A DNA stretch of 64,000 bases. Origin: Escherichia phage vB_EcoM_WFbE185. Made by a program: the position numbers and the translations under genes. Below the pieces are notes generated by a model, which had not been told where the DNA came from, ran no database searches, and saw nothing but the letters and a program-made list of their open reading frames with translations. The stretch is from sequence record MK373778.1; one strand, given 5' to 3'. Shown here piece after piece: positions 1-64,000 of the stretch. Every line of letters begins with the position of its first letter. Positions within the stretch are counted from its first letter, which is position 1.

Positions 1-690
1 GCCACCGTTAAGCAGGAAGCAGTCAAACTGGCTGAATCTCATATCAAAGCCATCGCCGAAAAAGCCGAAGAAGAAGTTGAAAAGGCTAAAGAAGATGCTG
101 AAGAGAAAGCTGATAAAAAATTGGCTGAACAAGCTTCTAAATTCCTAGACCATCTTGCAAAAGAATGGCTCGCAGAAAACCAAATCGCAGTTGATAAAGG
201 CATTAAAGCTGATTTGTTCGAATCCATGCTTGGTGGTCTGAAAGAACTGTTTGTTGAACATAACGTTGTTGTTCCAGAAGAATCTGTAGATGTTGTAGCA
301 GAAATGGAAGAAGAGCTGGCCGAACATAAAGAAGAAACCGCTCGTTTGTTCGAAGAAGTTACCAAACGTGATGCATATATCAATTACGTTCAGCGTGAAA
401 CCGCTATTAATGAAAGCGTAAAAGACCTGACTGAATCTCAGAAAGAAAAAGTTATTGGCCTGGTTGAAGGTATGGATTATTCTGACGCATTTGGTACTAA
501 GTTAACTGCTATTGTAGAAATGGTTAAAGGTTCTACTAAAGAAGAAGCCGCTATTACCGAAAGTATAAATACAGTTGACAATGACGCTGCCGGTCTTAAT
601 TTTGTTGCCGAAGCAGTTGACACTACCACAACTCAGGTAGAACAGAATTCTAATGTAAGTTTATATGCGAAAGTCGCATCTCGTTTCTAA
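1..690 (+). CDS. 22: prohead core scaffold protein gp22 (5' end cut by window start)
   Basis: Frame is open from nt 1 with no stop; acidic/Lys-rich scaffold-like sequence directly upstream of gp23; T4 gene order. Confidence 0.75.
   Translation, partial: ATVKQEAVKLAESHIKAIAEKAEEEVEKAKEDAEEKADKKLAEQASKFLDHLAKEWLAENQIAVDKGIKADLFESMLGGLKELFVEHNVVVPEESVDVVAEMEEELAEHKEETARLFEEVTKRDAYINYVQRETAINESVKDLTESQKEKVIGLVEGMDYSDAFGTKLTAIVEMVKGSTKEEAAITESINTVDNDAAGLNFVAEAVDTTTTQVEQNSNVSLYAKVASRF
564..571 (+). promoter_or_regulatory. late promoter (TATAAATA) inside gene 22, for gene 23
   Basis: Exact TATAAATA 136 nt upstream of the gp23 ATG; T4 gene 23 late promoter lies similarly within gene 22. Confidence 0.55.
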
Positions 691-707
691 TTTAAAGGTT
701 AACACAA

Positions 708-2276
708 ATGACTACTATCAAAACTAAAGCTCAGCTCGTAGACAAATGGAAAGAACTGCTGGAAGGTGAAGGCCTGCCGGAAATCGCTAATAGCAAGCAG
801 GCTATTATCGCTAAAATCTTCGAAAACCAGGAAAAAGATTTCGAAGTATCCCCTGAATATAAAGACGAGAAAATCGCTCAGGCATTTGGTTCTTTCTTGA
901 CCGAAGCTGAAATTGGTGGTGACCATGGTTATAATGCTCAGAACATCGCAGCAGGTCAAACCTCTGGTGCAGTAACCCAAATTGGGCCGGCAGTTATGGG
1001 TATGGTTCGTCGTGCTATTCCTAATCTGATCGCTTTTGATATTTGTGGTGTTCAGCCTATGAACAGCCCTACCGGTCAGGTATTTGCTCTCCGTGCAGTA
1101 TATGGTAAAGACCCTATCGCTGCTGGCGCTAAAGAAGCTTTCCATCCGATGTATGCCCCAGACGCGATGTTCTCTGGTCAGGGTGCTGCTAAGAAATTCC
1201 CAGCTCTGGCTGCTGACACTACTACTGTTGTAGGTGATATCTATACTCACTTCTTCCAAGAAACTGGTACTGTATATCTGCAAGCTTCTGCTGTCGTAAC
1301 ACTTGATTCTGGTGCAACTGATGCAGCTAAATTAGATGCAGAAGTTAAGAAACAAATGGAAGCTGGTGCACTGGTAGAAATCGCTGAAGGTATGGCTACT
1401 TCTATCGCTGAACTTCAGGAAGGTTTCAACGGTTCTACCGATAACCCATGGAATGAAATGGGCTTCCGTATCGATAAACAAGTTATCGAAGCTAAATCTC
1501 GCCAGCTGAAAGCTGCTTACTCTATCGAATTAGCACAAGACCTCCGTGCAGTACACGGTATGGATGCTGATGCTGAACTGAGCGGTATTCTGGCTACAGA
1601 AATTATGCTAGAAATCAACCGTGAAGTTGTTGATTGGATTAACTACTCAGCACAGGTTGGTAAATCTGGTATGACCCTGACTCCTGGTTCTAAAGCTGGT
1701 GTATTTGACTTCCAGGACCCGATTGATATCCGTGGTGCTCGTTGGGCCGGTGAAAGCTTTAAATCTCTGTTGTTCCAGATTGATAAAGAAGCAGTTGAAA
1801 TTGCTCGTCAAACCGGACGTGGTGAAGGTAACTTCATTATCGCTTCCCGTAACGTAGTTAACGTACTGGCTTCAGTTGATACTGGTATTTCTTACGCTGC
1901 ACAGGGTCTGGCTTCTGGTTTTAATACCGACACTACTAAGTCTGTATTTGCCGGTGTACTTGGTGGTAAATACCGCGTATACATCGACCAGTATGCTAAA
2001 CAGGATTACTTCACCGTTGGTTACAAAGGTGCTAACGAAATGGATGCAGGTATTTACTATGCTCCTTACGTTGCACTTACCCCACTGCGTGGTTCCGATC
2101 CTAAGAACTTCCAGCCGGTAATGGGCTTTAAAACTCGTTACGGTATCGGTGTTAACCCGTTTGCTGAAAGTTCCCTGCAGGCTCCAGGTGCTCGCATCCA
2201 GTCCGGTATGCCGTCTATCCTGAACAGCCTTGGTAAGAACGCTTACTTCCGCCGTGTATATGTAAAAGGCATCTAA
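708..2276 (+). CDS. 23: major capsid protein gp23
   Basis: 522 aa; N-terminus MTTIKTKAQL... and most of the length closely match remembered T4 gp23; ATG start. Confidence 0.95.
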   Translation: MTTIKTKAQLVDKWKELLEGEGLPEIANSKQAIIAKIFENQEKDFEVSPEYKDEKIAQAFGSFLTEAEIGGDHGYNAQNIAAGQTSGAVTQIGPAVMGMVRRAIPNLIAFDICGVQPMNSPTGQVFALRAVYGKDPIAAGAKEAFHPMYAPDAMFSGQGAAKKFPALAADTTTVVGDIYTHFFQETGTVYLQASAVVTLDSGATDAAKLDAEVKKQMEAGALVEIAEGMATSIAELQEGFNGSTDNPWNEMGFRIDKQVIEAKSRQLKAAYSIELAQDLRAVHGMDADAELSGILATEIMLEINREVVDWINYSAQVGKSGMTLTPGSKAGVFDFQDPIDIRGARWAGESFKSLLFQIDKEAVEIARQTGRGEGNFIIASRNVVNVLASVDTGISYAAQGLASGFNTDTTKSVFAGVLGGKYRVYIDQYAKQDYFTVGYKGANEMDAGIYYAPYVALTPLRGSDPKNFQPVMGFKTRYGIGVNPFAESSLQAPGARIQSGMPSILNSLGKNAYFRRVYVKGI

Positions 2277-2300
2277 TCTTAATTGATTAAATCTTATTTT

Positions 2301-2318
2301 GGGAGACTTCGGTCTCCC
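2301..2318 (+). terminator. intrinsic terminator after gene 23 (GGGAGAC-UUCG-GUCUCCC plus U tract)
   Basis: 7-bp GC-rich stem, UUCG tetraloop, followed by ATTTTTGG. Confidence 0.6.
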
Positions 2319-2328
2319 ATTTTTGGTT

Positions 2329-2598
2329 TTATTTCTGTGCAATTTTGATGTAAGTTTTCAAAATATTTTGCCAATTAGGCATACCTTCTTGGACATATGC
2401 CGGAGAACCATCTTTGTTTTTGAATGATGCAAGTTTATCAGTGGCCCAATAACCTTTAGCTCGAGCTTCAGAATCAACTTTCATCCATACTTTGTTGAAG
2501 GCATTACCATTAACTTTTGCACCATATTTTTCTACTAACTTAACTGCTTCAGCTTCCAGAACTTTTAAAGTATCTCGTAAGAAACGTGCTTTAGTCAT
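2329..2598 (-). CDS. hypothetical protein, 89 aa, at the 23/24 junction where T4 carries segD
   Basis: ORF with GGAG RBS and its own early promoter (2629-2658); no GIY-YIG motif. Confidence 0.5.
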   Translation of the reverse strand: MTKARFLRDTLKVLEAEAVKLVEKYGAKVNGNAFNKVWMKVDSEARAKGYWATDKLASFKNKDGSPAYVQEGMPNWQNILKTYIKIAQK

Positions 2599-2628
2599 TT
2601 TGTTTACTCCTCTGTAGTTGATAAGTCT

Positions 2629-2658
2629 ATAGTATCACATATCAAATACGTTGTAAAC
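2629..2658 (-). promoter_or_regulatory. early promoter (GTTTAC-N18-TACTAT) for ORF 2329-2598
   Basis: Minus strand GTTTAC then 18 nt then TACTAT, about 30 nt upstream of the ATG. Confidence 0.5.
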
Positions 2659-2664
2659 AATCTT

Positions 2665-2672
2665 TATAAATA
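2665..2672 (+). promoter_or_regulatory. late promoter (TATAAATA) for gene 24
   Basis: Exact TATAAATA 27 nt upstream of the gp24 ATG. Confidence 0.65.
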
Positions 2673-2699
2673 ATCTATATCACATAAGGAAAAAATGCA

Positions 2700-3983
2700 A
2701 TGAGTAAAATCCAAAAATTATTGCGTGAATCTACAACGTCTACTAGCAACTCAATTGGTCGCCCAAATCTCGTTGCTTTGACTCGCGCTACGACTAAATT
2801 AATATATTCTGACATTGTAGCAACACAAAGAACTAATCAACCTGTTGCTGCTTTTTATGGTATCAAATATCTTAACCCAGATAACGAATTCACATTTAAA
2901 ACCGGTGCTACTTATGCTGGCGAAGTTGGATATGTAGACCGAGAAAAAATTACCGAGCTCACAGAAGAATCAAAAGTCACACTAAATAAAGGCGATTTTT
3001 TCAAATATAATAATATCGTTTATAAAGTATTAGAAGATACACCGTTTGCAGATATTCAGGAAAGTGATCTAGAATTAGCTCTTCAGATTGCGGTCGTTCA
3101 TTTAAAGGTACGGTTGTTTTCAGATGCAGCGGTAACAAGCAAATTTGAAAGCTCTGGTAGCGAAATTTCTGATGCAAGATTCCAGATTAATAAATGGCAA
3201 ACCGCTGTTAAATCTCGTAAACTTAAAACTGGCCTAACGGTTGAATTAGCGCAAGATTTGGAAGCGAATGGATTTGATGCCCCTAACTTCTTAGAAGATT
3301 TACTTGCTACTGAAATGGCTGATGAAATTAATAAAGATATTCTTCAGTCTTTAATTACTGTATCGAAACGTTATAAAGTTACTGGAATTACTGACACCGG
3401 ATTTATTGACTTGAGCTATGCGTCTGCTCCAGAAGCAGGTCGTTCATTATATCGAATGGTGTGTGAAATGGTATCACACATTCAAAAAGAGTCAACTTAT
3501 ACCGCAACGTTTTGCGTAGCTTCAGCTCGTGCAGCCGCTATTCTTGCTGCTTCAGGTTGGTTAAAACATAAGCCGGAAGATGATAAGTATCTTTCACAAA
3601 ATGCTTATGGATTCTTGGCAAATGGATTACCTCTTTACTGCGATACTAACAGCCCGTTAGATTATGTTATTGTGGGTGTTGTAGAAAATATCGGCGAAAA
3701 AGAAATTGTAGGGTCCATCTTTTATGCTCCATACACTGAAGGAGTAGATTTAGATGACCCGGAACATGTTGGTGCATTTAAAGTTGTAGTTGATCCAGAA
3801 AGCTTGCAACCGTCTATCGGATTATTGGTTAGATATGCTTTATCAGCAAATCCTTACACAGTAGCAAAAGACGAAAAAGAAGCGAGAATAATTGATGGTG
3901 GGGACATGGATAAAATGGCAGGACGTTCAGACTTGTCTGTTTTACTCGGTGTTAAATTGCCTAAAATTATTATAGATGAATAA
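2700..3983 (+). CDS. 24: head vertex protein gp24
   Basis: 427 aa; position after gp23; late promoter TATAAATA 27 nt upstream; AAGGA RBS. Confidence 0.9.
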   Translation: MSKIQKLLRESTTSTSNSIGRPNLVALTRATTKLIYSDIVATQRTNQPVAAFYGIKYLNPDNEFTFKTGATYAGEVGYVDREKITELTEESKVTLNKGDFFKYNNIVYKVLEDTPFADIQESDLELALQIAVVHLKVRLFSDAAVTSKFESSGSEISDARFQINKWQTAVKSRKLKTGLTVELAQDLEANGFDAPNFLEDLLATEMADEINKDILQSLITVSKRYKVTGITDTGFIDLSYASAPEAGRSLYRMVCEMVSHIQKESTYTATFCVASARAAAILAASGWLKHKPEDDKYLSQNAYGFLANGLPLYCDTNSPLDYVIVGVVENIGEKEIVGSIFYAPYTEGVDLDDPEHVGAFKVVVDPESLQPSIGLLVRYALSANPYTVAKDEKEARIIDGGDMDKMAGRSDLSVLLGVKLPKIIIDE

Positions 3984-3991
3984 ACGAAAAA

Positions 3992-4007
3992 GGGACCGTA
4001 CGGTCCC
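3992..4007. terminator. bidirectional terminator between gene 24 (+) and rnlB (-)
   Basis: GGGACCG-UA-CGGUCCC flanked by A5 and T5 tracts. Confidence 0.6.
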
Positions 4008-4014
4008 TTTTTCG

Positions 4015-5013
4015 TTATGATACTAATTCAATCCATGCAGGACGCAGAACATCTTGCACCATTCGGACTAATTCTTTCTTAACAAGATTCGGATTATCGG
4101 ATGATGTTAATACAATACCTTCACGAGAAGTTTCTTCCAGAATATCTTGAACAGTCAATCCCATCACTTTGCCAAAATCTTTTGGCGTTACAGTCCCAAT
4201 CTTAGAAATCACATTATTAACACGGTTTAATGTAACATAACAAGCTAGGACATCAAGCAAGTTTTTGTCAATTTCGGTTAATGGAACCTGAGTTTTAATA
4301 GGCTTATCAGACTTTTTCTTTTCACTGAATTTAGAGTTCTTGCACTTAATAGCTACACGAGTACCGTTTGGCAGCCATTTAGGGAAACAAGGCTTCAGAA
4401 CATAACCTTCTGCTGTATTATCGCCAATAACATTAGCATCAAATACACAATTATTTGCTTCTACAAGGTCTTCTGACGCAGTAGCATTATAAGCGGCTAA
4501 GACGGAATCAAGGTCATTTGGAATCGCGATAAGAGCATCGAATGTTCCACGACCGAGCATTGGTGCCATTTTAAAACCGAATTCATTACAGAAATCTTGC
4601 ATTTCGTAATCGGTCAAATACGTATTATCACCACTTTCTGTATTGATAAGGATATCGAACACATAAAAATCTTTTTCACCGTAGTCAACACCTTTCTGGA
4701 TTCCACCACCAGCGAATTCACCAAAGACCTGATATGATACAGCTCGAGAACTACCCATTACTTCTTGAACGTTTTTAATAGCCTTATCATACTTCTTGAG
4801 TACAATTTCATAACCATAAAAATCTTCTGCTGGAAGAATAGGGCCTGTGCGCTTGGCGCATGTGACGTTGTCACGTTCAATTATTAACGAGAAGTTAGTC
4901 CCATGGATTTTCTCACGTGCTACCCAAACACCAGTAGTCAAACCATTAGTGTAGAGTTTTTCAATAAACTTAGAGTTGTAGTGGTTTTCAAGACTGCTGT
5001 ATTTCTTAAACAT
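4015..5013 (-). CDS. rnlB: RNA ligase 2 (RnlB)
   Basis: 332 aa; nucleotidyltransferase motif I KIHGTN (Lys-x-His-Gly-x-Asn); T4 position downstream of gene 24. Confidence 0.85.
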
Positions 5014-5104
5014 AAATCACCATTATAAATAATAATATCAAAATAATTAGCAGAGACTCTATCTCTGACCGGATGTTTAATTTGAATGGATAGAACCTAG
5101 ATTC

Positions 5105-5130
5105 ATTATACCATCAAAAATTGTAAAGCA
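5105..5130 (-). promoter_or_regulatory. middle promoter (MotA box TGCTTTA, 13-nt spacer, TATAAT) for rnlB
   Basis: Minus strand reads aTGCTTTAc-N13-TATAAT; matches T4 middle-promoter architecture; motA is present. Confidence 0.5.
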
Positions 5131-5132
5131 TA

Positions 5133-5384
5133 TTAGAACTTGATTTCTATCCAATGACCATCACGCTGGTCGTGATTAATTTTGTACTGAAAGCCGTTAT
5201 CACGAAGCCATTGACCGACTTGTTCAGTTATAGTTAAATCATTCTTTGACGGATAGTATGTAAATTGTGTCTGGCCTTTGTCAGCGGCTTTCTCTGCCAT
5301 CGCAGAGAAGTTAGTAATAAAATCACTCAACAAATTAGCTTTAGTGGCCAGAGCCCTTTCTCTTAATTCCTGTGCAAAACTCAT
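5133..5384 (-). CDS. hypothetical protein (T4 24.2-like by position)
   Basis: 83-aa ORF in the rnlB-hoc interval; stop immediately followed by the rnlB middle promoter. Confidence 0.5.
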   Translation of the reverse strand: MSFAQELRERALATKANLLSDFITNFSAMAEKAADKGQTQFTYYPSKNDLTITEQVGQWLRDNGFQYKINHDQRDGHWIEIKF

Positions 5385-5575
5385 TTCTTCACCTTTTTGT
5401 TAATCAAACGTTTACGGTATACAACTTTTTCTTTTGCTTTAAACTTTGACCGAGCTGTCTCGGCTTTAGTCCATAGTAATCCAACTTCTTTAGGTTGTAA
5501 ACCGATTTTTTGAGCAATTTCTACGAATGAAAATCCCGCCTCATGTAATGTATAAACTTCAACTTCAGCTCTCAT
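5381..5575 (-). CDS. hypothetical small basic protein (T4 24.3-like by position)
   Basis: ORF-track start at 5581 is a TTG; first ATG is two codons in (MRAEVEV...); overlaps next gene by 4 nt. Confidence 0.45.
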   Translation of the reverse strand: MRAEVEVYTLHEAGFSFVEIAQKIGLQPKEVGLLWTKAETARSKFKAKEKVVYRKRLINKKVKK

Positions 5576-5656
5576 AATCAATCCCGTATTATTTGGTTTG
5601 TGCCATTATATACATCAATCTCAAGTTGTGTTTTGTATGCTTTAAAAACGAAGAAA

Positions 5657-5670
5657 GGGGCCGAAGCCCC
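5657..5670 (-). terminator. terminator after hoc
   Basis: GGGGC-UUCG-GCCCC followed on the minus strand by UUUCUUCGUUUUU. Confidence 0.55.
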
Positions 5671-5676
5671 TTACGA

Positions 5677-7095
5677 TTATGGATATGTATAGATGATACC
5701 AGTTTCCAAAGCAGTTTTATGGATGACGTATCCATTACGTGATTCTTGAACATCAACTTCTGGATAGTCTTTCATCATCTTCTGAAGAGTGTAACGATGC
5801 AGGTAGTATTTACTATCTGCATCTTCAGTTTTCCAATCTTTACCTTCTTCAGTCATTTTTTGTATTTCATCCATAACCCACCAACCGCACCAGATGTAAG
5901 CTGAAGTACGATGTGGAAGAGGATGAACATAAGGTAATTCACCTTCTGGTTCTGGAGCAACTTTATCGGTTACCTGAACTTGTCCTTCTGCTGTAATAGT
6001 TTTGCTATCATAATCAGTAGCAGTAACGACGGCAGTCACTTCAATAGTTTGACTTCCAATAGATGAGGTATCAACGGTATATACATTAGTTGACCCTTCT
6101 ACAGGAGAAGAATCTTTCTTCCATGAATAAGCAATTTGTGCTTCTTCTGGTGCACCAGTAACATTAGCTGTAAATGTAGCCGAAGCATCTTGTTGAACAT
6201 TAATAGAAGGAGGAGTCAATGTAACCTGTGGATTCATTGTCTTCTTATTAACCGTTAATGATACTTCATTCGAAGTAACTTCCTTTGCATCATAATCTGT
6301 CGCAGTTACTTGGGCTACACATTTAATTCTTTTTACTCCACTTGTAGTTGGAGTATAGCTAAATGTAGAGTTAGTTTCTCCACCAATCTGTGAATCATCT
6401 ACATACCACTGATACGTAGCAGACGCTCCAACCGGTTGAGAAGCTAAGGCGGCAGTAAATTGAACTGGGGTTCCAATTACTCCGGCTGAAGGACTATTGG
6501 GAGTTACTGCCAACGTAGTTGTCTGCGTCTTTTTATTAACAGTCAGTGACACTTCATTAGAAGTAACGCTTAGTGCGTCATAATCTGTTGCGGTTACTTG
6601 AGCCACACACTTAATTCTTTTTACCCCGCTTTCGGCAGGAGTGTAATTGAATGTAGCGTTAGTTGCTTCGCCAACAGGAGAATCATCTACATACCATTGA
6701 TAAGTAGCGTTTGCGCCTGATGGCTGCGAAGCTAAAGCGGCAGTAAATTCAATAGCTGTTCCGATTACTCCAGCGTCAGGGCTATTAGGAGTTACAGCTA
6801 AGGTAGTCGTTTGTGTCTTATTTTGAACTGTGATAGTTGTAGAAGCTTCTGCTGTTTCAGCTTCAGCTTCTGGAACTGTATTTGTTGCAACTACTTTAAT
6901 AGACTTTTGACCTGCAGGTCCTTTTAACACATAATCAAAAGTTGCTTCAGCTCCATCTTGCGAAACATCATCTACAGTCCAAGCATATGTAATAGTTCCA
7001 CCTCCAGTTTCACCACTGGGAGTAGCAGTAAACTGCTGAGTCTGATCTATAACTCCAGTAGGTGTTTTAGGAGTTATATCAACTGTAAAAGCCAT
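5677..7095 (-). CDS. hoc: highly immunogenic outer capsid protein Hoc with four Ig-like domains
   Basis: 472 aa; N-terminus MAFTVDITPKTPTGVID and C-terminal capsid-binding region match T4 Hoc; an extra near-identical 96-aa Ig-like domain is present. Confidence 0.85.
   Translation of the reverse strand: MAFTVDITPKTPTGVIDQTQQFTATPSGETGGGTITYAWTVDDVSQDGAEATFDYVLKGPAGQKSIKVVATNTVPEAEAETAEASTTITVQNKTQTTTLAVTPNSPDAGVIGTAIEFTAALASQPSGANATYQWYVDDSPVGEATNATFNYTPAESGVKRIKCVAQVTATDYDALSVTSNEVSLTVNKKTQTTTLAVTPNSPSAGVIGTPVQFTAALASQPVGASATYQWYVDDSQIGGETNSTFSYTPTTSGVKRIKCVAQVTATDYDAKEVTSNEVSLTVNKKTMNPQVTLTPPSINVQQDASATFTANVTGAPEEAQIAYSWKKDSSPVEGSTNVYTVDTSSIGSQTIEVTAVVTATDYDSKTITAEGQVQVTDKVAPEPEGELPYVHPLPHRTSAYIWCGWWVMDEIQKMTEEGKDWKTEDADSKYYLHRYTLQKMMKDYPEVDVQESRNGYVIHKTALETGIIYTYP
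6241..6816 (-). repeat. hoc: in-frame tandem duplication (2 x 288 bp) encoding two near-identical Ig-like domains of Hoc
   Basis: Protein units aa 94-189 and 190-285 both run TQTTTLAVTPNSP...VKRIKCVAQVTATDYDA...SNEVSLTVNKK with about 85% identity. Confidence 0.8.
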
Positions 7096-7104
7096 AAGTT
7101 ATCC

Positions 7105-7773
7105 TTATTTTAATGTTACGAAAGAAGAATTACGAGTTTCACGAATTAGAACTGATCCATCGCGATTAATATAATAAATTAAGCTAAATAATGTTTGGTG
7201 AGCAGAAGCGTGCACAAAACTGGTTGGGCGAGATTTCCAATCTGGGGTTTCGTCTATCCATTGATAAATCCACCAAGGAACAGTAACATATCCTGGGCCT
7301 TTGCCTAATTTAATGAGTGTAGGACTAAAATTTTCAGGCAGAACAAATTTTACTTCTTTATTTACCTCTGGCTCAGGCTCTTTTTCAGATTCAACAACCT
7401 GAGTAATTGCTTCTTCGAATTTATCATGGTCGAATTCTTTTTCTTGTTCGACAACTTCTAATACTTCAACTTGTTCTGTTGGAGAATCAAACAACAGAAT
7501 AGCTTCTTCTTTAACTTCTTCGTTGGTGAAATTAACACCGTCCACATCATCTGCGGCAGTAATTAAATCGGTGATAGATAATCCATCAGTTTCAGGTAAT
7601 GGTTCATCAGCCAGTGCGTTAAGAGCTTCTTCGATATCAATAACAATATTATCGAATGATTTTGTTTTCTTAACACTAATGCCAAATTGTTCCGCATATT
7701 CAAACAGTTTAGCTTTGGCTTCCTTTTTATCAGAAAGAGCACGTAACTCTTCAATATAGTCTTTATCGATCAT
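7105..7773 (-). CDS. inh: Inh (hoc.1) prohead protease inhibitor-like protein
   Basis: 222-aa acidic protein at the T4 inh position between hoc and uvsW; assignment is by synteny. Confidence 0.6.
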   Translation of the reverse strand: MIDKDYIEELRALSDKKEAKAKLFEYAEQFGISVKKTKSFDNIVIDIEEALNALADEPLPETDGLSITDLITAADDVDGVNFTNEEVKEEAILLFDSPTEQVEVLEVVEQEKEFDHDKFEEAITQVVESEKEPEPEVNKEVKFVLPENFSPTLIKLGKGPGYVTVPWWIYQWIDETPDWKSRPTSFVHASAHQTLFSLIYYINRDGSVLIRETRNSSFVTLK

Positions 7774-7786
7774 GATATTTCCTCAT

Positions 7787-7794
7787 TATAAATA
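7787..7794 (+). promoter_or_regulatory. late promoter (TATAAATA) for uvsW
   Basis: Exact TATAAATA 29 nt upstream of the uvsW ATG in the divergent inh/uvsW intergenic region. Confidence 0.65.
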
Positions 7795-7823
7795 TAACTA
7801 TATTTATTACATGGTAATTTGAC

Positions 7824-9338
7824 ATGACTGACATTAAAGTACATTTTCATGATTTTAGTCACGTGCGCATTGAATGCGACGAAAGTACGTTTTACGAACT
7901 TCGTGACTTTTTTAGCTTTGAAGCTGACGGGTATAAATTTAACCCAAAATATCGCTATGGGCAATGGGATGGTAGAATTCGACTTTTAGATTACAATCGT
8001 TTGTTACCATATGGACTTGTAGGACAAATAAAAAAGTTCTGTAACAATATGAGTTATTCTGTATGGATTGACCATAAAATCTTTGAGACCGAAGACCTTA
8101 CCAGGGAAGATTTTGACGCATGGCTTTCTAAACAAGAAATTTATTCAGGCAACGCCAAAATCGAACCGCATTGGTATCAAAAAGATGCAGTATATGAAGG
8201 ACTAGTTAATCGTCGTCGAATTTTAAACCTTCCGACATCAGCAGGTAAATCACTAATCCAAGCACTTTTAGCTCGGTATTATCTAGAGAACTATGAAGGT
8301 AAAATTCTCATTATCGTCCCTACAACAGCATTGACAACCCAGATGGCTAATGATTTTGTTGATTATCGCTTGTTTAGTCATTCGATGATTAAGAAAATTG
8401 GCGGTGGCGCTGATAAAGCGGACAAATCTAAAAATGACGCTCCAATTATTGTTGGCACATGGCAAACTGTAGTTAAGCAGCCTAAAGAATGGTTCTCTCA
8501 GTTCGGTATGATGATGAATGATGAATGCCACTTAGCAACAGGCAAAAGTATTTCTTCAATCATCTCAGGATTAAATAATTGCATGTTTAAATTCGGTTTA
8601 TCTGGCTCATTAAGAGACGGAAAAGCCAATGTAATGCAGTACGTAGGTATGTTCGGTGAAATCTTCCGTCCTGTTAGCACGTCTAAATTAATGGAAGATG
8701 GACAGGTAACTGAGCTTAAGATTAATAGTATTTTCCTTCGTTATCCGGACGAATTCACCACCAAATTAAAAGGTAAAACATACCAAGAAGAAGTTAAAAT
8801 TATTACCGGACTAAAACGTCGTACAAAGTGGATTGCTCAACTTTCAGTAAAATTGGCTAAGAAAGACGAGAACGCCTTTGTAATGTTTAAACACGTTACA
8901 CACGGTAAAGAAATATTTGAAGCTATTAAAGAGCTTGGATACGAAAAAGTTTATTACGTATCAGGTGAAGTTGATACTGAAACACGTAACGCGCTTAAAG
9001 TCATGGCAGAAAATGGTAAAGGCATTATTATTGTTGCATCATATGGAGTATTCTCTACTGGTATTTCAGTCAAGAATCTTCATCATGTTATTTTTGCCCA
9101 TGGTGTTAAATCAAAAATTATCGTACTTCAAACCGTAGGTCGCGTGCTTCGTAAGCATGGTTCTAAAGCTGTTGCTACAGTTTGGGATCTCATCGACGAT
9201 GCAGGTGTAAAACCTAAATCATTAAATACTAAAAAGAAGTATACTCATCTTAATTACTTGTTAAAACACGGTATTGATCGTATCCAACGTTACGCTGATG
9301 AGAAATTTAACTATGTAATGAAAACAATTAATTTATAA
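7824..9338 (+). CDS. uvsW: UvsW DNA/RNA helicase
   Basis: 504 aa; Walker A-like GKS and SF2 helicase motifs; late promoter TATAAATA at 7787-7794. Confidence 0.9.
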   Translation: MTDIKVHFHDFSHVRIECDESTFYELRDFFSFEADGYKFNPKYRYGQWDGRIRLLDYNRLLPYGLVGQIKKFCNNMSYSVWIDHKIFETEDLTREDFDAWLSKQEIYSGNAKIEPHWYQKDAVYEGLVNRRRILNLPTSAGKSLIQALLARYYLENYEGKILIIVPTTALTTQMANDFVDYRLFSHSMIKKIGGGADKADKSKNDAPIIVGTWQTVVKQPKEWFSQFGMMMNDECHLATGKSISSIISGLNNCMFKFGLSGSLRDGKANVMQYVGMFGEIFRPVSTSKLMEDGQVTELKINSIFLRYPDEFTTKLKGKTYQEEVKIITGLKRRTKWIAQLSVKLAKKDENAFVMFKHVTHGKEIFEAIKELGYEKVYYVSGEVDTETRNALKVMAENGKGIIIVASYGVFSTGISVKNLHHVIFAHGVKSKIIVLQTVGRVLRKHGSKAVATVWDLIDDAGVKPKSLNTKKKYTHLNYLLKHGIDRIQRYADEKFNYVMKTINL

Positions 9339-9363
9339 GGGCTTCGGCCCTTAGGAGATAAAA

Positions 9364-9597
9364 ATGGTACTTGAATTTAAACAATTTTTATACGAAGCAT
9401 CTATTGACGAATTCATGGGTAAAATTGCTAGTTGTCATACCTTAGAAGGGCTTGAAGAATTGGAAGCTTATTATAAGAAACGTATAAAAGAAACGGAATT
9501 AAAAGATACAGATGATATTTCTGTCAGGGATGCCTTAGCAGGTAAGCGTGCCGAACTTGAAGGCGACGATGATGAGGATGTGGAAGAAGACTTCTAA
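9364..9597 (+). CDS. uvsW.1: UvsW.1 small acidic protein
   Basis: 77-aa ORF directly after uvsW with GGAG RBS; T4 synteny. Confidence 0.6.
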   Translation: MVLEFKQFLYEASIDEFMGKIASCHTLEGLEELEAYYKKRIKETELKDTDDISVRDALAGKRAELEGDDDEDVEEDF

Positions 9598-9606
9598 TTA
9601 AAAAAA

Positions 9607-9629
9607 GGCCCGACCTTTTTGGAAGGGCC
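9607..9629. terminator. bidirectional terminator between uvsW.1 (+) and the uvsY-side minus genes
   Basis: GGCCC...GGGCC stem flanked by A6 and U-rich tracts. Confidence 0.45.
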
Positions 9630-9655
9630 AAAAACCATAGGCAAAAAAGGTAACA

Positions 9656-9823
9656 CTATAGTAAAAGTTGGGTTTCATTCAATTGCTCTTCTGAACTTTC
9701 TGAAACCGGCAATTGTTGGACATAGTTATAACAAGGACCAGGGTGTGCTGGGCCTTTGTCTGTTTCAACAACCAATGCAGAATCGATTGGAGTTTTACAG
9801 ACAACACAAATCTTATCTGACAT
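9656..9823 (-). CDS. small Cys-rich (zinc-ribbon-like) protein, 55 aa, not in ORF track
   Basis: ATG with GGAGG RBS; MSDKICVVCKTPID...GPCYNY has CxxC plus PC; lies in the T4 uvsY.-2 position. Confidence 0.4.
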   Translation of the reverse strand: MSDKICVVCKTPIDSALVVETDKGPAHPGPCYNYVQQLPVSESSEEQLNETQLLL

Positions 9824-9855
9824 GATTGCCTCCTAAGTTGAAATTACATATCTAT

Positions 9856-10080
9856 TTATACAACTCTCATATGCATATCAATGCCCATATCTTTAGAATA
9901 AAAATATTCATCAAGATATCCGGCAAACTTCCCTTTAATATAAAGGACGTCTTCGCCACAAGGATGGTCTGCCAGGATACGAATATCCTGACGACGTAGA
10001 CGATACTTTTCCATTAAGAATTTAATTTCAGTTTCAAATTCTTCATCATTATTAAAGGCATCTTCAATTGAATAACGCAT
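9856..10080 (-). CDS. hypothetical protein (uvsY.-1-like)
   Basis: 74-aa ORF immediately downstream of uvsY on the minus strand. Confidence 0.5.
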   Translation of the reverse strand: MRYSIEDAFNNDEEFETEIKFLMEKYRLRRQDIRILADHPCGEDVLYIKGKFAGYLDEYFYSKDMGIDMHMRVV

Positions 10081-10493
10081 TATTGCCCCGCTTCAAATTC
10101 TCGCATATCCTGGATATGTTTAAGTGCAAAACTACGAGATTTAACTGCGTCAAGTGCACCACTACAGAACTCAAGTAAAATTCCCCAGTATTGTAAAGTA
10201 GTCTCTATTTTAAGCACATCTTTATCTGCAGCCAGGACAGTTTTCATTTCAGATTTCTCGTATCGGTCCATACTGAATTCATCACCGTCACCTCGTCCTG
10301 AGTAGTAGTCTAATCTTGCTTTTAGAGCAGTTTTCTTCTGAGTCTCTATACGCAACATTTCTTTACGAATAAATGAGTGCTTACGTAGCCATTTGCTGTA
10401 TAACTTAACATTATTCGCTGTCTCATATTGCAACTTTGTCGTATCAATAGCTAAGTCTGCGTCTAACTCTTCCTGTAAATCTTCCAGCTTCAT
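10080..10493 (-). CDS. uvsY: UvsY recombination mediator
   Basis: Matches T4 UvsY from MKLEDLQEEL; ORF-track N-terminal extension rejected because the MotA middle promoter and AAGAGAG RBS lie inside it. Confidence 0.9.
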   Translation of the reverse strand: MKLEDLQEELDADLAIDTTKLQYETANNVKLYSKWLRKHSFIRKEMLRIETQKKTALKARLDYYSGRGDGDEFSMDRYEKSEMKTVLAADKDVLKIETTLQYWGILLEFCSGALDAVKSRSFALKHIQDMREFEAGQ

Positions 10494-10548
10494 AATATTC
10501 TCTCTTTTAACTAATAATCTCCCGGCTGTATCGGAAGGACCTAAAACC

Positions 10549-10573
10549 ATTATACATAGGTTGTCTTGAAGCA
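10549..10573 (-). promoter_or_regulatory. middle promoter (MotA box TGCTTCA, 12-nt spacer, TATAAT) for uvsY
   Basis: Minus strand reads aaTGCTTcA-N12-TATAAT in the 80-nt gap between gene 25 stop and uvsY ATG; uvsY is a classic MotA-dependent gene in T4. Confidence 0.6.
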
Positions 10574-10972
10574 TTACACTCTATTGCTTGATGCTAACTG
10601 AAGTTTGATTTGTTCGATATCATCAGGGTTATCTACGACCGAAAATCTAATCTCTACTATAACTGTATAGTCATCATATACTGGCGTTACACTTACAGAA
10701 AGTTTGTCGATGCGCGGCTCATAGTTACGGACGGCTGCCTGGATATTACGCTCAATCGTATCGGCTGTAAGTGGTGTCATGTTCTCGAAAAGTTCATCAA
10801 CCAAATCGCATCCAAATTCAGGGTCGAAGGGGCGTGAGCCTTTTCTAGTTGTCACTATGCCAAGAAGACTATTTTTAATAGAACGAAGTCCTACAGAACG
10901 AGCAACGTCCTTGTTCCAATCCATACGCATTTCTGGATCGATATCTGAATAAAGTTTATTGATATTAGACAT
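10574..10972 (-). CDS. 25: baseplate wedge protein gp25
   Basis: 132 aa, same length as T4 gp25; T4 synteny (uvsY-25-26). Confidence 0.9.
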   Translation of the reverse strand: MSNINKLYSDIDPEMRMDWNKDVARSVGLRSIKNSLLGIVTTRKGSRPFDPEFGCDLVDELFENMTPLTADTIERNIQAAVRNYEPRIDKLSVSVTPVYDDYTVIVEIRFSVVDNPDDIEQIKLQLASSNRV

Positions 10973-11598
10973 TATAGTAACTCAAAGAATTCTTTGAGGC
11001 CTCGTATTGTGTGAACGTGTGATGCCCCACATTTGGGACATTTAATAGGGGTTGCCAGATAAATTGATGGCGATACCAAAAGATTTTTAATATTGATCAT
11101 GTCATCTTCTGTTATAAGGCCGTAAAGGTCGTTTATTTCTGCTTCAGTTAAATCTTCAACAGGGATGGACTCTCCATTGACAAAAACGGCCTCAATACAT
11201 GAAGCAATCATTAATGCGATATTTTTATCGTCAAATAATTTAGGTTGACGGAACTTAATTTTAATACCACTGAACGAATACCAGGGATCGGCCTGTTCAT
11301 CTAATTGAGTGTGCAATAAATTCATATAGACTTGAAATGAATGCCCACAGGAACAATTCCAGGTGTGTTCTTGATTCACTTCACCTAATGAATGTGCCCA
11401 CAGATTTACCAACAATAACTCGGCTTCTTGTTTAGTCAAGTTTTTAGCATTAGAGCAATTAGTGATAATATTGTTCACTGCGGATTCAATAGTATCGGTA
11501 GCCCGCGCACCTATGAGTCCTAAATATTCTTTTAAAGTAAAGGCTCTACAATTCACTTCTTTATCGCCTAAACGTACGGTAAACGTATATTTGTACAT
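10972..11598 (-). CDS. 26: baseplate hub subunit gp26
   Basis: 208 aa as in T4; minus-strand late promoter 19 nt upstream; start overlaps gp25. Confidence 0.85.
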   Translation of the reverse strand: MYKYTFTVRLGDKEVNCRAFTLKEYLGLIGARATDTIESAVNNIITNCSNAKNLTKQEAELLLVNLWAHSLGEVNQEHTWNCSCGHSFQVYMNLLHTQLDEQADPWYSFSGIKIKFRQPKLFDDKNIALMIASCIEAVFVNGESIPVEDLTEAEINDLYGLITEDDMINIKNLLVSPSIYLATPIKCPKCGASHVHTIRGLKEFFELL

Positions 11599-11616
11599 GT
11601 TAACTCCTTTATTGTG

Positions 11617-11628
11617 TATTTATAAATA
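11617..11628. promoter_or_regulatory. divergent overlapping late promoters (TATTTATAAATA) for gene 51 (+) and genes 26-25 (-)
   Basis: TATAAATA on plus at 11621-11628 and on minus at 11617-11624 within one quasi-palindrome between divergent genes 26 and 51. Confidence 0.65.
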
Positions 11629-11645
11629 ATAGAAAAGGAGTAATT

Positions 11646-12398
11646 ATGGCTAATATAATTCGTTGTAAATTACCGGATGGTGTTCATCGTTTTAAGCCGT
11701 TCACTGTGGCGGATTATAGAGACTTTTTACTAGTTAGAAATGATATCGAACATCGTTCGCCGCAAGAACAAAAAGAAATAATTGCCGATCTGATTGATGA
11801 TTATTTTGGCGAGTACCCTAAAACATGGCAACCATTTATATTCCTGCAAGTTTTTGCAGGCTCTATAGGCAAAACAAAAGTTCCCGTTATTTTCACTTGC
11901 CCTAAATGCTCTAAAGAAAAAACTGCACCATTTGAGATATATCAAAAAGAACTAGTCGAACCTGAACTTGATGTTGCTGGTATAAAAATACGTTTTTCTT
12001 TCCCTGAAAAGTTTTATGACAACAAGGCATTAATGATAAGTGAAAACATAAAAGAAATATATTATAATGACAAATGGTACCCATGGAATGATTTGACTGA
12101 AGAGAACCAAATCCAAGTAATAGAAGCAATAGACATTGACTCGCTCGAGAAGGTTATTGCTTCTATGAACCCTATTAATTTGACCCTTAGATTAGGCTGT
12201 TGTGAACGACATGTTAAAACATATACTGATATCTTAGAGGTTTTTAAATTGTTAGTTAACCCTGATGAGATTTTTACATTCTATCAGATAAACCATTCAC
12301 TGGTAAAGAGTCAATACACATTGGATTCTATTATGCAAATGATTCCTGTTGAACGTGGTATTGCTTTAACATTAGTAGAAAAGGACCATAAAAAATGA
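11646..12398 (+). CDS. 51: baseplate hub assembly catalyst gp51
   Basis: 250 aa; T4 synteny; late promoter at 11621-11628; AAGGAG RBS. Confidence 0.85.
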
Positions 12399-13567
12399 AA
12401 GTATTCCAACGTCCAGGATATCCTAACTTAAGCGTTAAATTATACCAAGATTATTCGGCTTGGCAAGAAAATAGATACGTTGAACTCGCGGCAACAATAA
12501 CAACTTTAACCATGCGAGATTCGCTATATGGAAGAAATGAAGGGATTCTTCAATTTTATGACACTAAAAACATCCACACTAAAATGGACGGTAGACAGAT
12601 AGTTCAAATCTCTGTTTCAAATTCAAACACACCTCTCCAAGTTAGAACTCGAATTTATGGATGCAAACATTATTCTGTGTCTGTGGACTCAAAAGGTGAC
12701 AATATTATTGCAATTGAGCTTGGAACAATACATTCTATAGAGAACCTTAAATTTGGGCGACCATTCTTCCCAGACGCAGGCGAATCTATACGTGAAATGT
12801 TAGGTGTCATATACAAAGACCGTGCGTTAATTACTCCGCCAATAAACACTATTAATGCTTATGTTCCTGATATCCCTTGGACAAGCACATTTGATGATTA
12901 TTTGGCATATGTCAGAGAATTAGGACTTGCTACAGCGAGTGATAAGTTCGTATTCGTATGGCAAGATATTTTAGGCGTAAACATGATTGACTACGATACT
13001 CTTATTGGTCAGGAAGGCATTAAGATGATTGTAGGCGAGCCAAATACTGTAGGTCAGTATATTCAAGAGCTTGAGTATCCATTAGTATGGGATTTTACCT
13101 GGATGACTAAAGCTAACCAGTTTACAAGAGACCCTATTAAAAACGCCACGATATTCGCCCATTCATTTTTAGATACATCTATTCCGGTTATTGTTACAGG
13201 CGATGGTGATAATGCTATTGTTGTGTCAAGATCCGGTGGATATTCCGAAATGACCTATCGTAATGGATTTGAAGAAGCAAGTCGTCTTCAGACAATGGCT
13301 CAATATGACGGATATGCTAAATGCACTACTACAGGCAATTTTAACATAACTCCTGCTACTAAAATTATATTTGTTGACCAAAAGAACCAATTCAAATCCG
13401 AATTTTACGTCGATGAAGTTATTCATGAGTTATCAAATAACAACTCACAAACTCATCTGTACATGTTTACCAACTCAATGGTGTTAGAACCTGTTAACCC
13501 AGTTAAGGTTAAAAATGAACTTAAATCTGATTCTACCTCTAAAGAAAATAATTCTACCACAGTCTAA
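12395..13567 (+). CDS. 27: baseplate hub protein gp27
   Basis: 390 aa (T4 gp27 is about 391); start overlaps the gp51 stop. Confidence 0.9.
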
Positions 13568-14048
13568 TAAAAAGGTAATGATTCCTAAATTAGGGCTCAA
13601 ACATTATAATCTTTTAAAGGACGTTAAAGGTCCTGATGAAAACATGAAAATCTTAGCTGATTCTATTTGTAAAAATATGAGCCCAGCAGATTTTGATTTT
13701 GCATGTCTACACATATTGGAATTTAATAACAAACTTAAGTCTGAAGTTGAAAAAGACGGATTCACATATAAACTAGATGACGTCTATGTATGCCAACGAA
13801 CAGAATTCCAATTCCAAGGCAATACCTTTTATTTTAGACCTCCAGGCAAATTTGAACAATTCGCTACAATCAGTGAAATGCTATCAAATTGCTTAATAAA
13901 AGTTAATGACGAAGAGAAAGAAATTTCTTTCCTTGAGATGCCTGCTTTTGTAATCAAATGGGCAGAAGACCTTTCGACAACTATTGCTATTCCAGGCCCT
14001 AATGGCCCTATTAAGGGTATAGCAGAAATTATTGGATTGCTTGAATGA
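13515..14048 (+). CDS. 28: baseplate hub distal subunit gp28
   Basis: 177 aa as in T4; overlaps the gp27 3' end. Confidence 0.8.
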
Positions 14049-15817
14049 AACCTGAAGAAATGAAATCCATGCGTAGAAATAAGGTCATTGCCGATAATAA
14101 ACCACAAAAAGTAGCTGCAACAGCAGCTACCGATTCATTAGAAGCATTGAATGACATTTCATCAAAACTAGACGATGTCCAAGCCGCGTCTGAACTCACA
14201 TCACAAAGTGTAGAAGATAAAGGCAATGGAATTATTGAATCAATTGGAGACTTAAAGAATTCGACAGATAATACTGCTGAAGGCACAGAGCTTATCGCAG
14301 AAGTTATTGAAAAACAAACTGAAGTCACTAAAAGTATAAACGAAGTTTCTAGTGCAATAAGCTCTAAGTTAGACCGATTAGCTACATTATTAGAGCAAAA
14401 ATTACAAACATCTACCGCTATTCAAAATACAGGAGGCACCTCTCTTGAAGTAATTGAGAACGCAATACCTGTTAAAGTGGTTGAGAATGAAACTTCTGAC
14501 GAGTTGTTTAAAGCATTACCTACACCTGAAAAGATTGATAATAAGCCAGACGAAGATTTCTTCCCGGCCCCGGTTCAAGAAAGTGCTAATTCTACTTCCG
14601 ATTCTAAAGGCGGAATTAGCTTTAAATTGAGTGATAAAATTGCAATGCTCACCAAAACAGTTCAAACCGGGTTTAATAAATCAATATCAATTTCAGACAG
14701 AATTGCTGGAATGCTTTTCAAATACACTATAACGGCTGCTATTGAAGCAGCAAAAATGGCCGCACTTATTCTTGGTATTGTTATCGGTATTGATTTATTG
14801 ATAGTCCATTTCAAATATTGGACAGACAAGTTCACTTCTGCCTGGGATTTATTTGATGAAAACTTTACTAAATTCTCCGATGAAGCTAAAGAGTGGGGTA
14901 AATTCTTAAGTGATATATTCACTTCTATTGACTCGATAAAACAAATGTGGGAAGCTGGAGACTGGGGTGGTTTAACCGTTGCTATTGTCAAAGGTGTAGG
15001 AACAGCATTAATGAACTTAGGTGAACTAATTCAATTAGGAATGGCTAAACTCTCCGCGTCTATATTGCGTGCTATAGGTTTTGGCGATACCGCGGACGAA
15101 ATAGAAGGACGTGCTTTAGAAGGATTCCAAGAAACTACTGGGAACAAATTAAAGAAAGAAGACCAAGAGAAAGTCGCTAAATATCAAATGAAACGTGACG
15201 ATGGGGAATTAGGAACCGTTTCTAAAGGTCTTGATATGTTACAACGCGGCAAAACATTCGTTACTAACTGGGTTCGTGGTAATGACAATAAAGAAGAGTT
15301 TAGTACAAGTGATGAGCGCGCTGCGGAATCAGCAAAATTAAAAGAGTTACCTGAAGAGGAACGTAAAGAGGCGTACATAAAAGCGAATGAAACTCGTGCC
15401 GCACTGGTTAGATTTGAGGATTATATCGATAAAATCGATATGACTAATCCAGAAAATGCTAAAAACGTCGAGAAGTCTTATGCTGATTTAAGTAAACTTA
15501 TTAAAGACCCTGAACTTAATAAAACTCCTGTTGTTAAAAAGGAAATAGATGCTAGATTTGAAAAGCTAAATAATAAAATGGCTGAAGCCAAAAAGGCTCA
15601 GACTACAGTTAAGCCTGAATCTTCGTCTAAATCTCCGGAAGCAAAACAAGTTCAGTCAATAGAGAAAGGACGTGCTTCTGAATCTAAACAACAGCAACCG
15701 GTAGCGGCGATTAGTAACACAAATAATGTCGTCAAAAAGAATACCGTAGTCCAGAATATGACCCCTGTAACAAGTACAACGGCTCCTGGAATTTTCCATG
15801 CCACCGGTGTTAATTAA
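14045..15817 (+). CDS. 29: baseplate hub / tail length determinant gp29
   Basis: 590 aa as in T4; ATGA overlap with gene 28. Confidence 0.9.
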   Translation: MKPEEMKSMRRNKVIADNKPQKVAATAATDSLEALNDISSKLDDVQAASELTSQSVEDKGNGIIESIGDLKNSTDNTAEGTELIAEVIEKQTEVTKSINEVSSAISSKLDRLATLLEQKLQTSTAIQNTGGTSLEVIENAIPVKVVENETSDELFKALPTPEKIDNKPDEDFFPAPVQESANSTSDSKGGISFKLSDKIAMLTKTVQTGFNKSISISDRIAGMLFKYTITAAIEAAKMAALILGIVIGIDLLIVHFKYWTDKFTSAWDLFDENFTKFSDEAKEWGKFLSDIFTSIDSIKQMWEAGDWGGLTVAIVKGVGTALMNLGELIQLGMAKLSASILRAIGFGDTADEIEGRALEGFQETTGNKLKKEDQEKVAKYQMKRDDGELGTVSKGLDMLQRGKTFVTNWVRGNDNKEEFSTSDERAAESAKLKELPEEERKEAYIKANETRAALVRFEDYIDKIDMTNPENAKNVEKSYADLSKLIKDPELNKTPVVKKEIDARFEKLNNKMAEAKKAQTTVKPESSSKSPEAKQVQSIEKGRASESKQQQPVAAISNTNNVVKKNTVVQNMTPVTSTTAPGIFHATGVN

Positions 15818-15825
15818 GGATTATT

Positions 15826-16935
15826 ATGATTAGTGTAAAAGAAATAGTAGTAGATGCAAAGGATTTAAATAAAGCAATCCCAGTCTCAGAAAGTGCTGGG
15901 CAAAGCACTAAAACCGAAACAACTACTAAAACTTATGTTGCTCAATTTCCTACAGGAAGAGCAGCCGGAAATGACTCCACAGGAGACTTCCAGGTAACAG
16001 ACCTTTATAAGAATGGATTATTATTTACCGCGTACAATATGTCTGCACGCGATTCAGGATCCCTCAGGAATTTACGTCCGGCATATGCCGGTACTTCATC
16101 TAATGGTATCATATCAGATTTAACCGATAATGTGAAAGATGCAGTGACTAAATTCTCTAATGGATTGCTTCCTGCCGGGGCTAATAAATCTACTATAAAT
16201 AAAACTCCTGTTGCTAATATACTTTTGCCACGTTCCAAATCTGATGTCGATACAACTTCGCATCGTTTTAATGATATCGGTGATAGCCTTATTACTAAAG
16301 GTGGAGGTACTGCTACGGGTGTTTTAAGTAACATTGCTTCTACTGCAGTCTTTGGTGCATTAGATTCTATTACTCAAGGGCTTATGGCTGATAATAACGA
16401 ACAGATTTATACGACTTCTCGTAGTATGTACGGTGGTGCTGAGAACCGTACCAAAGTCTTTACATGGGATTTAACTCCGCGTTCAACTGAAGACCTTATG
16501 GCTATTATAAACATTTACCAGTATTTTAACTATTTCTCATATGGTGAGACCGGTAAATCACAGTACGCCCAAGAGATTAAAAGTTATTTAGACGAATGGT
16601 ACCGTTCAACGTTTATTGAGCCTATGACGCCAGATGATGCAGTAAAAAATAAGACATTGTTTGAAAAGATTACTGCGTCATTAACAAATGTATTAGTTGT
16701 AAGCAACCCTACAATTTGGATGGTTAAAAACTTTGGTTATACGTCTAAATTTGATGGATTAACTGACGTATTTGGTCCATGCCAAATTCAAAGCGTACGT
16801 TTTGATAAAACTCCAAATGGACAATTTAATGGTCTTGCTGTTGCTCCTAACTTACCATCAACATTTACGTTAGAGATAACAATGCGAGAAATTATTACAT
16901 TAAACCGTTCTTCACTTTATGCGGGGACTTTCTAA
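15826..16935 (+). CDS. 48: baseplate tail-tube junction protein gp48
   Basis: 369 aa; T4 synteny. Confidence 0.9.
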   Translation: MISVKEIVVDAKDLNKAIPVSESAGQSTKTETTTKTYVAQFPTGRAAGNDSTGDFQVTDLYKNGLLFTAYNMSARDSGSLRNLRPAYAGTSSNGIISDLTDNVKDAVTKFSNGLLPAGANKSTINKTPVANILLPRSKSDVDTTSHRFNDIGDSLITKGGGTATGVLSNIASTAVFGALDSITQGLMADNNEQIYTTSRSMYGGAENRTKVFTWDLTPRSTEDLMAIINIYQYFNYFSYGETGKSQYAQEIKSYLDEWYRSTFIEPMTPDDAVKNKTLFEKITASLTNVLVVSNPTIWMVKNFGYTSKFDGLTDVFGPCQIQSVRFDKTPNGQFNGLAVAPNLPSTFTLEITMREIITLNRSSLYAGTF

Positions 16936-17897
16936 TGTACTCTTTAGAAGAATTTAATAACCAAGCTATAAATGCAGATTTCCAACGAAACAATATGTTT
17001 AGTTGTGTATTTGCTACTACACCATCAACCAAATCGTCTTCACTAATTTCGTCAATTGGTAGTTTTGCTTATAATAACTTAGGGTTGGATTCAGATTGGC
17101 TAGGATTGTCTCAAGGTGATATCAATCAGGGCGTAACAACCCTGATTACAGCAGGAACACAGAAATTAATTCGAAAATCAGGTATAAGTAAATATCTGAT
17201 TGGAGCAATGAGTCAACGTACGGTACAAAGCTTGTTAGGTGAGTTCACAGTAGGAACTTATCTGATAGACTTCTTCAATATGGCATATAATAATACAGGT
17301 TTAATGATTTATTCTGTAAAAATGCCTGAGAACCGATTATCTTATGAAACGGACTTCAACTATAACTCCCCGAACATCCGAATTACCGGTCGTGAAATGG
17401 ACCCGTTAGTAATAAGCTTTAGAATGGATTCCGAAGCATCTAACTTTAGAGCAATGCAAGACTGGGTAAACTCAGTCCAAGACCCTGTAACAGGTCTTCG
17501 TGCTTTACCACAAGACGTCGAAGCAGATATTCAGGTTAATTTACACGCACGAAATGGTTTACCACATACCGCTGTCATGTTCACAGGATGTATTCCTGTT
17601 AGTGTCTCTTCTCCTGAGTTAACGTATGATGGTGATAATCAGATAACAGTTTTTGATGTAACATTTGCTTATCGCGTTATGCAATCAGGTGCTGTAAATA
17701 GACAGGCTGCTTTAGAATGGCTGGAATCAGGACTTATTAGTAGTGTTTCAGGAATGTTTGGAAATAATCAGAATGATTCTGGGCTAGGAAGTGCAGTATC
17801 AAGACTTTCTAGATTAGGTGGGACTGCTGGTGGCGTGTCTAATATAAACACACTGACAGGTGTGGTGAATTCTGCGTCAAGAGTTTTAGGACTATAA
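16935..17897 (+). CDS. 54: baseplate tail-tube initiator gp54
   Basis: 320 aa as in T4; followed by a bidirectional terminator hairpin. Confidence 0.9.
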   Translation: MYSLEEFNNQAINADFQRNNMFSCVFATTPSTKSSSLISSIGSFAYNNLGLDSDWLGLSQGDINQGVTTLITAGTQKLIRKSGISKYLIGAMSQRTVQSLLGEFTVGTYLIDFFNMAYNNTGLMIYSVKMPENRLSYETDFNYNSPNIRITGREMDPLVISFRMDSEASNFRAMQDWVNSVQDPVTGLRALPQDVEADIQVNLHARNGLPHTAVMFTGCIPVSVSSPELTYDGDNQITVFDVTFAYRVMQSGAVNRQAALEWLESGLISSVSGMFGNNQNDSGLGSAVSRLSRLGGTAGGVSNINTLTGVVNSASRVLGL

Positions 17898-17903
17898 GAA
17901 AAA

Positions 17904-17920
17904 GGGAGACAACGTCTCCC
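17904..17920. terminator. bidirectional terminator after gene 54 (+) and ORF 17930-18223 (-)
   Basis: GGGAGAC-AAC-GUCUCCC with T/A tracts on either side. Confidence 0.55.
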
Positions 17921-17929
17921 TTTAGGGGT

Positions 17930-18223
17930 TTATTTACGGAATGAAAGGAATGCTGGTGCTCGGAATGGAGTATCATCTTTAGAGTATTTAACTAATACGA
18001 CCATTGGTACCTCTGTTTCTAAATGACCTGTCACTACACCGATAAAAATTTGATCAGTGTGCTCAGGGTCACGAAAGTTTTTAAGAGGTTCCATAGCAAT
18101 ATGGAATGCACCTGGGAATACTCGATTCAATTCGTCAATCACAGCTTCGTTAAAAACATCATCCGCTGGGATAGCATCTTCAACTACTAGTTCTTGACCA
18201 TTAAAGCGAAGCATAGATTTCAT
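17930..18223 (-). CDS. hypothetical protein (alt-upstream small ORF family)
   Basis: Start moved to ATG MKSML with GAGGAAA RBS; early promoter at 18253-18282 lies in the track extension. Confidence 0.5.
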   Translation of the reverse strand: MKSMLRFNGQELVVEDAIPADDVFNEAVIDELNRVFPGAFHIAMEPLKNFRDPEHTDQIFIGVVTGHLETEVPMVVLVKYSKDDTPFRAPAFLSFRK

Positions 18224-18252
18224 AACGTTTTCCTCATGTTGTTGATGGGATG

Positions 18253-18282
18253 ATAGTATCACACATCCATGTGTTTGTAAAC
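18253..18282 (-). promoter_or_regulatory. early promoter (GTTTAC-N18-TACTAT) with -10 inside inverted repeat GGATG/CATCC
   Basis: -35 overlaps the alt stop; -10 flanked by 5-bp inverted repeat; drives ORF 17930-18223. Confidence 0.5.
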
Positions 18283-20369
18283 TATCCTTGGATAAATTTA
18301 AACGGAACTGATTCTAAATCCATTAAAGATGCTAACAATTTCAAACCTTTAGGTGCACTAGTTTTTTCTACAAATGAGGCAAAAGATACCGGCTCATCTG
18401 ATTCGATTTCACCCGTCATAGCAACTACCTCGCCTGTTTCCATGAGAACATCACCATCGTAAATGACAGCTTCGTCCAACTGGTCCGAGGACATGACTTC
18501 AGCTTGAATAAATTTAAGGTTGGATTCTAAACCTGCACCAGTGTCAGATGACGCATCTGTAATTTTATTTATCTGCAAGAGAATGCCTCTAGGCAAAATA
18601 ATTTCTTGCTCATTAGGGTGATTACTCAACTGACCCGGATAAATCACGTTAACTTTATGGGCGCCATCAATAGCCCATCCAACGTTAACACGGATTTGTT
18701 CTGGTGCATGCATAGCTGTTCTTACTTGACTAGGAGAAATAGTAACACCTTCGTCGTTATTGTCAATGTTAAGCTCTTTGCGAACTTCTTCAGGAGCAAG
18801 TCCAAGGGCAACGTTCTCTTTAAACCCACCGAAAATAATAGGAGCTAGTGAAGTGGAAACATAGTTTCTGAAATAGAATACCTTATTTTTAACCATTGCT
18901 TCGTAAATAGGCATTCTGATAGACTGAGCTCTATATAACGTTAGTCCTTCAGGTAAACGGTCTCCATTTAAAAACGCCGAATCAAGACCATCAATAGCGC
19001 GTTTAACTTCATCTTCATCCGCAACATCGTAAAAATCTGGTTTATAACGACCTAACAACATATTATTGATATCTGTATATGCAGAAGAGGCATATTCACG
19101 AATAGCTCGTTTTTCAGAAACAGAGTATTGTTTAGGGTCCCGATTCATTGTTATATTAAAGGTGCCTCTAGCCGATTCTCGGGCATAAGTATACATCACA
19201 TTAGACAAGAACGCTGATTTACGTTGTTTCCAAGTTCTTTCAGATACTTCAGCTAAAACGTCGTCAGGCAGTTGGAAATTATCACGTCTAAAATCTTCAA
19301 ACCATTCGTCTTTAATAGAGTCTGCAATTTCATTTGCAGCTTCAACAAAAGCAGCTAATGCTTTAACAGATGTTGTTTTTTCGGTTTTAATTTTCTTAGC
19401 AAACTTTTCTAAAGTCGGCTTAATAACACCACCATAAGAAACTTCATCAGCAAATTTAAAGGATTCATCAATACGATTATAAATCTTATTTTCGATATCA
19501 GCAACTAAAGTGCCTTTTGCTGTGGACGACGCTTGGGCTAGTACTATTTCATATGCTTCAGGAAGTAATTCGGCTGTAGCTGGGCCACTAACTTCTTTAG
19601 CAGAATTTTCATATTTCTGGAATAACTCACCTTCTTGTCGGTCCGCTTCTAAAGATTGACTTGCTGCAATAGCACGACGAGAAATTTTAGTACGAGCAAT
19701 AACAGGCTTATCTTTACGTTTTTCTTCTACAGCAGCAATAGAACCAGCGATAGCCGTTTCTTTGGTGACCTTTTCGCCGGTCTTTTTACTAACATAAACT
19801 TCGCCAACATCAGAATCTACTTTCGTGTACAACTCTGTGTTAATGTTAGGGATGCCTTTAATATCTTCAATGTTGGCATTTTTACGAACCATCATCACAT
19901 AGGTGTGTTTACCTGTGAATTGATACATTGCCGACAATACTTTAAAACGACCACCGGTTTTAGTAGAAACTAAACGAGCAAGAAGAGTTTGAAGCTGTTG
20001 TCCACGTCCTTTCAATTTCTTGGTAGGGAATCGGAACAGAACTGCATCCATACGAAGAGCTTTAACTTGTTCATATACTGTATTGAAAATGGTGTTGATT
20101 GCATCAATAGGAGCAGGACCAAGGCCATTTTTCAATTCAGCGAGATTACCCTTTTCAGACAGACTCATAATAACAACATGAGCGTATTTATCGCCGAGTT
20201 TAACTTGTTTTACAGCATCGCCTTCGGAAAGGTAAGAGAATAAACGAACTACAATATTTGTATCGATATCACCAATTTTCCAGACTTGTGGAACTTTAGC
20301 TTTAGGGTTCAAATTGACGACAGGAAGACTGCCTTCAGATTCAAACACTTCATTTAATTGTTCAGACAT
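18282..20369 (-). CDS. alt: Alt ADP-ribosyltransferase (packaged into virions in T4)
   Basis: 695 aa; C-terminal block GWAIDGAHKVNVIYPG...ILPRG...LQINKITDAS matches T4 Alt; T4 synteny. Confidence 0.85.
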   Translation of the reverse strand: MSEQLNEVFESEGSLPVVNLNPKAKVPQVWKIGDIDTNIVVRLFSYLSEGDAVKQVKLGDKYAHVVIMSLSEKGNLAELKNGLGPAPIDAINTIFNTVYEQVKALRMDAVLFRFPTKKLKGRGQQLQTLLARLVSTKTGGRFKVLSAMYQFTGKHTYVMMVRKNANIEDIKGIPNINTELYTKVDSDVGEVYVSKKTGEKVTKETAIAGSIAAVEEKRKDKPVIARTKISRRAIAASQSLEADRQEGELFQKYENSAKEVSGPATAELLPEAYEIVLAQASSTAKGTLVADIENKIYNRIDESFKFADEVSYGGVIKPTLEKFAKKIKTEKTTSVKALAAFVEAANEIADSIKDEWFEDFRRDNFQLPDDVLAEVSERTWKQRKSAFLSNVMYTYARESARGTFNITMNRDPKQYSVSEKRAIREYASSAYTDINNMLLGRYKPDFYDVADEDEVKRAIDGLDSAFLNGDRLPEGLTLYRAQSIRMPIYEAMVKNKVFYFRNYVSTSLAPIIFGGFKENVALGLAPEEVRKELNIDNNDEGVTISPSQVRTAMHAPEQIRVNVGWAIDGAHKVNVIYPGQLSNHPNEQEIILPRGILLQINKITDASSDTGAGLESNLKFIQAEVMSSDQLDEAVIYDGDVLMETGEVVAMTGEIESDEPVSFASFVEKTSAPKGLKLLASLMDLESVPFKFIQG

Positions 20370-20410
20370 AGTGTTTTCCTTTTAGTAATAATTTATATTT
20401 ATGCCAAAAA

Positions 20411-20424
20411 GAGCCCGAAGGCTC
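20411..20424 (-). terminator. terminator after ORF 20425-20613
   Basis: GAGCC-UUCG-GGCUC followed by UUUUUGG on the minus strand. Confidence 0.5.
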
Positions 20425-20613
20425 TTAATCCACAATCGGAAGCAAAGTACGATAAACTTCAAAATTAGAGCCTTTTTCGTACTTATCGAAATTGTCCATA
20501 AAAATATGATAGGAATCGTTATTAGGAAAATCTAATATAATCTGAGAGCAAGAGGTGGAAACATCTCCACCATCCTTCTTAGCTACAATAACTGTTTCTA
20601 AATAAGCTTTCAT
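20425..20613 (-). CDS. hypothetical small protein (alt.1-like)
   Basis: Start ATG overlaps the gene 30 stop (TAATG); a terminator hairpin follows its stop. Confidence 0.45.
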   Translation of the reverse strand: MKAYLETVIVAKKDGGDVSTSCSQIILDFPNNDSYHIFMDNFDKYEKGSNFEVYRTLLPIVD

Positions 20614-22106
20614 TATAAACCTGTCTGGGACCACGGTCCAAATACGTCTTCAAACGAATCCGCTTCTGTTTTATCAAAACGGAACCCTTTAATAATTGGA
20701 AGGAAAATACCTACAGTACCTTCACGGCCTTTAGAATGAACCCAACCATTACATTCACAATCAGCGATACGTCCAATTAATTTACCTTCACGAGCTTCGG
20801 TCATTAATCGTTCACGGTCTAAATCATGACGCTCGTCTAAAGGAATAAGAACCTTTACACCGTCAACTGTTTTATGAGTTGTATCTTTAAAACCTGAACC
20901 ACAATCGGTTGTAATACGACGACAACGTGATACGAGTTCGACACCACCTAATTTGTTAGGGTCTTTAGAGTGTTCATAGTATCCTACAACTTCTAAAGCG
21001 ATATCAATAACTTCTTTAAATTTAATTAGGTTCTTAGAGCGTTTGTTTTCCCAATATGAATCACGGTTTTTAAGAATAATACCTTCAAGACCTTGGTCAA
21101 CATATTTTTTATAAACCACTTTAGCTTCGTCAAGATTACGAACTAACTGATTTTCAATTGGCTCAATTCGCTTAAAGCCTTCAGCCATATTTTCAAGAGC
21201 AGCAAAACGAACATCGTATTTCTGACCTTTAATTTTGCCATCAGAATAGACTTCATCTAAAGGAACATAGTCCCAGGCTTGAAGAACAATACCTTCAGCT
21301 TCTTTAGGAGAAATAGTCCCTTGAAGAGATTTATTTGCTAAACCGTTTGAAGTGCTACGGTCCGCAACTTGTACTTCTTCGGATTCTTCATTATCACCAA
21401 ATAAGAACGACAGGTCATTTCCTGAGCTCACAGCCTTTTTAATATCAAATGAATGGTAAACTAATTCACCGTCGATTAAAACCCCATTAGGGTGTCTTTC
21501 ACGAGCTTCTTTAGTCATTTCCATTAGTTCATCCGCTAATAGAGTAAGACCATGATATTCGTTGCCGGCACGAGAAAAGAATTGAACACCATCATCGCGA
21601 ACTTCAGCGAAACAACGAGCACCATCGGCTTTTAATTGAGCAAATGCAGGCCATTTAATATTTTTAGTAATCAATTTCTCATCATATGCAGATGCTAACA
21701 TCTGTGGTTGCAATTGAATAAGTCCAGGCCACACCTTATTCGCGATAGACACTGAAGCACCTACTTCAAGGTCGCGCATCATTACACGACGAAGGACTTC
21801 TACATCATCAGGTTTACCGTCAGCGATATAACCCATGAGCTCTTTAATTGCAGCATTACCAGTGAGTTTACGAGTGGCTAATGTGAACTCAATAAAATCC
21901 AACATGTCATCTAATTCAAGAAGACCATACGCTTGAGACCTTTCACCTGGTCCTGGCCATTTCTTAATATAATACTGGATACCACGTGCATATGTTAAAC
22001 GATACACACGTTCAAGTAATTTGTTGTCCTTATTTTTCTTAAGGATTTCCTGTTTTGTTTTAGTAGAACCGATCGCAGCTATTTGGTTTAAAATATCTAA
22101 AATCAT
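20613..22106 (-). CDS. 30: ATP-dependent DNA ligase gp30
   Basis: 497 aa; active-site motif KADGARC and N-terminus MILDILNQIAAIGSTK match T4 DNA ligase. Confidence 0.92.
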   Translation of the reverse strand: MILDILNQIAAIGSTKTKQEILKKNKDNKLLERVYRLTYARGIQYYIKKWPGPGERSQAYGLLELDDMLDFIEFTLATRKLTGNAAIKELMGYIADGKPDDVEVLRRVMMRDLEVGASVSIANKVWPGLIQLQPQMLASAYDEKLITKNIKWPAFAQLKADGARCFAEVRDDGVQFFSRAGNEYHGLTLLADELMEMTKEARERHPNGVLIDGELVYHSFDIKKAVSSGNDLSFLFGDNEESEEVQVADRSTSNGLANKSLQGTISPKEAEGIVLQAWDYVPLDEVYSDGKIKGQKYDVRFAALENMAEGFKRIEPIENQLVRNLDEAKVVYKKYVDQGLEGIILKNRDSYWENKRSKNLIKFKEVIDIALEVVGYYEHSKDPNKLGGVELVSRCRRITTDCGSGFKDTTHKTVDGVKVLIPLDERHDLDRERLMTEAREGKLIGRIADCECNGWVHSKGREGTVGIFLPIIKGFRFDKTEADSFEDVFGPWSQTGL

Positions 22107-22372
22107 TTGATGTCCTCGATTTTGGTTACGGTTCTATTATAAGCCACTTCATCTAGAAGCGATTTCAGCGTTTTCTGATAAGTTGTAATCCATTTACCGA
22201 GTCCTTCAACATAGTATTCTGAAATGTAGATGAACCCTTGTTCAACACACTCTTTAAATATTTCTGTGTCTTTTACTGAACGAAACAATGGCCAGTCTCG
22301 AAAGAACATGTTAACGTGACCGTAGTCACGTGTGGTATTTTTGCCATCTGTAATATCATGAACTACAAACAT
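22103..22372 (-). CDS. hypothetical protein (30.1-like)
   Basis: 89-aa ORF, 4-nt overlap with gene 30 start. Confidence 0.5.
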   Translation of the reverse strand: MFVVHDITDGKNTTRDYGHVNMFFRDWPLFRSVKDTEIFKECVEQGFIYISEYYVEGLGKWITTYQKTLKSLLDEVAYNRTVTKIEDIK

Positions 22373-22381
22373 AATTAACCC

Positions 22382-23206
22382 TTAACAATTTATAGACCAA
22401 GTCCATTTAGACGAATCTAAAGGAAAGTTTTGAATCGTCCACCACGGCTGCATATCAGTTGGTCCTGGGGTTCGCCAGGTATATGGAGTACGTGTTGTCG
22501 AGGGGCCACCAATTTGATTAGGCCATGCACCTGGACTTGTTGCACCAGATTCTTTAAGCAAATCCGCCAATCGTTTTAAAAGGTCTTCACGATCTGAATC
22601 TGAATTATTCTTAGGCAGAACCAAACGAGATTCAATATCATCCCACGTGTGTACACGTTGTGCAGTACGAGGAATGGCATCACGTTCACCACGAGCCAAC
22701 CAATAAATCGGTACATTAAGAATTTCTGCCGCATGGTCACAGTGATGAGCTAAATCGTCAACGTAACAAATCACGTTATATTTTGTTTTAGCTAGTTCGA
22801 ATAATTGTTCCTTTGAAGAATCATGACCACACATCATTACTTCAGAGAAAGCGCCTGGGAACAAAGCATTCAAATTAAATTGTCTATTCAATCGAGCATC
22901 AATTGAATCACCTAGCGCCGTCACGGCTACAAAATTATAGTCTTCTTTTAGTTTATTGATAACTCGAAGAGCATCAGAATAAGGCGCTAAGTAACGAATA
23001 AAATCAGAGCTATTATATTTTTCTATTAATTGTTTACCAAGGTTATCGTCGGTATTGAACAGTTTACCAGGAGAAATAAATTTTTCGTCCTGAATCATTT
23101 TTAAAATATGTTCTAATGGAAGGTTATATTTTTGGGCAAAATAAGGAAGTCCAGATTGCCAGCTTAAACATACACCATCAATATCAGTCAAAATAGTAGG
23201 CTTCAT
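22382..23206 (-). CDS. HAD-superfamily phosphatase-like protein (30.2-like) with Trp/Pro/Thr-rich C-terminal tail
   Basis: HAD motif I DIDGV near N-terminus, motif IV-like YVDD; unusual last 80 aa. Confidence 0.55.
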   Translation of the reverse strand: MKPTILTDIDGVCLSWQSGLPYFAQKYNLPLEHILKMIQDEKFISPGKLFNTDDNLGKQLIEKYNSSDFIRYLAPYSDALRVINKLKEDYNFVAVTALGDSIDARLNRQFNLNALFPGAFSEVMMCGHDSSKEQLFELAKTKYNVICYVDDLAHHCDHAAEILNVPIYWLARGERDAIPRTAQRVHTWDDIESRLVLPKNNSDSDREDLLKRLADLLKESGATSPGAWPNQIGGPSTTRTPYTWRTPGPTDMQPWWTIQNFPLDSSKWTWSINC

Positions 23207-23670
23207 AAAGAGTCTCTTAGTAGGTTTAACACGTCAATAAATTCATCTTCAGTTAGTATTGTATCATCTTTTGTTAGGTGGCTGGCCATGCTGTGCTTCA
23301 AAATTTTTCCTTTAGAGGCTTGTAAGGCATCACGAAACCCCTTGTTTTGGATCGCGGCTTCAAAATATGCATTTGTGTATAATTCTTTCCACGCTTCGGA
23401 GTATCTTGAAAATGGAACTCCTAACCAGAAGAGAGTCCCACGGTCCTGAGCTCTTGCGTAAGACCTTCCAGCTTGCTGTGCAGCCAATCCAGACAACCCA
23501 AATATACGTCTTTGTTGTTCAACATTTTTCACCTTACATCCTTGGAGAAATCCTTCAAGACCTCCGAATTGAATACCATCCATAACAAAAGGCCATTGAG
23601 CAAAGTTACTTAATGCACATGACGGCCATTTGAAATTACTTCTTATTTCTAATTCAGACATCTTTAACAC
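23203..23670 (-). CDS. YbiA-like (DUF1768) family protein (30.3-like)
   Basis: N-terminal LSNFAQWPFVMDG resembles YbiA FSNFAAWPIKVDG; 155 aa. Confidence 0.5.
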   Translation of the reverse strand: MLKMSELEIRSNFKWPSCALSNFAQWPFVMDGIQFGGLEGFLQGCKVKNVEQQRRIFGLSGLAAQQAGRSYARAQDRGTLFWLGVPFSRYSEAWKELYTNAYFEAAIQNKGFRDALQASKGKILKHSMASHLTKDDTILTEDEFIDVLNLLRDSL

Positions 23671-23872
23671 TTATAATTTCAACATCGGCCCAATGTCCGT
23701 ATCCAGGTATACGGTCTTCGATAGATAAATTTCTGTCATTTTTAGGCATTTTAATTGACGTAACGTATGGTTCTAAACGGTTTTCCGCGTAATATGGAAA
23801 AACGTCGGTTACACGATAAGTAACTTCAATCATTTCCATACCAAACAATTTCTGGATTAATTTATTCAACAT
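23654..23872 (-). CDS. hypothetical small protein (30.x cluster)
   Basis: 72-aa ORF in the compact minus-strand early cluster; start not verified. Confidence 0.4.
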   Translation of the reverse strand: MLNKLIQKLFGMEMIEVTYRVTDVFPYYAENRLEPYVTSIKMPKNDRNLSIEDRIPGYGHWADVEIISVKDV

Positions 23873-24059
23873 GTTTCAACCCTTTAATAGGAGATAACTC
23901 TTTACCCATACGTATGTCAGAAGTCCCATCAACCCATTGAACAGCATACGCTTCATTGATAATTCCAGCGGCAGTTTTAAATTCGTTGAGAACTTTAAAA
24001 ATCATCCCAGGGATTCCAACACCTTTTAATTGGACTGTTTGTGCTATTAAAAATTTCAT
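23862..24059 (-). CDS. hypothetical small protein (30.x cluster)
   Basis: 65-aa ORF overlapping its downstream neighbour by 11 nt. Confidence 0.4.
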   Translation of the reverse strand: MKFLIAQTVQLKGVGIPGMIFKVLNEFKTAAGIINEAYAVQWVDGTSDIRMGKELSPIKGLKHVE

Positions 24060-24113
24060 ATTTTTCCACTTACTAAAGAAATCATTATACTCTAATCCGT
24101 CCTTGGATGTACA

Positions 24114-24728
24114 CTACTTAATGAAATTAATTTCTACCGGATGAACAACAGGTTGAGCAGTGATATATTGAGTAATTGCTTTCATGACTAGAGCTTCAGA
24201 ACCAGGATTTTTCTCAACGAATTCACGTGCTAGGTTATGAGCTTCGAGTTCACTCAATAAACCGGAACGCTGGCATCCACGGTCTTGAGTACCCTGTTCA
24301 GATAAAAGGACTACTACATATTTTTCATCGTCGTAGGGCTTAGCCAGTTGAGCAAATGTTCCTTTACTTCCAAAAGGAGAGTTATGTCGCCACATCACGC
24401 CGTGTGGAGTTTCAACCTTCGTATATTCGTGCGGTCCATTTTTCTTAGTTTCTTGATGTGGAACTTCATAGACCTTAGGGTTAGGACATTCAATAAAATG
24501 CTCATCTAAATCGGTCGAGAATATTAAAGTAAAACAATTACTGAATTTACCAACACCGGCCTGATAAATTTTACCTTCAGAAGTTCTAATTTCACAAACT
24601 GAGCCGGCATCAGTAACTTCTAAAACTTCAAAAGGCTCAATAAGGTCATATGAGAACATGTTTTTAAGGCGTGGAGTAATATCCCCATTTTTAAAATTCA
24701 TTTTATAAAAAGTATTAACTTTAAACAT
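24114..24728 (-). CDS. hypothetical protein, 204 aa (30.x cluster)
   Basis: Start moved to ATG MFKVNTFYK with GAGGAAA RBS; a UUCG-type hairpin sits just upstream of the RBS. Confidence 0.55.
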   Translation of the reverse strand: MFKVNTFYKMNFKNGDITPRLKNMFSYDLIEPFEVLEVTDAGSVCEIRTSEGKIYQAGVGKFSNCFTLIFSTDLDEHFIECPNPKVYEVPHQETKKNGPHEYTKVETPHGVMWRHNSPFGSKGTFAQLAKPYDDEKYVVVLLSEQGTQDRGCQRSGLLSELEAHNLAREFVEKNPGSEALVMKAITQYITAQPVVHPVEINFIK

Positions 24729-24763
24729 AATTTCCTCAGTGGGAGCCGAAGCTCCCAATTAAT

Positions 24764-25129
24764 TTAGATATCAAATTCGTTAAGAACTACATCAAAGATT
24801 GCTTCGAGATGTTCAGGTTTAGCTCGGTTACTCAGGATATGACGAATCCAAGTTTTAACCAGAAGTTTACGATTAACACCATTCCAGCAAGGATGAGTAC
24901 CTAAATCACGTTGACGGAAGTCATCATCTAAAGCGATTTTGAAATTAGAACCTTCCATCGTGATTGAAACCGTGATGCCATTTTCAAATCGCATATAAAC
25001 GTAATTAGGAGTCATGCACTGTTCGATTTCACAAACTGTACCGTTTTCGTGTTTCCATAAGCAAATAACTTCAGAAGAACCAGCAATACCGTTAGAAACA
25101 TATTTACGTTCGAAGTTGATGTAGTTCAT
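24764..25129 (-). CDS. hypothetical protein (30.x cluster)
   Basis: 121-aa ORF with its own early promoter at 25171-25199. Confidence 0.5.
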   Translation of the reverse strand: MNYINFERKYVSNGIAGSSEVICLWKHENGTVCEIEQCMTPNYVYMRFENGITVSITMEGSNFKIALDDDFRQRDLGTHPCWNGVNRKLLVKTWIRHILSNRAKPEHLEAIFDVVLNEFDI

Positions 25130-25170
25130 TTTATTCTCCAGATGTTTAAGTTGTTTGTTGGTACAGGTCT

Positions 25171-25199
25171 ATAATAACATAACCTGTACCAAAGTAAAC
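25171..25199 (-). promoter_or_regulatory. early promoter (GTTTAC-N17-TATTAT) with -10 inside 8-bp inverted repeat GGTACAGG/CCTGTACC
   Basis: Drives ORF 24764-25129; inverted repeat arms at 25160-25167 and 25183-25190. Confidence 0.5.
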
Positions 25200-25203
25200 T
25201 GTT

Positions 25204-25572
25204 TTATGCAACTTTAATCCAATTGTCTAAATTTAAAACACCTTTGGCTTTCATTTTTTCGATCAGGTTATCTGCTGTAATGCGTCCATTTTGATACCAT
25301 GTAACATCTTCAGAGTAACCAGTTTCTTCGTCAACATATGTTTCTGAACGAATTTTACCGGTAATAATAGTTTTTAATTCGTATGTGTCACCTGTGAAAA
25401 AGTTTGCTAACACAATTTTCCAAGAGAAATCATCAGAAGGACCTTCAGGGGTCATACAACCTACGAACTCAAATTGCTCTTTGTATAACATCCACTGGAA
25501 TTCTTTAATTTCGATAGCTTTATAACCGTCGTGGTCTTTACATTTGATGTATGAGTTCAGATTGATTTTCAT
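25204..25572 (-). CDS. hypothetical protein (30.x cluster)
   Basis: 122-aa ORF with early promoter at 25615-25643. Confidence 0.5.
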   Translation of the reverse strand: MKINLNSYIKCKDHDGYKAIEIKEFQWMLYKEQFEFVGCMTPEGPSDDFSWKIVLANFFTGDTYELKTIITGKIRSETYVDEETGYSEDVTWYQNGRITADNLIEKMKAKGVLNLDNWIKVA

Positions 25573-25614
25573 TTTGTTCTCCGGTTTGTTTTATTGATTA
25601 GGTGGTACAAGTCT

Positions 25615-25643
25615 ATAGTAACACATCCTACAGGAGAGTAAAC
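25615..25643 (-). promoter_or_regulatory. early promoter (GTTTAC-N17-TACTAT) for ORF 25204-25572
   Basis: Located just downstream of terminator hairpin 25680-25697. Confidence 0.5.
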
Positions 25644-25679
25644 ATCTTTTTAAACTTTTTCTGCCCTAAACGCACAAAA

Positions 25680-25697
25680 GGGAGACCGAAGTCTCCC
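25680..25697 (-). terminator. terminator after the 59-aa ORF
   Basis: GGGAGAC-UUCG-GUCUCCC followed by UUUUGUGCGUUU on the minus strand. Confidence 0.55.
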
Positions 25698-25702
25698 TAA
25701 AA

Positions 25703-25882
25703 TTATGCAACAACCTTTCCAAAACGAGAAGCATCATCTCGAAGAACTGCACGTGCTCTGCGCATGATCTTCTCAACTGTTTGATTAATACGAGAGTTCG
25801 ACCCACGCTTGTATCCAGCGCGTTTAGAGGTACCATCAACTTTCTTTTCAACTGCTTTCTTTGCTTTAGCTTGTTTTGCCAT
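25703..25882 (-). CDS. small Lys/Arg-rich protein, 59 aa, not in ORF track
   Basis: ATG with AAGAGA RBS; MAKQAKAKKAVEKKVDG...; own terminator hairpin downstream; competing track ORFs start at TTG and cross the hairpin. Confidence 0.4.
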   Translation of the reverse strand: MAKQAKAKKAVEKKVDGTSKRAGYKRGSNSRINQTVEKIMRRARAVLRDDASRFGKVVA

Positions 25883-26094
25883 TATAAATTCTCTTTAAAT
25901 GAAAATGCAGGACTTATTGACATTGCCTGCGCAAGCCCTCAAGGGGAACATAGGTTTTGGATATTTAACGACAGGATAACCATAAACCCGTCATCATACC
26001 AACCACGACTTAGACAGATAACCTTTTTCTGACGCGTGATAGTACAAAATACATTCAAGAGGTACACCGTAAAACTGCCGTGGTCTTAAAACTA

Positions 26095-26114
26095 TAATGA
26101 TTCGCAAATCATTA
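26095..26114 (-). terminator. AU-rich hairpin downstream of rIII (possible weak terminator)
   Basis: UAAUGAUU-UGCG-AAUCAUUA followed by UAGUUUUAAG; 8-bp stem but AU-rich. Confidence 0.3.
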
Positions 26115-26177
26115 ATCAGACAGTTCGACGGCTCCTCGATTTTCTAGCCGCACTTAAGGTAGCGAATCACCTAAAAC

Positions 26178-26426
26178 TTATTTAAGGGTAATAACAAAAT
26201 GACGTACTGCTTTACGAGCTGCAGAAGCCAAAGGCTTAGCATATTTCAGTTCATCTTTTGCTTCCAGTTCAGAGGCCAAAGCCGCCTGTACCGGGTTCAG
26301 ACGTTTGAAATAATGCAGGATTTCCAGTGCTTCGGCTTCAACATCAATCGACGCGCCGTAGTTTTCGTGACCGTTATTCCATGCGTTTCGTTGCAGTTCA
26401 AGAGCGTGTTGTAATTGTTTAATCAT
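26178..26426 (-). CDS. rIII: rIII lysis-inhibition accessory protein
   Basis: 82 aa; MIKQLQHALELQRNAWNNGHENYG... matches T4 RIII. Confidence 0.85.
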   Translation of the reverse strand: MIKQLQHALELQRNAWNNGHENYGASIDVEAEALEILHYFKRLNPVQAALASELEAKDELKYAKPLASAARKAVRHFVITLK

Positions 26427-26542
26427 TTTAAATTCTCAATTCGAGATAATATTTAGTAGCCACGTTCGTCTGAATTTCACCTTCTTTCGACAAGTCTCTC
26501 AGTTGTAGGCTACCGCTTAGAAGAGTGTTCTCTTCATATAGT

Positions 26543-26550
26543 TATTTATA
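26543..26550 (-). promoter_or_regulatory. late promoter motif (TATAAATA, minus strand) upstream of rIII
   Basis: Exact minus-strand TATAAATA immediately after the gene 31 stop, 117 nt upstream of rIII. Confidence 0.4.
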
Positions 26551-26883
26551 TCACTTATAAAGACACGGAATAGCTTTATAGTGGCATGTTACGAATTTCT
26601 GTTTAATTTCTTTAGGTTGTTTAAGTCCCAAAGCCACAAATGGATGTGGAACATTTCGAATTTGTCCAACTGGTAGTGGAGTCAAATCACCGACTTCAAC
26701 AAAACCTTCAGGAACATCAGGACCTACAGAATGAACTACACATAGTTCAGGAACTTCACCTTGAACACGTTTACCAATCACAAGTCCTGATTCGGTAACT
26801 TCTTCATCACCTGCTTGAGCGGGTTCAGAAACCAGAATGACATATTCACCAACAGCACGAATTGGGAGTTGTACTTCAGACAT
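26551..26883 (-). CDS. 31: gp31 co-chaperonin (GroES analogue for capsid folding)
   Basis: 110 aa; [28 protein letters not shown]... matches T4 gp31; MotA middle promoter upstream. Confidence 0.92.
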
Positions 26884-26913
26884 CTTATTTCCTTGTTGTT
26901 TGACGATAGATTA

Positions 26914-26938
26914 ATAATACCATACTATTCGTAAAGCA
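26914..26938 (-). promoter_or_regulatory. middle promoter (MotA box TGCTTTA, 12-nt spacer, TATTAT) for gene 31
   Basis: Minus strand reads aTGCTTTAc-N12-TATTAT upstream of the gene 31 ATG. Confidence 0.5.
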
Positions 26939-26940
26939 TA

Positions 26941-27249
26941 TTACATAAGAAGCAAACGTTCTACCGGAGTACCATCAACCGAAATTACTTTATCAAGGCG
27001 GAAAGAACGCCACTGACCTAACTTGGTATCGAATGCTCGAACTGATTCACGAGGTTCAGAACGAACTTCTGTTGCCGGATTGTTATTTTCATATTTGACT
27101 TCAAGTTCATCGCGCGAAGCAAACATAGTGCGTACCTCACCGTTAGCCTTTTCAAATACAACACAATGAACGCCTACAGACAGAATAGTTTTAATACGTT
27201 CACGAAGAACCATAGTCTCTTGTTCAGTTAAAATCATATTATTCACCAC
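26941..27249 (-). CDS. hypothetical protein (31.1-like)
   Basis: 102-aa ORF between cd and gene 31. Confidence 0.5.
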   Translation of the reverse strand: MVNNMILTEQETMVLRERIKTILSVGVHCVVFEKANGEVRTMFASRDELEVKYENNNPATEVRSEPRESVRAFDTKLGQWRSFRLDKVISVDGTPVERLLLM

Positions 27250-27820
27250 AAAAGTTTCGGATTTGTTCCCAATTCAGAGAACGAAGATTATTACGAGAGT
27301 ACTGAATTACTTCAATACCGGCTTGTTTTAGAATGTCTGCCCAATTTTCAGGAGATCTGTCATATAATTCTGCGTATACAACCTTTTTAATACCTGACTG
27401 TGTAATAGCTTTAGTGCAATCAGGACACGGAGAAAGCGTCGTATATAACGTAGCACCTTCAATAGAATTACCTTTACGAGCTGCAAACAAAATTGCATTC
27501 AATTCAGCATGGATTTCATTATTAGCAGACCATGCACTATGAGCCGCTCGATGTTCTTTAGCCAAAACAAAATTATCCACCCGTCCAAATGCTGTAGTGC
27601 CTTCTTTATGCCCAGCAACGATGACCGGGCTTGGTTTATTCTTCAACCAACCGTTTTCGGATGCATGTTCGCAACAGTTTGTACCACCTGAAGGAGAGCC
27701 ATTATAACCTGTAGAAATAATGCGTCCATCTTTTTCAATGACGGCACCAACTTTCCATGAACAACATTTTGATTCTTGAGAAATCAAATAAGCAATTTGA
27801 AGATATGTGCTAGCTTTCAT
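27239..27820 (-). CDS. cd: dCMP deaminase
   Basis: 193 aa; zinc motifs HAE...PCxxC (HAELNAILFAARKG, SPCPDC); matches T4 Cd. Confidence 0.92.
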   Translation of the reverse strand: MKASTYLQIAYLISQESKCCSWKVGAVIEKDGRIISTGYNGSPSGGTNCCEHASENGWLKNKPSPVIVAGHKEGTTAFGRVDNFVLAKEHRAAHSAWSANNEIHAELNAILFAARKGNSIEGATLYTTLSPCPDCTKAITQSGIKKVVYAELYDRSPENWADILKQAGIEVIQYSRNNLRSLNWEQIRNFCGE

Positions 27821-28812
27821 TATTGAACCTTATTAATATAAGTTAACAGCTCTTTAGTTTGTTCCCAACTGATGCACGCATCGGTAACGGAAACGCCATA
27901 GGACATATTATCAGAAATTTTTTGATTTCCTTCATGTAGGAATGATTCTATCATAATTCCTTTGACCAAATCATTAGCTGCTAAATTTTTACCAATACCA
28001 ATTTGATTGCTATAATGCCCAGCAGCGTTTGCATGGCTACAGTCAACCATTACATAATGATTCAGACCTACTGCACTTGCTTTGTTAGAAGCTTCTTGAA
28101 TATCAGAAGAATGATAGTTCGGGCCGTTGGTCCCGCCACGCAATACGATATGCGTATTCTGATTACCTTCAGCTTCAACAATGCCTACAGTACCATCGAC
28201 GTCCATACCCATATACCGATGAGGCCAGGCGGCACTATACATCGCGTCTGTAGCTACTTTAATAGAACCATTGGTTGCGTTCTTGAAGCCTACGCACATC
28301 GGTAGACCTGAAGCAATTTCACGATGTGTCTGACTTTCAGTCGTACGGGCGCCAATAGCAACCCATGAGAAAATACCAGAAAGATACTTAATCGTGAATG
28401 GGTCTAATACTTCAGTTGCTAATGGAAGTCCCATACGTAGAAGTTTACGACACAATGTTCGTGCAACTATAAGACCGTGGTTCATATCAAAACTTCCGTC
28501 AAGATATGGATCATTTACAAGACCTTTCCAACCTACGGTAGTTCGAGGCTTTTCAAAATAAACGCGCATCACTAACAGAACATTAGGAAGACGAGTTTGA
28601 AGTTCAGCCAGACGTTTGCCGTATTCAACAGCAGCAATAGGGTCATGAATTGAACAAGGACCTACAACAATAAGTTTGCGTGGGTCTTCACCGTTCATAA
28701 TCGAATTAACTTGTTCGCGATGAGAAGCCACTTGTGATGCGTAAGCTTCCGACAAAGGAATAATCTCAGCCAGTTCTTTTGGAGAAATAAGTTTTCCGAC
28801 GACAGGTAACAT
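27820..28812 (-). CDS. 3-deoxy-D-arabino-heptulosonate-7-phosphate (DAHP) synthase, class I-alpha (AroF/AroG/AroH-like)
   Basis: 330 aa; signature blocks LIVVGPCSIHD, RVYFEKPRTTVGWKGL, IGARTTESQTHRE, VGFKN, VMVDCSH, ESFLHEGNQ, YGVSVTDACISWE; AAGGA RBS, ATG start. Confidence 0.9.
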   Translation of the reverse strand: MLPVVGKLISPKELAEIIPLSEAYASQVASHREQVNSIMNGEDPRKLIVVGPCSIHDPIAAVEYGKRLAELQTRLPNVLLVMRVYFEKPRTTVGWKGLVNDPYLDGSFDMNHGLIVARTLCRKLLRMGLPLATEVLDPFTIKYLSGIFSWVAIGARTTESQTHREIASGLPMCVGFKNATNGSIKVATDAMYSAAWPHRYMGMDVDGTVGIVEAEGNQNTHIVLRGGTNGPNYHSSDIQEASNKASAVGLNHYVMVDCSHANAAGHYSNQIGIGKNLAANDLVKGIMIESFLHEGNQKISDNMSYGVSVTDACISWEQTKELLTYINKVQ

Positions 28813-28932
28813 AACAATCCTTAGGAGATATAAACAGATTCTGATTCAACAATACCTTTAACCGGATTAGACAGGCTAAGTTGGTAGTGCTCAGATTTAT
28901 GACCATTCTCGATAGTAATGAGATAGCTCTCA

Positions 28933-29169
28933 TTATAGTGTTCCATATACTCGAGTTGCTTCAACAAGACCATCACTGCCTAATTTAAGATTAGTAATTT
29001 GGTCACCATCTTTAGGATTAACGATTATGAGAAAAGAACGTGGAGATTCTTGAATAACTCGTAATGTTGCATCTTGGAAACGTTCAGACACTTTATTGAT
29101 GAGTGCTTGAGCAAATTCTTTTACTTTAATCTGAAATTCGTGTACTGTAATTGGGTTTTCACTTAGCAT
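28933..29169 (-). CDS. hypothetical protein, first gene after an early promoter
   Basis: 78-aa ORF; hairpin-embedded early promoter at 29198-29227. Confidence 0.45.
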   Translation of the reverse strand: MLSENPITVHEFQIKVKEFAQALINKVSERFQDATLRVIQESPRSFLIIVNPKDGDQITNLKLGSDGLVEATRVYGTL

Positions 29170-29197
29170 TTCTATTTCCTCATTTGTTGGTAGAGTT

Positions 29198-29227
29198 ATA
29201 GTATCACAACTCTACCATGTTGTAAAC
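29198..29227 (-). promoter_or_regulatory. early promoter (GTTTAC-N18-TACTAT) with -10 inside 9-bp inverted repeat; heads the transcription unit containing DAHP synthase and cd
   Basis: Inverted repeat GGTAGAGTT / AACTCTACC (29189-29197 and 29208-29216) brackets the -10. Confidence 0.5.
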
Positions 29228-29229
29228 CA

Positions 29230-29505
29230 TTAAATTGCTTTGCATTCAATTTTTTGTGTACCGAAATTGATATCACATTGGATAACTAAATCGCCGTCAA
29301 GATCAAATACCACGATGACGTGTGCAGACCCAGGGAGAAGAGTAATAGCAATAGAATCTACTTGGTCTGGGAGCAAAGCATTGAGTACATGAGTTACTTG
29401 AGCATGAACTCTGAGTTCGGCTGCATTATTAAGCACTTCAAACATATTATTAGCAATAATCTGACTGAAGACTACCTTTACAATTTCAGAATAAGTTGGG
29501 AACAT
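29230..29505 (-). CDS. hypothetical protein (cd-pseT interval)
   Basis: 91-aa ORF, compact minus-strand array. Confidence 0.45.
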   Translation of the reverse strand: MFPTYSEIVKVVFSQIIANNMFEVLNNAAELRVHAQVTHVLNALLPDQVDSIAITLLPGSAHVIVVFDLDGDLVIQCDINFGTQKIECKAI

Positions 29506-29512
29506 AATTACC

Positions 29513-29737
29513 TCAGTGCACAGTATTTACTTTAACTCGAACAACAAATCGCTCGGTTGGTTCACCTACAGGAACAAACTCTACATGATATTCACCTTTG
29601 TAACGAGTATTCAGATCATTACGAATTCCTGCGAGTTTGTTGATTAATGTAGGACTCATATTAAGTCCCACTAGTTTACGAAGCATTTTGTATGCTTCAT
29701 CTTCGATTTCATGATGTTTATCGTACATAGTTTTCAT
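29513..29737 (-). CDS. hypothetical protein (cd-pseT interval)
   Basis: 74-aa ORF. Confidence 0.45.
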   Translation of the reverse strand: MKTMYDKHHEIEDEAYKMLRKLVGLNMSPTLINKLAGIRNDLNTRYKGEYHVEFVPVGEPTERFVVRVKVNTVH

Positions 29738-29909
29738 TTAACCATTCAATTGCCTGGTCGACGTTATCAAATATACCACCGTCCAAACGTTCTTCATGCT
29801 CATAGTCCAGCACATCAATACCGAACTGTCCATTTACTAAAGGCCAGGCTACAAACAAATATTCTTTATGCTGTTCGATTGTACGAAAAATCTTTTCGAT
29901 GTTATTCAT
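29718..29909 (-). CDS. hypothetical small acidic protein (cd-pseT interval)
   Basis: 63-aa ORF overlapping both neighbours. Confidence 0.4.
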   Translation of the reverse strand: MNNIEKIFRTIEQHKEYLFVAWPLVNGQFGIDVLDYEHEERLDGGIFDNVDQAIEWLNENYVR

Positions 29910-30624
29910 AAGTTTTCCATTTTCTACCTAGTTGCCAGTCCGGGCTGTTTAATCTAGGATCGTTTATATCGGTGGTAGAAGACTTTTTACCTGAAATATG
30001 GATTAACCATTTTCTAGATTTAGCTGCTTTAGAATAATTTTCTTTAGCCTTATCACTTCTAACCTTGCCTTTATTGGATTTGGATATTTTATTACCCCAT
30101 TCAATAATAGACTCTTCACTCATAAAATCTTTAACATTCTTACCATACATAGGATTATTTTCGCCTTTAAACGTATTACCATTTTTAAGACGGGTTTCTT
30201 TAGATTTAATCCCATGACCTGGCAATTTCTTACCTTTAATCCAAGGAACCACACCATTATTAAATCGTTCTTTTTGCGATTTAGAAATTTTTGCAGATGT
30301 TTCTGGGCTTGAATTAACATTAATACGATTTTCATTAATATAATCCCAGCCTCCTTCTCCGCCAGGTTTCAAATTGTAATTAGTATCCAGTTTTATAAAT
30401 TCTTTAGTTACTAATTTGGCTTCTAAATCATATGCTTCTTGTTTAGTTTCAAATATTTTTATGATTTCTTTATTAAAAGAATCTTTACCATATTTTGATT
30501 CAGCATTTTTAAAAGCTGTACCGGAACCTAAATAAGAATCATTTTCTTTTAAGGTCTTATGAACCCCTATATAAATTTTGTTGTTAACCAAACATGTGGT
30601 TTTATACACAGTGTATTTTTCCAT
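29902..30624 (-). CDS. free-standing GIY-YIG homing endonuclease (Seg-like)
   Basis: GIY-YIG variant motif VYKTTCLVNNKIYIGVH at N-terminus; Lys-rich C-terminal DNA-binding region; ATG MEKYTVYK with GAGGTGA RBS (track start is GTG). Confidence 0.8.
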   Translation of the reverse strand: MEKYTVYKTTCLVNNKIYIGVHKTLKENDSYLGSGTAFKNAESKYGKDSFNKEIIKIFETKQEAYDLEAKLVTKEFIKLDTNYNLKPGGEGGWDYINENRINVNSSPETSAKISKSQKERFNNGVVPWIKGKKLPGHGIKSKETRLKNGNTFKGENNPMYGKNVKDFMSEESIIEWGNKISKSNKGKVRSDKAKENYSKAAKSRKWLIHISGKKSSTTDINDPRLNSPDWQLGRKWKTYE

Positions 30625-30671
30625 TAGAATCACCTCTATAGATATTTATATTCATCTATGGAGATTTCTAA

Positions 30672-31758
<1,087 letters not shown>

Positions 31759-31759
<1 letters not shown>

Positions 31760-32058
31760 TATTTTATTCCTAAGAAAGTTTCAAGAATACGAATGTTATG
31801 CTCGCGCCGGTCTTTATTAATTTCAGCAACGTTTTTATTAATTGACGTACTTCTAACGTTTGAAGAAATAAATTTAATCATATGACTTTTGAGTTGTTGC
31901 AAATCCAACCCTTTTTCTTTAGCAGCTTTACGAAGAGCTTTACCTGCTTCATCTAGTGCCTTTGCTGCATCTTTGTCATAATTGACAAGTGACATTCCAC
32001 GGCAGATATCAATATACTCGTCAGACCGTTTGATGTAATTCTCTAGTAATGTTTTCAT
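31759..32058 (-). CDS. hypothetical protein
   Basis: 99-aa ORF preceded by a hairpin-embedded early promoter (32087-32116). Confidence 0.5.
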
Positions 32059-32086
32059 TTAGATTTCCTCAATTATCCATAGGAGC

Positions 32087-32116
32087 ATTATACTCTGCTC
32101 CCGAGAGTTTGTAAAC
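32087..32116 (-). promoter_or_regulatory. early promoter (GTTTAC-N18-TATAAT) with -10 inside inverted repeat GGAGCA/TGCTCC
   Basis: Core 18-mer GAGCATTATACTCTGCTC (plus-strand text) recurs at 61403-61420; drives ORF 31759-32058. Confidence 0.5.
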
Positions 32117-32340
32117 TATTTTACTAAAGATTCAATATACTCATGAAGAGCTTTAGTCGCTACTGCCCACTTATTCTGATATTCATTTTTCAGATTAGCA
32201 CGAGACTGAACTAACAAGCGGTCATTAGTCGGAGGCAAAGATTCTAATCGTTGAATCTGGCGTCCATAAATCATAGCCGCCATTTCAGATTCATAGATAA
32301 GCCCTTTAATGTATTCATGCTGTTCTTTAGTCATTGGCAT
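32116..32340 (-). CDS. hypothetical protein
   Basis: 74-aa ORF downstream of the spanin pair. Confidence 0.45.
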   Translation of the reverse strand: MPMTKEQHEYIKGLIYESEMAAMIYGRQIQRLESLPPTNDRLLVQSRANLKNEYQNKWAVATKALHEYIESLVK

Positions 32341-32621
32341 TTTTCCTCTTTTAAACCACTACGATAATAACATAACATAGTCTTCTGGTCATGTATATAT
32401 CTTTTTACGTCGTTTAACCAGATACGAAATTCTTGAGAGTCTTCAAATGGCATTCCAACCCACGGATTACCATCAATAACCTTTACTTGCCATTTCTGGT
32501 TGTATTCGGAAATAGGCGTAGGCCATGAAGGATGTAAAGTTTCTTTAGGGCTTACTGGCACATCCTGAGTACATCCAACTAGGAGACCAATAGATAATAC
32601 AGCCACAGTTAATTTAATCAT
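32331..32621 (-). CDS. outer-membrane spanin (o-spanin lipoprotein; T4 pseT.2 equivalent)
   Basis: Signal peptide with lipobox LLVGC (MIKLTVAVLSIGLLVGCTQ); Cys-containing mature part; ATGA overlap with the i-spanin stop. Confidence 0.65.
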   Translation of the reverse strand: MIKLTVAVLSIGLLVGCTQDVPVSPKETLHPSWPTPISEYNQKWQVKVIDGNPWVGMPFEDSQEFRIWLNDVKRYIHDQKTMLCYYRSGLKEEKCQ

Positions 32622-32974
32622 TCTGAGAGCTTCCTGAGGTCTTCTGCAAAGGAATCGAAGGACCTGTTGATTTGTTTTTCGACCAATCCTGGTTTACTTG
32701 CCACCACGTTCTTCTTCTTCGAATCCTTACGGAGCTTTTCATTTTCGGCCTTAAGTTGGTCAACTAAAACACGGTTCTTATAAGTCATTTCTTCGATTGA
32801 CTGATATTGAACCTTGAAGTCGTCTAATACTTTAGCATTGTTTTTAGCAGTCTCTTTAACAGAAGCCAATTCAGTATTCAGCGAATCGACTTTATGGTTC
32901 AGAAATGCTATTGTTACAGTAGCAACAACTGCAAAAGCTGCCACTACAATATATGATGCATTTACTTTAAGCAT
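32618..32974 (-). CDS. inner-membrane spanin (i-spanin; T4 pseT.3 equivalent)
   Basis: N-terminal transmembrane helix (YIVVAAFAVVATVTIAFL) followed by charged coiled-coil-like domain; adjacent to o-spanin. Confidence 0.65.
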   Translation of the reverse strand: MLKVNASYIVVAAFAVVATVTIAFLNHKVDSLNTELASVKETAKNNAKVLDDFKVQYQSIEEMTYKNRVLVDQLKAENEKLRKDSKKKNVVASKPGLVEKQINRSFDSFAEDLRKLSE

Positions 32975-33462
32975 GTTTGAATAATCTCAATGATTTCGTC
33001 TCGGGATAATCCATTGATAAGAACTGTTTTAGGCCCGTCAGTTTGGATTTTGTATGATTCAAACAATACACACAACTCTTCTGCTGTATGATATGGGCTT
33101 GAGATTCCGAGACGGTTGAATTTGTCGGTAAGAGGGTCGCAAATAATATAGAATTTGATACCTGCGATATGTACGTTTGGTTGACTAATATTAATGAACA
33201 CATTAGCGTCATATTTAGTCAAATTGTTTTGAAGAAATTCTACCATAGCATTAACTGCTTCTGGCATCGCTTCGCGTTTCTCTTCAGCGTATCGGGTTGA
33301 ATACTCTTTTTGTTTTACTTTCTTTTTAAGATTTTTGGCCAGTGTAACACGTAGGTCAGTAAGATAACCAACTGGACGTCCTTTCTTAAAGACCCGGATT
33401 CCGTCAGTTGTGTCTCCAAAAGCGTTTACGACCATATCGTTAGTAATCAATTGCATATTCAT
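32962..33462 (-). CDS. alc: Alc, inhibitor of host (C-containing DNA) transcription
   Basis: From MNMQLITNDMVVNAFGDTTDGIRVFKKGRPVGYLTDLRV matches T4 Alc; GAGGAG RBS; track extension contains the promoter. Confidence 0.8.
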   Translation of the reverse strand: MNMQLITNDMVVNAFGDTTDGIRVFKKGRPVGYLTDLRVTLAKNLKKKVKQKEYSTRYAEEKREAMPEAVNAMVEFLQNNLTKYDANVFINISQPNVHIAGIKFYIICDPLTDKFNRLGISSPYHTAEELCVLFESYKIQTDGPKTVLINGLSRDEIIEIIQTCLK

Positions 33463-33491
33463 AATTTTCTCCTCGTGTTGTTGATAAACCC

Positions 33492-33521
33492 ATAGTATCA
33501 CCATCCTTGGTGTTTGTAAAC
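33492..33521 (-). promoter_or_regulatory. early promoter (GTTTAC-N18-TACTAT) for alc
   Basis: -10 lies 30 nt upstream of the alc ATG; spacer contains CACC...GGTG inverted repeat. Confidence 0.5.
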
Positions 33522-33523
33522 CG

Positions 33524-34657
<1,134 letters not shown>

Positions 34658-34674
34658 TCAGTTAGTTTTTTTAA

Positions 34675-34704
34675 ATTGTACCACAATCCTTGTGGTATGT
34701 AAAC
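34675..34704 (-). promoter_or_regulatory. early promoter (GTTTAC-N18-TACAAT) for rnlA
   Basis: -35 overlaps the denA stop; spacer contains CCACAA/TTGTGG inverted repeat. Confidence 0.45.
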
Positions 34705-35114
34705 TACTTTTTCTTATGTTGGATATTCCAAGGCGGGTTGAACTTTTTGATAAAAAGTGGTTCTTCAAGGTCCATTGTTGCGATGGTCATTGAACCAAGT
34801 TCGTTGGTGACTGAAAGGTCAAAACATTGGCGGGCCCAGAATTCAACCTTTTTGCCTTGCATTAAGGCATCCAAAATCATAAGTGATTTTCTTGAATCTG
34901 AAGTCTGGTCTTTTCGATTTATGGCTGTTCGATAATAGTTAATGCGTTTCTTTAAATTCTTGGTTTTACCAATATACACAAGTTCGTCATCTATAGCAAT
35001 AGCATATATGACATTTTTCTTATTAGGGACATCAACTGTTTTAATTGTTGCATCTTCTAATAGCTCCAATTCTGTATATTTAATAAAGGAATATTCGGCG
35101 GCGATATCTTTCAT
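34704..35114 (-). CDS. denA: endonuclease II
   Basis: 136 aa; MKDIAAEYSFIKYTELEL...VIYAIAIDDELVYIGKTKNL matches T4 DenA. Confidence 0.92.
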   Translation of the reverse strand: MKDIAAEYSFIKYTELELLEDATIKTVDVPNKKNVIYAIAIDDELVYIGKTKNLKKRINYYRTAINRKDQTSDSRKSLMILDALMQGKKVEFWARQCFDLSVTNELGSMTIATMDLEEPLFIKKFNPPWNIQHKKK

Positions 35115-35143
35115 AATAAAGTGGGACCGAAGTCCCGTCCTTA
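35115..35143 (-). promoter_or_regulatory. split Shine-Dalgarno-like hairpin upstream of denA
   Basis: Minus RNA: UAAGGAC-GGGAC-UUCG-GUCCC-ACUUUAUU-AUG; AAGGA overlaps the nrdB stop; no SD between hairpin and AUG. Confidence 0.45.
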
Positions 35144-36319
35144 GAAATATTTTTTGTATGAATTGATTACATTTTGGTCTACATCATTATCAATTTGTGC
35201 GACAAGATAAGAACTGATTTCAACTTCCTGAGGAGCTGCTTGAACTAAATCAGAGTTCAGATATTCACGAATCCAAGGATACGGATGCTTGGTCGGAGCA
35301 TCAGTAATTGGACATGGCAAACCACACTGTTTCATACGAGACACAGTCAAGTAATCAACAAAAGCACACATACCCTGCGTATTGATACCTGGACATGTAC
35401 CATCTTTAAAGAGGTGTGCAGCCCATTCCTTCTCTTGACTATTTACTTCCATAAAAATGTCAACTGCTTCTTGTTCACATTCTTTAGCAGTTTGAACCCA
35501 CTCATCACCGTCAGTACCAGATTGAAGTTGACGGATAATGTACTGAGTACCCTTGAGATGGAGTTGTTCGTCACGAGCAATGAACTTCATAATCTTTGCA
35601 TTGCCTTCCATAATTTCCATATTTTTATGGAAGTTAAAGGTACATGCAAATGATACGTAAAAACGAATAGCTTCCAAGGCGTTAATTACATGAAGGCAAA
35701 GATAAAGAGATTTCATTAGCTCACGCTTCCAATATGTCTCATGCTCAATAGCATCTTCAATAACGTCTTCGTCTGCATTAATTTCTTTTTGGTATTCGAT
35801 ATCGGCTTTAGCGTTTTCCCAATAACGAGTTTTAACCAGAACATCATCGTAATATTTACCTATTGATTCAGCTCGTTTCATGATTGCTTCGTCTAATACA
35901 ATCTCATCAAATACTTTGGATGGATCGGTATAAAGATTTCGCATAATATGAGTGTACGAACGAGAGTGAATAGTTTCACTGAATGTCCATGTTGCAACCC
36001 ACGTATCTAATGAAGGGTCGGAAATCAGTGCCATAAGTACCGCAGATGGGGCCCTGCCTTGGATAGAATCTAATAATGATTGATACTTAAGATTGTTTGT
36101 AAAGATGTCCTGTTGGAACTGAGGAAGCTTATTGAACTGCGCAGAGTCCAACATCAAGTTTACCTCTTCTGGGCGCCAGAAAAACGACAATTGCTTTTCA
36201 ATAAGTTCTTCAAAAACTTTATGTCGCTGAATATCATAACGTGCTAGGCCAAGACCAGAACCAAAGAACATTGGTTCATTCAAAACATCGACTTGTTGTG
36301 TGTTAAAAACTGTACTCAT
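35141..36319 (-). CDS. nrdB: ribonucleotide reductase small subunit (intron-less)
   Basis: 392 aa contiguous; di-iron ligand region (EAIRFY... HLKGTQY); T4 synteny; no intron or intron-encoded endonuclease. Confidence 0.9.
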   Translation of the reverse strand: MSTVFNTQQVDVLNEPMFFGSGLGLARYDIQRHKVFEELIEKQLSFFWRPEEVNLMLDSAQFNKLPQFQQDIFTNNLKYQSLLDSIQGRAPSAVLMALISDPSLDTWVATWTFSETIHSRSYTHIMRNLYTDPSKVFDEIVLDEAIMKRAESIGKYYDDVLVKTRYWENAKADIEYQKEINADEDVIEDAIEHETYWKRELMKSLYLCLHVINALEAIRFYVSFACTFNFHKNMEIMEGNAKIMKFIARDEQLHLKGTQYIIRQLQSGTDGDEWVQTAKECEQEAVDIFMEVNSQEKEWAAHLFKDGTCPGINTQGMCAFVDYLTVSRMKQCGLPCPITDAPTKHPYPWIREYLNSDLVQAAPQEVEISSYLVAQIDNDVDQNVINSYKKYF

Positions 36320-36374
36320 TATATTTTCTCACTTAGTTATTAACTCATCCATGAGTAAATTATAATCAAAAGTC

Positions 36375-38630
36375 TTAAAGCTTACAAGCAGAACAATCTT
36401 CAGCTTTAGGTGTTTCTAATTCATAGTCATCTGTGCCTGACCCATCACGAGTGTTATGATAGTAGAGGTTTTTTCCGCCAAAGTACCAGAAGTAAAGCAG
36501 ATCGTCAAGCATTACTGACATTGGCACTTTACCTTTCTCAAATACTGCAGGGTCATAGTAAGTATTAGCAGAAGCAGATTGGCACACCCATTTCAACATG
36601 ATAGCAACTTGGGTCAAATAAGGTTTATTACCTTTCTTAGCAAGTTTCCACGCGTAGTCGTAAAGACCCATGTTATGTTCTATATTAGGAACAACCTGAC
36701 GGAAGTTGCCTTCTTTAGATTCTTTAATACTCACTGGACCACGCGGCGGTTCAATCCCGTTTGTAGAGTTTGATACTTGACTGCTTGACTCACAAGGCAT
36801 GAGTGCAGACAACGTTGAGTTACGAATTCCATGTTCTTTGAGTTCAGCTCGAAGTTCTTCCCAATCACATACGTAGTTCGGGGCTGCGATTTGGTCAATC
36901 TTTTTATTGTACCAGTCGATAGGTAATTCGCCTCTAGACCATTTAGTGTCTGAATAATACTCGCAACATCCTTTTTCTTTGGCGAGTTTGATTGAAGCTT
37001 TGATAAGGCCATATTGCAATCTCTCAAACAATTCATGAGTCAAATCGTTAGCGTCTTCATATGAAGCGAAGTTAGAAGCTAACCATGCAGCATAGTTCGT
37101 AACACCAACACCAAGATTACGACGCTTTTTGGCTTTTAAAGCTTCTGGAACCGGATAATCTTGATAGTCTAACAGGTTATCAAGTGCACGTACTTGTACT
37201 TCAGCAAGTTCATTAATTTTATCTTGGTCTTGCCAATCAAATTTATCTAACACGAATGCAGATAATGTGCATAAACCAATTTCAGCATCAGGACCATTCA
37301 CATCATTAGTTGGAATAGCGATTTCACAACATAAGTTACTCTGACGAATTGGAGCTTTTTCACGAATAAATGGAGTGTAGTTGTTCGTGTTATCAACGAA
37401 TTGCGGATAAATTCGAGCGGTGCCAGAACGTTCAGTCATGAACAATTCAAAGAGTTCTAGTGCTTTGATTCTTTTCTTTCTGATTGTTGGGTCTTTTTCA
37501 GCTTTCTCATAAAGCTCACGGAATTTATCTTGATCTTCAAAGAACGAGTAGTATAGTTCGCCTGACATTTCGTGAGGGCTAAATAAAGTAATATAATCAT
37601 TTTTACCAAGGCGTTCCATCATAAGGTCATTAATCTGAATTCCGTAGTCCATATGTCGAATACGGTTTTCATCCACGCCTTTGTTATTTTTCAGAACTAA
37701 TAGGTTCTCTACTTCTAAGTGCCACATCGGATAATACGCTGTAGCAGCACCACCACGAATACCACCTTGAGAACAAGATTTTACTGCAGTTTGGAAATGT
37801 TTCCAGAATGGAATAACACCCGTATGTCGAACTTCACCCATACCGATCTTAGAACCTTCTGCACGAAGCATACCAACGTTGATACCAATACCAGCTCGTT
37901 TAGAAATATATTCAATAATTGATGCTGAAGTTTTGTTAATAGATTTTAACGAATCACCGGCTTCAATAACTACACAACTAGAGAACTGGCGAGTTGGAGT
38001 ACGAGCACCTGCCATAATTGGGGTTGGCAATGAAACTTGATGAGTAGAAACGGCATCATAAAAACGAATAATATGTTTCAAACGGTCATGAGTTTCGTCT
38101 TGGTGTAAGGCCATGCCAATAGCCATGATAGCAAACTGTGGAGTTTCATAAATCTTCCCAGTTGTTTTATCTTTAACTAGATATTTTTCTTTAAGCTGCA
38201 TAGCACCAGCATAAGTCAGGTCAAAATCTCGCTCATGTTTAATCTGAGAATCAAGATAAATGATTTCTTCTGCTGAATATTGAGACAACAGCTCAGGATC
38301 ATATTTGCCTTCATTAACACAATAAGAAATATGGTCGATAAAAGCAGGAGGTTCAAACTGGCCATACACATCTTTACGAAGTGCAAACATTAATCCTTTA
38401 GCGGCAACATACTGATAATCAGGTTCTTCGACAGAAATCGAGTTAGCTGCAACTTTAATACAAATCTTCTGAATATCTTTGGTGCTCATCCCGTCAACAA
38501 GATGGGTCTTAATTTCTTCGTACAATTCATATGGGTCAATTTGTGTTCCTTCACACTGCCAAGTTAAGACTTGAATAATTTTCTGTGCATCAAAATTTTG
38601 GGATACCCCACTGCTCTTAGTTACTTGCAT
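36375..38630 (-). CDS. nrdA: ribonucleotide reductase large subunit
   Basis: 751 aa; matches T4 NrdA over essentially the whole length (active-site NLCCEI, C-terminal CSACKL). Confidence 0.95.
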   Translation of the reverse strand: MQVTKSSGVSQNFDAQKIIQVLTWQCEGTQIDPYELYEEIKTHLVDGMSTKDIQKICIKVAANSISVEEPDYQYVAAKGLMFALRKDVYGQFEPPAFIDHISYCVNEGKYDPELLSQYSAEEIIYLDSQIKHERDFDLTYAGAMQLKEKYLVKDKTTGKIYETPQFAIMAIGMALHQDETHDRLKHIIRFYDAVSTHQVSLPTPIMAGARTPTRQFSSCVVIEAGDSLKSINKTSASIIEYISKRAGIGINVGMLRAEGSKIGMGEVRHTGVIPFWKHFQTAVKSCSQGGIRGGAATAYYPMWHLEVENLLVLKNNKGVDENRIRHMDYGIQINDLMMERLGKNDYITLFSPHEMSGELYYSFFEDQDKFRELYEKAEKDPTIRKKRIKALELFELFMTERSGTARIYPQFVDNTNNYTPFIREKAPIRQSNLCCEIAIPTNDVNGPDAEIGLCTLSAFVLDKFDWQDQDKINELAEVQVRALDNLLDYQDYPVPEALKAKKRRNLGVGVTNYAAWLASNFASYEDANDLTHELFERLQYGLIKASIKLAKEKGCCEYYSDTKWSRGELPIDWYNKKIDQIAAPNYVCDWEELRAELKEHGIRNSTLSALMPCESSSQVSNSTNGIEPPRGPVSIKESKEGNFRQVVPNIEHNMGLYDYAWKLAKKGNKPYLTQVAIMLKWVCQSASANTYYDPAVFEKGKVPMSVMLDDLLYFWYFGGKNLYYHNTRDGSGTDDYELETPKAEDCSACKL

Positions 38631-38926
38631 ATGTCCTCTATATTAAATTCATCTTTAAAAAGTTTATTAACCACTAGAGCTATTATATCACCATGACAGG
38701 CTTTTGGTTTACATGTGCATCCTAATCGCATCCCACGTAAAGGTTCAAGATGAGCTTTTGTGATTTCTCCACTTCTAATTCTTTTAATAAAATCCTTTTT
38801 GAAAAGCTCAATAGCTTCTTCTCGAGAAGAGGCATCCTTGCCTACATAATTTCCCCAGAATGTGCCACGGTGAATATTAACATCAAAATCTGATTTGTAT
38901 TTATTCACTACGCGGCATATTTTCAT
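38621..38926 (-). CDS. hypothetical Cys/His-motif protein (nrdA.1-like)
   Basis: 101 aa; LGCTCKPKACHGD motif; 10-nt overlap with nrdA start. Confidence 0.5.
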   Translation of the reverse strand: MKICRVVNKYKSDFDVNIHRGTFWGNYVGKDASSREEAIELFKKDFIKRIRSGEITKAHLEPLRGMRLGCTCKPKACHGDIIALVVNKLFKDEFNIEDICK

Positions 38927-39144
38927 GTTACGTCAACCTCAAACCAACAGTCATAAACATTATCCAAAGGATTATGCTTATTATATTCATACACCTTTGT
39001 AACAGAGAGAACTCTCTCTTCAAAGCCGTCAACATTAATTGTCTCAGTTTTAATAGGGAGCTCAAGAGGATTAGCATTATAAAGTTCAGCTAACATCTTT
39101 TTACTACCATGTCCTTTACGAACAATACGAATATTGATACCCAT
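38923..39144 (-). CDS. hypothetical protein (nrdA.2-like)
   Basis: 73-aa ORF, 4-nt overlap. Confidence 0.45.
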   Translation of the reverse strand: MGINIRIVRKGHGSKKMLAELYNANPLELPIKTETINVDGFEERVLSVTKVYEYNKHNPLDNVYDCWFEVDVT

Positions 39145-39392
39145 TAGTTACGTTCCAATTCTTCATATTCTTTAGGTGTCAAGACTGTGATATTGAAATA
39201 AACCAACGGTTCTTTTTCTATACCGAATCCACCACAGAATTCACGATATTCATAAATTCGTTCATGTGAATAACAAATGAATCGTTCACCTTTAACTGTG
39301 ATTTCACTATTCGGTGAAGGGATATCCAGTTCACTTGGATTTTTCATTTCAAAAATTGTGGTGCCATATGAATTAATAAAACGTAAAATCAT
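39144..39392 (-). CDS. hypothetical protein
   Basis: 82-aa ORF between td and the nrdA.x genes. Confidence 0.45.
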   Translation of the reverse strand: MILRFINSYGTTIFEMKNPSELDIPSPNSEITVKGERFICYSHERIYEYREFCGGFGIEKEPLVYFNITVLTPKEYEELERN

Positions 39393-39393
39393 T

Positions 39394-40254
39394 TTATACC
39401 GCCATTTTAGCTTTGATAACTGGATGTGATTCGTAATTTTTAAGAACGAAATCAGAATGTGTCATCGTTCCGGTAACCCAGTCCATTTGGATTTTTGTAG
39501 GCCAATTCTCAAAATTACTAGGCCAATCAATTTTAAGTTCACACAGTTCTTTAGGCTCACGACGTAAAACTTCTTTGCATTGCTCTATGTGGTTGCTGTA
39601 GATATGCGTATTGCCGCCTGAGAACACTAAATCACCAGGGATAAGATTACACATCTTAGCCACAATATGCGTCAAGGCAGCGTACGAGGCAATGTTGAAC
39701 GGCAAACCCAAGAAAACATCTACACTGCGTTGATACCATTGCAAATCAAGATGACCATTACGCACATTGAACTGATAGAACATGTGGCAAGGAGGAAGAG
39801 CCATTTGATTTATTTCGGCCGGATTCCAGGCAGAAACAATTTGACGGCGATCAGTTGGTAATTTTTTAATACGGTCGATTGTTTCAACTAATTGGTCCAC
39901 ACCACCGAAATCACGCCATTGTTTACCATATATAGGACCAAGTTCACCGCTATGATAACCAAGGTCTTTTGCCTGATTTTCGTAATTATCGTCCCAAATA
40001 GTTTTACCTTGAATAAGACTACCATGAGTACGAATACGTAAATCATTAACATTGGTAGAACCAGACATGAACCACAGTAACTCGGCAATACAAGCTTTCC
40101 ATGCTAATTTCTTAGTTGTTACCGCAGGGAATCCTTTAGTTAGATCCCAACGTAATTTAGTTCCGAACAGGGCAATAGTGCCGGTACCTGTACGGTCGTC
40201 TGTTTCGTAGCCATTTTCTAGGATATCATTAATCAGGTATTGGTATTGTTTCAT
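39394..40254 (-). CDS. td: thymidylate synthase (intron-less)
   Basis: 286 aa contiguous; active-site PPCH and TGTGT motifs; matches T4 Td exon product without the group I intron. Confidence 0.95.
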   Translation of the reverse strand: MKQYQYLINDILENGYETDDRTGTGTIALFGTKLRWDLTKGFPAVTTKKLAWKACIAELLWFMSGSTNVNDLRIRTHGSLIQGKTIWDDNYENQAKDLGYHSGELGPIYGKQWRDFGGVDQLVETIDRIKKLPTDRRQIVSAWNPAEINQMALPPCHMFYQFNVRNGHLDLQWYQRSVDVFLGLPFNIASYAALTHIVAKMCNLIPGDLVFSGGNTHIYSNHIEQCKEVLRREPKELCELKIDWPSNFENWPTKIQMDWVTGTMTHSDFVLKNYESHPVIKAKMAV

Positions 40255-40838
40255 TTATATACACTCTCAGTAATTTCGGTGAGTTCATCGATTCTGTAGT
40301 AATGAGATTCTACCATAGAACGTTGAAGCATAATATCCTGGACGAAATCTTTATCAAGTTGAACATCTGAATTAACACGACATTTCTTAATGATTTTAGT
40401 CATCACGATTTCATCGGCATAAGGCAATGCTTGTTTAAGTAGAGCAGGACCGCCGATAACAGATACATCAACATGTTCAGTAGAAAGTTTAAACGGTACA
40501 TCAGTTGCAGGGCTAAACAGGTTAATTTCACCACCTGTTACCAAGGTAATAAATTCAGATTGGGTGATATAGAACCGTGCAAGTTCATCAGTTTTAGTCC
40601 TAGGCAGTGTTCTGGCCATATCAGTGACAACCACATGAGTACGATCTGGGAGTAGACGAGGTAATGATGCAAAAGTCTTAGCACCCATAACCATTACAGT
40701 GTTTTTAGTGCGAGCAACAAAGTTACTCATATCTTGTTTGATATGCTTCCATGGAAGTCCGTCACCTAATCCAAAAGCATATTCCAGTTTATCATCAACT
40801 GTTTTAGACGAGGCACATGCGAATACTAATTTAAGCAT
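40251..40838 (-). CDS. frd: dihydrofolate reductase
   Basis: Start ATG MLKLVF with AAGGA RBS; matches T4 Frd (VIGGPALL..., C-terminal LTESVYK); ATGA overlap with td. Confidence 0.85.
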   Translation of the reverse strand: MLKLVFACASSKTVDDKLEYAFGLGDGLPWKHIKQDMSNFVARTKNTVMVMGAKTFASLPRLLPDRTHVVVTDMARTLPRTKTDELARFYITQSEFITLVTGGEINLFSPATDVPFKLSTEHVDVSVIGGPALLKQALPYADEIVMTKIIKKCRVNSDVQLDKDFVQDIMLQRSMVESHYYRIDELTEITESVYK

Positions 40839-41079
40839 TTTTAAGTCCTTTAATAACTTTTTGGATTTGTGATTTAGAAGAAACCAAATCAGTCTGGATT
40901 TGACAGCCATCGGTCGGGTCAAATGTTATAACACAAACGCGAGGTTTTGTTGTGTATCGCCCAGACAAATCAAATGCGTCGCCAATGAATTCGGCCAAAT
41001 CCGGATGGTCTAAATTAACTGAAGTATAAACTTCATATCCGACATCAGCGCCTTGAGAGTATTCAACAACAACATTCAT
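40831..41079 (-). CDS. hypothetical protein (frd.1-like)
   Basis: 82-aa ORF overlapping the frd start. Confidence 0.5.
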   Translation of the reverse strand: MNVVVEYSQGADVGYEVYTSVNLDHPDLAEFIGDAFDLSGRYTTKPRVCVITFDPTDGCQIQTDLVSSKSQIQKVIKGLKNA

Positions 41080-41081
41080 AA

Positions 41082-41330
41082 TTATTTCCTCAGATTTTTC
41101 TTAACAACTTTCCAATCAACTTTAAACGATTCAACATCAGAGTGGTGAATCCAGAATCCTGCACTTTCACCATCTTCGTAGAGTGGACATCCATCGCATT
41201 CTTCGTTCCAACCCATTTCACGTAAAGCTTCTTCAGCTTGTTCAAGGAGTTCAGCGTCTTTACCGACGATGTTGAAGTACCATTTACCTCTAACTTCCGA
41301 ATCTTTGATGCTCTGGCGTTGCAATCTCAT
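41082..41330 (-). CDS. hypothetical protein (frd.2-like)
   Basis: 82-aa ORF with early promoter at 41365-41394. Confidence 0.5.
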   Translation of the reverse strand: MRLQRQSIKDSEVRGKWYFNIVGKDAELLEQAEEALREMGWNEECDGCPLYEDGESAGFWIHHSDVESFKVDWKVVKKNLRK

Positions 41331-41364
41331 TTTATTCTCCTCTTCACTTTTATTTTATAGGGCT

Positions 41365-41394
41365 ACTATAACATAGCCCTATCTTGTTATAAAC
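41365..41394 (-). promoter_or_regulatory. early promoter (GTTTAT-N18-TATAGT) with -10 inside inverted repeat GGGCTA/TAGCCC
   Basis: Drives ORF 41082-41330. Confidence 0.45.
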
Positions 41395-41786
41395 TACTTT
41401 TTAAAAGTTTTTTGCAAAAGTTTGATGATTTCGTCGACGTTAGTTTCATCCACGATACAATGGATTTTTGTTACACCTAAAGTTATACCTTCGTTAGTAG
41501 GTTGAGGCTTTACTAAATCTACCTCAGTAAAGTATTTGAACTCGTCAGGATAAATCTCAAAATAAGTTTCAATTTCACCACCGGCAGAACATACAGTACC
41601 ATCTTCCATAGTTACACTTACTACGTTTGACGTATCGCTATCATAATCAGGTTCCATTCCGTTTACAACAAAACTAGGCCCGTGGAGTTCAATCAATTTT
41701 AACATCTTAGCGTTATTATGTGGTGCTTCTTGAACAAAGTCGTCTTTAAATAAAGGGTTAATGATATAAGATTTTCCGATTTCCAT
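41394..41786 (-). CDS. hypothetical protein (frd.3-like)
   Basis: 130-aa ORF with early promoter at 41816-41844. Confidence 0.5.
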   Translation of the reverse strand: MEIGKSYIINPLFKDDFVQEAPHNNAKMLKLIELHGPSFVVNGMEPDYDSDTSNVVSVTMEDGTVCSAGGEIETYFEIYPDEFKYFTEVDLVKPQPTNEGITLGVTKIHCIVDETNVDEIIKLLQKTFKK

Positions 41787-41815
41787 TTTGATTTCCTCAT
41801 GTTGTTGATAGGTCT

Positions 41816-41844
41816 ATACTAACACATCCAGGGAAGAAGTAAAC
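41816..41844 (-). promoter_or_regulatory. early promoter (GTTTAC-N17-TAGTAT) for ORF 41394-41786
   Basis: Immediately downstream of the gene 32 terminator. Confidence 0.45.
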
Positions 41845-41875
41845 AACTTTTTCGGCAATTTACAGATACTCAAAA

Positions 41876-41893
41876 GGGAGACCGAAGTCTCCC
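41876..41893 (-). terminator. terminator after gene 32
   Basis: GGGAGAC-UUCG-GUCUCCC followed by UUUUGAGUAU. Confidence 0.6.
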
Positions 41894-41899
41894 AATTTA

Positions 41900-42799
41900 T
41901 TATAGACCAGCTAACAGGTCATCGAGGTCGCCATCGTCAGAAGACGAGGAACTCATGAAGTCATCTTCAGTTTTTGCAGAACTAAAGGCTTCCATGTCTT
42001 TATCAAAATCGTCGAGGTCAGAAGCAACTTTATCTGCAACAGAAGCTGCGGCAGCTGCTGCACCACCAAGAGCGGCAGTACCAAGAACTTGATTAAATTT
42101 AGTATTCAATTCTTCAAACGATTTGAACTTATCTTTAGAAGTCATTTCAGAAAGGTCAACCATTTGTTCGAACAATTCTTTCTGGAAAGATTCATCATCA
42201 ATGTTTGGAATCGCAGATTGATTCAGGAATTTAGATTCGTCGTAGTTACTGAAACCAGAAACCTGTTTAACTTTCAGCACAAAGTTAGCACCTTCCCACG
42301 GGCAAGTTACATCAACAGGAGTTTCACCCATTTCAGTATCGACTGCAATCATTGCATTGATTTTGTCCCAAATCTTTTTACCGAAACGATATTTGAATAC
42401 TTTACCTTCATTATCTGGAGCTTGTGGGTCTTTAACAACCAGAATATTAGCCCAATAAGAAGTTTTACGTTTCAGTTGAGAATATTCAGTTTTGTTGGTA
42501 TTGTACAGGTCATTTTTACTAATGTACTGACATACAGGACAAGAGTCATAATCGCCGTGTGTAGATGAACAGGTTTCAATATACCATTTACCATTTTTCT
42601 TGAACCCATGGTTAACAAGAATTGTAAACGGAAGTGCGTCATCTGTTTTTGCCGGCAGGAAACGAATTACCGCTTGACCATTACCGGATGCATCGAGTTT
42701 CAGCTTCCATTCACCTTTATCTTCTGAAGAGAAACCTTTGTTACCATTCAGTTTAGCCATCTGAGCTGCGAGGTCTGCGGTACTTTTACGTTTAAACAT
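41900..42799 (-). CDS. 32: single-stranded DNA-binding protein gp32
   Basis: 299 aa; [36 protein letters not shown] and acidic C-terminus DLDDLL match T4 gp32. Confidence 0.95.
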
Positions 42800-42869
42800 T
42801 TTATTTGCCTTTATTTAGATTATTAATTAAATTTTACAGTTGGTTGCTACGACACTTATACCTCGTAGC
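42800..42869 (-). promoter_or_regulatory. gene 32 translational operator: 5'-leader pseudoknot plus A/U-rich unstructured tract
   Basis: Leader GCUACGAGGUAUAAGUGUCGUAGCAACCAACUGUAAAAUUUAAUUAAUAAUCUAAAUAAAGGCAAAUAAA-AUG closely resembles the T4 gene 32 autoregulatory leader (stem GCUACGA/UCGUAGC). Confidence 0.6.
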
Positions 42870-42879
42870 TGGTATGATT

Positions 42880-42887
42880 TATTTATA
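42880..42887 (-). promoter_or_regulatory. late promoter (TATAAATA) for gene 32
   Basis: Exact minus-strand TATAAATA 81 nt upstream of the gene 32 ATG, upstream of the operator pseudoknot. Confidence 0.55.
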
Positions 42888-42916
42888 AAGTAATTTTAAC
42901 ACACAAGAAATAAAGC

Positions 42917-43570
42917 TTAATACTTACATGATTTGATTGTTTCTATGAACAATTTCTTAGCAGCATTTCTATCGATTTGAAGTATTTTTCGATATGCCTT
43001 TAATTTGGTAGAATAATTTTGCCAGACTAAATTGTCAGTGAGTTCGTCGTGCTTATCTATAATATTCAAAAACGAGTCTAACAATAAGAAAGTCTCAAAT
43101 GAAATTATATTGCTTTGTAGCAATTTGAATATGTAGCTCGACTGAACGTTGTTATTATAATCAAATATCTCTTGAAGCGCACTAACTTCAACTTTCTTAC
43201 TGAAATAGTAGATGTTACGTACGTCTTCAGCAAACGTCTCTTTAGCTTGTTTGAGACGTCCAATATATTCCCTATAGAAAACTAATGCATCAGCGTCTGA
43301 TATCTCACCAATCCATGCGTCTTGGTTAGCAACTAAGTTGCTTATGAATATCAAGGTGAGTTCCTTCAATTTATATTTCTCTGCTAGTTTTTCAAAGAAA
43401 TATTTATCTCGGCGTTTTTGATACGCATTATCCGAAACACGCATGCACCAGTTATATTTGATTACGTCATACCGACCACCAAAGTGGTTTTTGCACATCA
43501 AGTATAGTTTATATACTGATTTACCGTTAATATAACGTTCTCCGTCAGGAGGCATGCGTATTTTAATCAT
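42917..43570 (-). CDS. 59: helicase loader gp59
   Basis: 217 aa as in T4; MIKIRMPPDGERYINGKSVYKLYLM... matches T4 gp59. Confidence 0.92.
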   Translation of the reverse strand: MIKIRMPPDGERYINGKSVYKLYLMCKNHFGGRYDVIKYNWCMRVSDNAYQKRRDKYFFEKLAEKYKLKELTLIFISNLVANQDAWIGEISDADALVFYREYIGRLKQAKETFAEDVRNIYYFSKKVEVSALQEIFDYNNNVQSSYIFKLLQSNIISFETFLLLDSFLNIIDKHDELTDNLVWQNYSTKLKAYRKILQIDRNAAKKLFIETIKSCKY

Positions 43571-44246
43571 AGTTCCATCCAGGCCATTTTGAAGATTTAA
43601 GTCTATACGTAACTAGAGATGCAGAAATATTAAAAACATCTGAAACTTCTGTGCATGATGAGTATTTTATACCATCAATAATTATAGGTTTTTGTTTTTT
43701 AATAGTTCTTTCTTTAGAATGCGGCTTTGAATTTGCTATTCTAAGAGCTTCTTTGGTTGAATCAGGCATCGGCTTATTCGTTTTTCGCCCTTTTCGGACT
43801 TTACTCAAAGCTAATTTATGAGCTTCAGATAGTTTCCTACCCTTATTAGGGGATGGTATTTTTCTTTCTAATCTGGTTTTAGATACTTTAGCCTTAGTCT
43901 CTTCAGATCTAGGTTTCCCTATTTTAGAAAGTGAAATAGCCCTTTTAGCTTCATCACTTTGTTTTTTACCAGGGCCACCTTTACCACCTGGAACCAGGTT
44001 ATAAGTATCAGTTCGCAAAACAAAATCTTCATTAACCAATTCTGCTTCTTTTTTATAGGCGTCCTTGGCATTATCATATTCATAAAGAACTTCAGTATAA
44101 AAATTTTTTAGCCCGTATTTAGCTTTGGCCGCTAATATAGCGCGACCAGACCCAATATACCAATCTTTCTCTTTATGTTTTTTGTGTACACCTATATAAA
44201 TTTTACCATTTATTTTATTGGTAGTTTTATACACAACGTATTTCAT
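43563..44246 (-). CDS. free-standing GIY-YIG homing endonuclease (Seg-like), inserted between genes 33 and 59
   Basis: 227 aa; GIY-YIG variant motif VVYKTTNKINGKIYIGVH; Lys/Arg-rich C-terminal region; overlaps the gp59 start by 8 nt. Confidence 0.8.
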   Translation of the reverse strand: MKYVVYKTTNKINGKIYIGVHKKHKEKDWYIGSGRAILAAKAKYGLKNFYTEVLYEYDNAKDAYKKEAELVNEDFVLRTDTYNLVPGGKGGPGKKQSDEAKRAISLSKIGKPRSEETKAKVSKTRLERKIPSPNKGRKLSEAHKLALSKVRKGRKTNKPMPDSTKEALRIANSKPHSKERTIKKQKPIIIDGIKYSSCTEVSDVFNISASLVTYRLKSSKWPGWNYD

Positions 44247-44581
44247 AATAAGAAATCTAACGTATTAGTTTTTTCACCACGAGCAACTGACGGGCGAAGC
44301 ATGTTTTCGTCAATTGCTTCGCTTGTAATTTTTTCAACAATTCCTGTAGGAATAAATTTAGCAAATTGTGTTTCTGGAATAGAATTTTCTTCCAAGAAAG
44401 CAGTTGTTGCTTCTAAATAAGACATACCAAATTGTTCAACCATGGATTCGATAATGAATCCGTTTTCTTGTCGGTCAAGCAATTTAGCGATATCATCTTT
44501 ATCGTGTTTTACTGCTAATTCTTGTTCAGATAAACCGGCCTCATCAACCGGTTTAATATCACTTAGTGAAAACTGTGTCAT
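44243..44581 (-). CDS. 33: late-transcription co-activator gp33
   Basis: 112 aa; MTQFSLSDIKPVDEAGLSEQEL...TNTLDFLL matches T4 gp33. Confidence 0.92.
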   Translation of the reverse strand: MTQFSLSDIKPVDEAGLSEQELAVKHDKDDIAKLLDRQENGFIIESMVEQFGMSYLEATTAFLEENSIPETQFAKFIPTGIVEKITSEAIDENMLRPSVARGEKTNTLDFLL

Positions 44582-44828
44582 AAAGCTCGACTACCTCTTC
44601 GTTTTCAGCTTCAAATTGATCACGAGCGTCTTTATGATAAAGAGCTAACAAACGATTAAACATTTTTCCATCGACACCAAGCTCTTCTTTAGCACGAGTA
44701 CGAATGTCTTTAATCAGTTCATTATATCCAGAAATTTTAAGTTTGTTATCGGAAGCTTCCTTGACTAGTTTAGCCAGTTCTTCACCGTGCACATCTTGAT
44801 TAAATTCAACCGCTTCTTTCTTAGCCAT
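44559..44828 (-). CDS. dsbA: double-stranded DNA-binding protein DsbA
   Basis: Start ATG MAKKEAVEF with GAGGT RBS; matches T4 DsbA (89 aa). Confidence 0.85.
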   Translation of the reverse strand: MAKKEAVEFNQDVHGEELAKLVKEASDNKLKISGYNELIKDIRTRAKEELGVDGKMFNRLLALYHKDARDQFEAENEEVVELYDTVFTK

Positions 44829-44835
44829 GTTTACC

Positions 44836-45753
44836 TCAGAATTCATTAATTACACTTGTTAATTTAGAAAGACCAGATTTTACAAAATATGAATAAATCT
44901 TGCCTTTAGGTTGTTGTTTATATGAGTTATAATACTCTATAATGGTTGAAGCAATATTATCAGGGATATAATCAAAATCAATGAGAACCAAATTTTCTTG
45001 ATACCGTTTATATTCTTCTGCACTTAATAATACTTCAGCTTGAGAACGGTCATTGGCAATTGCTTCAATAATCGATGTTTTCATGCTCGGAGTTCGTTCA
45101 CCATCAACTCTGGTAAACCAGAAGTCGCCACGAACTCGAACAGATGCAACACCATCCTTACGGTCACCTTTAAGAATTTTAGTCATGCAATCAATTTCAG
45201 CAGAACCATTCTTAATTTTAACCCATTTTTTCTGTGGTGGCGACCACTGTTTAACGTTAGGATATTTGTGTAATTGTGTAAAGTCACCATCTGATGCAAC
45301 AATACATACTTTATGTCCAGCTAATGACAAATATTTAGTTAATACACCGATATGGTCATCCGCTTCATACTTGTCAATATCCATTACAACGTATGGCATG
45401 TATTTCTTAATCTCATCAACAACTTGATGGAGTGCAGTAAAATATCCTTCCCAATCCCACTTTGAAGCTTCACGATCGGTTTTACGATTTTTCTTGTAAT
45501 AGTAAGCAAAGTCACGACGCCAATAACCCGAAGTAGCATTATCCATACACAATACAAATTTTGTATAGCCTTGCTTACGGAACATCACTACGTTTTTACG
45601 AATTGAATTCAAGATTACATGGCGAACCATCGGAACGGTAATTTTATCGCCGTCTTCAAAGTTGTTTAATGCGGCTGCCAATGCAATGTTACTAAAGTCA
45701 GCAAGTGCAATACCTTCTTTGTAATCTTCATCCAACATCATTTCTAGATCCAT
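44836..45753 (-). CDS. rnh: RNase H (5'-3' exonuclease, FEN family)
   Basis: 305 aa; MDLEMMLDEDYKEG... matches T4 RNase H. Confidence 0.92.
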   Translation of the reverse strand: MDLEMMLDEDYKEGIALADFSNIALAAALNNFEDGDKITVPMVRHVILNSIRKNVVMFRKQGYTKFVLCMDNATSGYWRRDFAYYYKKNRKTDREASKWDWEGYFTALHQVVDEIKKYMPYVVMDIDKYEADDHIGVLTKYLSLAGHKVCIVASDGDFTQLHKYPNVKQWSPPQKKWVKIKNGSAEIDCMTKILKGDRKDGVASVRVRGDFWFTRVDGERTPSMKTSIIEAIANDRSQAEVLLSAEEYKRYQENLVLIDFDYIPDNIASTIIEYYNSYKQQPKGKIYSYFVKSGLSKLTSVINEF

Positions 45754-45785
45754 ATGAACCTCTTGTTCAGTTAGTCAACTTGTCT

Positions 45786-45815
45786 ATAGTAACACACTCA
45801 TTTGAAAGCGTAAAC
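45786..45815 (-). promoter_or_regulatory. early promoter (GTTTAC-N18-TACTAT) for rnh, back-to-back with the gene 34 late promoter
   Basis: -35 ends 3 nt before the plus-strand TATAAATA. Confidence 0.5.
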
Positions 45816-45818
45816 TGG

Positions 45819-45826
45819 TATAAATA
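45819..45826 (+). promoter_or_regulatory. late promoter (TATAAATA) for genes 34-35
   Basis: Exact TATAAATA 30 nt upstream of the gp34 ATG. Confidence 0.7.
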
Positions 45827-45856
45827 AGTATTATTGAAACAATAAAGGAAAAACGA

Positions 45857-48800
45857 ATGGCCGACATCAAACGTAAGTTCAGAGCCGAAGACGGTCTGGA
45901 CGCCGGTGGCGACAAGATTGTTAACGTAGCATTAGCCGACCGTACAGTAGGTACTGATGGCGTAAACGTTGACTTCCTGGTACAAGAAAACACCGTTCAA
46001 GTATATGATTCTACGCGTGGATATAACAAAGGATTTGTTGTTCTTTATGACAACCGTTTATATCAAGCAATAAATGATATCGTGTCTCCTTCCGGGGCAT
46101 TTAACCTTTTACAATGGCGTGCAGTTCGTACTGATGCACAATGGATAACTGTCGCTTCTGGGACTTATCAACTTTCTTCAGGTGAATCTATTTCGGTTAA
46201 CACTGGTGCCGGTAATGATATGGTTTTCACGTTGCCAAATACGCCGGTTGATGGTGATACTGTTGTTTTGGCTGATATTGGTGGAAGAACCGGGACAGTT
46301 AAAGTACAGATTAACGCGTCTGTTCAGAGTATTTTAAACTTTAGAGGTGAACAAGTTCGTACAGTTTTAATGACGCGCCCACGTTCACAACTATTGTTTG
46401 TGTTTAGTAATCGTTTGTGGCAGATGTATATTACCGATTATGGTAAAGAATCAATCACTGTTACACCTGCGTCACCATATCAAGCACAAGCAAATGATTT
46501 TATCGTTAGTCGTTTTACTAGTGCAGCACCAATCAACATTACACTTCCACGTAATGCTAACAATGGTGATATAATCAGCCTAGTCGATTTAGATAGATTA
46601 AACCCACTGTATCATACAATTGTTAAAACATTTGATGATACAACGTCTATTGGTGAAGTCGGGACTCATATTGCCGAAGGCAGAAATGACTCTGACGCGT
46701 TTTTTGTTTTTGATGCTGCAAATAGTTTATGGCGTATATGGGAAGGCGACCAGAAATCGCGTCTTCGTATTATCCGTGCGGATTCAAATATTCGTCCAAA
46801 TGAAGAAGTTCTTATTTTTGGCACAAATAACGCTACAGCCGGAACTATTAATCTTACGCTGCCTTCCGGAATTTTGAGTGGTGACACTGTTAAAATTTCA
46901 ATGAACTACATGCGTAAAGGCCAAACAGTAAAAATTAAAGCTGCCGAAGGTGATACAATTGCTTCTTCTGTTGCATTGCTTCAGTTCCCTAAACGTTCTG
47001 AATATCCACCTGATGCTCAATGGGTCTCTGTTACTGAACTAGAATTCAATGGCACTACTTCATATGTTCCTGTATTAGAATTAGCGTATATCGAAGACAC
47101 CGTTGCTGGTACACGTTATTGGGTCGTTCAACAAAACGTCCCTACGGTAGAACGTGTTGATGCTGGAACTGATGCTACACGAGCTCGTTTAGGTGTTATT
47201 GCTCTTGCTACTCAAGCGCAAGCAAATGTTGATTTAGAGAATACTCCGGCTAAAGAAGTGGCTATTACTCCTGAAACGTTGGCAAATCGTACAGCAACTG
47301 AAGCTCGACGTGGTATCGCTAAAATTGCTACAACAGCACAAGTTAACCAGAATTCCACAGCAACATTTGTGGACGATACTATTGTTACGCCTAAAAAACT
47401 AAATGAGCGTACAGCAACTGAAACTCGTCGCGGTCTTGCTGAAATTGCTACTCAGGCTGAAACCGATGCTGGTCTTGATGACACAACGATTATTACGCCT
47501 AAGAAATTACAGGCCCGTCAGGGTTCTGAAACACTATCTGGTATAGTTAAATATGTATCAACTACTTCTGCTACTCCTGCTGAAACTCGTGGTACCGCAG
47601 GCACTAACGTTTATAATAAAACTGTAAATAATTTAACTATTTCTCCTAAAGCCCTTGACCAATATAAAGCAACTTATGCTCAACAAGGTGCAGTAATTTT
47701 AGCTGTCGATAGTGAAGTAATTGCTGGTCAATCCCAAGCAGGTTATTCTCATGCTGTAGTAACTCCTGAAACACTACATAAGAAAACTTCTACTGATGGA
47801 CGTATTGGTTTAATTGAAATTGCTACGCAAGCAGAAACTAATGCTGGGACTGATTATACACGTGCAGTAACACCTAAGACGTTAAATGATAGGAAAGCTA
47901 CGGAAGGATTATCCGGCATAGCCGAACTTGCTACGCAAGTCGAATTTGATACTGGAACTGATGATACTCGTATCTCGACTCCACTGAAAATTAAAACTCA
48001 TTTTGATTCTTCTGACCGTACCAGTGTTAATTCTGATTCCGGACTTATTGAAGAAGGAACCTTGTGGAACCATTATACTCTTGATATTTCTAAAGCAAAT
48101 GAAACACAACGTGGTACACTTCGCGTAGCGACTCAGGCAGAATCTAATGCAGGAACTTTAGATGATGTTCTTATTACTCCTAAAAAGCTTTTAGGGACTA
48201 AGTCCACTGAAACGTCTGAAGGCGTAATTAAGGTTGCTACTCAGGCTGAAACTGTAACAGGAACTTCTGCTAATACCGCTGTATCGCCTAAGAATTTAAA
48301 ATGGATTGTCCAGTCTGAACCAACATGGGCTGCTACTACAGCAATTCGTGGATTCGTTAAAACTTCATCCGGTTCTATTACATTCGTTGGTAATGATACA
48401 GTTGGTTCAACACAACCTTTAGAATCATATGAAAAAAATAGCTATGCTATATCTCCATATGAATTAAACCGTGTACTTGCTAACTATTTGCCATTAAAAG
48501 CAAAAGCTGCTGACGCAAATTTATTAGATGGTCTAGATTCATCTCAGTTCATTCGTAGGGACATTGCACAGACGGTTAATGGTTCACTAACCTTAACCCA
48601 ACAAACGAATCTGAGTGCCCCTCTTGTATCAACTAGTACTGCTACGTTTGGTGGTTCAGTTTCGGCAAATAGTACATTAACTATTTCTAACTCTGGAACA
48701 GCTACTCGTCTGATTTTTGAAAAAGGACCTCAAACTGGAACTAACCCAGCACAGACGATGACTATCAGAGTTTGGGGAAATGAATTTGGTGGTGGTTCAG

Positions 48801-49732
48801 ATACAACACGTTCTACTGTATTTGAAGTTGGTGATGAAACATCTAATCACTTTTATTCTCAACGTAATAAAGCCGGGAATATAACGTTTAGTATCAATGG
48901 TACTGTGATGCCAATAAATGTTAACGCTTCAGGCACGTTAAATGCGAATGGCATTGCAACATTTGGACGTTCAGTTACAGCCAATGGCGAATTCATTAGC
49001 AAGTCTGCAAATGCTTTCAGAGCAATTGGTGGTGATTACGGATTCTTTATTCGCAATGATGGCGGCAGCACATATTTTATGCTTACTGCATCTGGTGATC
49101 AGACAGGTGGATTTAATGGATTACGTCCATTATCAATTAATAATCAATCCGGACAAGTTACGATTGGTGAAAGCTTAATCATTGCCAAAGGTGCTACTAT
49201 AAATTCTGGCGGTTTGACTGTTAACTCAAGAATTCGTTCTCAGGGTACTAAAACATCCGATTTATATACCCGTGCGCCAACATCTGATAATGTAGGATTC
49301 TGGTCAATTGATATTAACGATTCAGCCACTTATAACCAGTTCCCAGGTTATTTTAAAATGGTTGAAAAAACTAATGAAGTGACTGGGCTTCCATACTTAG
49401 AACGTGGCGAAGAAGTTAAATCTCCTGGTACACTGACTCAGTTTGGTAACACACTTGATTCACTTTACCAAGATTGGATTACTTATCCAACAACCCCAGA
49501 AGCACGTACAACCCGTTGGACTCGTACATGGCAGAAAACTAAAAATTCTTGGTCAAGTTTTGTTCAAGTATTTGATGGGGGTAACCCTCCTCAGCCATCT
49601 GATATTGGTGCTTTACCTTCTGATAATGCAACAATCGGAAACTTGACAATAAGGGATTTCTTAAGGATTGGTAATGTCCGCATTATTCCAGACCCTGTGA
49701 ATAAATCTGTTAAATTCGAGTGGATTGAATAA
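45857..49732 (+). CDS. 34: long tail fibre proximal subunit gp34
   Basis: 1291 aa (T4 about 1289); late promoter at 45819-45826; T4 synteny. Confidence 0.95.
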   Translation: MADIKRKFRAEDGLDAGGDKIVNVALADRTVGTDGVNVDFLVQENTVQVYDSTRGYNKGFVVLYDNRLYQAINDIVSPSGAFNLLQWRAVRTDAQWITVASGTYQLSSGESISVNTGAGNDMVFTLPNTPVDGDTVVLADIGGRTGTVKVQINASVQSILNFRGEQVRTVLMTRPRSQLLFVFSNRLWQMYITDYGKESITVTPASPYQAQANDFIVSRFTSAAPINITLPRNANNGDIISLVDLDRLNPLYHTIVKTFDDTTSIGEVGTHIAEGRNDSDAFFVFDAANSLWRIWEGDQKSRLRIIRADSNIRPNEEVLIFGTNNATAGTINLTLPSGILSGDTVKISMNYMRKGQTVKIKAAEGDTIASSVALLQFPKRSEYPPDAQWVSVTELEFNGTTSYVPVLELAYIEDTVAGTRYWVVQQNVPTVERVDAGTDATRARLGVIALATQAQANVDLENTPAKEVAITPETLANRTATEARRGIAKIATTAQVNQNSTATFVDDTIVTPKKLNERTATETRRGLAEIATQAETDAGLDDTTIITPKKLQARQGSETLSGIVKYVSTTSATPAETRGTAGTNVYNKTVNNLTISPKALDQYKATYAQQGAVILAVDSEVIAGQSQAGYSHAVVTPETLHKKTSTDGRIGLIEIATQAETNAGTDYTRAVTPKTLNDRKATEGLSGIAELATQVEFDTGTDDTRISTPLKIKTHFDSSDRTSVNSDSGLIEEGTLWNHYTLDISKANETQRGTLRVATQAESNAGTLDDVLITPKKLLGTKSTETSEGVIKVATQAETVTGTSANTAVSPKNLKWIVQSEPTWAATTAIRGFVKTSSGSITFVGNDTVGSTQPLESYEKNSYAISPYELNRVLANYLPLKAKAADANLLDGLDSSQFIRRDIAQTVNGSLTLTQQTNLSAPLVSTSTATFGGSVSANSTLTISNSGTATRLIFEKGPQTGTNPAQTMTIRVWGNEFGGGSDTTRSTVFEVGDETSNHFYSQRNKAGNITFSINGTVMPINVNASGTLNANGIATFGRSVTANGEFISKSANAFRAIGGDYGFFIRNDGGSTYFMLTASGDQTGGFNGLRPLSINNQSGQVTIGESLIIAKGATINSGGLTVNSRIRSQGTKTSDLYTRAPTSDNVGFWSIDINDSATYNQFPGYFKMVEKTNEVTGLPYLERGEEVKSPGTLTQFGNTLDSLYQDWITYPTTPEARTTRWTRTWQKTKNSWSSFVQVFDGGNPPQPSDIGALPSDNATIGNLTIRDFLRIGNVRIIPDPVNKSVKFEWIE

Positions 49733-49740
49733 GAGGTATT

Positions 49741-50868
49741 ATGGAAAAATTTATGGCTAAGTTTGGACAAGGATACGTCCAAACGCCATTTTTATCGGAA
49801 AGCAATTCAGTACGATTTAAATTAAGCATAGCGGGCTCTTGCCCGCTATCAACATCTCCTGCTTATATTAAGTTCCAGGATAATCCACTTGGGTCCCAGG
49901 TTTTTTCCGTTGGATTAAACGTTCGTGTAATAAATCCTACAACGGGTGCAGTAGTTGAATCTAAGACATATAATTTCTCTACTGAAAACGACGCCACGTC
50001 AAGTGCATTTGTTACTTTCATGGACACATATGCTTCAAATTTTATATTTGCTCTTGTTACTAACGCTAAAACAAACTTTCCGCCAGAAGTTCTTGCATGG
50101 TTTAATAAAGCCGGAAGTTCTGCTATTCCATTAGCTCAACAAGTTTTAAATATAGTGGACATTTCTTATTCGGCATTTTATATTTCTGGTAAGAATGCTA
50201 TAGCACTAGAACATATTAAGTATAGTAATAAGAAAACTTCAACCGACTATAGTACACCACTTGATGTTGTGTACGACACGATCGATGATATTGGTGCTAC
50301 CGGCTTCCCTAGTCGTACGTACGAATCGACAGACACATTTTTATCTGCTGTTGGAGGTACTAATAATGAAATTAAAAGGATGCCTACAACGTCCATTATT
50401 ACACCTCTCGCTGGGTATAAATTGAAGCCTGGAGATTTCCTTTATATGAAATTCCAACTAATGGCCGATGCTGATTTGTTAGCACAAGGGACGACACGAC
50501 TTTCTATTCGTTTCTTTAAATCTCCTTCTACTTCACCTATTTCATTTAAGGATATAAACTTTGATGGGGCTGCAGGTGAATGGAAGATATATGAAGACTA
50601 CATAGAAATTCCTGCTGGTGCTGACGGGTTCACGATTTATTGTTATCGTACAGCTCCAGTCGGGCAAGGTGGATTAAGAAACGTTATATTCACTGAAGTA
50701 TCATGTAATGGAAGCGTTTCAAAACCTGCTGAGTTTGGTATAAATGGTATTCGTGTAAATTATGTTTCAGAATCTTTAAGTGCTCCAGACATAATGACAT
50801 TACCTACTCAATCTTCAACTGATACTGGTAAGGTATTTGGACAAGAATTTAAAGAAGCATCAGAATAA
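49741..50868 (+). CDS. 35: long tail fibre hinge connector gp35
   Basis: 375 aa; T4 synteny; followed by a UUCG terminator hairpin. Confidence 0.9.
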   Translation: MEKFMAKFGQGYVQTPFLSESNSVRFKLSIAGSCPLSTSPAYIKFQDNPLGSQVFSVGLNVRVINPTTGAVVESKTYNFSTENDATSSAFVTFMDTYASNFIFALVTNAKTNFPPEVLAWFNKAGSSAIPLAQQVLNIVDISYSAFYISGKNAIALEHIKYSNKKTSTDYSTPLDVVYDTIDDIGATGFPSRTYESTDTFLSAVGGTNNEIKRMPTTSIITPLAGYKLKPGDFLYMKFQLMADADLLAQGTTRLSIRFFKSPSTSPISFKDINFDGAAGEWKIYEDYIEIPAGADGFTIYCYRTAPVGQGGLRNVIFTEVSCNGSVSKPAEFGINGIRVNYVSESLSAPDIMTLPTQSSTDTGKVFGQEFKEASE

Positions 50869-50873
50869 ATTTA

Positions 50874-50891
50874 GGGAGACTTCGGTCTCCC
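50874..50891 (+). terminator. terminator after gene 35
   Basis: GGGAGAC-UUCG-GUCUCCC followed by AUUUUUG; the gene 36 late promoter follows. Confidence 0.6.
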
Positions 50892-50898
50892 ATTTTTG

Positions 50899-50906
50899 TA
50901 TAAATA
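50899..50906 (+). promoter_or_regulatory. late promoter (TATAAATA) for genes 36-37-38-t
   Basis: Exact TATAAATA 25 nt upstream of the gp36 ATG, just after the gene 35 terminator. Confidence 0.7.
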
Positions 50907-50931
50907 TGGGTATACATATAAGGAGACAACT

Positions 50932-51597
50932 ATGGCCGATTTAAAAGCTGGTAGTACAACTGGCGGTGCCGTTATATGGCATCAAGGTAATTTCCCTTTA
51001 ATGCCAGCAGGTGATGACGTCCTGTATAAAACGTTTAAACTCTATTCGGAATATAATAAGCCACAAGCTGCTGATAACGATTTCGTTTCTAAAGCAAACG
51101 GTGGTACTTACGCTTCAAAGGTAACATTTAACAGTGGTGTGCAAATACCATATGCTATAAACAATACAAACCCATGTGGTGTTTATCCAGGTAACGGTGA
51201 TGCAGCTACTTTTGTTACAGCAAATATTGATATTGTTTCATGGTACGGTATTGGTTTTAAATCATCACAAGGAACAGTTGGTAGAACTGTAGTAATCAAT
51301 ACACGTAATGGTGATATTAATACAAAAGGCGTTGTGTCGGCAGCTGGTCAAGTAAGAAGCGATATGACTGCTCCGGTTGCAGCAAATGATCTCACAAGAA
51401 AAGATTATGTTGATGGAAGAATAAATATTGTTACGGATAACGCAAATTCCCGTGTATTGCGTAAAGGCGATACCATGACTGGTACTTTAACAGCACCAAA
51501 CTTTTTCTCACAGAATCCGGCGTCTGAGGCTAATCATGTTCCTCGTTTCGACCAGATTGTAATTAAAGATTCTGTTCAAGATTTCGGCTATTATTAA
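50932..51597 (+). CDS. 36: long tail fibre distal connector gp36
   Basis: Start ATG MADLKAG with AAGGAGA RBS downstream of a late promoter; track start at 50896 is a TTG inside the promoter. Confidence 0.9.
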
Positions 51598-51605
51598 GAG
51601 GACTT

Positions 51606-54600
51606 ATGGCTACATTAAAACAGATACAATTTAAAAGAAGCAAAGTAGCAGGAGTTAATCCTACTGCAGCACAATTAGCCGAAGGCGAATTAGCGATAAA
51701 CTTAAAAGATCGAACTCTTTTTACCAAAGATGACCTCGGTAATATTATTAGCCTAGGCTTTGCTAAGGGCGGGGATATTAACGGTAATGTAACTCAAACT
51801 GGTGATTATTTACAAAACGGCACGTATAATCTCAATGGAAATCAGTTTGTTTATGCAGGAAAATACATTGAATTTTTACCTAAAACCACTGGAAATGGCG
51901 CTTGGGCTAACCAACATTCGAATAAAGCCCCTATCTTTACAGATTTAAGTTCAACTACTTCTGTTTCAGAATACCATCCACTGATTAAACAACGCTATAA
52001 AGATGGAACTTTTTCTGCTGGTACATTAGTAAACGAAGGTAGTTTTAAATTCCATTATATTGATGAAACCGGGACTTCAAAATACTGGACTTTTAATCGA
52101 AACGGTAATTTTCAAGTTGATTCCGGAAGTTTATTAGTATCTAATGGATATTTAGTTACTCAAAGTAATATTGAAACTAAAGCTGGTTCTTTAATTGGTC
52201 CTAAAGTTATTACCAAAAATATCAATGTGAGCACTAAATCTTGGGACACTAATATTGATACTGCATATGATTTAGTTTCATTACCGACTTGGCAGTATAC
52301 TCCAACCGAAACGGATTTGGATACTAATGGTATAAACTACCTTCGTAAATTCCGCGGACATGTTTCTTCTGCTATTTTCCATGAAGTTGCTGATGCTCGT
52401 TCAGGTAAACCACAGAATATTTCGTATTGGACGGGACGTAATGCCGAAGTTTATCAATGGTCTTATACCACAGATGGGCGTATGTCTGTTGCTAATTCGA
52501 TAGGTATAGGTCTTGCTGATGTTGGTGACCAAGGACGTTATCCATTGGTTTCGTTTGGTAAAGGTATTGCCATTGGTGATAACGATACAGGTATTAAATG
52601 GGTTCGCGACGGCGTTATCGATTTAATGGCCAACGGTATTTCTTCGGCTACCATTTTGAACAATGGTATTAACAGCACCAAGAAATTGATGGTTGGTTAT
52701 AGCCGAGATTCAGGTTCTACTTGGGATTTCCCAAATAATAACCAAGCAATGTTTACTGCGCGTACCGATGTTGATGGTAATAATAACGGCGATGGACAGA
52801 CTCATATCGGATATAGCAGCAATGCTAAGATGTATCACTATTTCCGTGGTACAGGTCGTATGTCCGTTAGTATGGGCGATGGACTTCTTGTTGAGCCCGG
52901 CATTTTAGATATTAAAACCGGTTCAAATTCGCTAAATTTGCGTGCTGATGGTACCATCGCTTCTGTTCAAACGTTAAAACTTAATAACGGATTATATTTT
53001 AATGGTGATGGAACTAATGCTTCTCTAGTTTTTAAAGCAGCTTCAGGTATTGATGGCACTAAGCAAATAATGTGGGAAGGCGGTACTCGTGCAGGTCAGA
53101 ACAAAAGTTATGTGACCGTGAAAGCATGGGGTAACTCATTTAATGCTACTGGTGATAAAGCTCGAGAAACCGTATTTGAGGTTTCTGATGGCCAAGGTTA
53201 TTATTTCTATTCTCAACGCGTAGCTCCGACCGGTTCTGAAACTACAGGCCCTGTTGTAACTCAGTTCAATGGACAGGTTAATGCTAGAGGAAGCTTAATA
53301 ACCGACGGAAGTCTTAGAGTTAACGGATTAAGCACTCTAGTTGGCAACGTTACAATGAATAATGGATTGTTTGTTCAAGGTGGTGCCTCAATTACCGGAC
53401 AGGTTAAAATTGGCGGGACTGCTGATGCTTTCCGTATTTACGATGCTGAATATGGTGCTATTTTCCGTCGTTCTGAAGATAAGTTTTATATTATTCCAAC
53501 TCCGCAGAATGCTGGTGAATCAGGTGGTATTTCTAATTTACGTCCATTCTATATTACATTAAGTAATGGTAAAGTTTCCATGGATCATGATGTAGATATC
53601 GGCGGCGGTAGATTTAAAGTAGAAGCGGCTGGAACTACGGCTGGTCAACGAATAACAGTAAATATGGCATCAGATGCTATTAGAATAAATGCTCCAACAC
53701 AAGAGTCTTCTAACTTCATTCAAGGACGTAAAGCAGATGTTCCGAAATGGTATTTAGGTATTGGCGATGGCGGTAACATCGTTCGTATGCACAGTTACAC
53801 CTACTCCCATGGTATTGCATTAAACTCTGATACGGTTGATATAGCTAAACCTCTTAAAGTCGGTAATGCTCAATTCGGTACTGATGGTAACATCACTGGC
53901 GGCACTGGTAATTTTGCTAACTTGAATACCACAATAAATAACCTTAAGACGGATATTGTCTCAAGTTATCCTATTGGTGCTCCGATTCCTTGGCCTACTG
54001 ATACACCTCCTGAAGGTTATGCCATAATGGAAGGTCAAACATTTGATGCTGACTTGTATCCTAAGTTAGCTGCGGTGTATCCTTCCGGCGCTCTGCCTGA
54101 TATGCGTGGTCAAACTATCAAGGGTAAACCATCTGGGCGTGCTGTATTGAGTACAGAAGCAGACGGTGTTAAGTCACATAGCCATAGTGCAAGTGCATCA
54201 AGCACAGATTTGGGTACTAAGACCACTTCTAGTTTTGATTACGGTAGCAAAACGACTTCAAGCTTTGATTATGGTACTAAGACCAGTAATACCACAGGTA
54301 ACCATAACCATACGGTGAGTGGAACTACAAGTGCTGCAGGTAACCACCAACATGCGCGCTCAGGTCCTCAGATACAAGCCGGCATACCCAATAACATATT
54401 CTATGACGGATATAATAGTGTAGGTGCAAACGCCAACGCTAAATTCACTGGAACCGTGAACGGTGCTACTGCAGGGTCGAATATAGCCAAAACTTCTTCA
54501 GAAGGTAACCATACACACTCTTGGTCAGGAACCACAAGTACCACAGGTAACCATGCTCATACTGTGGGTATCGGTGCCCATACACATACTGTAGGTATTG

Positions 54601-54722
54601 GTGCCCACTCTCATTCGGTAGCGATTGGTTCCCATGGACATACAATAACTGTAAATGCCACAGGAAATACAGAAAACACTGTTAAAAACGTTGCTTTTAA
54701 CTATATCGTTCGTTTAGCATAA
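51606..54722 (+). CDS. 37: long tail fibre distal subunit gp37 (receptor-binding needle with His-x-His repeats)
   Basis: 1038 aa; C-terminal GNHxH / GAHxH repeats (for example [32 protein letters not shown]) typical of the T4-type gp37 tip. Confidence 0.95.
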
Positions 54723-54752
54723 GGAGAAGGGACTTCGGTCCCTTTTTATAAT
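54723..54752 (+). promoter_or_regulatory. split Shine-Dalgarno: GGAG, UUCG-tetraloop hairpin, then gene 38 AUG
   Basis: GGAG (54723-54726), hairpin GGGAC-UUCG-GUCCC (54729-54742), 10 nt to ATG; hairpin folding brings SD and AUG to productive spacing, as described for T4 gene 38. Confidence 0.55.
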
Positions 54753-55304
54753 ATGAAACTCTATCATTATTATTTTGACACTAAAGAATTTTACAAAGAA
54801 GAAAATTATAAACCATTAAAAGGCGTAGGATTTCCGGCTCATTCAACACCAAAAAAACCTTTAGACCCTAAAGAAGGTTACGCTGTTGTATTTGATGAAC
54901 GCGAACAAGAATGGGTATATGTTGAAGACCATCGTGGAAAAACAGTATGGACTTATGATAAGCAAAAAATTGTTATTGACACTCCAGGTGCTCTTCAAAA
55001 TGTTACTACAGAAGAACCCGGTGAATTTGACATTTGGACCGGTGACGGGTGGAAGGAAGATGAAGCATATAAACGCGTAGTTCAACGTGATAAGAAAATT
55101 CATGAACTCTATAAATTATTCAGTGTTTTAAGTTCTCTTATTGACGCAGAGGTTGCTAATAGAGAAGAAAAACGAAAATTTAAAGAGCTCAAAAAATTCT
55201 TTGCCCTTTTAGAAAAACATGAACATCTTGGCGGCGAATTCCCTAAATTCCCTGACCTTGAAAGCAAATCACTTGTTAAACGAATTATAAATATCTTTAA
55301 GTAA
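54753..55304 (+). CDS. 38: gp38 tail-fibre assembly chaperone (T4-type)
   Basis: 183 aa; MKLYHYYFDTKEFYKEENYKP... matches T4 gp38; split RBS hairpin upstream. Confidence 0.9.
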   Translation: MKLYHYYFDTKEFYKEENYKPLKGVGFPAHSTPKKPLDPKEGYAVVFDEREQEWVYVEDHRGKTVWTYDKQKIVIDTPGALQNVTTEEPGEFDIWTGDGWKEDEAYKRVVQRDKKIHELYKLFSVLSSLIDAEVANREEKRKFKELKKFFALLEKHEHLGGEFPKFPDLESKSLVKRIINIFK

Positions 55305-55313
55305 GGAGGTATT

Positions 55314-55973
55314 ATGGCAACACCAAAAGTGTCATTTTCGCCTAGTGATATTCTATTTGGGTTGCTAGATCGTATTTTCAAAGATAACGCTACTGGAAAG
55401 GTTTTAATGTCCCGAGTAGCGGTAATTATTCTTTTGTTCCTAATGGCACTAATATGGTACAAAGGAAGTATTTTGCTGGATTATTATGTAAGATCTAAGT
55501 ATGATACTTATACTGAAATAATCCAAAAAGAACGAGCTTTACGTTTTGAATCTGCGGCTCTAGAACAACTGCAAATAGTTCATATCTCATCTGGTGCAGA
55601 TTTTAGTGCTGTGTATTCTTTCAGACCTAAAAACTTAAATTATTTCGTCGACCTTATAGCTTATGAAGGCAAACTGCCTAGCACAATTTCTGAAAAGTCC
55701 CTTGGGGGATTCCCGGTGGATAAAACGGCCAATGAATATATAATTCATTTAAGTGGCCGTCATTTCTCGTCTAAATCAGAATTTGCATTTTTGCCTACAA
55801 AATCTAAAACTGCCGAACTTTCTTATATGTATAGTTGTCCATACTTTAATTTGGATAACATCTATGCTGGAACTGTGACGATGTATTGGTATAAGGGGAA
55901 TAATATACTTGAGGAAGATCGCTTAGCGGCTATATGCAACCAAGCGGTCCGAATACTAGGAAGGGCTAAATAA
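55314..55973 (+). CDS. t: holin T
   Basis: 219 aa; MATPKVSFSPSDILFGLLDRIFKDNATGKVL... with one N-terminal transmembrane segment, matches T4 holin. Confidence 0.92.
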   Translation: MATPKVSFSPSDILFGLLDRIFKDNATGKVLMSRVAVIILLFLMALIWYKGSILLDYYVRSKYDTYTEIIQKERALRFESAALEQLQIVHISSGADFSAVYSFRPKNLNYFVDLIAYEGKLPSTISEKSLGGFPVDKTANEYIIHLSGRHFSSKSEFAFLPTKSKTAELSYMYSCPYFNLDNIYAGTVTMYWYKGNNILEEDRLAAICNQAVRILGRAK

Positions 55974-56246
55974 TTAGTTGTTAGAATACATCGCTAAATG
56001 ACGATAAATATTTTCAAAACCTTCATTGAATTCACTAATCAGTGTTTTCTTTTCTTCGGCAGTTAAATTTGTAATTAGTTTTCTAAAAGAATTCTGATTT
56101 AGCTGCCGACCATCTTTTTTAATTCCAATCTCATTCAAGAATCCGATGAAACTTGCTCGGTCTTCAACAATATCTTCCCTAGAGAATTTAATCAAAATAG
56201 AAGCAATAGTAATAATTTCACGTACGATTTCAATGTCTTTATTCAT
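55974..56246 (-). CDS. asiA: anti-sigma-70 factor AsiA
   Basis: 90 aa; MNKDIEIVREIITIASILIKFSREDIVE... matches T4 AsiA. Confidence 0.9.
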   Translation of the reverse strand: MNKDIEIVREIITIASILIKFSREDIVEDRASFIGFLNEIGIKKDGRQLNQNSFRKLITNLTAEEKKTLISEFNEGFENIYRHLAMYSNN

Positions 56247-56280
56247 AACGTTTTATTCATTCCACTTAGTTGATATGGAT

Positions 56281-56310
56281 ATAGTACCATTATCAGTGTT
56301 GATTGTAAAC
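56281..56310 (-). promoter_or_regulatory. early promoter (GTTTAC-N18-TACTAT) for asiA
   Basis: -10 lies 35 nt upstream of the asiA ATG. Confidence 0.5.
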
Positions 56311-56454
56311 GGCTTTTTCTACGCTTTTAACGTAATTGGTATAGTCTTCCTGTTCATACGAGTGTAAGACCAAGAATTGAACTAATAGTTCATTATAGAC
56401 TAAAGCCTCACGCTCACGTTCGGCCTCTACTACGTTCTGAAGATTATGACTCAT
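56293..56454 (-). CDS. hypothetical small protein (arn region)
   Basis: Start moved to ATG MSHNLQNV with AAGGA RBS overlapping the upstream stop. Confidence 0.4.
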   Translation of the reverse strand: MSHNLQNVVEAEREREALVYNELLVQFLVLHSYEQEDYTNYVKSVEKAVYNQH

Positions 56455-56743
56455 ATCGTTCCTTATAACTATCAATATAGTCCTGTATGTCGAAAAACGA
56501 CATTTCATATTCTAGGACGTTAAGAGCCCGTTCTTCAGTATAGTCAGAACCAAAGACGATAGTGATTTCACCGGGCTTCATGTGATTGAAATCGACACTA
56601 AAAGGAATACGAGAACAGACTTCATCTTCCATATCTACGATAACACTACGACACACTTCTCGGTTAACCTGATAAAGCTCTGCAAGTTCTTCACATCGAA
56701 TAACAAGTTCAGTGGCAGGATTTTCTTTGATTTTAGTAAGCAT
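56444..56743 (-). CDS. hypothetical acidic protein (arn-region; possible Arn-like anti-restriction protein, by position only)
   Basis: 99-aa acidic ORF next to asiA as T4 arn is; no sequence confirmation possible here. Confidence 0.45.
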   Translation of the reverse strand: MLTKIKENPATELVIRCEELAELYQVNREVCRSVIVDMEDEVCSRIPFSVDFNHMKPGEITIVFGSDYTEERALNVLEYEMSFFDIQDYIDSYKERYES

Positions 56744-56817
56744 AGTCTTTACCCTTATGTTTTTGTTTACGTTTAGATTGAAGTTCTGATTTCTTTTTGT
56801 CCTTATGGACAGAAGCC

Positions 56818-57045
56818 TTATTGAAATCGTGTTTTGCTACAAGATTGTTCATAATGATTTATAACCTCATTTAAACATTTGTCTGTGAAAGAAAACTTTT
56901 TAGCCACAGAACATTCGATAATGTGCTCTTTCAAATCTTTAGAGTCAGTATAACCCATCTCAGTAATAAAGTGGCGAATTAAAGCTTTATTCTTATCATT
57001 AACAGAATTAAAATAATCTGCTTTAGAATCAATTATTCTCATCAT
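56818..57045 (-). CDS. hypothetical protein (arn.x-like)
   Basis: 75-aa ORF. Confidence 0.45.
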   Translation of the reverse strand: MMRIIDSKADYFNSVNDKNKALIRHFITEMGYTDSKDLKEHIIECSVAKKFSFTDKCLNEVINHYEQSCSKTRFQ

Positions 57046-57310
57046 CTAATTTCCTTAATTGATATTGCAACGAGCTAATAATTTCTTCGTTCATTTTAAT
57101 ATACATGTCGCGCAAGAAAGGTTTTAACCCATCACGAATAATTGCTAACGTATCACCTTTACATAAATTAACCAAATAAGGATGGTCTAAAGCATCCCAA
57201 CCAGGCTGATTAGCATACATACCATAATTTTCTTCCATCATAGCATTCAGGCGTTTGATATGATTAATGTGGGCTTCAATAGCATCAATCTGGAGTTGTT
57301 TAAGATTCAT
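57029..57310 (-). CDS. hypothetical protein (arn.x-like)
   Basis: 93-aa ORF. Confidence 0.45.
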   Translation of the reverse strand: MNLKQLQIDAIEAHINHIKRLNAMMEENYGMYANQPGWDALDHPYLVNLCKGDTLAIIRDGLKPFLRDMYIKMNEEIISSLQYQLRKLDDENN

Positions 57311-57771
57311 TAGTAAAGGTCCTCAGAGTAAAGTTCTTTTTCATTACCACCACGTTCAATACGTACTTGTCCAGCGTAAGTTGCAATAATCATTGCTTCT
57401 TCACGTGTCCAATAATTACTATACTGGTCAATAAACCCTTGGTCATCATCACAAACTTGTTGAGTAACTAATTGAGGTTTAACTACATCTAAAACTTCTG
57501 CCATACCTTTAGAATAATGACGAGCACCTGGAATAATAAGAGTTCGTCCATCTTTTAATTTAAAACGGTTGGCTGCGCAGACAATTCGTCGTTGATACTT
57601 TTGGTTTTCATCCCAATACAGAGTCTGCCAACAGATTTCAGGAACTTCATCTAAAACATTTTGTTCTGTATATTCACCACCGTAAGAAGCTAATTTAGCA
57701 GCCAGACTTTCCGGAGTCTCACGCGTCAAAGCTTTATCTAACAGAGCTAAACGTTCTTTAAAAGTTTTCAT
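57310..57771 (-). CDS. hypothetical protein, 153 aa
   Basis: ORF with overlapping stop/start to its neighbours. Confidence 0.5.
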
Positions 57772-58097
57772 TTAAACCATCCTTTAATACGTTGCCACAA
57801 AGTTTTCTGCTGAGCTTTGTTAACACCAATTGAACGAATAACCGGTTGTGACTGCTGATATTCTTTATAATCTTCTTTATAGATTTCGTAAGCTGCATCA
57901 ACAAATGAACTGATCGCTGCCATGTAGTTTTTACGAAGGCCAAATGGTGCGTCATTATTTTCACGAATAACCGTATATTGGCCTGCTTTAATCTTTACAA
58001 TTGTCCCTAAATAAGCCCCGTGGTACCAAATATCCCATCCTTCCTGAGTAGGTTCTGCACATTTACGAAGTTCGTTAATAATATTCAGCTTATTCAT
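57768..58097 (-). CDS. hypothetical protein, 109 aa
   Basis: ORF immediately downstream of motA. Confidence 0.5.
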
Positions 58098-58107
58098 TAT
58101 GTATTCC

Positions 58108-58740
58108 TCACAGTACGTTAGTTACAAGGGTAATGATTTCTTTGGACACATTAGGGAAGTCAATGTAAGTATATTTACCACCGATCTTAATCTTAACATC
58201 ATTTTCAAGAGAAGTAAACAGTTTTGATTCAGTTTCTGACATGTTGTATGCAAAGATTCTAAGAGCGCCATCTCGACGAATTTCGATCTGACGAATACCT
58301 AGAACTCGTTTTGCAAATCGAACTTCTAAGTTACTACGGTTTTCACCAATTTCTTTAACTTCAACTTTATCTTTAATATTTTCAAAAACAAAGTTTGCTA
58401 GTTCATGCATTTCAGGAGTAACTCCACGTGCTTTTCTGGTGTTACGTTTCTGAAGAAGTTCTGGAGCATTTTCTTGAGCAAATAGGTCTGCAGCTTTTTG
58501 GATAATATCCATTGCTTCGCCTGTTGCTATAAGTCCATCACCGGATTTTTCGACTAAACCTTTCTTAATCAATACACCAATGTTAGAGTTAACAACCGAC
58601 GCATTGTATTCTGCTTCCAGAGCTTCACGGACATTGGCAGCAGTGGTGAAGTTATTCTTAATGATATAAACCATTATTGCAGCAGTTTTTTCATTCAGAG
58701 CGTTTTCAGAAGCTTTGATGATGTAAGTAACTTTAGACAT
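58108..58740 (-). CDS. motA: MotA middle-transcription activator
   Basis: 210 aa; MSKVTYIIKAS...NSNIGVLIKKGLVEKSGDGLI matches T4 MotA. Confidence 0.9.
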   Translation of the reverse strand: MSKVTYIIKASENALNEKTAAIMVYIIKNNFTTAANVREALEAEYNASVVNSNIGVLIKKGLVEKSGDGLIATGEAMDIIQKAADLFAQENAPELLQKRNTRKARGVTPEMHELANFVFENIKDKVEVKEIGENRSNLEVRFAKRVLGIRQIEIRRDGALRIFAYNMSETESKLFTSLENDVKIKIGGKYTYIDFPNVSKEIITLVTNVL

Positions 58741-58806
58741 TTTATTTCTCCAAATTAGTATTTGTTTTGATAGGTCTATAATATCATGTTTGAAGCAAAA
58801 GTAAAC
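58732..58806 (-). repeat. promoter/RBS/start cassette, copy 1 (motA)
   Basis: 36-nt stretch 58761-58796 identical to 59083-59118; 19-nt RBS-plus-start stretch 58732-58750 identical to 59052-59070. Confidence 0.7.
58778..58806 (-). promoter_or_regulatory. early promoter (GTTTAC-N17-TATTAT) for motA
   Basis: Part of a duplicated promoter/RBS cassette (second copy 59100-59128). Confidence 0.5.
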
Positions 58807-58844
58807 TTTATTTTGGGCTCTTTTTCCAAAAGCCCTGGTAAAAT

Positions 58845-59060
58845 TTACAAACTCATTTCTTTAATAAGGCCAATAAGTTTTGCCTTTTTAGAACGAAGCT
58901 TTTCTAAATGATGTCCATTTGAACCGCGAACCACTAAAGAATTGATTTCAACTTCTAAGAAATTTAATTCTTCAACAAGTGCTTTACGGGGAGCATTCAT
59001 ACCAGGTTTAACTTTACCGAAACGAGTAGTTGTGTTTTGGGTTAATTTCATTTTAGACAT
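58845..59060 (-). CDS. hypothetical protein (motA.1-like)
   Basis: 71-aa basic ORF; promoter and RBS near-identical to motA. Confidence 0.5.
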   Translation of the reverse strand: MSKMKLTQNTTTRFGKVKPGMNAPRKALVEELNFLEVEINSLVVRGSNGHHLEKLRSKKAKLIGLIKEMSL

Positions 59061-59128
59061 TTTATTTCTCCAATTTGGTTGTTTTGTTTTGATAGGTCTA
59101 TAATATCATGTTTGAAGCACGTGTAAAC
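59052..59128 (-). repeat. promoter/RBS/start cassette, copy 2 (motA.1-like)
   Basis: See copy 1; both ORFs begin ATG TCT AAA. Confidence 0.7.
59100..59128 (-). promoter_or_regulatory. early promoter (GTTTAC-N17-TATTAT) for motA.1-like ORF
   Basis: 36-nt identity with the motA promoter copy. Confidence 0.5.
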
Positions 59129-59154
59129 TGTTTTGTGAGGAAAAAATGCACAAA

Positions 59155-59170
59155 GGGAGCTTCGGCTCCC
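59155..59170 (-). terminator. terminator after gene 52
   Basis: GGGAGC-CGAA-GCUCCC followed by UUUGUGCAUUUUUUCC on the minus strand. Confidence 0.55.
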
Positions 59171-59246
59171 TAATCATGTTTGTCCAACCAATATAGCCAA
59201 ATCACTAGTGCAGCTATTGCACTGAGAAATCCTAAGGCTAAGGCAC

Positions 59247-60572
59247 TCAAAGTGCCTCCAAGTCTTTAGTGTACTCTGTCACAACATCAGTAGACTTCCA
59301 ATACTCATTTTCTTCTTTCTTAGCTTTAGCTTCTTCTGCTAGTTTACGTGCTTCATCGGAAGTGATATGGAAGATGTTAAGACCTACCAGTTTATCGACA
59401 TGTTCTTTATACATTTCGATTTGTGCTAGCTCTTCAGTCAAAGCTTTACGAGTCTTGCCCTGAATCACAATTTCACCGTTGATAACTTTTTTGATGAAGT
59501 GTGCCTTAGCAAAAGCAAGTTTAAATGCTTTTTCAGATTCAAGGATTTTGTTGTCAATACGTTTCTGAACGTAAGTCTTACGGACTTCAACAAAATCTTT
59601 GATTAAGTCCACTACGTTATCATAGACAGCTAATTTACCCTTTTCATTAATCACTGTGATGTTTTGTGAACGACGTTCGATGAGACTAAAATCTTTCATG
59701 ATTTTTTCATGACGTAGCTCTTCATCATCAGGAAGCGAGTACTCTTTACGGAACTTCACCTTAAACCCAAAGCCGTGTTCACCACAATCATCTTCCCATG
59801 AGATTAGACCTTTGTCTTCCAACGGGTCAAGAACCTTACTCACATACGTTTCACGGTCGAATTTATATGGGATTTCAGTTATCTGCATTTGAGTGCGAGA
59901 TGTGAACTTATACGTTCCGTGAATCTCATAACGCCCATCAACTTCATGTACTTCACCACGGAATTCCGGGAATTCAACTTTTGGCTTAGTGACATTTTTA
60001 CCTTGAAGAGCTTGTAATACAGCCTTTTTGACTGATTTAAAACTATGAGGCAGAATATTTGTTGCGTAACCGGTTGCAATACCAGAGACGCCATTCAAAA
60101 GAACTGTCGGAATAATAGGAAGATAGAATTTTGGTGGAATGTGTTCTTTATCTTCATGAGCTGGAGCATATTCAGTATCTTTATATACGTTATAGAAATT
60201 TTTACTTACACGAGCAAAAATATAACGAGATGCTGCAGCTTTTTGGACTGTTCGAGAACCAAAGTTGCCTTGGCCATCTAACAGTGGATAGTTGTTGTTC
60301 CATGTGTTAGCCATCAATGCACCTGCATCTTGTGCAGAAGATTCACCATGGTGATAACCTAAATCTGCAACACCGCCTGCAATTGACGCAAGTTTATGAA
60401 ATTTTTCTTTATTACCACGAGCCAAATCTAACGCACGATGGACCACAAAACGTTGAACCGGCTTAAATCCATCAATCATGTTTGGGATTGCACGGTTTTC
60501 AACGGTGTACATCGCATATGCTAAGGCTTCGTTATCAATAATACTTTTTAGATTACGAGAATTCAATTGCAT
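59247..60572 (-). CDS. 52: DNA topoisomerase II medium subunit gp52
   Basis: 441 aa; MQLNSRNLKSIIDNEALAYAMYTVENRAIPNMIDGFKPVQR matches T4 gp52. Confidence 0.95.
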   Translation of the reverse strand: MQLNSRNLKSIIDNEALAYAMYTVENRAIPNMIDGFKPVQRFVVHRALDLARGNKEKFHKLASIAGGVADLGYHHGESSAQDAGALMANTWNNNYPLLDGQGNFGSRTVQKAAASRYIFARVSKNFYNVYKDTEYAPAHEDKEHIPPKFYLPIIPTVLLNGVSGIATGYATNILPHSFKSVKKAVLQALQGKNVTKPKVEFPEFRGEVHEVDGRYEIHGTYKFTSRTQMQITEIPYKFDRETYVSKVLDPLEDKGLISWEDDCGEHGFGFKVKFRKEYSLPDDEELRHEKIMKDFSLIERRSQNITVINEKGKLAVYDNVVDLIKDFVEVRKTYVQKRIDNKILESEKAFKLAFAKAHFIKKVINGEIVIQGKTRKALTEELAQIEMYKEHVDKLVGLNIFHITSDEARKLAEEAKAKKEENEYWKSTDVVTEYTKDLEAL

Positions 60573-60576
60573 ATTT

Positions 60577-60717
60577 TCACCATATTAATGAACGAATAAC
60601 CATTATAACATCTGAAATGAAAAGCACTACTTGGATTAGTCCAAACATCACACCGTAGTACAGAACCGTAAGCAACAACAAGAGCCCGAAGGCTCCTGCT
60701 AAGATTTTCTTAATCAT
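60577..60717 (-). CDS. small hydrophobic membrane peptide, 46 aa (T4 ac/stp/52.1 region)
   Basis: Manual translation MIKKILAGAFGLLLLLTVLYYGVMFGLIQVVLFISDVIMVIRSLIW; TAATG overlap with upstream peptide ORF; below track size cut-off. Confidence 0.35.
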   Translation of the reverse strand: MIKKILAGAFGLLLLLTVLYYGVMFGLIQVVLFISDVIMVIRSLIW

Positions 60718-60863
60718 TACTCGCCTTTTAACACGTTAAGAAGAGCTAAGACCGCTAAGGTACCTTGTGATACGGCCTGTTGAAATACTGTTGTTTCGCC
60801 TGTAACTAAAGTGTTAACGAATAAAAACGACCAACACAGCAATGCAATAATCCATGCTATCAT
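60717..60863 (-). CDS. small hydrophobic membrane peptide, 48 aa
   Basis: Manual translation MIAWIIALLCWSFLFVNTLVTGETTVFQQAVSQGTLAVLALLNVLKGE; GAGGT RBS 8 nt upstream. Confidence 0.35.
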   Translation of the reverse strand: MIAWIIALLCWSFLFVNTLVTGETTVFQQAVSQGTLAVLALLNVLKGE

Positions 60864-60887
60864 TTTAATTACCTCAAAAATAAATTA

Positions 60888-60907
60888 AAGGCCCAACTTA
60901 ATAGGCC
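60888..60907 (-). terminator. terminator after ndd
   Basis: AGGCC-N10-GGCCU hairpin followed by UUAAUUUAUUUUUG on the minus strand. Confidence 0.45.
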
Positions 60908-60915
60908 TATATAAA

Positions 60916-61362
60916 TTAGTAACTCTGCAGAATGAATTTGAAATTATCAGCCAGAAGACGGTTCATTTCAGTGAGTGTTTGATATTCTGATGTATGGTTG
61001 CGAGTGAATGCCAGAGCCAATTGACCTTTACCATAACCAGTGGTCAGTGGTTTCATGTTCTTAGCTGCAACAAAGATTACGTCATATTCAATATTGTTAG
61101 TGCCCATGGTACGGGCTAGTTGCGAACGGCCTTGACGAATGTGAGAAAGAATTGCATCCAACCCTTGTTTAGAACGTTGACGTCCTACAAAGAATCGAGC
61201 TGCTACTTGTCGCCAATCAGATGAACCTTTAACGAAGAAGTAAAAACCTTCACGAGAACGAAACTCTTTAGAAACTTCAGAACCGTATTCGCCATTACAA
61301 ACTACTGCAACAACTTCACCGCCAACTGCCAGAAGGTCTTTACGAGTTAAATATTTGGACAT
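60916..61362 (-). CDS. ndd: nucleoid disruption protein Ndd
   Basis: 148 aa; [13 protein letters not shown]...[14 protein letters not shown]...[21 protein letters not shown]...[10 protein letters not shown] matches T4 Ndd. Confidence 0.85.
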
Positions 61363-61406
61363 GCTAATTTCCTCAATTGATTAATGTTTTTGTAATCCAT
61401 GAGAGC

Positions 61407-61436
61407 ATTATACTCTGCTCTCAAGAGTTTGTACAA
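61407..61436 (-). promoter_or_regulatory. early promoter (TTGTAC-N18-TATAAT) for ndd, -10 inside inverted repeat GAGAGCA/TGCTCTC
   Basis: Near-duplicate of the 32087-32116 cassette. Confidence 0.45.
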
Positions 61437-61438
61437 TT

Positions 61439-61639
61439 TTATTCGGCCATATCAGAACGTTCAAAAAGCTCTTCAACAGTTAAACATTCAGTGTCATCTT
61501 CAATAAAGAATCGAGTCCAACACGTTGGGGCGATACAGTTATGAGTTTGTCCGGCGATAGAAGCTACACGAATAAGCTGCTGACCGTTATTCAGAACAAA
61601 TTTTTCACCAATTTCAACATCTTTAAAAAGCTTAGCCAT
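61439..61639 (-). CDS. hypothetical protein (ndd.x-like)
   Basis: 66-aa ORF with GAGGAA RBS and early promoter at 61668-61697. Confidence 0.45.
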   Translation of the reverse strand: MAKLFKDVEIGEKFVLNNGQQLIRVASIAGQTHNCIAPTCWTRFFIEDDTECLTVEELFERSDMAE

Positions 61640-61667
61640 TTTGTGTTCCTCATGTTTCAGTAGGACT

Positions 61668-61697
61668 ACTATACCATAATCCTACCTTGTTGTAAAC
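61668..61697 (-). promoter_or_regulatory. early promoter (GTTTAC-N18-TATAGT) with -10 inside inverted repeat TAGGA/TCCTA
   Basis: Drives ORF 61439-61639; similar to the 62180-62209 cassette. Confidence 0.45.
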
Positions 61698-61889
61698 AAT
61701 TAAATTACATTAAAATATGTTAAAGCCAACCATGTTCCAGTGAACGAACATGCGATGTAAAACCACGCATCACAAATTGTTCTTAGTACAATAAGAAGTG
61801 CATTTTTCATAAGTACCTCAACACAATTGAAAATATTATACAAATCATTGGGATACTAAGCAACCATATTCCTATCCACATTTTAGAGC

Positions 61890-62153
61890 TCATATCTCAA
61901 CTTCCGCGAGTTCCATATATCCTTTGTTGATAACCTCTTTAAGGTCTTTAGAAAGAATAACACCAAAATGGTCGTTCATATGTCCATTAACTAAACGAGT
62001 TATTTCGGCTTCAGATGACATATAAGGCACGTCTGAGTCCCAATGAGATAGTCCCAAATGGGTATAAATCATCCCTTCGTCATCTGCAGTGTTGTACATT
62101 GAAACAAATTCGCCTGTTACTTTATGTTTTGCGTAGAAAAATTTAAATTTCAT
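61890..62153 (-). CDS. hypothetical protein (ndd.x-like)
   Basis: 87-aa ORF with early promoter at 62180-62209. Confidence 0.45.
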   Translation of the reverse strand: MKFKFFYAKHKVTGEFVSMYNTADDEGMIYTHLGLSHWDSDVPYMSSEAEITRLVNGHMNDHFGVILSKDLKEVINKGYMELAEVEI

Positions 62154-62179
62154 GATGTTATCCTCTTTTAGATAGGACT

Positions 62180-62209
62180 ACTATATCATAGTCCTACTTA
62201 GTTGTAAAC
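62180..62209 (-). promoter_or_regulatory. early promoter (GTTTAC-N18-TATAGT) with -10 inside inverted repeat TAGGACT/AGTCCTA
   Basis: Drives ORF 61890-62153; lies just downstream of the denB stop. Confidence 0.45.
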
Positions 62210-62221
62210 ACTTTTGTGAAA

Positions 62222-62779
62222 TTAAAGATGAAGATACCACCCGTTGTAGTTGCTCTTGCGGACGATTTTCTTTAGGTCTTCATGGTCTCCCACGAACTTT
62301 ATAGAATAAGAGAAGACGTCAGGTGAGGTTTCTTTGACATCTAATATAATAATGCAATCTGCGACTCGATGGTTCAAGAAGGGCCCTATATTGATTCCAT
62401 TACCACCCGGATAATCACCACTGTATCCTGTGGTAACCGAAATCCATTTCGAATCCATCTGATGGGTCTTTACTTCTACGCGTAGACCACAGTACTTAGG
62501 ATGAGCTAAAACGTCCCATGCATACGTGTACGGGTCTTCTACGTCTTCATTACCTTTATTAACATATCCGTCTAGCCAATTTGCTACTACATACTCTGCA
62601 AAGACTGCAACCTTACAACGTCGAACAACGTCTTCTTTTATTTGACCTGGATCTTGTTTCAACGAGTACCGAGCAGTATCAGCGATCTTAACCTTCATTT
62701 CGCTAGTCAAAAACTCATTCGTCAGGATAAATGTCGGAAGACTCTTCAGCCTCAACAGCCCCAAGTTCGTCTTTACCAT
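62222..62779 (-). CDS. denB: endonuclease IV (DenB)-like protein
   Basis: Start ATG MVKTNLG with GAGGT RBS gives 185 aa, the T4 DenB length; position between ndd and rIIB; no sequence confirmation possible here. Confidence 0.65.
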   Translation of the reverse strand: MVKTNLGLLRLKSLPTFILTNEFLTSEMKVKIADTARYSLKQDPGQIKEDVVRRCKVAVFAEYVVANWLDGYVNKGNEDVEDPYTYAWDVLAHPKYCGLRVEVKTHQMDSKWISVTTGYSGDYPGGNGINIGPFLNHRVADCIIILDVKETSPDVFSYSIKFVGDHEDLKKIVRKSNYNGWYLHL

Positions 62780-63002
62780 AGATACCTCTGATGTGTAGTT
62801 CGCCAAAATAAATGCGGTCACCTTCTTCAAGATATTCTGCATCTACAGGCGGAATTTCAATAACAACTTCGTCGCATTCTAACCAGCCGTAGTGTGCATC
62901 GCCAGGATGTTTTACCAATTTAGCACAATAAACTGATTTACACTTATGATGACCACGAAGATTAGCAATTTTGGATTCTGATACGTCAAATGGATGAATC
63001 AT
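62715..63002 (-). CDS. hypothetical Cys/His-containing protein, 95 aa, overlapping denB by 65 nt
   Basis: ATG start after the rIIB terminator; acidic C-terminus; no equivalent recalled between T4 rIIB and denB. Confidence 0.45.
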   Translation of the reverse strand: MIHPFDVSESKIANLRGHHKCKSVYCAKLVKHPGDAHYGWLECDEVVIEIPPVDAEYLEEGDRIYFGELHIRGIYGKDELGAVEAEESSDIYPDE

Positions 63003-63022
63003 AATTACCCCTAAAGAAAAAA

Positions 63023-63038
63023 GGGGACCGAAGTCCCC
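63023..63038 (-). terminator. terminator after rIIB
   Basis: GGGGAC-UUCG-GUCCCC followed by U6 on the minus strand. Confidence 0.6.
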
Positions 63039-63043
63039 AATTA

Positions 63044-63991
63044 TTATTCTGCAAACAATTCAGTAACGTCTGAAATTACTTCATAACGACATGTACGCAT
63101 CTTAGCATCACCATAGTCAACCGGGATGGATACAACATCACGTGGATGAACTTTAACTTTCACAACTTTATCTGAGCTTGAACCAAAGTGGCGAATATAA
63201 GATTTAGCACAAACATGGAGACCGCGAGAACAGGTTTGAGTATCATCGTCGTTAACTCGAGTACGAGGCATTGAAACAACTTTACCTGGGGAGTTATCAA
63301 ATGTACCACTATAGCAGTCTAAATAGTCCTTACGAACTACTTTCCACGCATAGAAATGTCCATCTTCAGTGATTTCAATATCGTTTGCAACCAAGAAGTC
63401 GAATAAACGTTGTACAGCTTTTTCGCTTGGGTTTTCTAACAGGTTTTCAAGGAATGGCAGATAGAATTTAAAGTCTTCACCTTTTTCCATGGAATCAATA
63501 ATACGGTTAACCAGCCCTGAACGAATCTCTATACCTTGATAAAATAAACTACCACCTTCAATAGTAACATTACCATCAACAAACTTAGTAATAGCTTTCT
63601 TGATGTTAATAAGTTCGACAGCTTTACTAAGGTTTCCTGCGACCAGATTAGCTTTAATTTCTTCAAAATTTGCATGGCTTGATGGAGTCGCATTGTATGC
63701 TACGCGTCCTTCAATAATTGAAATAAATTTAGATGACGCGTTCCATACGATTTCAGGACGATGGCCGCCGATAATAGGTTCATCATTTTCTGGAACTTCT
63801 TCGATTACATAAGAGGCATCGTTTGCTTCAGGGACAACGCCTTCTGCTTTAAAATTCTTAACAATCTTACGAAGAGTATCTGTTGAAATGTCGAAGTAAT
63901 CGGCAATTTCTTTACGAGTCCATTTGCCTGATTCAACCAGGCCGTAAGCTTCTAACTGTTCTTCTTGGGACAAGCATTTGATATTGTACAT
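63044..63991 (-). CDS. rIIB: rIIB membrane-associated lysis-inhibition / rex-exclusion protein
   Basis: 315 aa; MYNIKCL...GGSLFYQGIEIRSGLV...DFLVANDIEITEDGHFYAWKVVRKDYLD matches T4 rIIB. Confidence 0.9.
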   Translation of the reverse strand: MYNIKCLSQEEQLEAYGLVESGKWTRKEIADYFDISTDTLRKIVKNFKAEGVVPEANDASYVIEEVPENDEPIIGGHRPEIVWNASSKFISIIEGRVAYNATPSSHANFEEIKANLVAGNLSKAVELINIKKAITKFVDGNVTIEGGSLFYQGIEIRSGLVNRIIDSMEKGEDFKFYLPFLENLLENPSEKAVQRLFDFLVANDIEITEDGHFYAWKVVRKDYLDCYSGTFDNSPGKVVSMPRTRVNDDDTQTCSRGLHVCAKSYIRHFGSSSDKVVKVKVHPRDVVSIPVDYGDAKMRTCRYEVISDVTELFAE

Positions 63992-64000
63992 AATGTTTCC

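Follow-up and report, generated by a model that had tools for sequence, protein, structure and literature searches.

PeSL (promoter-early stem-loop) cassettes were defined in the phages phi1 and RB49, with five stem-loop positions, the commonest of which are within the promoter spacer or overlapping the -10 (PMC2839356). The attenuation caused by the stem-loop and the mini-circles arising from cassette recombination are experimental findings in RB49 and phi1 only, and the stem-loop of RB49 PeSL211/210, inserted between a promoter and lacZ, reduced expression like rrnB T1 (PMC2839356). This stem-loop (AGGGGAT cacgt ATCCCCT, at RB49 123294) is devoid of a T-run. PeSLs were extended to PST/T4 and nt-1/KVP40, with the consensus TTTACW N17 TAYWAT and stems of the form AGNA..TCNT (PMC4122927).

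The cassettes described here are of the PeSL type of Arbiol 2010 and Comeau 2014, a kind of element already described. The resemblance had been pointed out in the first-pass annotation of this DNA, and rightly so, since every sequence-level feature of PeSLs that was tested was found, namely a strong early promoter in an intergenic gap on the early-gene strand, a stable stem-loop within the cassette and overlapping the -10, an upstream stop and a downstream SD/ATG as the cassette bounds, and recurrence as repeats of ~50-100 bp through the early regions, with indels between close relatives; moreover, T4 itself has orthologous -10 hairpins at Pe133.3 (cd.3/cd.2), 30.8/30.7 and frd.2. The subclass with a stem-loop over the -10 was confirmed in RB49 (GGGGGTA gtaata TACCCCC), and the RB49/phi1 elements (PMC2839356) also share the absence of a U-run, the dispersal as repeats among small genes and the association with indels. 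The cassettes differ from those of RB49 in the -35 (GTTTAC versus TTGACA), in the arms (mixed sequence versus G-run/C-run), in the loops (8-13 nt versus 6) and in the dyad, which is 1 nt further upstream (centre 24.5 versus 25.5, in a frame where the -10 begins at index 24), whereas the commonest RB49 type, the spacer-filling hairpin, occurs here only as a different class with an AAGGA loop. The promoter consensus is the same as that of the PST/T4 and nt-1/KVP40 PeSLs, and the AGNA/TCNT stem fits the AGGA..TCCT arms found here. A figure legend in the same report places the stem-loops 'just upstream of the promoter' (PMC4122927), which fits the promoters 59128, 58806, 41844 and 25643, but not the -10-centred cassettes.

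Two other systems are close. In the T4 translational hairpins with an internal promoter (e, soc, 49 and I-TevI; PMC3014915), as in the present case, only read-through RNA forms the structure; however, those hairpins sequester the RBS and their internal promoter is late or middle, whereas here an early promoter is involved and 8-25 nt separate the SD from the hairpin. Intrinsic terminators likewise place a stable nascent-RNA hairpin at the end of a gene, but the U-run is missing here, the loops are of 8-13 nt, the stems are only moderately GC-rich, and the two kinds of hairpin occupy different early promoters. The fixed register and its cause, the spread over five genera, the strand-asymmetry argument for RNA and the terminator-complementary distribution are new here, and the PeSL architecture extends in fixed register to Mosigvirus, Dhakavirus, Gaprivervirus and Marfavirus.

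Hairpin promoters in the window

The window, that is, the whole stretch of 64,000 nt of Escherichia phage vB_EcoM_WFbE185 that was analysed, is the early region of a Mosigvirus (RB69-group, T4-like) and is collinear with the T4 map from approximately gene 29 to rIIB. A 6-kb piece around the site at 29189-29227 was found to be 95-99% identical to many Mosigvirus coliphages, e.g., PNJ-9, vB_EcoM_G53 and JK45. The genes around this site are carried by the minus strand, and the promoter 29227 lies between the cd.3 and cd.2 homologues as the orthologue of the annotated T4 early promoter Pe133.3. A scan for GTTTAC (up to one mismatch), N16-19 and a TATAAT-like hexamer, to which a TTGTAC site (61436) was added, gave 17 plausible minus-strand early promoters in the window, each followed by an SD and ATG, with the form GTTTAC N17-18 TAnnnT and a TGn. 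GTTTAC, which had been assigned to all the -35s, is replaced by TTGTAC at 61436 and by GTTTAT at 41394. In the complete genome of a close Mosigvirus relative, 47 of 50 candidates were on the early-gene strand and about 14-17 had a -10-centred hairpin, with about seven copies of the largest arm family, TAGGACTA..TAGTCCTA. The hairpin is present in about a third of the early promoters and absent from about two thirds.

The 46-nt RNA starting at the -35 was folded for each promoter, and the minimum free energy (MFE) was expressed with a z value against dinucleotide shuffles. Seven of the 17 early promoters (62209, 61697, 61436, 41394, 32116, 29227 and 25199) presented an MFE of -12 kcal/mol or lower with the -10 in the loop, with values from -12 to -18 kcal/mol and z from -2.8 to -5.3. 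The same threshold was reached by 3.0% of 1025 windows anchored on other TAnnnT hexamers and by 3.6% of all windows, and shuffling with both hexamers held fixed gave at most 2/17 strong folds, so that the motif search scored against shuffles yielded more strong folds than its controls. The first-pass annotation had described ten inverted repeats at early promoters and had named, as the finding that would speak against them, an equal frequency of repeats around random TATAAT-like hexamers, which is not the case (7/17 versus 3.0%). All ten sites hold the sequences that had been reported, and seven of them are the strong hairpins, whereas the repeats at 18248 and 33492 are at chance level and that at 34675 is borderline.

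The cd.3/cd.2 cassette (29167-29227, minus strand, as are all the following) has the -35 GTTTAC at 29227-29222, the -10 TACTAT at 29203-29198, the 5' arm TGGTAGAGTTGT at 29217-29206, the 3' arm ATAACTCTACCA at 29199-29188, an SD near 29181 and the ATG at 29169, and its fold (MFE -17.2 kcal/mol, z -5.34) has a stem that reaches 12 pairs via G-U. The 30.8/30.7 cassette (25127-25199; -35 at 25199-25194, -10 TATTAT at 25176-25171, 17-nt spacer, ATG at 25129) pairs TTGGTACAGGT (25192-25182) with ACCTGTACCAA (25168-25158), with an MFE of -17.9 and z of -4.52. Upstream of ORF 31759-32058, the cassette 32056-32116 (-35 at 32116-32111, -10 TATAAT at 32092-32087) has the arms GGAGCA (32101-32096) and TGCTCC (32087-32082) and a stem lengthened by one G-U pair (z -2.81); AGGAGCA/TGCTCCT and TGGGAGCA/TGCTCCCA are the variants of these arms in relatives. 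The frd.2/frd.1 cassette (41328-41394) shows the -35 GTTTAT at 41394-41389, the -10 TATAGT at 41370-41365 and the arms ATAGGGCTA (41382-41374) and TAGCCCTAT (41365-41357), with a z of -4.19. Three cassettes lie close together: 61360-61436 (-35 TTGTAC at 61436-61431, -10 TATAAT at 61412-61407, arms TGAGAGCA at 61423-61416 and TGCTCTCA at 61407-61400; z -2.80), which is paralogous to the 32116 cassette (85% over 46 nt; direct-repeat family D8); 61637-61697 (-35 at 61697-61692, -10 TATAGT at 61673-61668, arms GTAGGATTA at 61685-61677 and TAGTCCTAC at 61668-61660 with one U-G wobble; z -3.15; direct-repeat family D6); and 62151-62209 (-35 at 62209-62204, -10 TATAGT at 62185-62180, arms TAGGACTA at 62196-62189 and TAGTCCTA at 62180-62173; z -2.95), with 81% identity to the 61697 cassette 512 nt away.

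The early promoter at 18237-18282, downstream of alt, has a GGATG/CATCC repeat giving a 5-bp stem around its -10, and this repeat (18248-18268) was no better than chance against dinucleotide shuffles (MFE -5.1, z +0.62). A separate class with the conserved loop AAGGA is represented by the early promoter at 34659-34704, whose spacer hairpin TACCAC aaggatt GTGGTA has the TGn/-10 start as its 3' arm and is borderline (34675-34704; 8-bp stem, 3-nt loop, z -1.85), and by the early promoter at 33476-33521 at the rnlA/alc junction, with the weak spacer hairpin CACC aaggat GGTG, no better than chance (33492-33521; z +0.11).

Register, covariation and conservation

The sense strand of the cassettes can fold as a hairpin of 6-13 bp with the -10 in the loop and the dyad at -12/-11, between the first two bases of the -10. 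Its 5' arm falls in the variable, otherwise unoccupied stretch of the spacer (about -24 to -16), the TGn and the -10 region make up the loop of 8-13 nt, and the discriminator with the start region (about -7 to +3) supplies the 3' arm, the stems being moderately GC-rich. 3' of the hairpin there is an A-rich leader, and the SD and ATG come next, 25-45 nt downstream of the -10. The stop of the upstream ORF lies between a 1-nt overlap with the -35 and 12 nt before it in the hairpin cassettes, and A-rich runs (aaaaagta, aaaata, taaaaca) are visible before most -35 boxes, within the 3' end of the upstream ORF.

The register was determined in the window, T4 (L004), a Dhakavirus (L005), a Gaprivervirus (L006), a Klebsiella Marfavirus (L007) and 17 T4-like contigs of IMG/VR (L008-L024), the IMG/VR loci coming from a PseT alignment (17 loci; a single-protein scan with Cd.2 gave only 2), to which GenBank phage records were added. 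In the frame with the -10 beginning at index 24, 52 unique promoters had stems of 6 bp or more, and 27 of them showed the dyad at 24.5 or 25.0. In a detection-free profile of 90 unique windows, 27 windows reached 7 or more of 11 Watson-Crick pairs when centred on 24.5 and a further 11 (17-nt spacers) when centred on 25.0, with zero windows at that level about 24.0 or 25.5; the genera in this profile are Mosigvirus, Tequatrovirus, Dhakavirus, Gaprivervirus and Marfavirus, and at least seven unrelated arm sequences have the register in common. Two properties account for the fixed register: the extended -10, (a/g)TGnTAnnnT, is partly self-complementary about the dyad axis (A/G at -16 with T at -7 in 58/59 sequences; T with A/G; G-U), and the loop is the smallest one that just encloses the -10. 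The exceptions are the frd.1 promoter of some genera, with the dyad 3 nt upstream and the whole -10 in the 3' arm, and RB49, with the dyad 1 nt downstream.

Covariation was evaluated in alignment A2, comprising 59 unique promoters with 18-nt spacers, ungapped and unselected, with helix columns 11-21 facing 30-40. Since the compared promoters are related as orthologues and paralogues, the shuffle and Wilcoxon figures overstate independence, and under this reservation 62.7% of the helix cells were paired versus 55.2 +/- 1.2 when shuffled (0/500 as high), with a covariation score of 0.324 versus 0.216 (0/500); the controls with the partner slid, which retain the relatedness, gave 31-46% paired. 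Orthologous promoters tell the same. The hairpin of the 30.7 promoter is kept in T4 and in Gaprivervirus and Dhakavirus-like contigs and has other arms in Klebsiella phages, the arms upstream of 30.7 being GGTACAGGT/ACCTGTACC in coliphages and GGTGTAGGAGTA/TACTCTTACACC in Klebsiella phages in identical register, and four arm types occur among the orthologous promoters upstream of frd.1. Changes on one side only lead to G-U pairs, as with A>G at cd.2 in L008, C>T at 30.7 in L020 and the T-G at cd.2 in T4, and in the frd.1 orthologue of the Mosigvirus mar005p1 the 3' arm TGGTCCTAT gives two G-U pairs. Judged from these alignments, orthologous promoters retain the hairpin through G-U and double changes. 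The earlier claim that the structure is the conserved property is supported by the in-register covariation, by the different arms at orthologous promoters and by the dyad position fixed in five genera, although its companion, that the repeat sequences differ between sites, must be narrowed: the window holds at least five arm families, but 62209 and 61697 are paralogues, as are 32116 and 61436, and TAGGACTA..TAGTCCTA is recurrent. The GGTAGGACT/AGTCCTACC hairpins of L017, L018, L021 and L024 were considered as cd.3/cd.2 orthologues with three compensatory pairs and were rejected; they were not counted as orthologous covariation because these four loci have no promoter before cd.2, the hairpins being located elsewhere.

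The most serious rival explanation is that the hairpins have no function of their own and arise as a by-product from the partly self-complementary extended -10 consensus, from duplicated cassettes and from a free spacer that happens to be complementary. The column 21/30 pair (G/A with T at -7) indeed follows from the promoter consensus alone, many of the sites are paralogous, and about two thirds of the early promoters do without a hairpin. Nevertheless, shuffling outside the hexamers left at most 2/17 strong folds versus the 7 observed, hairpins with different arms stand at orthologous promoters across genera with changes that are compensatory or lead to G-U, and the hairpins are linked to promoters that abut the upstream ORF, which makes a mere by-product unlikely.

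Strand asymmetry and read-through RNA

Of 28 hairpin promoters, 27 folded more stably on the sense strand than on the antisense strand, with a mean difference of -3.2 kcal/mol, whereas the hairpin-less promoters showed no bias (sense more stable in 20/51, antisense in 31). Because the promoter consensus supplies part of the strand bias, the arms were also compared alone, with the -10 region replaced by a neutral GAAA loop, and 19 favoured the sense strand, 3 the antisense strand and 4 neither (p about 8e-4). When internal transition mismatches were counted strictly, there were 12 G-T versus 6 A-C, which is not significant (p 0.24) because doubtful outer pairs of the GGGAGCA family are included; a clearer G-T bias emerges only when the outer, doubtful pairs are left aside. 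Part of a G-T excess could also arise without selection, from a C>T mutational bias that accompanies transcription on the non-template strand.

The hairpin could alternatively be extruded as a cruciform from supercoiled DNA, exposing or hiding the -10 and thereby tuning initiation or early shut-off. In favour of this, the dyad has a fixed position relative to the -10, almost perfect palindromes of 24 bp occur at some sites (e.g., 62173-62196), and the shut-off of the T4 early promoters is unexplained (review PMC2988021). However, the self-complementarity of the extended -10 also accounts for the register, the position of the dyad differs by 3 nt among genera at frd.1 and is 1 nt off in RB49, and each G-T wobble of the sense strand would become an A-C mismatch in the opposite arm if a cruciform formed. 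Cruciforms would in general form poorly from stems of 6-9 bp with loops of 8-13 nt. A cruciform is thus considered quite improbable, and the strand-asymmetric pairing, with arms that differ between sites, disfavours both of the DNA-level roles, cruciform and operator, that had been proposed at first.

An RNA reading is favoured over a cruciform or an operator because G-U pairs are tolerated on the sense RNA only and the symmetry of the duplex is not kept, and the sequence comparisons accordingly favour, without proving it, a hairpin operating at the RNA level in read-through transcripts over a DNA structure. In sigma-70 promoters, the transcript starts about 7 nt after the -10. The transcript of the cassette itself would start at or beyond the 3' arm and would form no hairpin, since the 5' arm is missing from it; only RNA from upstream promoters can therefore form the hairpin, and read-through RNA from upstream early promoters is inferred to carry both arms. 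An RNA hairpin existing only in read-through transcripts is the option that the data favour most, and it had been overlooked in the first-pass annotation.

The genomic context was compared between promoters with and without the hairpin. In all loci, a stop codon within 15 nt of the -35 was found in 40 of 43 hairpin promoters and in 39 of 62 others (p 4e-4). GC-rich terminators lie upstream of four promoters of the window (59128, 58806, 41844 and 25643), all of them hairpin-less and with room upstream, whereas none of the seven hairpin promoters of the window has a GC-rich terminator before its -35. A canonical terminator at 41876-41893 (minus strand; GGGAGACTTCGGTCTCCC plus TTTT) immediately precedes the early promoter 41844, which has no hairpin, this terminator element recurs at 25697-25680 before promoter 25643, and GGGAGCCGAAGCTCCC at 59170-59155 precedes promoter 59128. 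Strong upstream hairpins followed the same direction in all loci (4/43 hairpin promoters versus 15/62 others), as a trend only (p 0.07). The -10 hairpins themselves are not followed on the sense strand by a U-run or T-run, none received a terminator-like call, and their tails are A-rich (aacaaat, tctaaaag); the missing U-run ruled out their reading as canonical intrinsic terminators. A scan of the whole window with Rfam 15 gave no match at the gathering score. Another kind of RNA pairing by the spacer was also detected, as 3 of the 47 early promoters of the whole Mosigvirus genome have a spacer with perfect complementarity of 10-14 nt to the SD region, versus 0.04 expected, and the spacer of the T4 alc promoter is likewise complementary to the SD region.

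Each cassette is a strong sigma-70 promoter set directly after the upstream stop, and the SD and ATG of the downstream gene come after it. The hairpin formed in read-through RNA would most likely attenuate or insulate the upstream unit, whether by termination, by pausing or as a 3'-end or processing barrier, an effect on RNA stability or translation being a further option, and would replace the GC-rich terminator that is found before early promoters with a longer intergenic gap. Such an attenuating or insulating role fits the abutment of the upstream stop, the distribution complementary to that of terminators and the other RNA pairing of the spacer. An RNA hairpin specific to read-through transcripts that serves as attenuator or insulator is rated as probable, its attenuating step being drawn from the analogy with RB49 and from the context.

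Dispersed cassettes and the early-promoter spacer

The direct-repeat families D2, D4, D6, D8, D9 and D13 are of 46-64 nt with 61-89% identity. Cassettes of 50-85 bp dispersed as direct repeats may, as a side effect, allow the homologous deletion or insertion of the small genes between them. Five indels distinguish the window from the Mosigvirus mar005p1. The indel at 58815-59052 corresponds to a 322-nt unit with ORF 58845-59060 between two cassette copies of ~85 nt each (58732-58815 and 59052-59137, minus strand, within 58732-59137), where mar005p1 has a single copy; the blastn subject ranges overlap by 85 nt at this point, and the arrangement matches the pattern proposed for PeSL-mediated shuffling. 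These two cassettes carry a terminator hairpin upstream of the -35 (families D4, 89%, and D13, 84%) and are of the type without a -10 hairpin. No cassette repeats flank the four other indels. At 29879-30691 there is an extra ORF, with SegD homing endonuclease named under the match in the only relative having it, and this ORF and that at 43571-44243, the latter by its position next to gene 59 alone, are taken to be homing-endonuclease genes. In RB32-type Tequatroviruses, ~520 nt of extra DNA are found between the cd.3/cd.2 hairpin promoter and cd.2. ORFs 40831-41079 and 41082-41330 were considered as a tandem duplication, which was rejected for want of mutual similarity.

The stem-loop itself could alternatively be a recombination device, acting for instance through endonuclease VII or strand exchange, that would lead to modular shuffling and mini-circles. 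The crossover of the RB49 mini-circle was located within the loop of a PeSL stem-loop (PMC2839356), indels occur at cassettes (the 322-nt unit and the RB32-type cd.3/cd.2 region), and the T4 record mentions that the 14-nt loop of Pe133.3 was once reported in inverted orientation. Yet the sole clear cassette-flanked indel makes use of cassettes without a -10 hairpin and is explained by ~85 nt of homology, the four other indels have no cassette repeats, two of them adding a putative homing-endonuclease ORF, and recombination of duplex DNA would give no reason for pairing that is strand-asymmetric, so that this function of the stem-loop is judged very improbable. Cassette homology suffices for these cassette-associated indels and the hairpin need not be invoked; the support for a role in recombination is confined to the homology that dispersed cassettes share, with the hairpin not implicated. 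The recombination module that had been suggested therefore stands as far as the homology of the 322-nt indel with its two ~85-nt copies is concerned, with no tie to the hairpin itself, and the suggested comparison of cassettes with gene-content breakpoints was borne out in one of the five indels versus mar005p1, the other four lacking flanking cassette repeats.

An operator over the -10 for a dimeric phage or host DNA-binding protein that represses some early promoters, although in agreement with the roughly seven occurrences of TAGGACTA-N8-TAGTCCTA in the related genome, with conserved arms overlapping the -10, is scarcely credible, as at least seven unrelated arm sequences or families share an identical geometry instead of one half-site with duplex symmetry at all sites, the TAGGACTA half-sites diverge by G-U only, keeping nothing but the RNA pairing (TAGGGCTA with TGGTCCTA, TAGGATTA with TAGTCCTA), and a candidate regulator was not identified.

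The spacer of T4-type early promoters might more generally hold a second code at the RNA level, by which read-through transcripts and own transcripts are treated differently. This broader proposal is put forward only tentatively, on account of three spacer designs that could all be instances of it: the hairpin centred on the -10 in strict register, the AAGGA-loop hairpin of the spacer and the spacer complementary to the SD. Such a code, if true, would have been kept by compensatory changes in five or more genera of Straboviridae, and it could be the phage instance of a wider coupling of promoters and terminators. The hairpins differ from ordinary terminators, and their recognition helps the annotation of transcription units in T4-like therapeutic phages. 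Early promoters that are reused as parts also hold an RNA element in the same 45 nt, and the positions at which small genes are gained or lost become more predictable.

Hairpins and complementarity within promoter spacers

Besides the main class of promoter-early stem-loop (PeSL) cassettes, in which the -10 lies in the loop of an RNA hairpin, a second class of promoter-embedded hairpin was found in the window and its relatives, situated within the spacer. Its conserved loop, AAGGAyy, resembles a Shine-Dalgarno (SD) sequence, its stems of 4-6 bp covary (CCAC/GTGG, CACC/GGTG and GCAC/GTGC), and the TGn extended -10 forms the 3' arm. Among 59 unique promoters, aligned without gaps from the window and relatives and sharing an 18-nt spacer, every one with AAGGA in the spacer also had the flanking stem (9/9). 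These hairpins are located in the window at 34659-34704 and 33476-33521, in T4 (L004:47042-47087), in the Dhakavirus (L005:16387-16432 and L005:29834-29879), in the Gaprivervirus (L006:27045-27090), in the Klebsiella Marfavirus (L007:28863-28908) and in a T4-like IMG/VR contig (L008:1514-1559 and L008:2699-2744). In RB49 (NC_005066, 112-140 kb), the commonest PeSL hairpin, AGGGGATC..GATCCCCT, exactly spans the spacer, the final T of its 3' arm being the first T of the -10. The dyad of the RB49 subclass that overlaps the -10 is displaced 1 nt downstream relative to the T-even register.

A third class is marked by a spacer that, right behind the -35 (TTCTCCTCTAGTTG and similar sequences), shows perfect complementarity over 10-14 nt to the SD region of the gene that follows, so that read-through RNA would hide the ribosome-binding site, which would be free in the promoter's own transcript. 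In the closely related Mosigvirus mar005p1 (OZ035759.1), such complementarity was found in three of 47 promoters, against an expectation of 0.04, at minus-strand positions 52464, 10961 and 56079; T4 carries one at 136336 (L004:16292-16337).

Loop orientation in T4

The T4 record (NC_000866) flags positions 133300-133313 (L004:13301-13314) as the inverted complement of a previously reported sequence, and this stretch coincides exactly with the hairpin loop of the cd.3/cd.2 promoter (TTGTGATATTATAG, 14 nt), which is bracketed by 7-bp inverted repeats. The inverted report probably goes back to an artefact of old sequencing or cloning work on the palindrome, though it may reflect a genuine flip of the loop between the hairpin arms.

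Gene-content differences and repeats

The region 58732-59137 is a textbook PeSL-type indel: an ORF of 71 aa (58845-59060) lies between two direct-repeat promoter cassettes of about 85 nt, and a 97%-identical relative has neither this ORF nor more than a single cassette copy. Compared with mar005p1, the window also carries insertions at 29879-30691 and 43571-44243, with one extra ORF each (29902-30633 and 43563-44246, respectively). The former was found in a single close relative, PNJ-9, where the features annotated beneath the match include the homing endonuclease SegD, and the latter adjoins a gene 59 homologue and by location lies near the position of segG in T4. Two more small-gene indels relative to mar005p1, at 38632-39159 (ORFs 38621-38926 and 38923-39144) and 40849-41082 (ORF 40831-41079), lack flanking promoter cassettes; ORF 40831-41079 and its equal-sized neighbour 41082-41330 are not paralogues.

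At least four copies of the terminator hairpin GGGAGACTTCGGTCTCCC, which has a UUCG loop and is bordered by T-runs on either side, are present in the window (41893-41876 and 25697-25680 on the minus strand, and 2296-2325 and 50869-50898). Located between units that are convergent or in tandem, this hairpin has the look of a bidirectional terminator module that has been reused. Separately, the ORF 5677-7095 contains a 288-nt direct repeat in tandem with 76% identity (6239-6814; repeat family D1).

Follow-up and report, generated by a model that had tools for sequence, protein, structure and literature searches.

Two probable free-standing Seg-type homing endonuclease genes, after pseT and between genes 33 and 59 of a Mosigvirus genome

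The DNA analyzed here is a 64,000-nucleotide stretch of Escherichia phage vB_EcoM_WFbE185 (record MK373778.1), hereafter the window. It comes from a Mosigvirus, i.e. an RB69/JS09-like T-even phage, with 96–98% identity to many other Mosigvirus genomes, and any comparison with T4 is hence a comparison between genera. Two ORFs on the minus strand, termed HEG1 and HEG2 and flagged as Seg-like by the first-pass annotation, were both assigned to the Seg family by Pfam, PHROG, and blastp, and the exact matches to their proteins are the GenBank entries of vB_EcoM_WFbE185. HEG1 directly follows pseT, a phage tRNA-repair counter-defence gene, while HEG2 lies between genes 33 and 59. Pfam confirmed the neighbouring products gp23, gp24, UvsW, PNKP, NrdB, NrdA, Td, gp32, gp59, and gp33. 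The features of the two loci are as follows:

30672..31571, minus strand: pseT (polynucleotide kinase/3'-phosphatase), whose HAD_PNKP domain reaches the last residue
30623..30672, minus strand: predicted RNA hairpin upstream of HEG1 (-14.7 kcal/mol, z = -3.5)
30643..30650, minus strand: TATAAATA, the T4 late-promoter consensus, in the hairpin loop, 19 nt upstream of the HEG1 ATG
29902..30624, minus strand: HEG1, Seg-type GIY-YIG endonuclease gene, 240 aa (ORF, Pfam, PHROG, blastp, AF2; protein QBQ77731.1)
29880..30672, minus strand: foreign tract, 793 bp in place of 30 bp of the empty site, relative to HEG-less Mosigvirus
29718..29909, minus strand: cd.4-like 63-aa ORF, whose start shares 8 nt with the HEG1 stop
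44243..44581, minus strand: gene 33 (late-transcription co-activator; Pfam), upstream of HEG2
43563..44246, minus strand: HEG2, SegD-like GIY-YIG endonuclease gene, 227 aa (protein QBQ77753.1)
42917..43570, minus strand: gene 59 (helicase loader; Pfam), downstream of HEG2

The ATG of HEG1 lies at the 30624 end of the gene, and the ORF listing begins at an upstream GTG (30633) situated inside the Shine-Dalgarno (SD) sequence. The product consists of a catalytic domain (residues 1–92), followed by NUMOD3 repeats and a C-terminal module. At the N-terminus, HEG1 reads YTVYKTT...NNKIYIGVH and HEG2 YVVYKTT...NGKIYIGVH, i.e. both display the VYKTT...NxKIYIGVH motifs noted in the first-pass annotation, and their C-terminal parts are indeed Lys-rich (17–18.5% K, pI 10.0–10.4). 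HEG1 matched the Pfam GIY-YIG model (PF01541) at 30.3 bits, for a curated cut-off of 22.6, along with NUMOD3, and matched PHROG 314 “homing endonuclease” far beyond chance (E 1e-43). [quoted passage not shown] Its C-terminal module is SegB/SegE-like (WLxxxG...DPRLxxxxWQxGRKWK) and has no Pfam model, the last 43 residues giving no Pfam match even at E <= 10. For HEG2, the match to PHROG 314 was likewise far beyond chance (E 7e-55), and blastp revealed full-length similarity to SegD (35%, E 8e-38) as well as similarity to I-TevI (28% over 252 columns, E 1.5e-9). PF01541 did not match HEG2 at E <= 0.1, and its sole GIY-YIG-type Pfam match, SegE_GIY-YIG, reached 20.1 bits, under the curated cut-off of 25; the assignment of HEG2 to GIY-YIG thus rests on its similarity to SegD, I-TevI, and the PHROG. 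A modular C-terminal DNA-binding region with NUMOD3 is found in both proteins, complemented in HEG2 only by an I-TevI-type C-terminal helix-turn-helix DNA-binding domain (I-TevI_DNA-bd, Pfam 6e-11). Across SegA–E, blastp E-values for the two proteins ranged from 8e-38 to 2e-15.

The first-pass annotation had pointed to the catalytic Arg and Glu of GIY-YIG enzymes as residues to be sought on alignment with the T4 Seg and Tev proteins. In both products, the Glu is in place, as are the conserved Asn and both Tyr, but the Arg is missing. The “GIY” Tyr (I-TevI Y6) is Y7 in HEG1 (TVY) and Y6 in HEG2 (VVY), a column that is nearly constant when aligned with T4 Seg and Tev proteins and does not vary among 34 homologues of HEG1, while the “YIG” residues (I-TevI Y17, G19) are Y18-I-G20 and Y17-I-G19, respectively, in invariant columns. 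The metal-binding Glu (I-TevI E75) corresponds to E68 in HEG1 and E67 in HEG2, and the conserved Asn (N90) to N84 and N83. No residue of either protein aligns with the catalytic R27 of I-TevI: a 9-residue gap lies opposite the R27 helix (FEKRWKRHF) in HEG1, HEG2, and all T4 Seg proteins alike, and residues 1–92 of HEG1 contain no Arg at all, as is also the case for the catalytic domain of T4 SegC. As the gap is shared by SegA, B, C, E, F, and G, which are listed as active (PMC2988022, Table 1), the lack of this Arg characterizes the Seg subfamily and is not evidence of inactivity. The invariant His (H22), K16, and Y31 of HEG1 are candidates to stand in for it. The Seg motif set (YIG-x-H, D-x-Y-x-GSG, KYG, E, YN..GG.GG) is complete in both proteins.

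The T4 endonuclease slots and intron-bearing genes were inspected at the following positions:

2277..2699: 23/24 gap, 423 bp (T4 segD slot), seg-free
7774..7823: inh/uvsW gap, 50 bp (T4 segE slot), unoccupied
42800..42916: 32/59 gap, 117 bp (T4 segG slot), unoccupied
39394..40254, minus strand: td, 286 aa, uninterrupted, Pfam profile 1–266 matched in one stretch
35141..36319, minus strand: nrdB, a single uninterrupted 392-aa ORF, Pfam profile matched in one stretch

When T4 SegA–G, I-TevI/II/III, and MobB/C/E were searched against the window with tblastn, the HEG1 and HEG2 loci were the only ones recovered. T4's own endonucleases are thus absent, as first reported, but this absence is to be expected of a different genus; T4 is a known outlier in endonuclease load (PMC2988022). 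The proposal that the segD, segE, and segG slots are empty was borne out for segE and segG, whereas the segD slot, although free of seg genes, contains an unrelated 89-aa ORF (2329–2598, minus strand; phrog_6003). Both td and nrdB are intron-less, as had been stated, the Rfam search of the window being negative for group I introns and for all other RNA families, and the 55-bp nrdB/nrdA gap contains no mobE. HEG1 and HEG2 do occupy sites that T4 does not use: in T4, cd.5 directly follows pseT, and segG sits on the other side of gene 59.

Compared to HEG-less Mosigvirus, the foreign tract carrying HEG1 starts with the stop codon of pseT, changed from TAA to TAG, and takes in the first 10 codons of the cd.4-like gene, so that these are cassette-borne (MNNIEKIFRT vs MKRLYEVIEA); a 47-nt spacer separates HEG1 from pseT. 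The empty site in endonuclease-free Mosigvirus is an exact TAATG overlap. HEG1 is missing from about 147 of the 148 Mosigvirus records with the same flanks, phage PNJ-9 being the sole other carrier, and over the 250 bp that follow the tract downstream, the window matches endonuclease-free phages at 100% identity. At the protein level, HEG1 is 92% identical to its PNJ-9 counterpart and 88% to that of P896, and the crossover within the cd.4-like gene lies at another point in PNJ-9/P896 than in the window. The window and PNJ-9 copies differ by a dS of ~0.5 in backbones that are 97–100% identical, which indicates separate acquisitions, and the window allele is a mosaic relative to PNJ-9 (97–99% identity in the 5' half, 75–90% in the 3' half).

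Members of the HEG1 lineage are found directly after pseT/PNKP in Mosigvirus, Gaprivervirus, Karamvirus, and Gualtarvirus. In each of the 11 contexts examined, a PNKP/HAD-phosphatase gene precedes the homologue (from 91% to 37% identity) at a distance of 46–56 bp, and six metagenomic contexts, down to 37% identity, keep this site, including ones with stand-alone HAD phosphatase genes. IMG/VR scans with the HEG1 and HEG2 proteins returned distant relatives only (<= 47% identity) and no informative contexts. The 3' end of pseT is the probable homing-site region of this lineage. When the last 150–250 bp of pseT were inspected for carrier-specific “immunity” substitutions, the window differed privately from every endonuclease-free record at 4 or more positions; these are scattered and absent from other carriers, and do not locate the target site. 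The 3' third of PNJ-9 pseT (66–76% identity to the window) was considered as a homing co-conversion tract, but the same allele is found in the endonuclease-free Mosigvirus SF, with a related one in Tequatrovirus PP01, and it hence reflects ordinary mosaicism.

In the predicted hairpin upstream of HEG1, the 5' arm TTAGAAATCTCC (30660–30671) pairs with the SD sequence GAGGTGA (30630–30636), the pairing extending to the AUG, and the loop contains TATAAATA, further copies of which are found in the window upstream of late genes 24 and 34. When each leader was folded singly against shuffled controls, a hairpin occluding the SD or the AUG was predicted in 10 of 10 members of the lineage (the window and nine others), with different arm sequences. 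In 9 of the 10, TATAAATA or a near-match (AATAAATA, CTAAATA) is located in or beside the loop, the remaining member (L033) having only TATATAAA in place of the late-promoter box. RNAalifold yielded no consensus structure for six leaders, whose loops MAFFT was unable to align, and the conservation of the hairpin is hence based on the single-sequence folds. A scan for sigma-70 promoters and terminators around HEG1 remained at background level. This combination of hairpin and late promoter corresponds to the I-TevI/segB paradigm (PMC2988022, PMC2330249). The conserved TTAGAAATCTCC block beside the pseT stop was also considered as an operator or half target site, given its loose resemblance to the SegB recognition core GGTTCRANTCC; its conservation is, however, mostly explained by its role as the 5' arm pairing with the SD/AUG region in 10 of 10 members.

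The HEG2 cassette is promoter-less and inserted exactly at the ATGA overlap of genes 33 and 59; its start codon forms an ATGA with the stop of gene 33, and at its 3' end 8 nt are shared with the start of gene 59. No hairpin was found upstream (fold z = -0.7). HEG2 is carried by 28 of ~152 Mosigvirus records, and same-site relatives are found in Winklervirus CHI14 and Dhakavirus AnYang. Its best DNA identity is 99.4% (relatives including SSE1, PaulHMueller, phi25-307, and CHI14), while the UGJNEcP2 copy is 93% identical within flanks that are 97–99% identical, and phage AV116 harbours a frameshifted copy. HEG1 and HEG2 are both free-standing and show presence/absence polymorphism at a fixed site. 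These polymorphic, exact junctions, along with the variable end-points of the HEG1 tract and the AV116 frameshift, fit the turnover by gain and decay that the first-pass annotation had put forward.

Taken together, these features make it probable that HEG1 and HEG2 are free-standing Seg-type GIY-YIG homing endonuclease genes, i.e. selfish cassettes spreading between co-infecting T-even phages. By analogy with the T4 Seg enzymes, we infer for both genes cleavage at a target position, along with homing and marker exclusion, and for HEG1 also expression late in infection. The C-terminal NUMOD3/HTH-type modules would bind a long degenerate site in an endonuclease-free allele, the N-terminal GIY-YIG domain would introduce a double-strand break, and repair from the endonuclease-carrying genome would copy in the cassette along with a variable stretch of flank. 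The home of the HEG1 lineage would be the very 3' terminus of the PNKP/HAD-phosphatase gene. On early and middle transcripts reading through from pseT, the hairpin may mask the HEG1 ribosome-binding site, while late transcripts initiated from the loop promoter would lack the 5' arm and be translatable, a design similar to that of I-TevI and segB. The HEG2 lineage would have its home at the gene 33/59 junction and, with no signals of its own, would take over the translationally coupled start used by gene 59 in empty alleles. As both cassettes of this phage are flanked by practically the same sequence that is found in endonuclease-free relatives, self-immunity most likely derives in both cases from the insertion itself, which would split the recognition site at the junction.

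Several characteristics of the two genes could also be accommodated by a history without current mobility. Both are under purifying selection (dN/dS 0.09–0.12, i.e. ~0.1), which indicates a protein under selection but does not tell for what function, and fits equally well with domesticated or immobile homing-endonuclease descendants kept for DNA binding, regulation of neighbouring genes, or cutting of competitor or host DNA. Consistent with this reading, HEG1 lacks the canonical catalytic Arg, and gene 59 now relies on translation signals within the HEG2 cassette, which would favour retention. The Arg is, however, also missing from active T4 Seg enzymes (PMC2988022), and a fixed useful gene would not be expected to be patchy among near-identical genomes (~1/148 for HEG1, 28/152 for HEG2), to display alleles far more diverged than the backbones, to share its site across genera, or to include a decaying copy (AV116), all of which are traits of mobile selfish elements. 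Hence, we consider domestication unlikely. Even less plausible is that the cassettes were ancestral to Mosigvirus and repeatedly lost by deletion, without gain by homing: while the two lineages are ancient and broadly distributed, each at its own site across several genera, and degeneration does occur, as in AV116, independent deletions would not produce the precise and identical empty sites (TAATG or ATGA overlaps) seen in well over 100 genomes, and the HEG1 copies, with a dS of ~0.5 and different crossovers in 97–100% identical backbones, require import from diverged donors. Finally, the source record names both products as “putative (group I) intron endonuclease”, and HEG2 does display full-length similarity to I-TevI, yet the window contains no Rfam group I intron, and each ORF is bordered by complete genes that are translated on their own, with overlaps of 4–8 nt or a 47-nt spacer, so that an intron-encoded origin can practically be dismissed. 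As Seg-type genes, HEG1 and HEG2 are an ordinary kind of selfish phage gene.

Among characterized systems, HEG1 most resembles T4 SegB, encoded in the tRNA gene cluster (PMC2330249), with which it shares the Seg-type catalytic motifs, NUMOD3, the C-terminal W..G...DP..W..GRK.K module, and an RBS-occluding hairpin upstream (for SegB: PMC2330249, PMC2988022; predicted for HEG1). It differs from SegB by its home, after pseT rather than between tRNA genes, by a central region that cannot be aligned, and by a perfect TATAAATA in the hairpin loop, where the segB promoter is merely predicted. HEG2, in contrast to the antisense segD located between genes 23 and 24, is co-oriented with and translationally coupled to its neighbours 33 and 59, and, unlike I-TevI, which is encoded inside the td intron, it displays Seg-type motifs in place of the R27 helix. 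As a promoter-less free-standing cassette in the 32-59-33 block, it recalls T4 segG, which occupies the 32/59 slot and whose product cuts gene 32 of T2, leading to marker exclusion (PMC2988022), although HEG2 is on the other side of gene 59 and the segG slot of the window is empty. SegG itself was absent from the blastp matches of HEG1 and HEG2, and had no tblastn match in the window. The closest counterparts are annotated Seg-like/SegD endonucleases of the same lineages at the same sites in Straboviridae (PNJ-9, P896, KMB20, and MP1 for HEG1; SSE1, PaulHMueller, phi25-307, and CHI14 for HEG2), with no substantive difference.

To our knowledge, T4 is the only phage in which free-standing endonucleases have been studied in depth, and the present loci add, from outside T4, two clearly bounded cases for which exact junctions as well as empty alleles are available. 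The general picture is unchanged, as endonuclease turnover, control by a hairpin plus late promoter, and marker exclusion are already established in T-even phages. Beyond this, we lean, by a narrow degree of confidence, towards HEG1 representing an uncharacterised Seg lineage held at the last codons of the PNKP/HAD-phosphatase gene, from T-even genera to unrelated large phages with a stand-alone phosphatase only (identity down to 37%). Such a lineage would be defined by a constant 46–56-nt leader, an RBS-occluding hairpin, usually a late-promoter-like box, and a GIY-YIG active site without arginine; it would recognize the conserved ...QV..G(D/N)F-stop coding end together with the junction, and could drive the exchange of pseT alleles between phages via co-conversion. 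The link between HEG1 and PNKP, maintained even in very distant phages, provides a testable prediction of a new homing site, and the lineage would illustrate how an endonuclease can follow a single conserved coding end in nature. At a more local scale, the HEG1 and HEG2 insertions explain the breaks in synteny and identity observed around pseT and 33/59 in Mosigvirus, and the “intron endonuclease” product names of the source record can be corrected.

The best explanation of HEG1 and HEG2, the two putative endonuclease genes of the window, is that they encode Seg-type homing endonucleases of the free-standing kind, each from a lineage with a fixed home of its own. The 64-kb T-even phage segment starts at gene 23, extends past gene 37, and is 96–98% identical to many Mosigvirus (RB69/JS09-like) genomes; the phage collection contains no identical record. 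By this similarity the window is a Mosigvirus and not T4, and the proper yardstick is other Mosigvirus genomes rather than T4, a known outlier in endonuclease load (PMC2988022). The T4 frame adopted in the first-pass annotation is therefore not upheld, while its proposal of two Seg-like GIY-YIG genes is borne out by the reading frames themselves and by Pfam, PHROG and T4-protein matches:

29902-30624, minus strand: HEG1, ORF of 240 aa counted from the ATG
43563-44246, minus strand: HEG2, ORF of 227 aa

A GTG at 30633, upstream of the HEG1 ATG, falls within the Shine-Dalgarno sequence, and the homologue in phage PNJ-9, as annotated, likewise starts MEKYTVYK. HEG1 matched Pfam GIY-YIG over the curated cut-off together with NUMOD3, HEG2 matched I-TevI_DNA-bd (6e-11) and NUMOD3, and both matched PHROG 314 “homing endonuclease” (1e-43 and 7e-55, respectively). 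The nearest T4 proteins, drawn from NC_000866, were SegB for HEG1 (44% over 131 aa, 5e-32) and SegD for HEG2 (35% over the full length, 8e-38), with HEG2 also aligning end to end with I-TevI. The C-terminal parts of both proteins are basic and lysine-rich, as had been noted from the sequence.

Of the catalytic Arg and Glu on which the first-pass annotation had staked this assignment, the Glu stood and the Arg, taken literally, failed. Aligned with T4 SegA–G and I-TevI/II, HEG1 and HEG2 keep the two Tyr, the Glu (E68 and E67, respectively) and the Asn (N84 and N83), but I-TevI R27 has no counterpart in either protein, all Seg proteins showing a 9-residue gap there, and HEG1 residues 1–92 contain no Arg. 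Because the catalytic domain of T4 SegC also lacks Arg, and the active endonucleases listed in PMC2988022 (Table 1) include SegA, B, C, E, F, and G, the lack of this Arg is characteristic of the Seg subfamily. Candidates for its role are H22 (an invariant His), K16, and Y31, which are conserved across 34 HEG1 homologues. When HEG1 was modelled with AlphaFold2 (mean pLDDT 82), the I-TevI catalytic domain came out as the top PDB match (prob 1.0, TM 0.63 on target), with no confident PDB match found for the C-terminal half.

For four T4 endonuclease slots, with neighbouring genes in the window verified by Pfam, occupancy is as follows:

segE slot, inh/uvsW: 50 bp, unoccupied
segG slot, 32/59: 117 bp, unoccupied
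mobE slot, nrdB/nrdA: 55 bp, unoccupied
segD slot, 23/24: 2329-2598, minus strand, uncharacterized 89-aa ORF (phrog_6003, E 3e-45)

The T4 seg sites had been described as empty, which is correct for segE and segG, whereas the segD slot is free of a seg gene but holds an unrelated ORF; the latter has the antisense orientation of T4 segD, yet is related to no Seg protein. The description of td and nrdB as intron-less also held: the entire td profile was matched in one stretch, nrdB is one 392-aa ORF with a Pfam match in one stretch, and no RNA family (Rfam) was detected within the window, hence no group I intron. Similarly, tblastn with thirteen T4 homing-endonuclease proteins yielded no window match beyond the HEG1 and HEG2 loci, confirming that T4's own seg and intron endonucleases are absent. 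Elsewhere, Dhakavirus AnYang carries an extra 205-aa ORF (ORF170; locus L037, 286-903) in the 32/59 slot, the T4 segG position; a HEG2-type gene fills its 59/33 slot as well, so that gene 59 has an insertion on either side in this one genome.

At the HEG1 locus, 793 bp (29880-30672) stand in place of 30 bp of the endonuclease-free Mosigvirus UKE1. In empty alleles, TAATG forms the overlap of the pseT stop with the start of the next gene; in the window, the pseT TAG is followed by TTAGAAATCTCC, HEG1, and a new 10-codon N-terminus of the downstream cd.4-like ORF. Many endonuclease-free phages match the 250 bp past the tract at 100% identity, and they match the final 250 bp of pseT at 98.4% at best. 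Among 50,697 phage records, close HEG1 copies were found only in the Mosigvirus PNJ-9 (DNA identity 89%) and the Gaprivervirus P896 (87%), and the flanks are common to ~148 Mosigvirus records. The first 30 nt of the replaced cd.4 start are also found in PNJ-9 and P896, where the foreign sequence runs on for another ~100 bp; variable repair-tract end-points would give such differing tract ends. Against both copies (L001 2501-3223; L002 2505-3224) HEG1 is mosaic, with 97–99% DNA identity in the catalytic domain and 75–90% in the DNA-binding half (pS 0.11 in the 5′ half, 0.53 in the 3′ half), which suggests recombination inside the gene, i.e., domain-level exchange. This mosaicism, along with a dS of ~0.5 between window and PNJ-9 HEG1 on backbones 97–100% identical, argues for independent acquisition from divergent donors, the HEG1 alleles being older than their backbones. 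The dN/dS of 0.09–0.12 indicates purifying selection on the protein. The adjoining pseT 3′ third exists in Mosigvirus as two alleles of ~70% identity (PNJ-9, L001 3271-3620, vs phage SF, L041), the rarer one Tequatrovirus-like and found with the endonuclease in PNJ-9 and without it in SF, TH58, and VIPECOMC06; this segment is a local recombination hotspot.

A protein search with HEG1 returned a graded family of homologues. Six members looked up, from 62% down to 37% identity, all sit 46–56 bp downstream of a HAD_PNKP-domain gene, which in four is a stand-alone phosphatase of 146–157 aa in otherwise unrelated large phage contigs. Homologues in Karamvirus KMB20 and the Morganella phage Gualtarvirus MP1 (67–72% DNA identity) also lie directly after pseT, and copies comparable to these two are present in Proteus, Providencia, and Klebsiella phages. 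Overall, 11/11 HEG1-lineage contexts examined follow a PNKP/HAD_PNKP (polynucleotide kinase/phosphatase) gene. The carriers' PNKP ends in ...QV..G(D/N)F-stop, and in the window's pseT the HAD_PNKP profile extends to the final residue. Most simply interpreted, homing in this lineage would target the conserved PNKP coding end plus junction. Since the window's flanks are native, its self-immunity would come from the insertion splitting that site.

For the 47-nt HEG1 leader, folding predicts a hairpin at 30623-30672 (−14.7 kcal/mol, z = −3.5) whose 5′ arm pairs with the Shine-Dalgarno GAGGTGA, and its loop holds a further feature:

30643-30650, minus strand: perfect T4 late-promoter box, TATAAATA

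Further copies of TATAAATA in the window lie just 5′ of late genes, e.g., 24 and 34. The Shine-Dalgarno or AUG is occluded in 9/9 other folded lineage members (z −1.9 to −7.6) with differing arm sequences; in eight of them the loop contains or adjoins TATAAATA or one of its near-matches (AATAAATA, CTAAATA), the ninth (L033) having TATATAAA only. The same design has been described for I-TevI, I-TevII, I-TevIII, T4 segB, and Aeh1 mobE, where read-through transcripts are not translated, in contrast to late transcripts initiated within the hairpin, which can be (PMC2988022, PMC2330249). Right after the PNKP stop, every HEG1-type cassette (window and loci L001, L002, L007, L008, L032, L033, L035, L042, and L043) carries a block, TTAGAAATC(T/G/A)CC (30660-30671, minus strand), which empty sites lack and which reads TTAAAAATCTCC or TTAAAACACTCC in the remotest cassettes. 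Its conservation is largely explained if it forms the 5′ arm of the predicted RBS-occluding hairpin; an operator or retained half-site is a candidate further role.

HEG2 is set exactly between two ATGA overlaps, where endonuclease-free Mosigvirus (mobillu, RB69) have a single ATGA joining the gene 33 stop and gene 59 start. It takes over the initiation region that serves gene 59 in empty alleles and supplies gene 59 with a new one. With neither a hairpin (z = −0.7) nor a late-promoter box, HEG2 is a promoter-less cassette like T4 segC, segF, and segG (PMC2988022). HEG2 occurs in 28 of ~152 Mosigvirus records with matching flanks, RB69 lacking it, with allele identities of 93% to 99.4% and a dN/dS of 0.09. 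Identity between the window's flanks and mobillu's empty allele is 99.4–99.7%, and UGJNEcP2 is 93% identical in HEG2 vs 97–99% in its flanks. Winklervirus CHI14 and AnYang hold HEG2-related genes at the 59/33 site. The AV116 copy (OR352946.1 51844-52528; protein P0146), 1 nt longer than the others and annotated as a 138-aa hypothetical protein, is apparently frameshifted and decaying. The first HEG2 codons ATGAAATACG (44234-44246) resemble the gene 59 start ATGATTAAAATACG (43557-43570, minus strand), so that a short imperfect direct repeat, TATGA...AAATACG, bounds the cassette; it may reflect chance or the original insertion event.

Domestication into immobile genes fits these data poorly, given the patchy distribution, the discordance of endonuclease alleles with their backbones, and the decaying AV116 copy; the homing-endonuclease turnover originally proposed is supported. 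Ancestral presence followed by many losses fits poorly as well, because the empty sites are exact and alleles and backbones discordant. An intron-encoded origin is excluded, as Rfam detected no intron of any kind in the window. Hence, the GenBank names of the exact protein matches from vB_EcoM_WFbE185, QBQ77731.1 (HEG1, “putative intron endonuclease”) and QBQ77753.1 (HEG2, “putative group I intron endonuclease”), are homology carry-overs, there being no intron at either locus; the paper describing this phage makes no mention of endonucleases (PMC6563267). As free-standing homing endonuclease genes, HEG1 and HEG2 would spread by double-strand-break repair during mixed infections. The cut itself, the position of its target, late expression, and marker exclusion are all predictions.

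Both genes are already in public databases with homology-based annotation, and elements of this kind are textbook material. The one aspect that might strike a specialist as mildly new is the constancy with which the HEG1 lineage keeps to the 3′ end of PNKP genes, together with its conserved leader; our literature searches found no description of either. Between cd and the cd.x ORFs, the window also encodes a DAHP synthase (phospho-2-dehydro-3-deoxyheptonate aldolase; 27820-28812, minus strand), an AroG/AroF-like auxiliary metabolic gene typical in Mosigvirus and absent from T4.

Follow-up and report, generated by a model that had tools for sequence, protein, structure and literature searches.

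We report that denA, the endonuclease II gene of the T4-type phage vB_EcoM_WFbE185 (MK373778.1), is probably translated from a split, or "accommodated", initiation region of the type known from T4 genes 38 and 25, on a transcript that it shares with the upstream gene nrdB. The stretch of DNA analyzed here, hereafter the window, is 64,000 nt long. At the nrdB-denA junction a Shine-Dalgarno (SD) sequence overlapping the nrdB stop codon is separated from the denA AUG by a stable hairpin; from sequence comparison we infer that denA translation would use this SD and would require the hairpin to fold. Experiments have established the mechanism for T4 gene 38, where a hairpin shortens the distance between SD and AUG from 22 to 5 nt, and for gene 25, where the distance falls from 27 to 11 nt, and the main review of the subject names these two genes and no others (PMC3014915). 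The class of mechanism is thus known, while denA as a member is apparently undescribed: the literature searched yielded no account of a split SD for the denA leader, no reporter-fusion or toeprinting experiment on it and no mapped 3' ends for the junction, and older T4 literature may mention it. If the reading is correct, denA would be a third case of a hairpin-accommodated ribosome binding site in T4-type phages, one that evolved independently and is broadly conserved. A specialist is unlikely to be surprised by such a case, which is nonetheless tidy, well supported and useful for annotation: the hairpin is labeled only as a "putative terminator", pipelines that look for ribosome binding sites see none for denA, and the T4 records very probably misplace the start of denA. 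The case also has a bearing on how a phage sets a low level of a nuclease that degrades host DNA against a highly expressed reductase encoded just upstream.

Anatomy of the nrdB-denA junction

The window phage is a T4-type, RB69-like Mosigvirus with 99.5% identity to Escherichia phage AV110 and 97.8% to RB69, the Tequatroviruses (T4-like phages) standing at about 77% identity. All three genes considered here lie on the minus strand. The small subunit of ribonucleotide reductase is encoded by nrdB (35141..36319), an uninterrupted gene of 392 aa recognized from the list of open reading frames and the annotation of relatives with 97-99% identity, which ends in a UAA at 35143-35141. It is followed by denA (34704..35114, AUG at 35114-35112), whose 136-aa product, of the GIY-YIG family, matches T4 endonuclease II (PDB 2wsh) over its full length with E=1.4e-67, and then by rnlA (33524..34648). 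The window nrdB is free of the group I intron and of I-TevIII, and the gap between nrdA and nrdB (~36320-36374) contains neither mobE nor nrdB.1, in contrast to T4.

The junction mRNA, read from the minus strand, runs ...UAUUUC-UAA-GGAC-GGGAC-UUCG-GUCCC-ACUUUAUU-AUG-AAA. The SD-like UAAGGA (35138..35143) overlaps the nrdB stop, its GGA lying at 35140-35138 and being followed by a C at 35137, and is complementary to the final 6 nt of 16S rRNA (...UCCUUA-3') with a duplex energy of -5.7 kcal/mol. Next comes the hairpin GGGAC-UUCG-GUCCC (35123..35136), a stem of 5 bp, four of them G-C pairs, closed by a C(UUCG)G tetraloop, with the arm GGGAC at 35136-35132, the loop UUCG at 35131-35128 and the arm GUCCC at 35127-35123. 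A U-rich spacer of 8 nt, ACUUUAUU (35115..35122), then leads to the AUG. The first-pass annotation of this DNA had proposed just such an order (AAGGA over the stop, hairpin, 8 nt, AUG), and its coordinates proved exact throughout; it was also right that no SD lies close to the denA AUG, the spacer giving a duplex energy of +2.8 kcal/mol with the 16S 3' end where the upstream UAAGGA gives -5.7 kcal/mol.

The hairpin core has an energy of -7.5 kcal/mol and a pairing probability of 0.99 in a 140-nt context. Folded in isolation, the 32-nt junction reaches -10.2 kcal/mol (z=-2.48; 4/200 shuffles as good), whereas a 91-nt stretch around it is not unusually structured (z=-0.28), which identifies the hairpin as a local element. 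Its 14-mer, GGGACTTCGGTCCC, has three copies in the window, at 35123-35136 (-), 54729-54742 (+) and 63024-63037 (-), and none in 100 shuffles. A scan of positions 34000-36500 against Rfam at E<=1 recovered no recognized family, only two chance matches, one to a snoRNA and one to a miRNA.

What sets denA apart from other genes is the distance between its SD and its AUG, measured here with each SD aligned to a fixed anti-SD position. Over the equivalent 50 kb of RB69, the aligned spacing of conventional genes (n=45) ranges from 1 to 11 nt (median 5). In the denA leaders compared below (n=27) the linear spacing is 20-26 nt (median 22), beyond every conventional gene, and it drops to 5-10 nt (median 7) once the hairpin is excised, a figure that ignores the width of the helix base. 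In the window the aligned spacing falls from 21 nt to 7 nt on the same basis, so that folding would be predicted to bring the SD to a functional distance, as the first-pass annotation had suggested. In a screen of 66 RB69 genes, 12 lacked an SD at normal spacing, and in four of these a strong SD lies farther upstream: gene 25, denA, cd.2 and orf245. The recovery of gene 25 serves as a positive control; the annotated starts of cd.2 and orf245 are doubtful.

These features outline how initiation might proceed. The UAAGGA over the nrdB stop would be the only SD of denA, too far from the AUG to work at 21 nt in linear form, and the hairpin at 35123-35136 would fold out, reducing the effective spacing to about 7 nt. 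Whether fresh or just released from nrdB, a 30S subunit on UAAGGA would thereby place the AUG in the P site. The ribosome terminating on nrdB would open the hairpin on its way, since the first bases of the stem should lie in the mRNA channel when the UAA occupies the A site, as known ribosome geometry implies; once it had left, the hairpin would refold and bring the AUG to about 7-9 nt from the SD duplex. The hairpin was probably first a 3'-end element of the nrdB message, a stabilizer or leaky terminator, around which the ribosome binding site was built.

The same stem could also hide the SD. Folding predicts an extension of the helix, UAAGG:CUUUA, worth about -2.7 kcal/mol, which leaves the denA SD unpaired with a probability of only 0.33 in the isolated junction, and pairing of this kind would be expected to oppose use of the SD, which we treat as a secondary consideration. 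Taken further, the SD would be masked by the extended helix until a ribosome finishing nrdB melted it, making denA translation depend on nrdB by structure-mediated coupling. In favor of this, the minimum free energy of the window junction is -10.2 kcal/mol with the extension against -7.5 for the core, the extension is highly probable (0.9-0.98) in the T4-like relatives L004, L024, L037 and L047, and the SD overlaps the stop, which obliges a terminating ribosome to open the helix. We nevertheless consider it quite improbable. The extension consists of A-U and G.U pairs and is weaker than the duplex between SD and anti-SD; it is inconsistent among relatives, the SD being mostly unpaired in L023, L026, L039, L040 and L041, and is therefore taken as a by-product of U-rich spacers; and melting the core would put the SD more than 20 nt from the AUG again, so that opening alone gives no usable site. 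The proven gene 38 region, moreover, has an extension of the same kind.

Conservation of the layout and the denA start codon

Two IMG/VR scans with DenA, combined with records from phage collections, yielded 49 junctions in which denA follows nrdB, every one with readable taxonomy belonging to the Tevenvirinae. They reduce to 30 distinct leaders, namely 28 with the hairpin, one truncated duplicate and one deletion variant (L022), and 27 hairpin-bearing leaders were aligned. Distant denA-like matches (L030 and L048-L052) lie in unrelated contexts and were left out of the comparison. Phage records with a denA relative number 1,150 in all.

The layout is constant across the 27 aligned junctions. 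In each, the nrdB stop (UAA, once UAG) runs straight into GGA, GGAG or GAG, a stem of 5-7 bp, rich in G-C pairs, starts 0-2 nt after this SD-like motif, and the spacer between hairpin and AUG measures 6-10 nt despite sequence drift and small indels. Loops vary more: most are UUCG, T4-likes have GCAA or GUAA, UUUG and UUAG occur once each, and Tegunaviruses have loops of 5 nt. All 27 sequences 5' of the stem are predicted to pair with the 16S 3' end, at -1.7 to -8.1 kcal/mol and mostly at -4 to -8, and none of the 27 has an SD in the 3' spacer, where duplex energies are -0.1 kcal/mol or weaker. The conserved GGA lies 3' of the nrdB stop, so that coding constraint offers no explanation for it. 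The modest strength of the motif in the window (-5.7 kcal/mol) and its great weakness in L023 and L025 (-1.7 kcal/mol each) count against a split SD.

The stem is maintained by compensatory change. When the junctions are aligned on a six-pair helix, 94.4% of cells are paired and 27 cells, spread over 4/6 pairs, are compensatory in the two-sided sense; the covariation score was reached by 0/500 shuffles, and slid registers score far lower. The aligned junctions contain at least 10 different stem sequences, which implies several independent compensatory events. Conservation of the hairpin in T4-like denA leaders, to which the first-pass annotation had pointed as a check on its proposal, is thus borne out: the element is both kept and covarying in 27 distinct junctions. 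G.U pairs occur on the sense (minus) strand only, and the orientation of the UUCG loop is likewise specific to the sense strand, indicating that the element acts as RNA in the mRNA. The same two features rule out a palindrome acting at the DNA level and an antisense RNA.

We favor a split SD because the only SD-like element lies 5' of a covarying hairpin, none is present in the spacer, and only folding of the hairpin gives a normal spacing. The reading also draws on the observation that departures from this layout bring other solutions with them. The arrangement of denA after nrdB with an intervening hairpin is present in the Tevenvirinae and absent in Krischvirus and Aeromonas phages; outside the Tevenvirinae nrdB does not lie upstream of denA and the leader is different. 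In the Krischvirus JSE, the denA leader consists of a hairpin, then GAGGAAAGGA, then the AUG, and in Aeh1 the denA start overlaps the stop of another upstream gene (ATGA). Coupling of this ATGA type is also used in L022 by the nrdB-denA pair itself, whereas in the window the nrdB UAA and the denA AUG are 26 nt apart, with no overlap of stop and start and with a stable hairpin between them.

L022 (IMGVR_UViG_2974786931_000001, 1440-1510) is a case in its own right. SD, hairpin and spacer are precisely absent, the nrdB TGA overlaps the denA ATG (TTATGA), and there is no SD. Its DenA is Tegunavirus-like and the C-terminus of its NrdB T4-like (KKYL*), which suggests a recombinant. As a natural deletion variant it shows, as far as its sequence goes, that denA can be expressed without SD and hairpin, and the overlap of stop and start in L022 and Aeh1 shows a denA that would depend on the transcript of the upstream cistron. 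Together, 27 natural stem variants and one clean deletion make up a comparative data set for a rare mode of initiation.

A further possibility is that the hairpin region is coding and that denA starts upstream of it at a conventional site. The T4 records NC_000866 and AF158101 annotate a denA of 144 aa (137517..137951) starting at a GTG located 3 nt beyond the nrdB stop, which would give the N-terminus MGRKAHFIMKEIA..., and in JS98-like phages an in-frame ATG occupies the place of the T4 GTG. In T4, this GTG sits in the 5' arm of the hairpin and overlaps the GGAG with zero spacing (NC_000866 137,925-137,958, equivalent to L033 3925-3958, minus strand), and it is not conserved in other genera. 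The first-pass annotation had named a different start as grounds for abandoning its reading, and the window holds no in-frame ATG, GTG or TTG between the preceding stop codon and the denA AUG. Changes in the stretch follow the pairing of an RNA stem, with compensatory substitutions, and not the pattern of a peptide, the N-terminus MK(D/E)IA is conserved in relatives, and both RB69 RefSeq and the protein in PDB 2wsh (a His-tag followed by MKEIA...) correspond to the 136-aa form that begins at the AUG. We therefore regard an upstream start as extremely improbable, and the GTG in the T4 denA records as probably an annotation error.

The SD motif differs between genera, with GGAG in T4-likes (L004-L008; T4, L033 3948-3955) and GGAC in the window. 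GGAG is the recognition motif of the T4 endoribonuclease RegB. A RegB cut would part the SD from the hairpin and AUG, and control of denA by RegB might accordingly differ between genera.

Among the distant matches, L048-L052 (~1501-1520; IMG/VR contigs of 37-152 kb) encode DenA-like GIY-YIG genes with a conserved in-frame TAG (..KN*VYAIY..) in 5/5 contigs, which suggests that these phages read TAG as a sense codon.

Split initiation regions and UUCG hairpins in the window

The closest counterpart of the denA leader is the initiation region of gene 38 at the end of gene 37, a classical split SD on the plus strand (54720..54755) that reads UAAGGAG-AA-GGGACUUCGGUCCC-UUUUUAUAAU-AUG, with UAAGGAG at 54720-54726, the 14-mer at 54729-54742 and the AUG at 54753-54755. 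As the first-pass annotation had noted, the layout is the same: both genes have UAAGGA(G) over the stop codon of the preceding gene, a C(UUCG)G hairpin, a short U/A-rich spacer and AUGAAA, and in the window the 14-nt hairpins are identical. The gene 38 region folds at -14.3 kcal/mol (z=-3.78). The two differ in the strength of the SD, which is weaker in denA (UAAGGA) than in gene 38 (UAAGGAG), in residual spacing (~7-9 nt for denA and 5 nt for gene 38), and in timing and position, denA being an early/middle gene 3' of nrdB and gene 38 a late tail-fiber gene.

The gene 26/25 split region, GAGG-CCUCAAAGAAUUCUUUGAG-UUACUAUA-AUG, lies on the minus strand at 10970..11003 and matches the RB69 gene 25 leader exactly. 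Here too a hairpin stands between SD and AUG, and, as reported for gene 25 (PMC3014915), T-even relatives keep the arrangement and T4-type phages at a greater distance lack it, a distribution that denA shares. Unlike the denA hairpin, which is of the GC-rich tetraloop type and occupies a true intergenic gap, that of gene 25 is an A/U-rich structure with a longer loop, located within the end of gene 26. The nature of the evidence differs as well: gene 38 has mutational support and gene 25 is backed by lacZ fusions and DMS probing, whereas the case for denA comes from comparison of leaders. All three split initiation regions of the phage fall inside the same 64 kb.

Other intergenic UUCG hairpins in the window are arranged differently. 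An SD lies 3' of the hairpin at 9336-9353 (+), 24757-24740 (-), 20426-20409 (-) and 63038-63023 (-), and 5' of it only at denA and gene 38. The third copy of the 14-mer belongs to the hairpin GGGGAC-UUCG-GUCCCC at 63023-63038 (-), in the region 63000..63038, which is followed by UUUUUUCUUU and by a conventional SD, AGGGG, 6 nt before the AUG. A natural switch between the two arrangements is seen at the 37/38 junction, where RB69 retains a hairpin and has a conventional GGAGG between it and the AUG, 5 nt from the latter. Gene 38 itself is of T4 type in the window phage (a 183-aa chaperone with split SD; 54720-55300, plus strand) and of T2 type in RB69 (257 aa; L062 48355-49160); the locus is mosaic, and both layouts alternate at a single junction between phages that are otherwise about 98% identical. 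Since the RB69 hairpin persists with the SD after it, hairpins at gene ends have a role independent of SD placement; where the SD lies upstream of such a hairpin, the ribosome binding site is "accommodated" around it.

Transcription through the hairpin and its possible role at the nrdB 3' end

Motif scans place the nearest recognizable promoter upstream of denA in front of nrdB, a T4 middle-promoter-like GCTT-N-TATAAT at 36357..36381 (-), and phage SA35RD has a middle promoter annotated at the same place. They found no late, middle or early promoter inside nrdB; the next candidate is an early-promoter-like site 5' of rnlA, at 34703 to 34675 (-). As the stretch from the nrdB promoter to denA contains no promoter motif, denA transcripts must read through the hairpin, and any termination there would have to be leaky, denA having no recognizable promoter of its own. 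A supplementary T4 omics data set lists DenA protein as detected and classes denA RNA as "middle" and nrdB RNA as "early" (PMC9697503).

The first-pass annotation had added that the hairpin might double as the nrdB terminator, a suggestion that fares less well in the window phage than in its relatives. T4-type intercistronic UUCG hairpins and terminators likewise consist of a GC stem with a UUCG loop right after a stop codon; the denA hairpin departs from them in its stem of 5 bp, its tail ACUUUAUU and a next gene that has neither a promoter nor an SD 3' of the hairpin. By a TransTermHP-style score the window tail reaches -2.51, a value matched by 29% of random positions, while the clear terminator at 63038(-) scores -5.64; the latter, at 63023-63038, differs from the denA hairpin in stem and tail and in that the next gene has its own SD. 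Over the 27 denA junctions the median tail score is -4.0, compared with -2.1 for random window positions, with 13/27 at -4 or lower and 6/27 above -3 in which the geometry is kept. A simple terminator scan picked up the denA hairpin among 6 sites where 3.5 were expected in the region. A terminator role thus appears marginal in the window phage and is better supported in T4-likes, T4 included; in relatives with U-rich tails a leaky terminator or a 3' stabilizer of nrdB is plausible from sequence, and such a role may perhaps be ancestral. The variable feature among the junctions is the U-tail, and the invariant ones are SD position, hairpin and spacer length.

These observations give substance to an account in which the hairpin is purely a 3'-end element of nrdB, a leaky terminator or exonuclease barrier, and denA is expressed at a low level through reinitiation or through an S1-aided, SD-independent start on the U-rich spacer, with the GGA playing no part. 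The spacer has 5 U in 8 nt, against a mean of 2.4 for 66 RB69 genes, and is more U-rich than 63/66 neighboring initiation regions, which points to a terminator role that could itself be the selected function. The hairpin carries the label "putative terminator" in two records (ATK47 and KAW1E185), both times as a software prediction; U-rich tails are enriched among the junctions as a group; RB69 keeps its 37/38 hairpin with the SD after it; L022 and Aeh1 would, from their sequences, express denA by coupling of stop and start; and a nuclease may need just low expression. Yet this account leaves unexplained why GGA or GGAG should be retained in non-coding sequence after the stop in 27/27 lineages, why no lineage gained an SD in the spacer, and why the distance from hairpin to AUG should stay at 6-10 nt. 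The window tail is unexceptional among random positions, the six relatives with poor tails keep the geometry all the same, and reinitiation would face an unfavorable scan of 23 nt across a refolding hairpin of -7.5 kcal/mol. We consider it rather unlikely, and retain the split initiation region as the preferred reading.

The two functions might also coexist. We raise as a tentative possibility that in the Tevenvirinae the hairpin serves a dual purpose, ending or protecting the nrdB message on some transcripts and acting as a spacing adaptor for denA on those that read through, thereby fixing the ratio of an abundant reductase to a scarce nuclease; as part of the same proposal, the module of UAAGGAG and UUCG hairpin shared with gene 38 could be a cassette moved between junctions by recombination.

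The hexamer CTTCGG occurs 32 times in the window against 16 expected. Several UUCG hairpins at gene ends form families of near-identical sequence: GGGAGAC-UUCG-GUCUCCC has four copies (2300-2319, 25679-25698, 41876-41893 and 50874-50891) and GGGAGC-UUCG-GCUCCC two (24740-24757 and 59154-59171). The near-identity of gene-end UUCG hairpins could reflect either recombination or convergence. Two of the hairpins, at 9336-9353 (+) and 24740-24757 (-), lie directly 5' of a conventional SD (GGAG and GAGG, respectively) and have no U-tail (scores of -1.56 and -1.97); they do not resemble terminators and may act, at the 5' boundary of the cistron that follows, as stabilizers or as barriers to processing.

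Follow-up and report, generated by a model that had tools for sequence, protein, structure and literature searches.

The window, a stretch of 64,000 nucleotides of Escherichia phage vB_EcoM_WFbE185 (MK373778.1), was 99% identical to Mosigvirus genomes and belongs to a Mosigvirus, an RB69-like T-even phage. Four short hydrophobic open reading frames were found in the ORF listing where an earlier note on this DNA had placed them, one pair on either side of ndd (Table 1). All genes of the region are carried by the minus strand, and their order, 52, 52.1, ac, ndd, ndd.1 and, further on, ndd.6-type, denB and rIIB, is that of T4. All four are genuine phage genes, conserved and previously described in T4-like phages. 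Three are almost certainly the orthologues of 52.1, ac and ndd.6, and the fourth is a lineage-specific gene that is likewise already known; the observation was correct, yet ordinary. Each of the frames is annotated in at least one GenBank record, and genes of this set are annotated in the records of RB69, APCEc01 and phage 55. The peptides are not new candidates: the first pair are orthologues of the 52.1 and ac genes annotated in RB69, the 28-aa peptide is Ndd.6, and all four are annotated in phage 55. A 26-aa ORF that follows gene 52 in the window is without annotation.

Table 1. Genes and sequence features of the gene 52 to ndd.6 region of the window.
Feature	Position	Strand	Basis
Gene 52 (topoisomerase II medium subunit), directly downstream of 52.1	59247..60572	-	ORF list, relatives' annotation
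gp52.1 orthologue, 46 aa, DUF7396 (PF24129), phrog_3595	60577..60717	-	ORF list, Pfam, PHROG
RNA hairpin of 11 bp with C(UUCG)G tetraloop, 52.1 codons 6-14	60676..60701	-	RNA fold
TAATG stop/start junction of ac and 52.1, one shared base	60715..60719	-	sequence (plus strand CATTA)
Ac ("acridine resistance protein") orthologue, 48 aa, predicted two-helix hairpin	60717..60863	-	phrog_2501, synteny
GAGGT Shine-Dalgarno, 7 nt upstream of the ac ATG	60871..60875	-	sequence
Terminator-like hairpin AGGCCU..GGGCCU with U-rich tail, between ndd stop and ac	60889..60908	-	consensus scan, fold
ndd (nucleoid disruption protein), anchor between both peptide pairs	60916..61362	-	phrog_1102, E=5e-56; ndd in relatives' annotation
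ndd.1	61439..61639	-	
Second promoter copy, near-identical to 62180..62208	61668..61696	-	consensus scan, sequence
36-aa Mosigvirus-specific peptide, phrog_18561, at the T4 ndd.5 position	61700..61810	-	ATG 61810
ATGA stop/start overlap, ndd.6 and 36-aa ORF	61807-61810	-	sequence
Ndd.6 orthologue, 28 aa, one predicted transmembrane helix, central Pro	61807..61893	-	phrog_8851
GAGGT Shine-Dalgarno for the 36-aa ORF, within the 3' end of ndd.6	61815..61819	-	sequence (plus strand ACCTC)
87-aa ORF, phrog_2390, heading the ATGA-coupled chain 87 aa, Ndd.6, 36 aa	61890..62153	-	
ATGA stop/start overlap, 87-aa ORF and ndd.6	61890-61893	-	sequence
Putative sigma-70/T4-early-type promoter, TTTACA-17-TATAGT with upstream TG	62180..62208	-	consensus match only, 10/12

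Frames of this size may be open by chance. With the base composition of the window, the chance that a random frame lacks a stop over 28-48 codons is 3-14%, and ORF length alone is therefore weak evidence. The peptides ranked in the top 1-9% for hydrophobicity among the 223 small ORFs of the window, and by summed transfer energy their hydrophobic segments had favourable insertion energies, save for the marginal 36-aa peptide. The comparative evidence, namely conservation among records, pN/pS and an in-frame indel, was judged to be decisive for coding. With each peptide as a tblastn query, the number of phage records with a match was 727 for the 46-aa, 272 for the 48-aa, 152 for the 36-aa and 746 for the 28-aa peptide. 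Within Mosigvirus, pN/pS ranged from 0.14 to 0.47 over the four frames, so that replacement changes were rarer than silent ones. The comparison set was drawn from GenBank phage records; an IMG/VR scan anchored on Ndd returned only 3 near-identical loci. Failure of the frames to be conserved in relatives had been named beforehand as a possible refutation, and they were found to be conserved. With pN/pS below 0.5 as well, the claim that these are genuine genes for small hydrophobic, membrane-type peptides was borne out.

The Pfam match of the 46-aa frame scored 79.9 bits against a gathering cut-off of 27 and extended over positions 1-46 of 46. The frame shares its PHROG with T4 52.1, and the RB69 gene RB69p266 is annotated as gp52.1. 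The protein has the length of T4 gp52.1 and is 72% identical to it, and in both the gene lies 4 nt from gene 52; the final codons, TGG-TGA, provide gene 52 with a GGTGA Shine-Dalgarno sequence. An alignment of 8 sequences from six genera, T4 included, gave 18 invariant residues, and the conserved motif LYYG...VLFISD.I....SL.W is present in the window ORF. The two proteins differ in the N-terminal helix (AGAFGLLLLLTV versus GYSLALAALLVA) and the two genes in the sequence of the embedded RNA hairpin. In the comparison with T4, silent sites approach saturation (pS 0.73) and pN is 0.18; across genera pS is 0.66-0.75 versus a pN of 0.18-0.26. The C-terminal half is almost invariant and contains membrane-embedded Q, S and D residues. 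The protein has approximately 44 hydrophobic residues, about double one membrane span, and its AF2 model is helical. In KP179, Entb_45 and PEi20, 52.1 is without annotation, and the CGG4-1 record has the opposite strand annotated instead of the 52.1-like ORF.

The RNA hairpin inside 52.1 was kept in 13 of the 13 Mosigvirus sequences examined and was more stable there than synonymous recodings (p=0.002). The signal reached significance in Mosigvirus and the lineage of T4, Dhakavirus and Gaprivervirus (p=0.002-0.01) but not in KP179, Entb_45 and PEi20 (p=0.08-0.26), and the hairpin was absent in CGG4-1 (p=0.69). The idea of a universal feature was rejected on account of these four phages. The annotation of phage MM02 lists the hairpin as a putative terminator.

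The 48-aa frame matched the phrog_2501 profile with an E value of 3.5e-22 over residues 1-48, as compared with 2.2e-25 for T4 Ac, and its RB69 equivalent, RB69p267, is annotated "ac". It is preceded by ndd and coupled to 52.1 downstream, an order that is the same in T4 and RB69. T4 Ac (51 aa) has a similar size, the same PHROG and position and the same two-helix prediction, and shares the W, T, V-F-x-Q and Q-G motif, including the functionally required glycine. Identity between the two is however no more than about 32-34%; the window protein ends in KGE at a 1-nt TAATG junction, whereas T4 Ac ends in SND with an overlap of 8 nt. Residues W11, V16, T18, V26, Q29, Q33 and G34 were invariant in an alignment of five sequences that included T4, Gaprivervirus and Jiaodavirus, and G34 corresponds to G38 of T4 Ac. 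The T4 substitution G38R abolishes function and makes the phage resistant to acriflavine (10.1101/2025.06.30.662393). The AF2 single-sequence model, with a pLDDT of 80, consists of two hydrophobic helices, 2-21 and 24-46, with a brief polar turn between them, and an ESMfold model of T4 Ac has the same two-helix shape (10.1101/2025.06.30.662393). Within Mosigvirus the pN/pS of ac was 0.14. A family match was not obtained for Ac in the Pfam and NCBIfam libraries searched.

In the earlier note, the first pair had been described as ORFs of 46 and 48 aa that meet in a TAATG junction at the place where T4 carries ac, stp and 52.1. The ORFs and the junction are present, and the position is confirmed by synteny; stp itself is missing. 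The description of the peptides as single-helix applies to the 28-aa peptide only, and not to Ac, for which two helices are modelled, nor to gp52.1 with its approximately 44 hydrophobic residues.

The 28-aa frame matched the phrog_8851 profile at E=3.7e-11 (T4 Ndd.6, 1.6e-17). Its start is the ATG at 61893 (MSSKMW...) and not position 61881, because the N-terminus MSS(K/L)xW is conserved in T4 and in other genera and the internal methionine is not. Residues W6, W10, I14, P15 and C18 (W-x3-W-x3-IP-x2-C) were invariant across six genera, and pN/pS was 0.14. T4 Ndd.6 has the same length and PHROG, 54% identity, and an ATGA overlap with the next small ORF. T4 differs in being without the ORF of about 88 aa that heads ndd.6 here, in Dhakavirus and in Gaprivervirus; in the latter two genera, too, the stop of the homologue and the start of ndd.6 overlap by 4 nt. 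Although the family carries the label "outer membrane protein", the label was predicted computationally and inherited from the T4 record. On direct reading, the sequence showed neither a cleavable signal peptide nor a lipobox, and the summed Hessa transfer energy of residues 5-25 was -1.6 to -1.9 kcal/mol. A helix in the inner membrane, in conflict with the label, would fit the sequence better than an outer-membrane protein.

The 36-aa ORF matched phrog_18561 at E=1.3e-26 and no other PHROG. All of its 152 tblastn records were of the Mosigvirus type, and an exhaustive HMMER search placed the peptide in a single 50%-identity cluster, its own. Its pN/pS was 0.31. One relative has an in-frame deletion of 3 nt and another, PECP20, a 1-nt frameshift. 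The summed transfer energy, +1.7 to +3.7 kcal/mol, makes the peptide only marginally hydrophobic; with this property and the frameshift of the deposited PECP20 genome against it, the ORF is less secure than the other three. T4 Ndd.5 (32 aa) is encoded at the same place, directly after ndd.6 and with an overlap of 4 nt, is of similar size and also starts with MK. Homology was nevertheless rejected (pairwise score 23, shuffle p=0.33). Ndd.5 belongs to a different PHROG, phrog_5011, and has no detectable similarity; it is a positional analogue only. For relatives the peptide is already deposited as a hypothetical protein. Its resemblance to the Entb_45 "type-B" peptide, in the N-terminal half of the latter, is marginal (p=0.009, uncorrected over 9 comparisons) and serves as a lead only.

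The second pair had been placed in a 250-bp spacer upstream of the ORF at 61439-61639, with starts near 61810 and 61881. The ATG at 61810 and its GAGGT site were confirmed; the proposed peptide of 24 aa from 61881 is in reality the 28-aa protein. The supposed spacer, 61640-61890, is coding and holds two genes chained to the 87-aa ORF. The comparison with small T4 proteins that had been suggested yielded orthologues of Ac, 52.1 and Ndd.6, whereas Stp was absent and Ndd.5 dissimilar.

Phage 55 has annotated ribosome-binding sites equivalent to those of ac and the 36-aa ORF, and the hairpin between ndd and ac is listed as a putative terminator in phage MM02. A scan with the sigma-70 consensus did not find a promoter-like site between ndd and ac. 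The promoter at 62180..62208 would drive an operon of the 87-aa ORF, ndd.6 and the 36-aa ORF, and its second copy, the -35 element of which abuts the stop codon of the 36-aa ORF, would drive ndd.1. The overlap of ac and 52.1 is 8 nt in T4, TH41 and KP179 instead of TAATG.

The four frames are very probably bona fide early-region genes that encode very small inner-membrane proteins and belong to the dispensable block between gene 52 and rIIB of T-even phages. The T4 deletion sa-delta-9 removes 52.1 through denB, and the phage is viable (PMC6071114). Judging from the sequence, transcription would start from T4-early-type promoters, translation of 52.1 would be coupled to that of ac through the TAATG junction, and translation of ndd.6 and then of the 36-aa ORF would be coupled to that of the 87-aa ORF through the two ATGA overlaps. 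In this phage, Ac would insert into the inner membrane as a two-helix hairpin and raise the intracellular acridine concentration. As a best guess, gp52.1, Ndd.6 and the 36-aa peptide may also bind host inner-membrane proteins through conserved polar and aromatic residues within the membrane; candidates for these residues are YYG...VLFISD..SLIW in gp52.1 and W...W...IP..C in Ndd.6.

In T4, infected or Ac-expressing cells are hypersensitive to acriflavine, and Ac expressed alone from a plasmid sensitises E. coli to it (10.1101/2025.06.30.662393). Extension of the phenotype to the present phage is an extrapolation because of the low identity of the two proteins, and the literature search found no report of an acridine phenotype tested in any Mosigvirus. 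A 2025 preprint proposed, as a hypothesis, that Ac blocks AcrAB-TolC efflux (10.1101/2025.06.30.662393), and the hypothesis is echoed in PMC13250531. Efflux inhibition is a real possibility for Ac, if not quite a probable one. When E. coli AcrZ was compared with the window by tblastn, the best of the matches listed had an E value of 1.3, and all of them (E up to 10) fell outside the ac locus. AcrZ (49 aa), which binds AcrB, is also a helical inner-membrane peptide of similar size and would share the pump if the efflux hypothesis is right; since no sequence similarity to Ac was found, the comparison is one of working mode only. AcrZ crosses the membrane with one helix, and its effect is to help the pump, not to block it.

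Small membrane peptides of this kind may instead be superinfection-exclusion or anti-defence factors, like T4 Imm or Sp, or Stp-like modulators of host defence, a role that had been suggested for them but is unlikely. The block is dispensable in laboratory hosts, as is usual for accessory host-range genes (PMC6071114). Moreover, the small membrane peptides encoded immediately upstream of 52.1 are unrelated in different phages, even within a genus (TH41 versus VR25), a turnover typical of arms-race genes, and the T4 interval contains stp, which according to the T4 annotation interacts with the Prr defence system. However, the peptides had no similarity to PADLOC models or to Stp, gp52.1 and Ndd.6 show unusual conservation instead of fast evolution, and such a phenotype was not reported for these genes in the literature searched. 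A search of five peptides against PADLOC-DB gave nothing at E<=0.01, the single listed match having an E value of 0.038; the test is a limited one because the models cover defence and not anti-defence proteins. T4 Stp (26 aa, the activator of PrrC), whose gene lies in the same ndd-to-52 interval of T4, is hydrophilic and not a membrane peptide. With Stp as the tblastn query, nothing was found in this interval of the window, and the best match elsewhere in it had an E value of 0.14; ndd is followed directly by the hairpin and then by ac, with no stp between. The proposed role was accordingly left without support, and acridine sensitisation by Ac is the sole phenotype of the families that is tied to experiment. 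Searches by tblastn found no similarity of the window to T4 Ndd.2-5 or MotA.1, a PDB sequence search of the peptides found none, and the main texts of the genome-wide T4 screens CRISPRi-ART and HIDEN-SEQ are silent on these genes.

It is also conceivable, though unlikely, that gp52.1 and the peptide encoded upstream, here Ac, form a heteromeric membrane complex in which gp52.1 is the constant core and the partner an exchangeable specificity subunit. The complex would act on the host envelope by inhibiting efflux, by bringing about the stimulation of phosphatidylglycerol synthesis that T4 induces, or both. The coupling of 52.1 to a preceding small membrane ORF in Mosigvirus, T4, Dhakavirus, Gaprivervirus, Jiaodavirus and Gelderlandvirus is consistent with this proposal, as are the near-invariance of the C-terminal half of gp52.1 with its embedded Q, S and D residues and the loss of phosphatidylglycerol stimulation when sa-delta-9 removes the block (PMC6071114). 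Coupling and synteny, however, do not demonstrate a physical complex, and Ac alone, from a plasmid, is sufficient to sensitise E. coli to acriflavine (10.1101/2025.06.30.662393). The lipid phenotype, moreover, is not mapped to one gene, because sa-delta-9 removes about a dozen. In a further form, likewise improbable, the proposal is that of a two-peptide inner-membrane module with a gp52.1 core and an exchangeable partner, and the module would disable host envelope machinery such as AcrAB-TolC. T4, Mosigvirus, TH41 and KP179 would use Ac as the partner; in WG01, VR25 and Entb_45 its place would be taken by an unrelated peptide of two helices.

A very improbable alternative is that gp52 is tethered to the membrane, or regulated there, by gp52.1 and the product of a small hydrophobic ORF that is coupled to gene 52 at its 3' end. 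In many Tevenvirinae, small hydrophobic ORFs are tightly coupled to gene 52 on either side: 52.1 sits 4 nt upstream, and an ORF at the MotA.1 position overlaps the gene 52 stop codon in T4, WG01, KP179, PEi20, CGG4-1 and the window. Nevertheless, tblastn found 52.1 in 727 records, as against 1992 with a relative of gp52, so that most are without it, and the downstream peptides are not homologous to one another. A fusion of a membrane peptide to gp52 was also considered, and it is unsupported since the 108-aa N-terminal extension of gp52 in Aeromonas phage 31 is acidic and not hydrophobic.

Finally, it is scarcely credible that the frames are untranslated and owe their conservation to RNA or DNA signals in intergenic spacers (hairpins, promoters, the gene 52 leader): for all that 52.1 contains a stable hairpin stronger than synonymous recodings give, that a promoter adjoins the 3' end of the 36-aa ORF and that ORF length by itself is not significant, the C-terminal 27 residues of gp52.1 are almost unchanged from T4 with silent sites near saturation, pN/pS is below 0.5 in all four frames, one relative has an in-frame indel, the hairpin signal is limited to the 5' half of 52.1 and absent in Gelderlandvirus, and expression of T4 ac yields a phenotype that a missense change abolishes (10.1101/2025.06.30.662393).

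As a contribution to genome annotation, the result is routine, three of the peptides being orthologues of named T4 genes and the fourth already deposited. The corrections to annotation include the start of Ndd.6 and the coding nature of the "spacer", which is unannotated in RB69. Few tiny proteins of T-even phages are as conserved as gp52.1 and Ndd.6. The Ac phenotype has been known since the 1960s, and efflux inhibition is the mechanism proposed for it. If Ac, alone or with gp52.1, does block AcrAB-TolC, it would be a natural peptide inhibitor of efflux with relevance to phage-antibiotic synergy; and if the two-peptide module exists, phages would carry natural efflux inhibitors of this kind in which the exchangeable partner sets the target specificity.

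The four small peptides described in the earlier note are encoded by genes that are already known. Every gene in the 60400-62300 part of the window lies on the minus strand, and many genomes of Mosigvirus (RB69-like, Tevenvirinae) match this 1.9-kb part with 98.5-99.3% identity. Transcription runs towards descending coordinates and passes rIIB, a 95-aa ORF, denB, the 87-aa, 28-aa and 36-aa ORFs, ndd.1, ndd, the 48-aa and 46-aa ORFs and gene 52, with motA further on; this order matches the T4 arrangement rIIB - denB - ndd.6...ndd.1 - ndd - stp - ac - 52.1 - 52 - motA.1 - motA. Stp, Ndd.2-5 and MotA.1 had no sequence match anywhere in the window. The reported ORFs, their TAATG junction and the GAGGT ribosome-binding site were confirmed in the sequence. 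However, the last peptide, given as 24 aa, has 28 residues (MSSKMW...) with its ATG at 61893; this start was preferred to the internal methionine because the MSSxxW N-terminus is kept in T4 and other genera and the internal methionine is not. Likewise, the supposed 250-bp spacer (61640-61890) is coding, and two ATGA overlaps chain the 87-aa, 28-aa and 36-aa ORFs.

Features of the region, with PHROG or Pfam families, phage records found by tblastn, pN/pS (replacement vs silent changes) within 11-14 Mosigvirus sequences, and residues invariant in the cross-genus alignment
Feature	Coordinates	Strand	Basis	Family	Records	pN/pS	Invariant residues
Promoter module upstream of 87-aa ORF	62170-62213	-
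87-aa ORF	61890-62153	-	ORF
28-aa ORF (Ndd.6)	61807-61893	-	ORF	phrog_8851 (also T4 Ndd.6)	746	0.14	W6, W10, I14, P15, C18
36-aa ORF	61700-61810	-	ORF	phrog_18561	152	0.31
Promoter module upstream of ndd.1	61658-61700	-
ndd.1	61439-61639	-
ndd	60916-61362	-
48-aa ORF (Ac)	60717-60863	-	ORF	phrog_2501 (also T4 Ac)	272	0.14	W11, V16, T18, V26, Q29, Q33, G34
46-aa ORF (gp52.1)	60577-60717	-	ORF	DUF7396 (79.9 bits, cut-off 27); phrog_3595 (also T4 gp52.1)	727	0.47	K4, I5, L6, L15, L19, Y20, Y21, G22, V31, L32, F33, I34, S35, D36, I38, S43, L44, W46
RNA hairpin, 52.1 codons 6-14	60676-60701	-
gene 52	59247-60572	-
26-aa ORF	59170-59250	-
Hairpin GGGAGC-CGAA-GCUCCC	59154-59171

The length of these ORFs is weak evidence by itself, because a random frame stays open as long 3-14% of the time. 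By hydrophobicity the peptides rank in the top 1-9% of the 223 small ORFs of the window. The case for real genes rests on sequence comparison with relatives, in which all four frames are kept (152-746 phage records). Compared with T4, 52.1 has silent sites close to saturation (pS 0.73), against a pN of 0.18. The 36-aa ORF has an in-frame 3-nt deletion in one relative. In one genome, PECP20 (locus L010, about 1645-1651), it is frameshifted by a 1-nt deletion in a G/T homopolymer run, which reflects a sequencing error or else a genuine pseudogene. All four ORFs are annotated in phage 55 (OQ599310) and three in APCEc01; RB69 labels the first two gp52.1 (46-aa) and ac (48-aa) and omits the 36-aa and 28-aa pair. 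With these corrections the original observation is confirmed. Its interpretation is partly supported: the peptides are real and of membrane type, but nothing points to exclusion or anti-defence as their role. No similarity was found to defence-system models, solved structures or AcrZ.

The peptides had been described as single helices, which, judged by hydrophobicity energies and AF2, applies to Ndd.6 only, predicted to be one helix with a central proline. gp52.1 is hydrophobic nearly end to end, its N-terminal half variable and its C-terminal half almost invariant. The AF2 model is a single 44-residue helix (pLDDT 96), long enough to span a membrane about twice, so the peptide may be either one long helix or a hairpin with a break at YYG. 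The Ac model has helices at 2-21 and 24-46 (pLDDT 80); residues 2-20 are strongly hydrophobic and the second helix is more amphipathic. Hydrophobicity is only marginal in the 36-aa peptide.

The possibility was considered that the 36-aa ORF is a homologue of Ndd.5, but the similarity was no better than that of shuffled sequences (p=0.33). T4 Ndd.5 belongs to a different family (phrog_5011), the tblastn records are of Mosigvirus type only, and HMMER, run exhaustively over 1.84 billion representative proteins, returned a single cluster. The ORF is therefore a positional analogue of Ndd.5, not a demonstrable homologue.

In the 5' half of 52.1 a C(UUCG)G tetraloop caps an 11-bp RNA hairpin, which the phage MM02 record labels a putative terminator. 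Hairpins of different sequence occupy the same place in T4, WG01, VR25 and TH41. The 5' half was more stable than 500 synonymous recodings (p=0.002-0.01) and the 3' half was not; KP179, Entb_45 and PEi20 gave a weak signal (p=0.08-0.26) and CGG4-1 none.

A consensus scan found T4-early-type promoter-like sites upstream of the 87-aa ORF, ndd.1 and ndd; sequence and scan place the stop of the 36-aa ORF next to the -35 element of the ndd.1 promoter. A terminator-like hairpin lies between ndd and ac, where the scan found no sigma-70-like promoter. The near-identical modules of ~40 nt before ndd.1 and the 87-aa ORF (TTGTTTACA ... TAGGACTA..TATAGT) would be a repeated early-promoter cassette. In T4 (L004, reverse-complement 1783-1911), an unannotated 42-aa frame just upstream of ndd.6 overlaps it by ATGA. 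Its C-terminus (...KMKIAEIEL) resembles that of the 87-aa ORF (...YMELAEVEI), and the frame may be what is left of that gene after a deletion in T4.

Downstream, the gene 52 stop and the TTG start of a 26-aa hydrophobic ORF (MSALALGFLSAIAALVIWLYWLDKHD) overlap as TTGA; the ORF lies at the position of T4 motA.1 and ends just before a hairpin. It is kept in five Mosigvirus relatives with mostly silent or conservative changes, and is unannotated in all three annotated records checked (phage 55, APCEc01, RB69). The gene 52 stop is also overlapped in WG01, KP179, PEi20 and CGG4-1, there by unrelated small hydrophobic ORFs.

Several GenBank records propagate the mislabel 'Naphthalene 1,2-dioxygenase' on ndd and neighbouring small ORFs, and several Tequatrovirus records have 'acridine resistance protein' as the sole feature under the 52.1 match. 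Unannotated 52.1 homologues lie in KP179 (L017 3110-3250), Entb_45 (L018 3726-3863) and PEi20 (L020 558-695); for the divergent CGG4-1 frame (L021 555-689), the record has an opposite-strand ORF (551-682) instead.

Ac is the sole experimental handle on function among the four. T4 lacking ac, or carrying Ac G38R, plates on acriflavine, and T4 ac expressed in E. coli raises acriflavine sensitivity about 1000-fold; a block of AcrAB-TolC by Ac was proposed as a hypothesis (preprint 10.1101/2025.06.30.662393) and is cited as an assumption in PMC13250531. The Ac of this phage would have the same activity, since the critical glycine is kept as G34. A precomputed table assigns Pfam PF26944.1 to a relative of Ac (P0004) assembled from a public sequencing run; a search of a local Pfam copy gave no match for P0004, for the Ac of this phage or for T4 Ac. 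The papers searched assign no function to gp52.1, Ndd.5 or Ndd.6. T4 with the sa-delta-9 deletion, which takes out 52.1, ac, stp, ndd, ndd.1-6 and denB, is viable; it loses the infection-induced stimulation of phosphatidylglycerol synthesis, an effect that may lie with any of the deleted genes (PMC6071114). That gp52.1 and its partner form a membrane module aimed at host envelope machinery, such as the efflux pump, is a speculative and quite improbable reading.

In every one of the Tevenvirinae genera compared, namely Mosigvirus, Tequatrovirus, Dhakavirus, Gaprivervirus, Jiaodavirus, Kanagawavirus (two phages) and Gelderlandvirus, 52.1 precedes gene 52 by 4-9 nt, often unannotated and in a divergent form in Gelderlandvirus. 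It was not found in the more distant Krischvirus, Acinetobacter, Serratia and Aeromonas phages, some of which have other membrane proteins at its position. In six of the seven genera 52.1 is coupled to whatever small membrane ORF precedes it: Ac-type in T4, Mosigvirus, TH41 and KP179, a two-helix peptide unrelated to Ac in WG01 and VR25, and a 60-aa protein in CGG4-1. The exception is Kanagawavirus (Entb_45, PEi20), with a different 43-aa ORF immediately before 52.1 and a relative of the two-helix peptide one slot further upstream. Within Gaprivervirus, the slot holds Ac in TH41 (L016 2980-3135) and the 55-aa two-helix peptide in VR25 (L019 4393-4560), which resembles a cassette-style replacement inside one genus.
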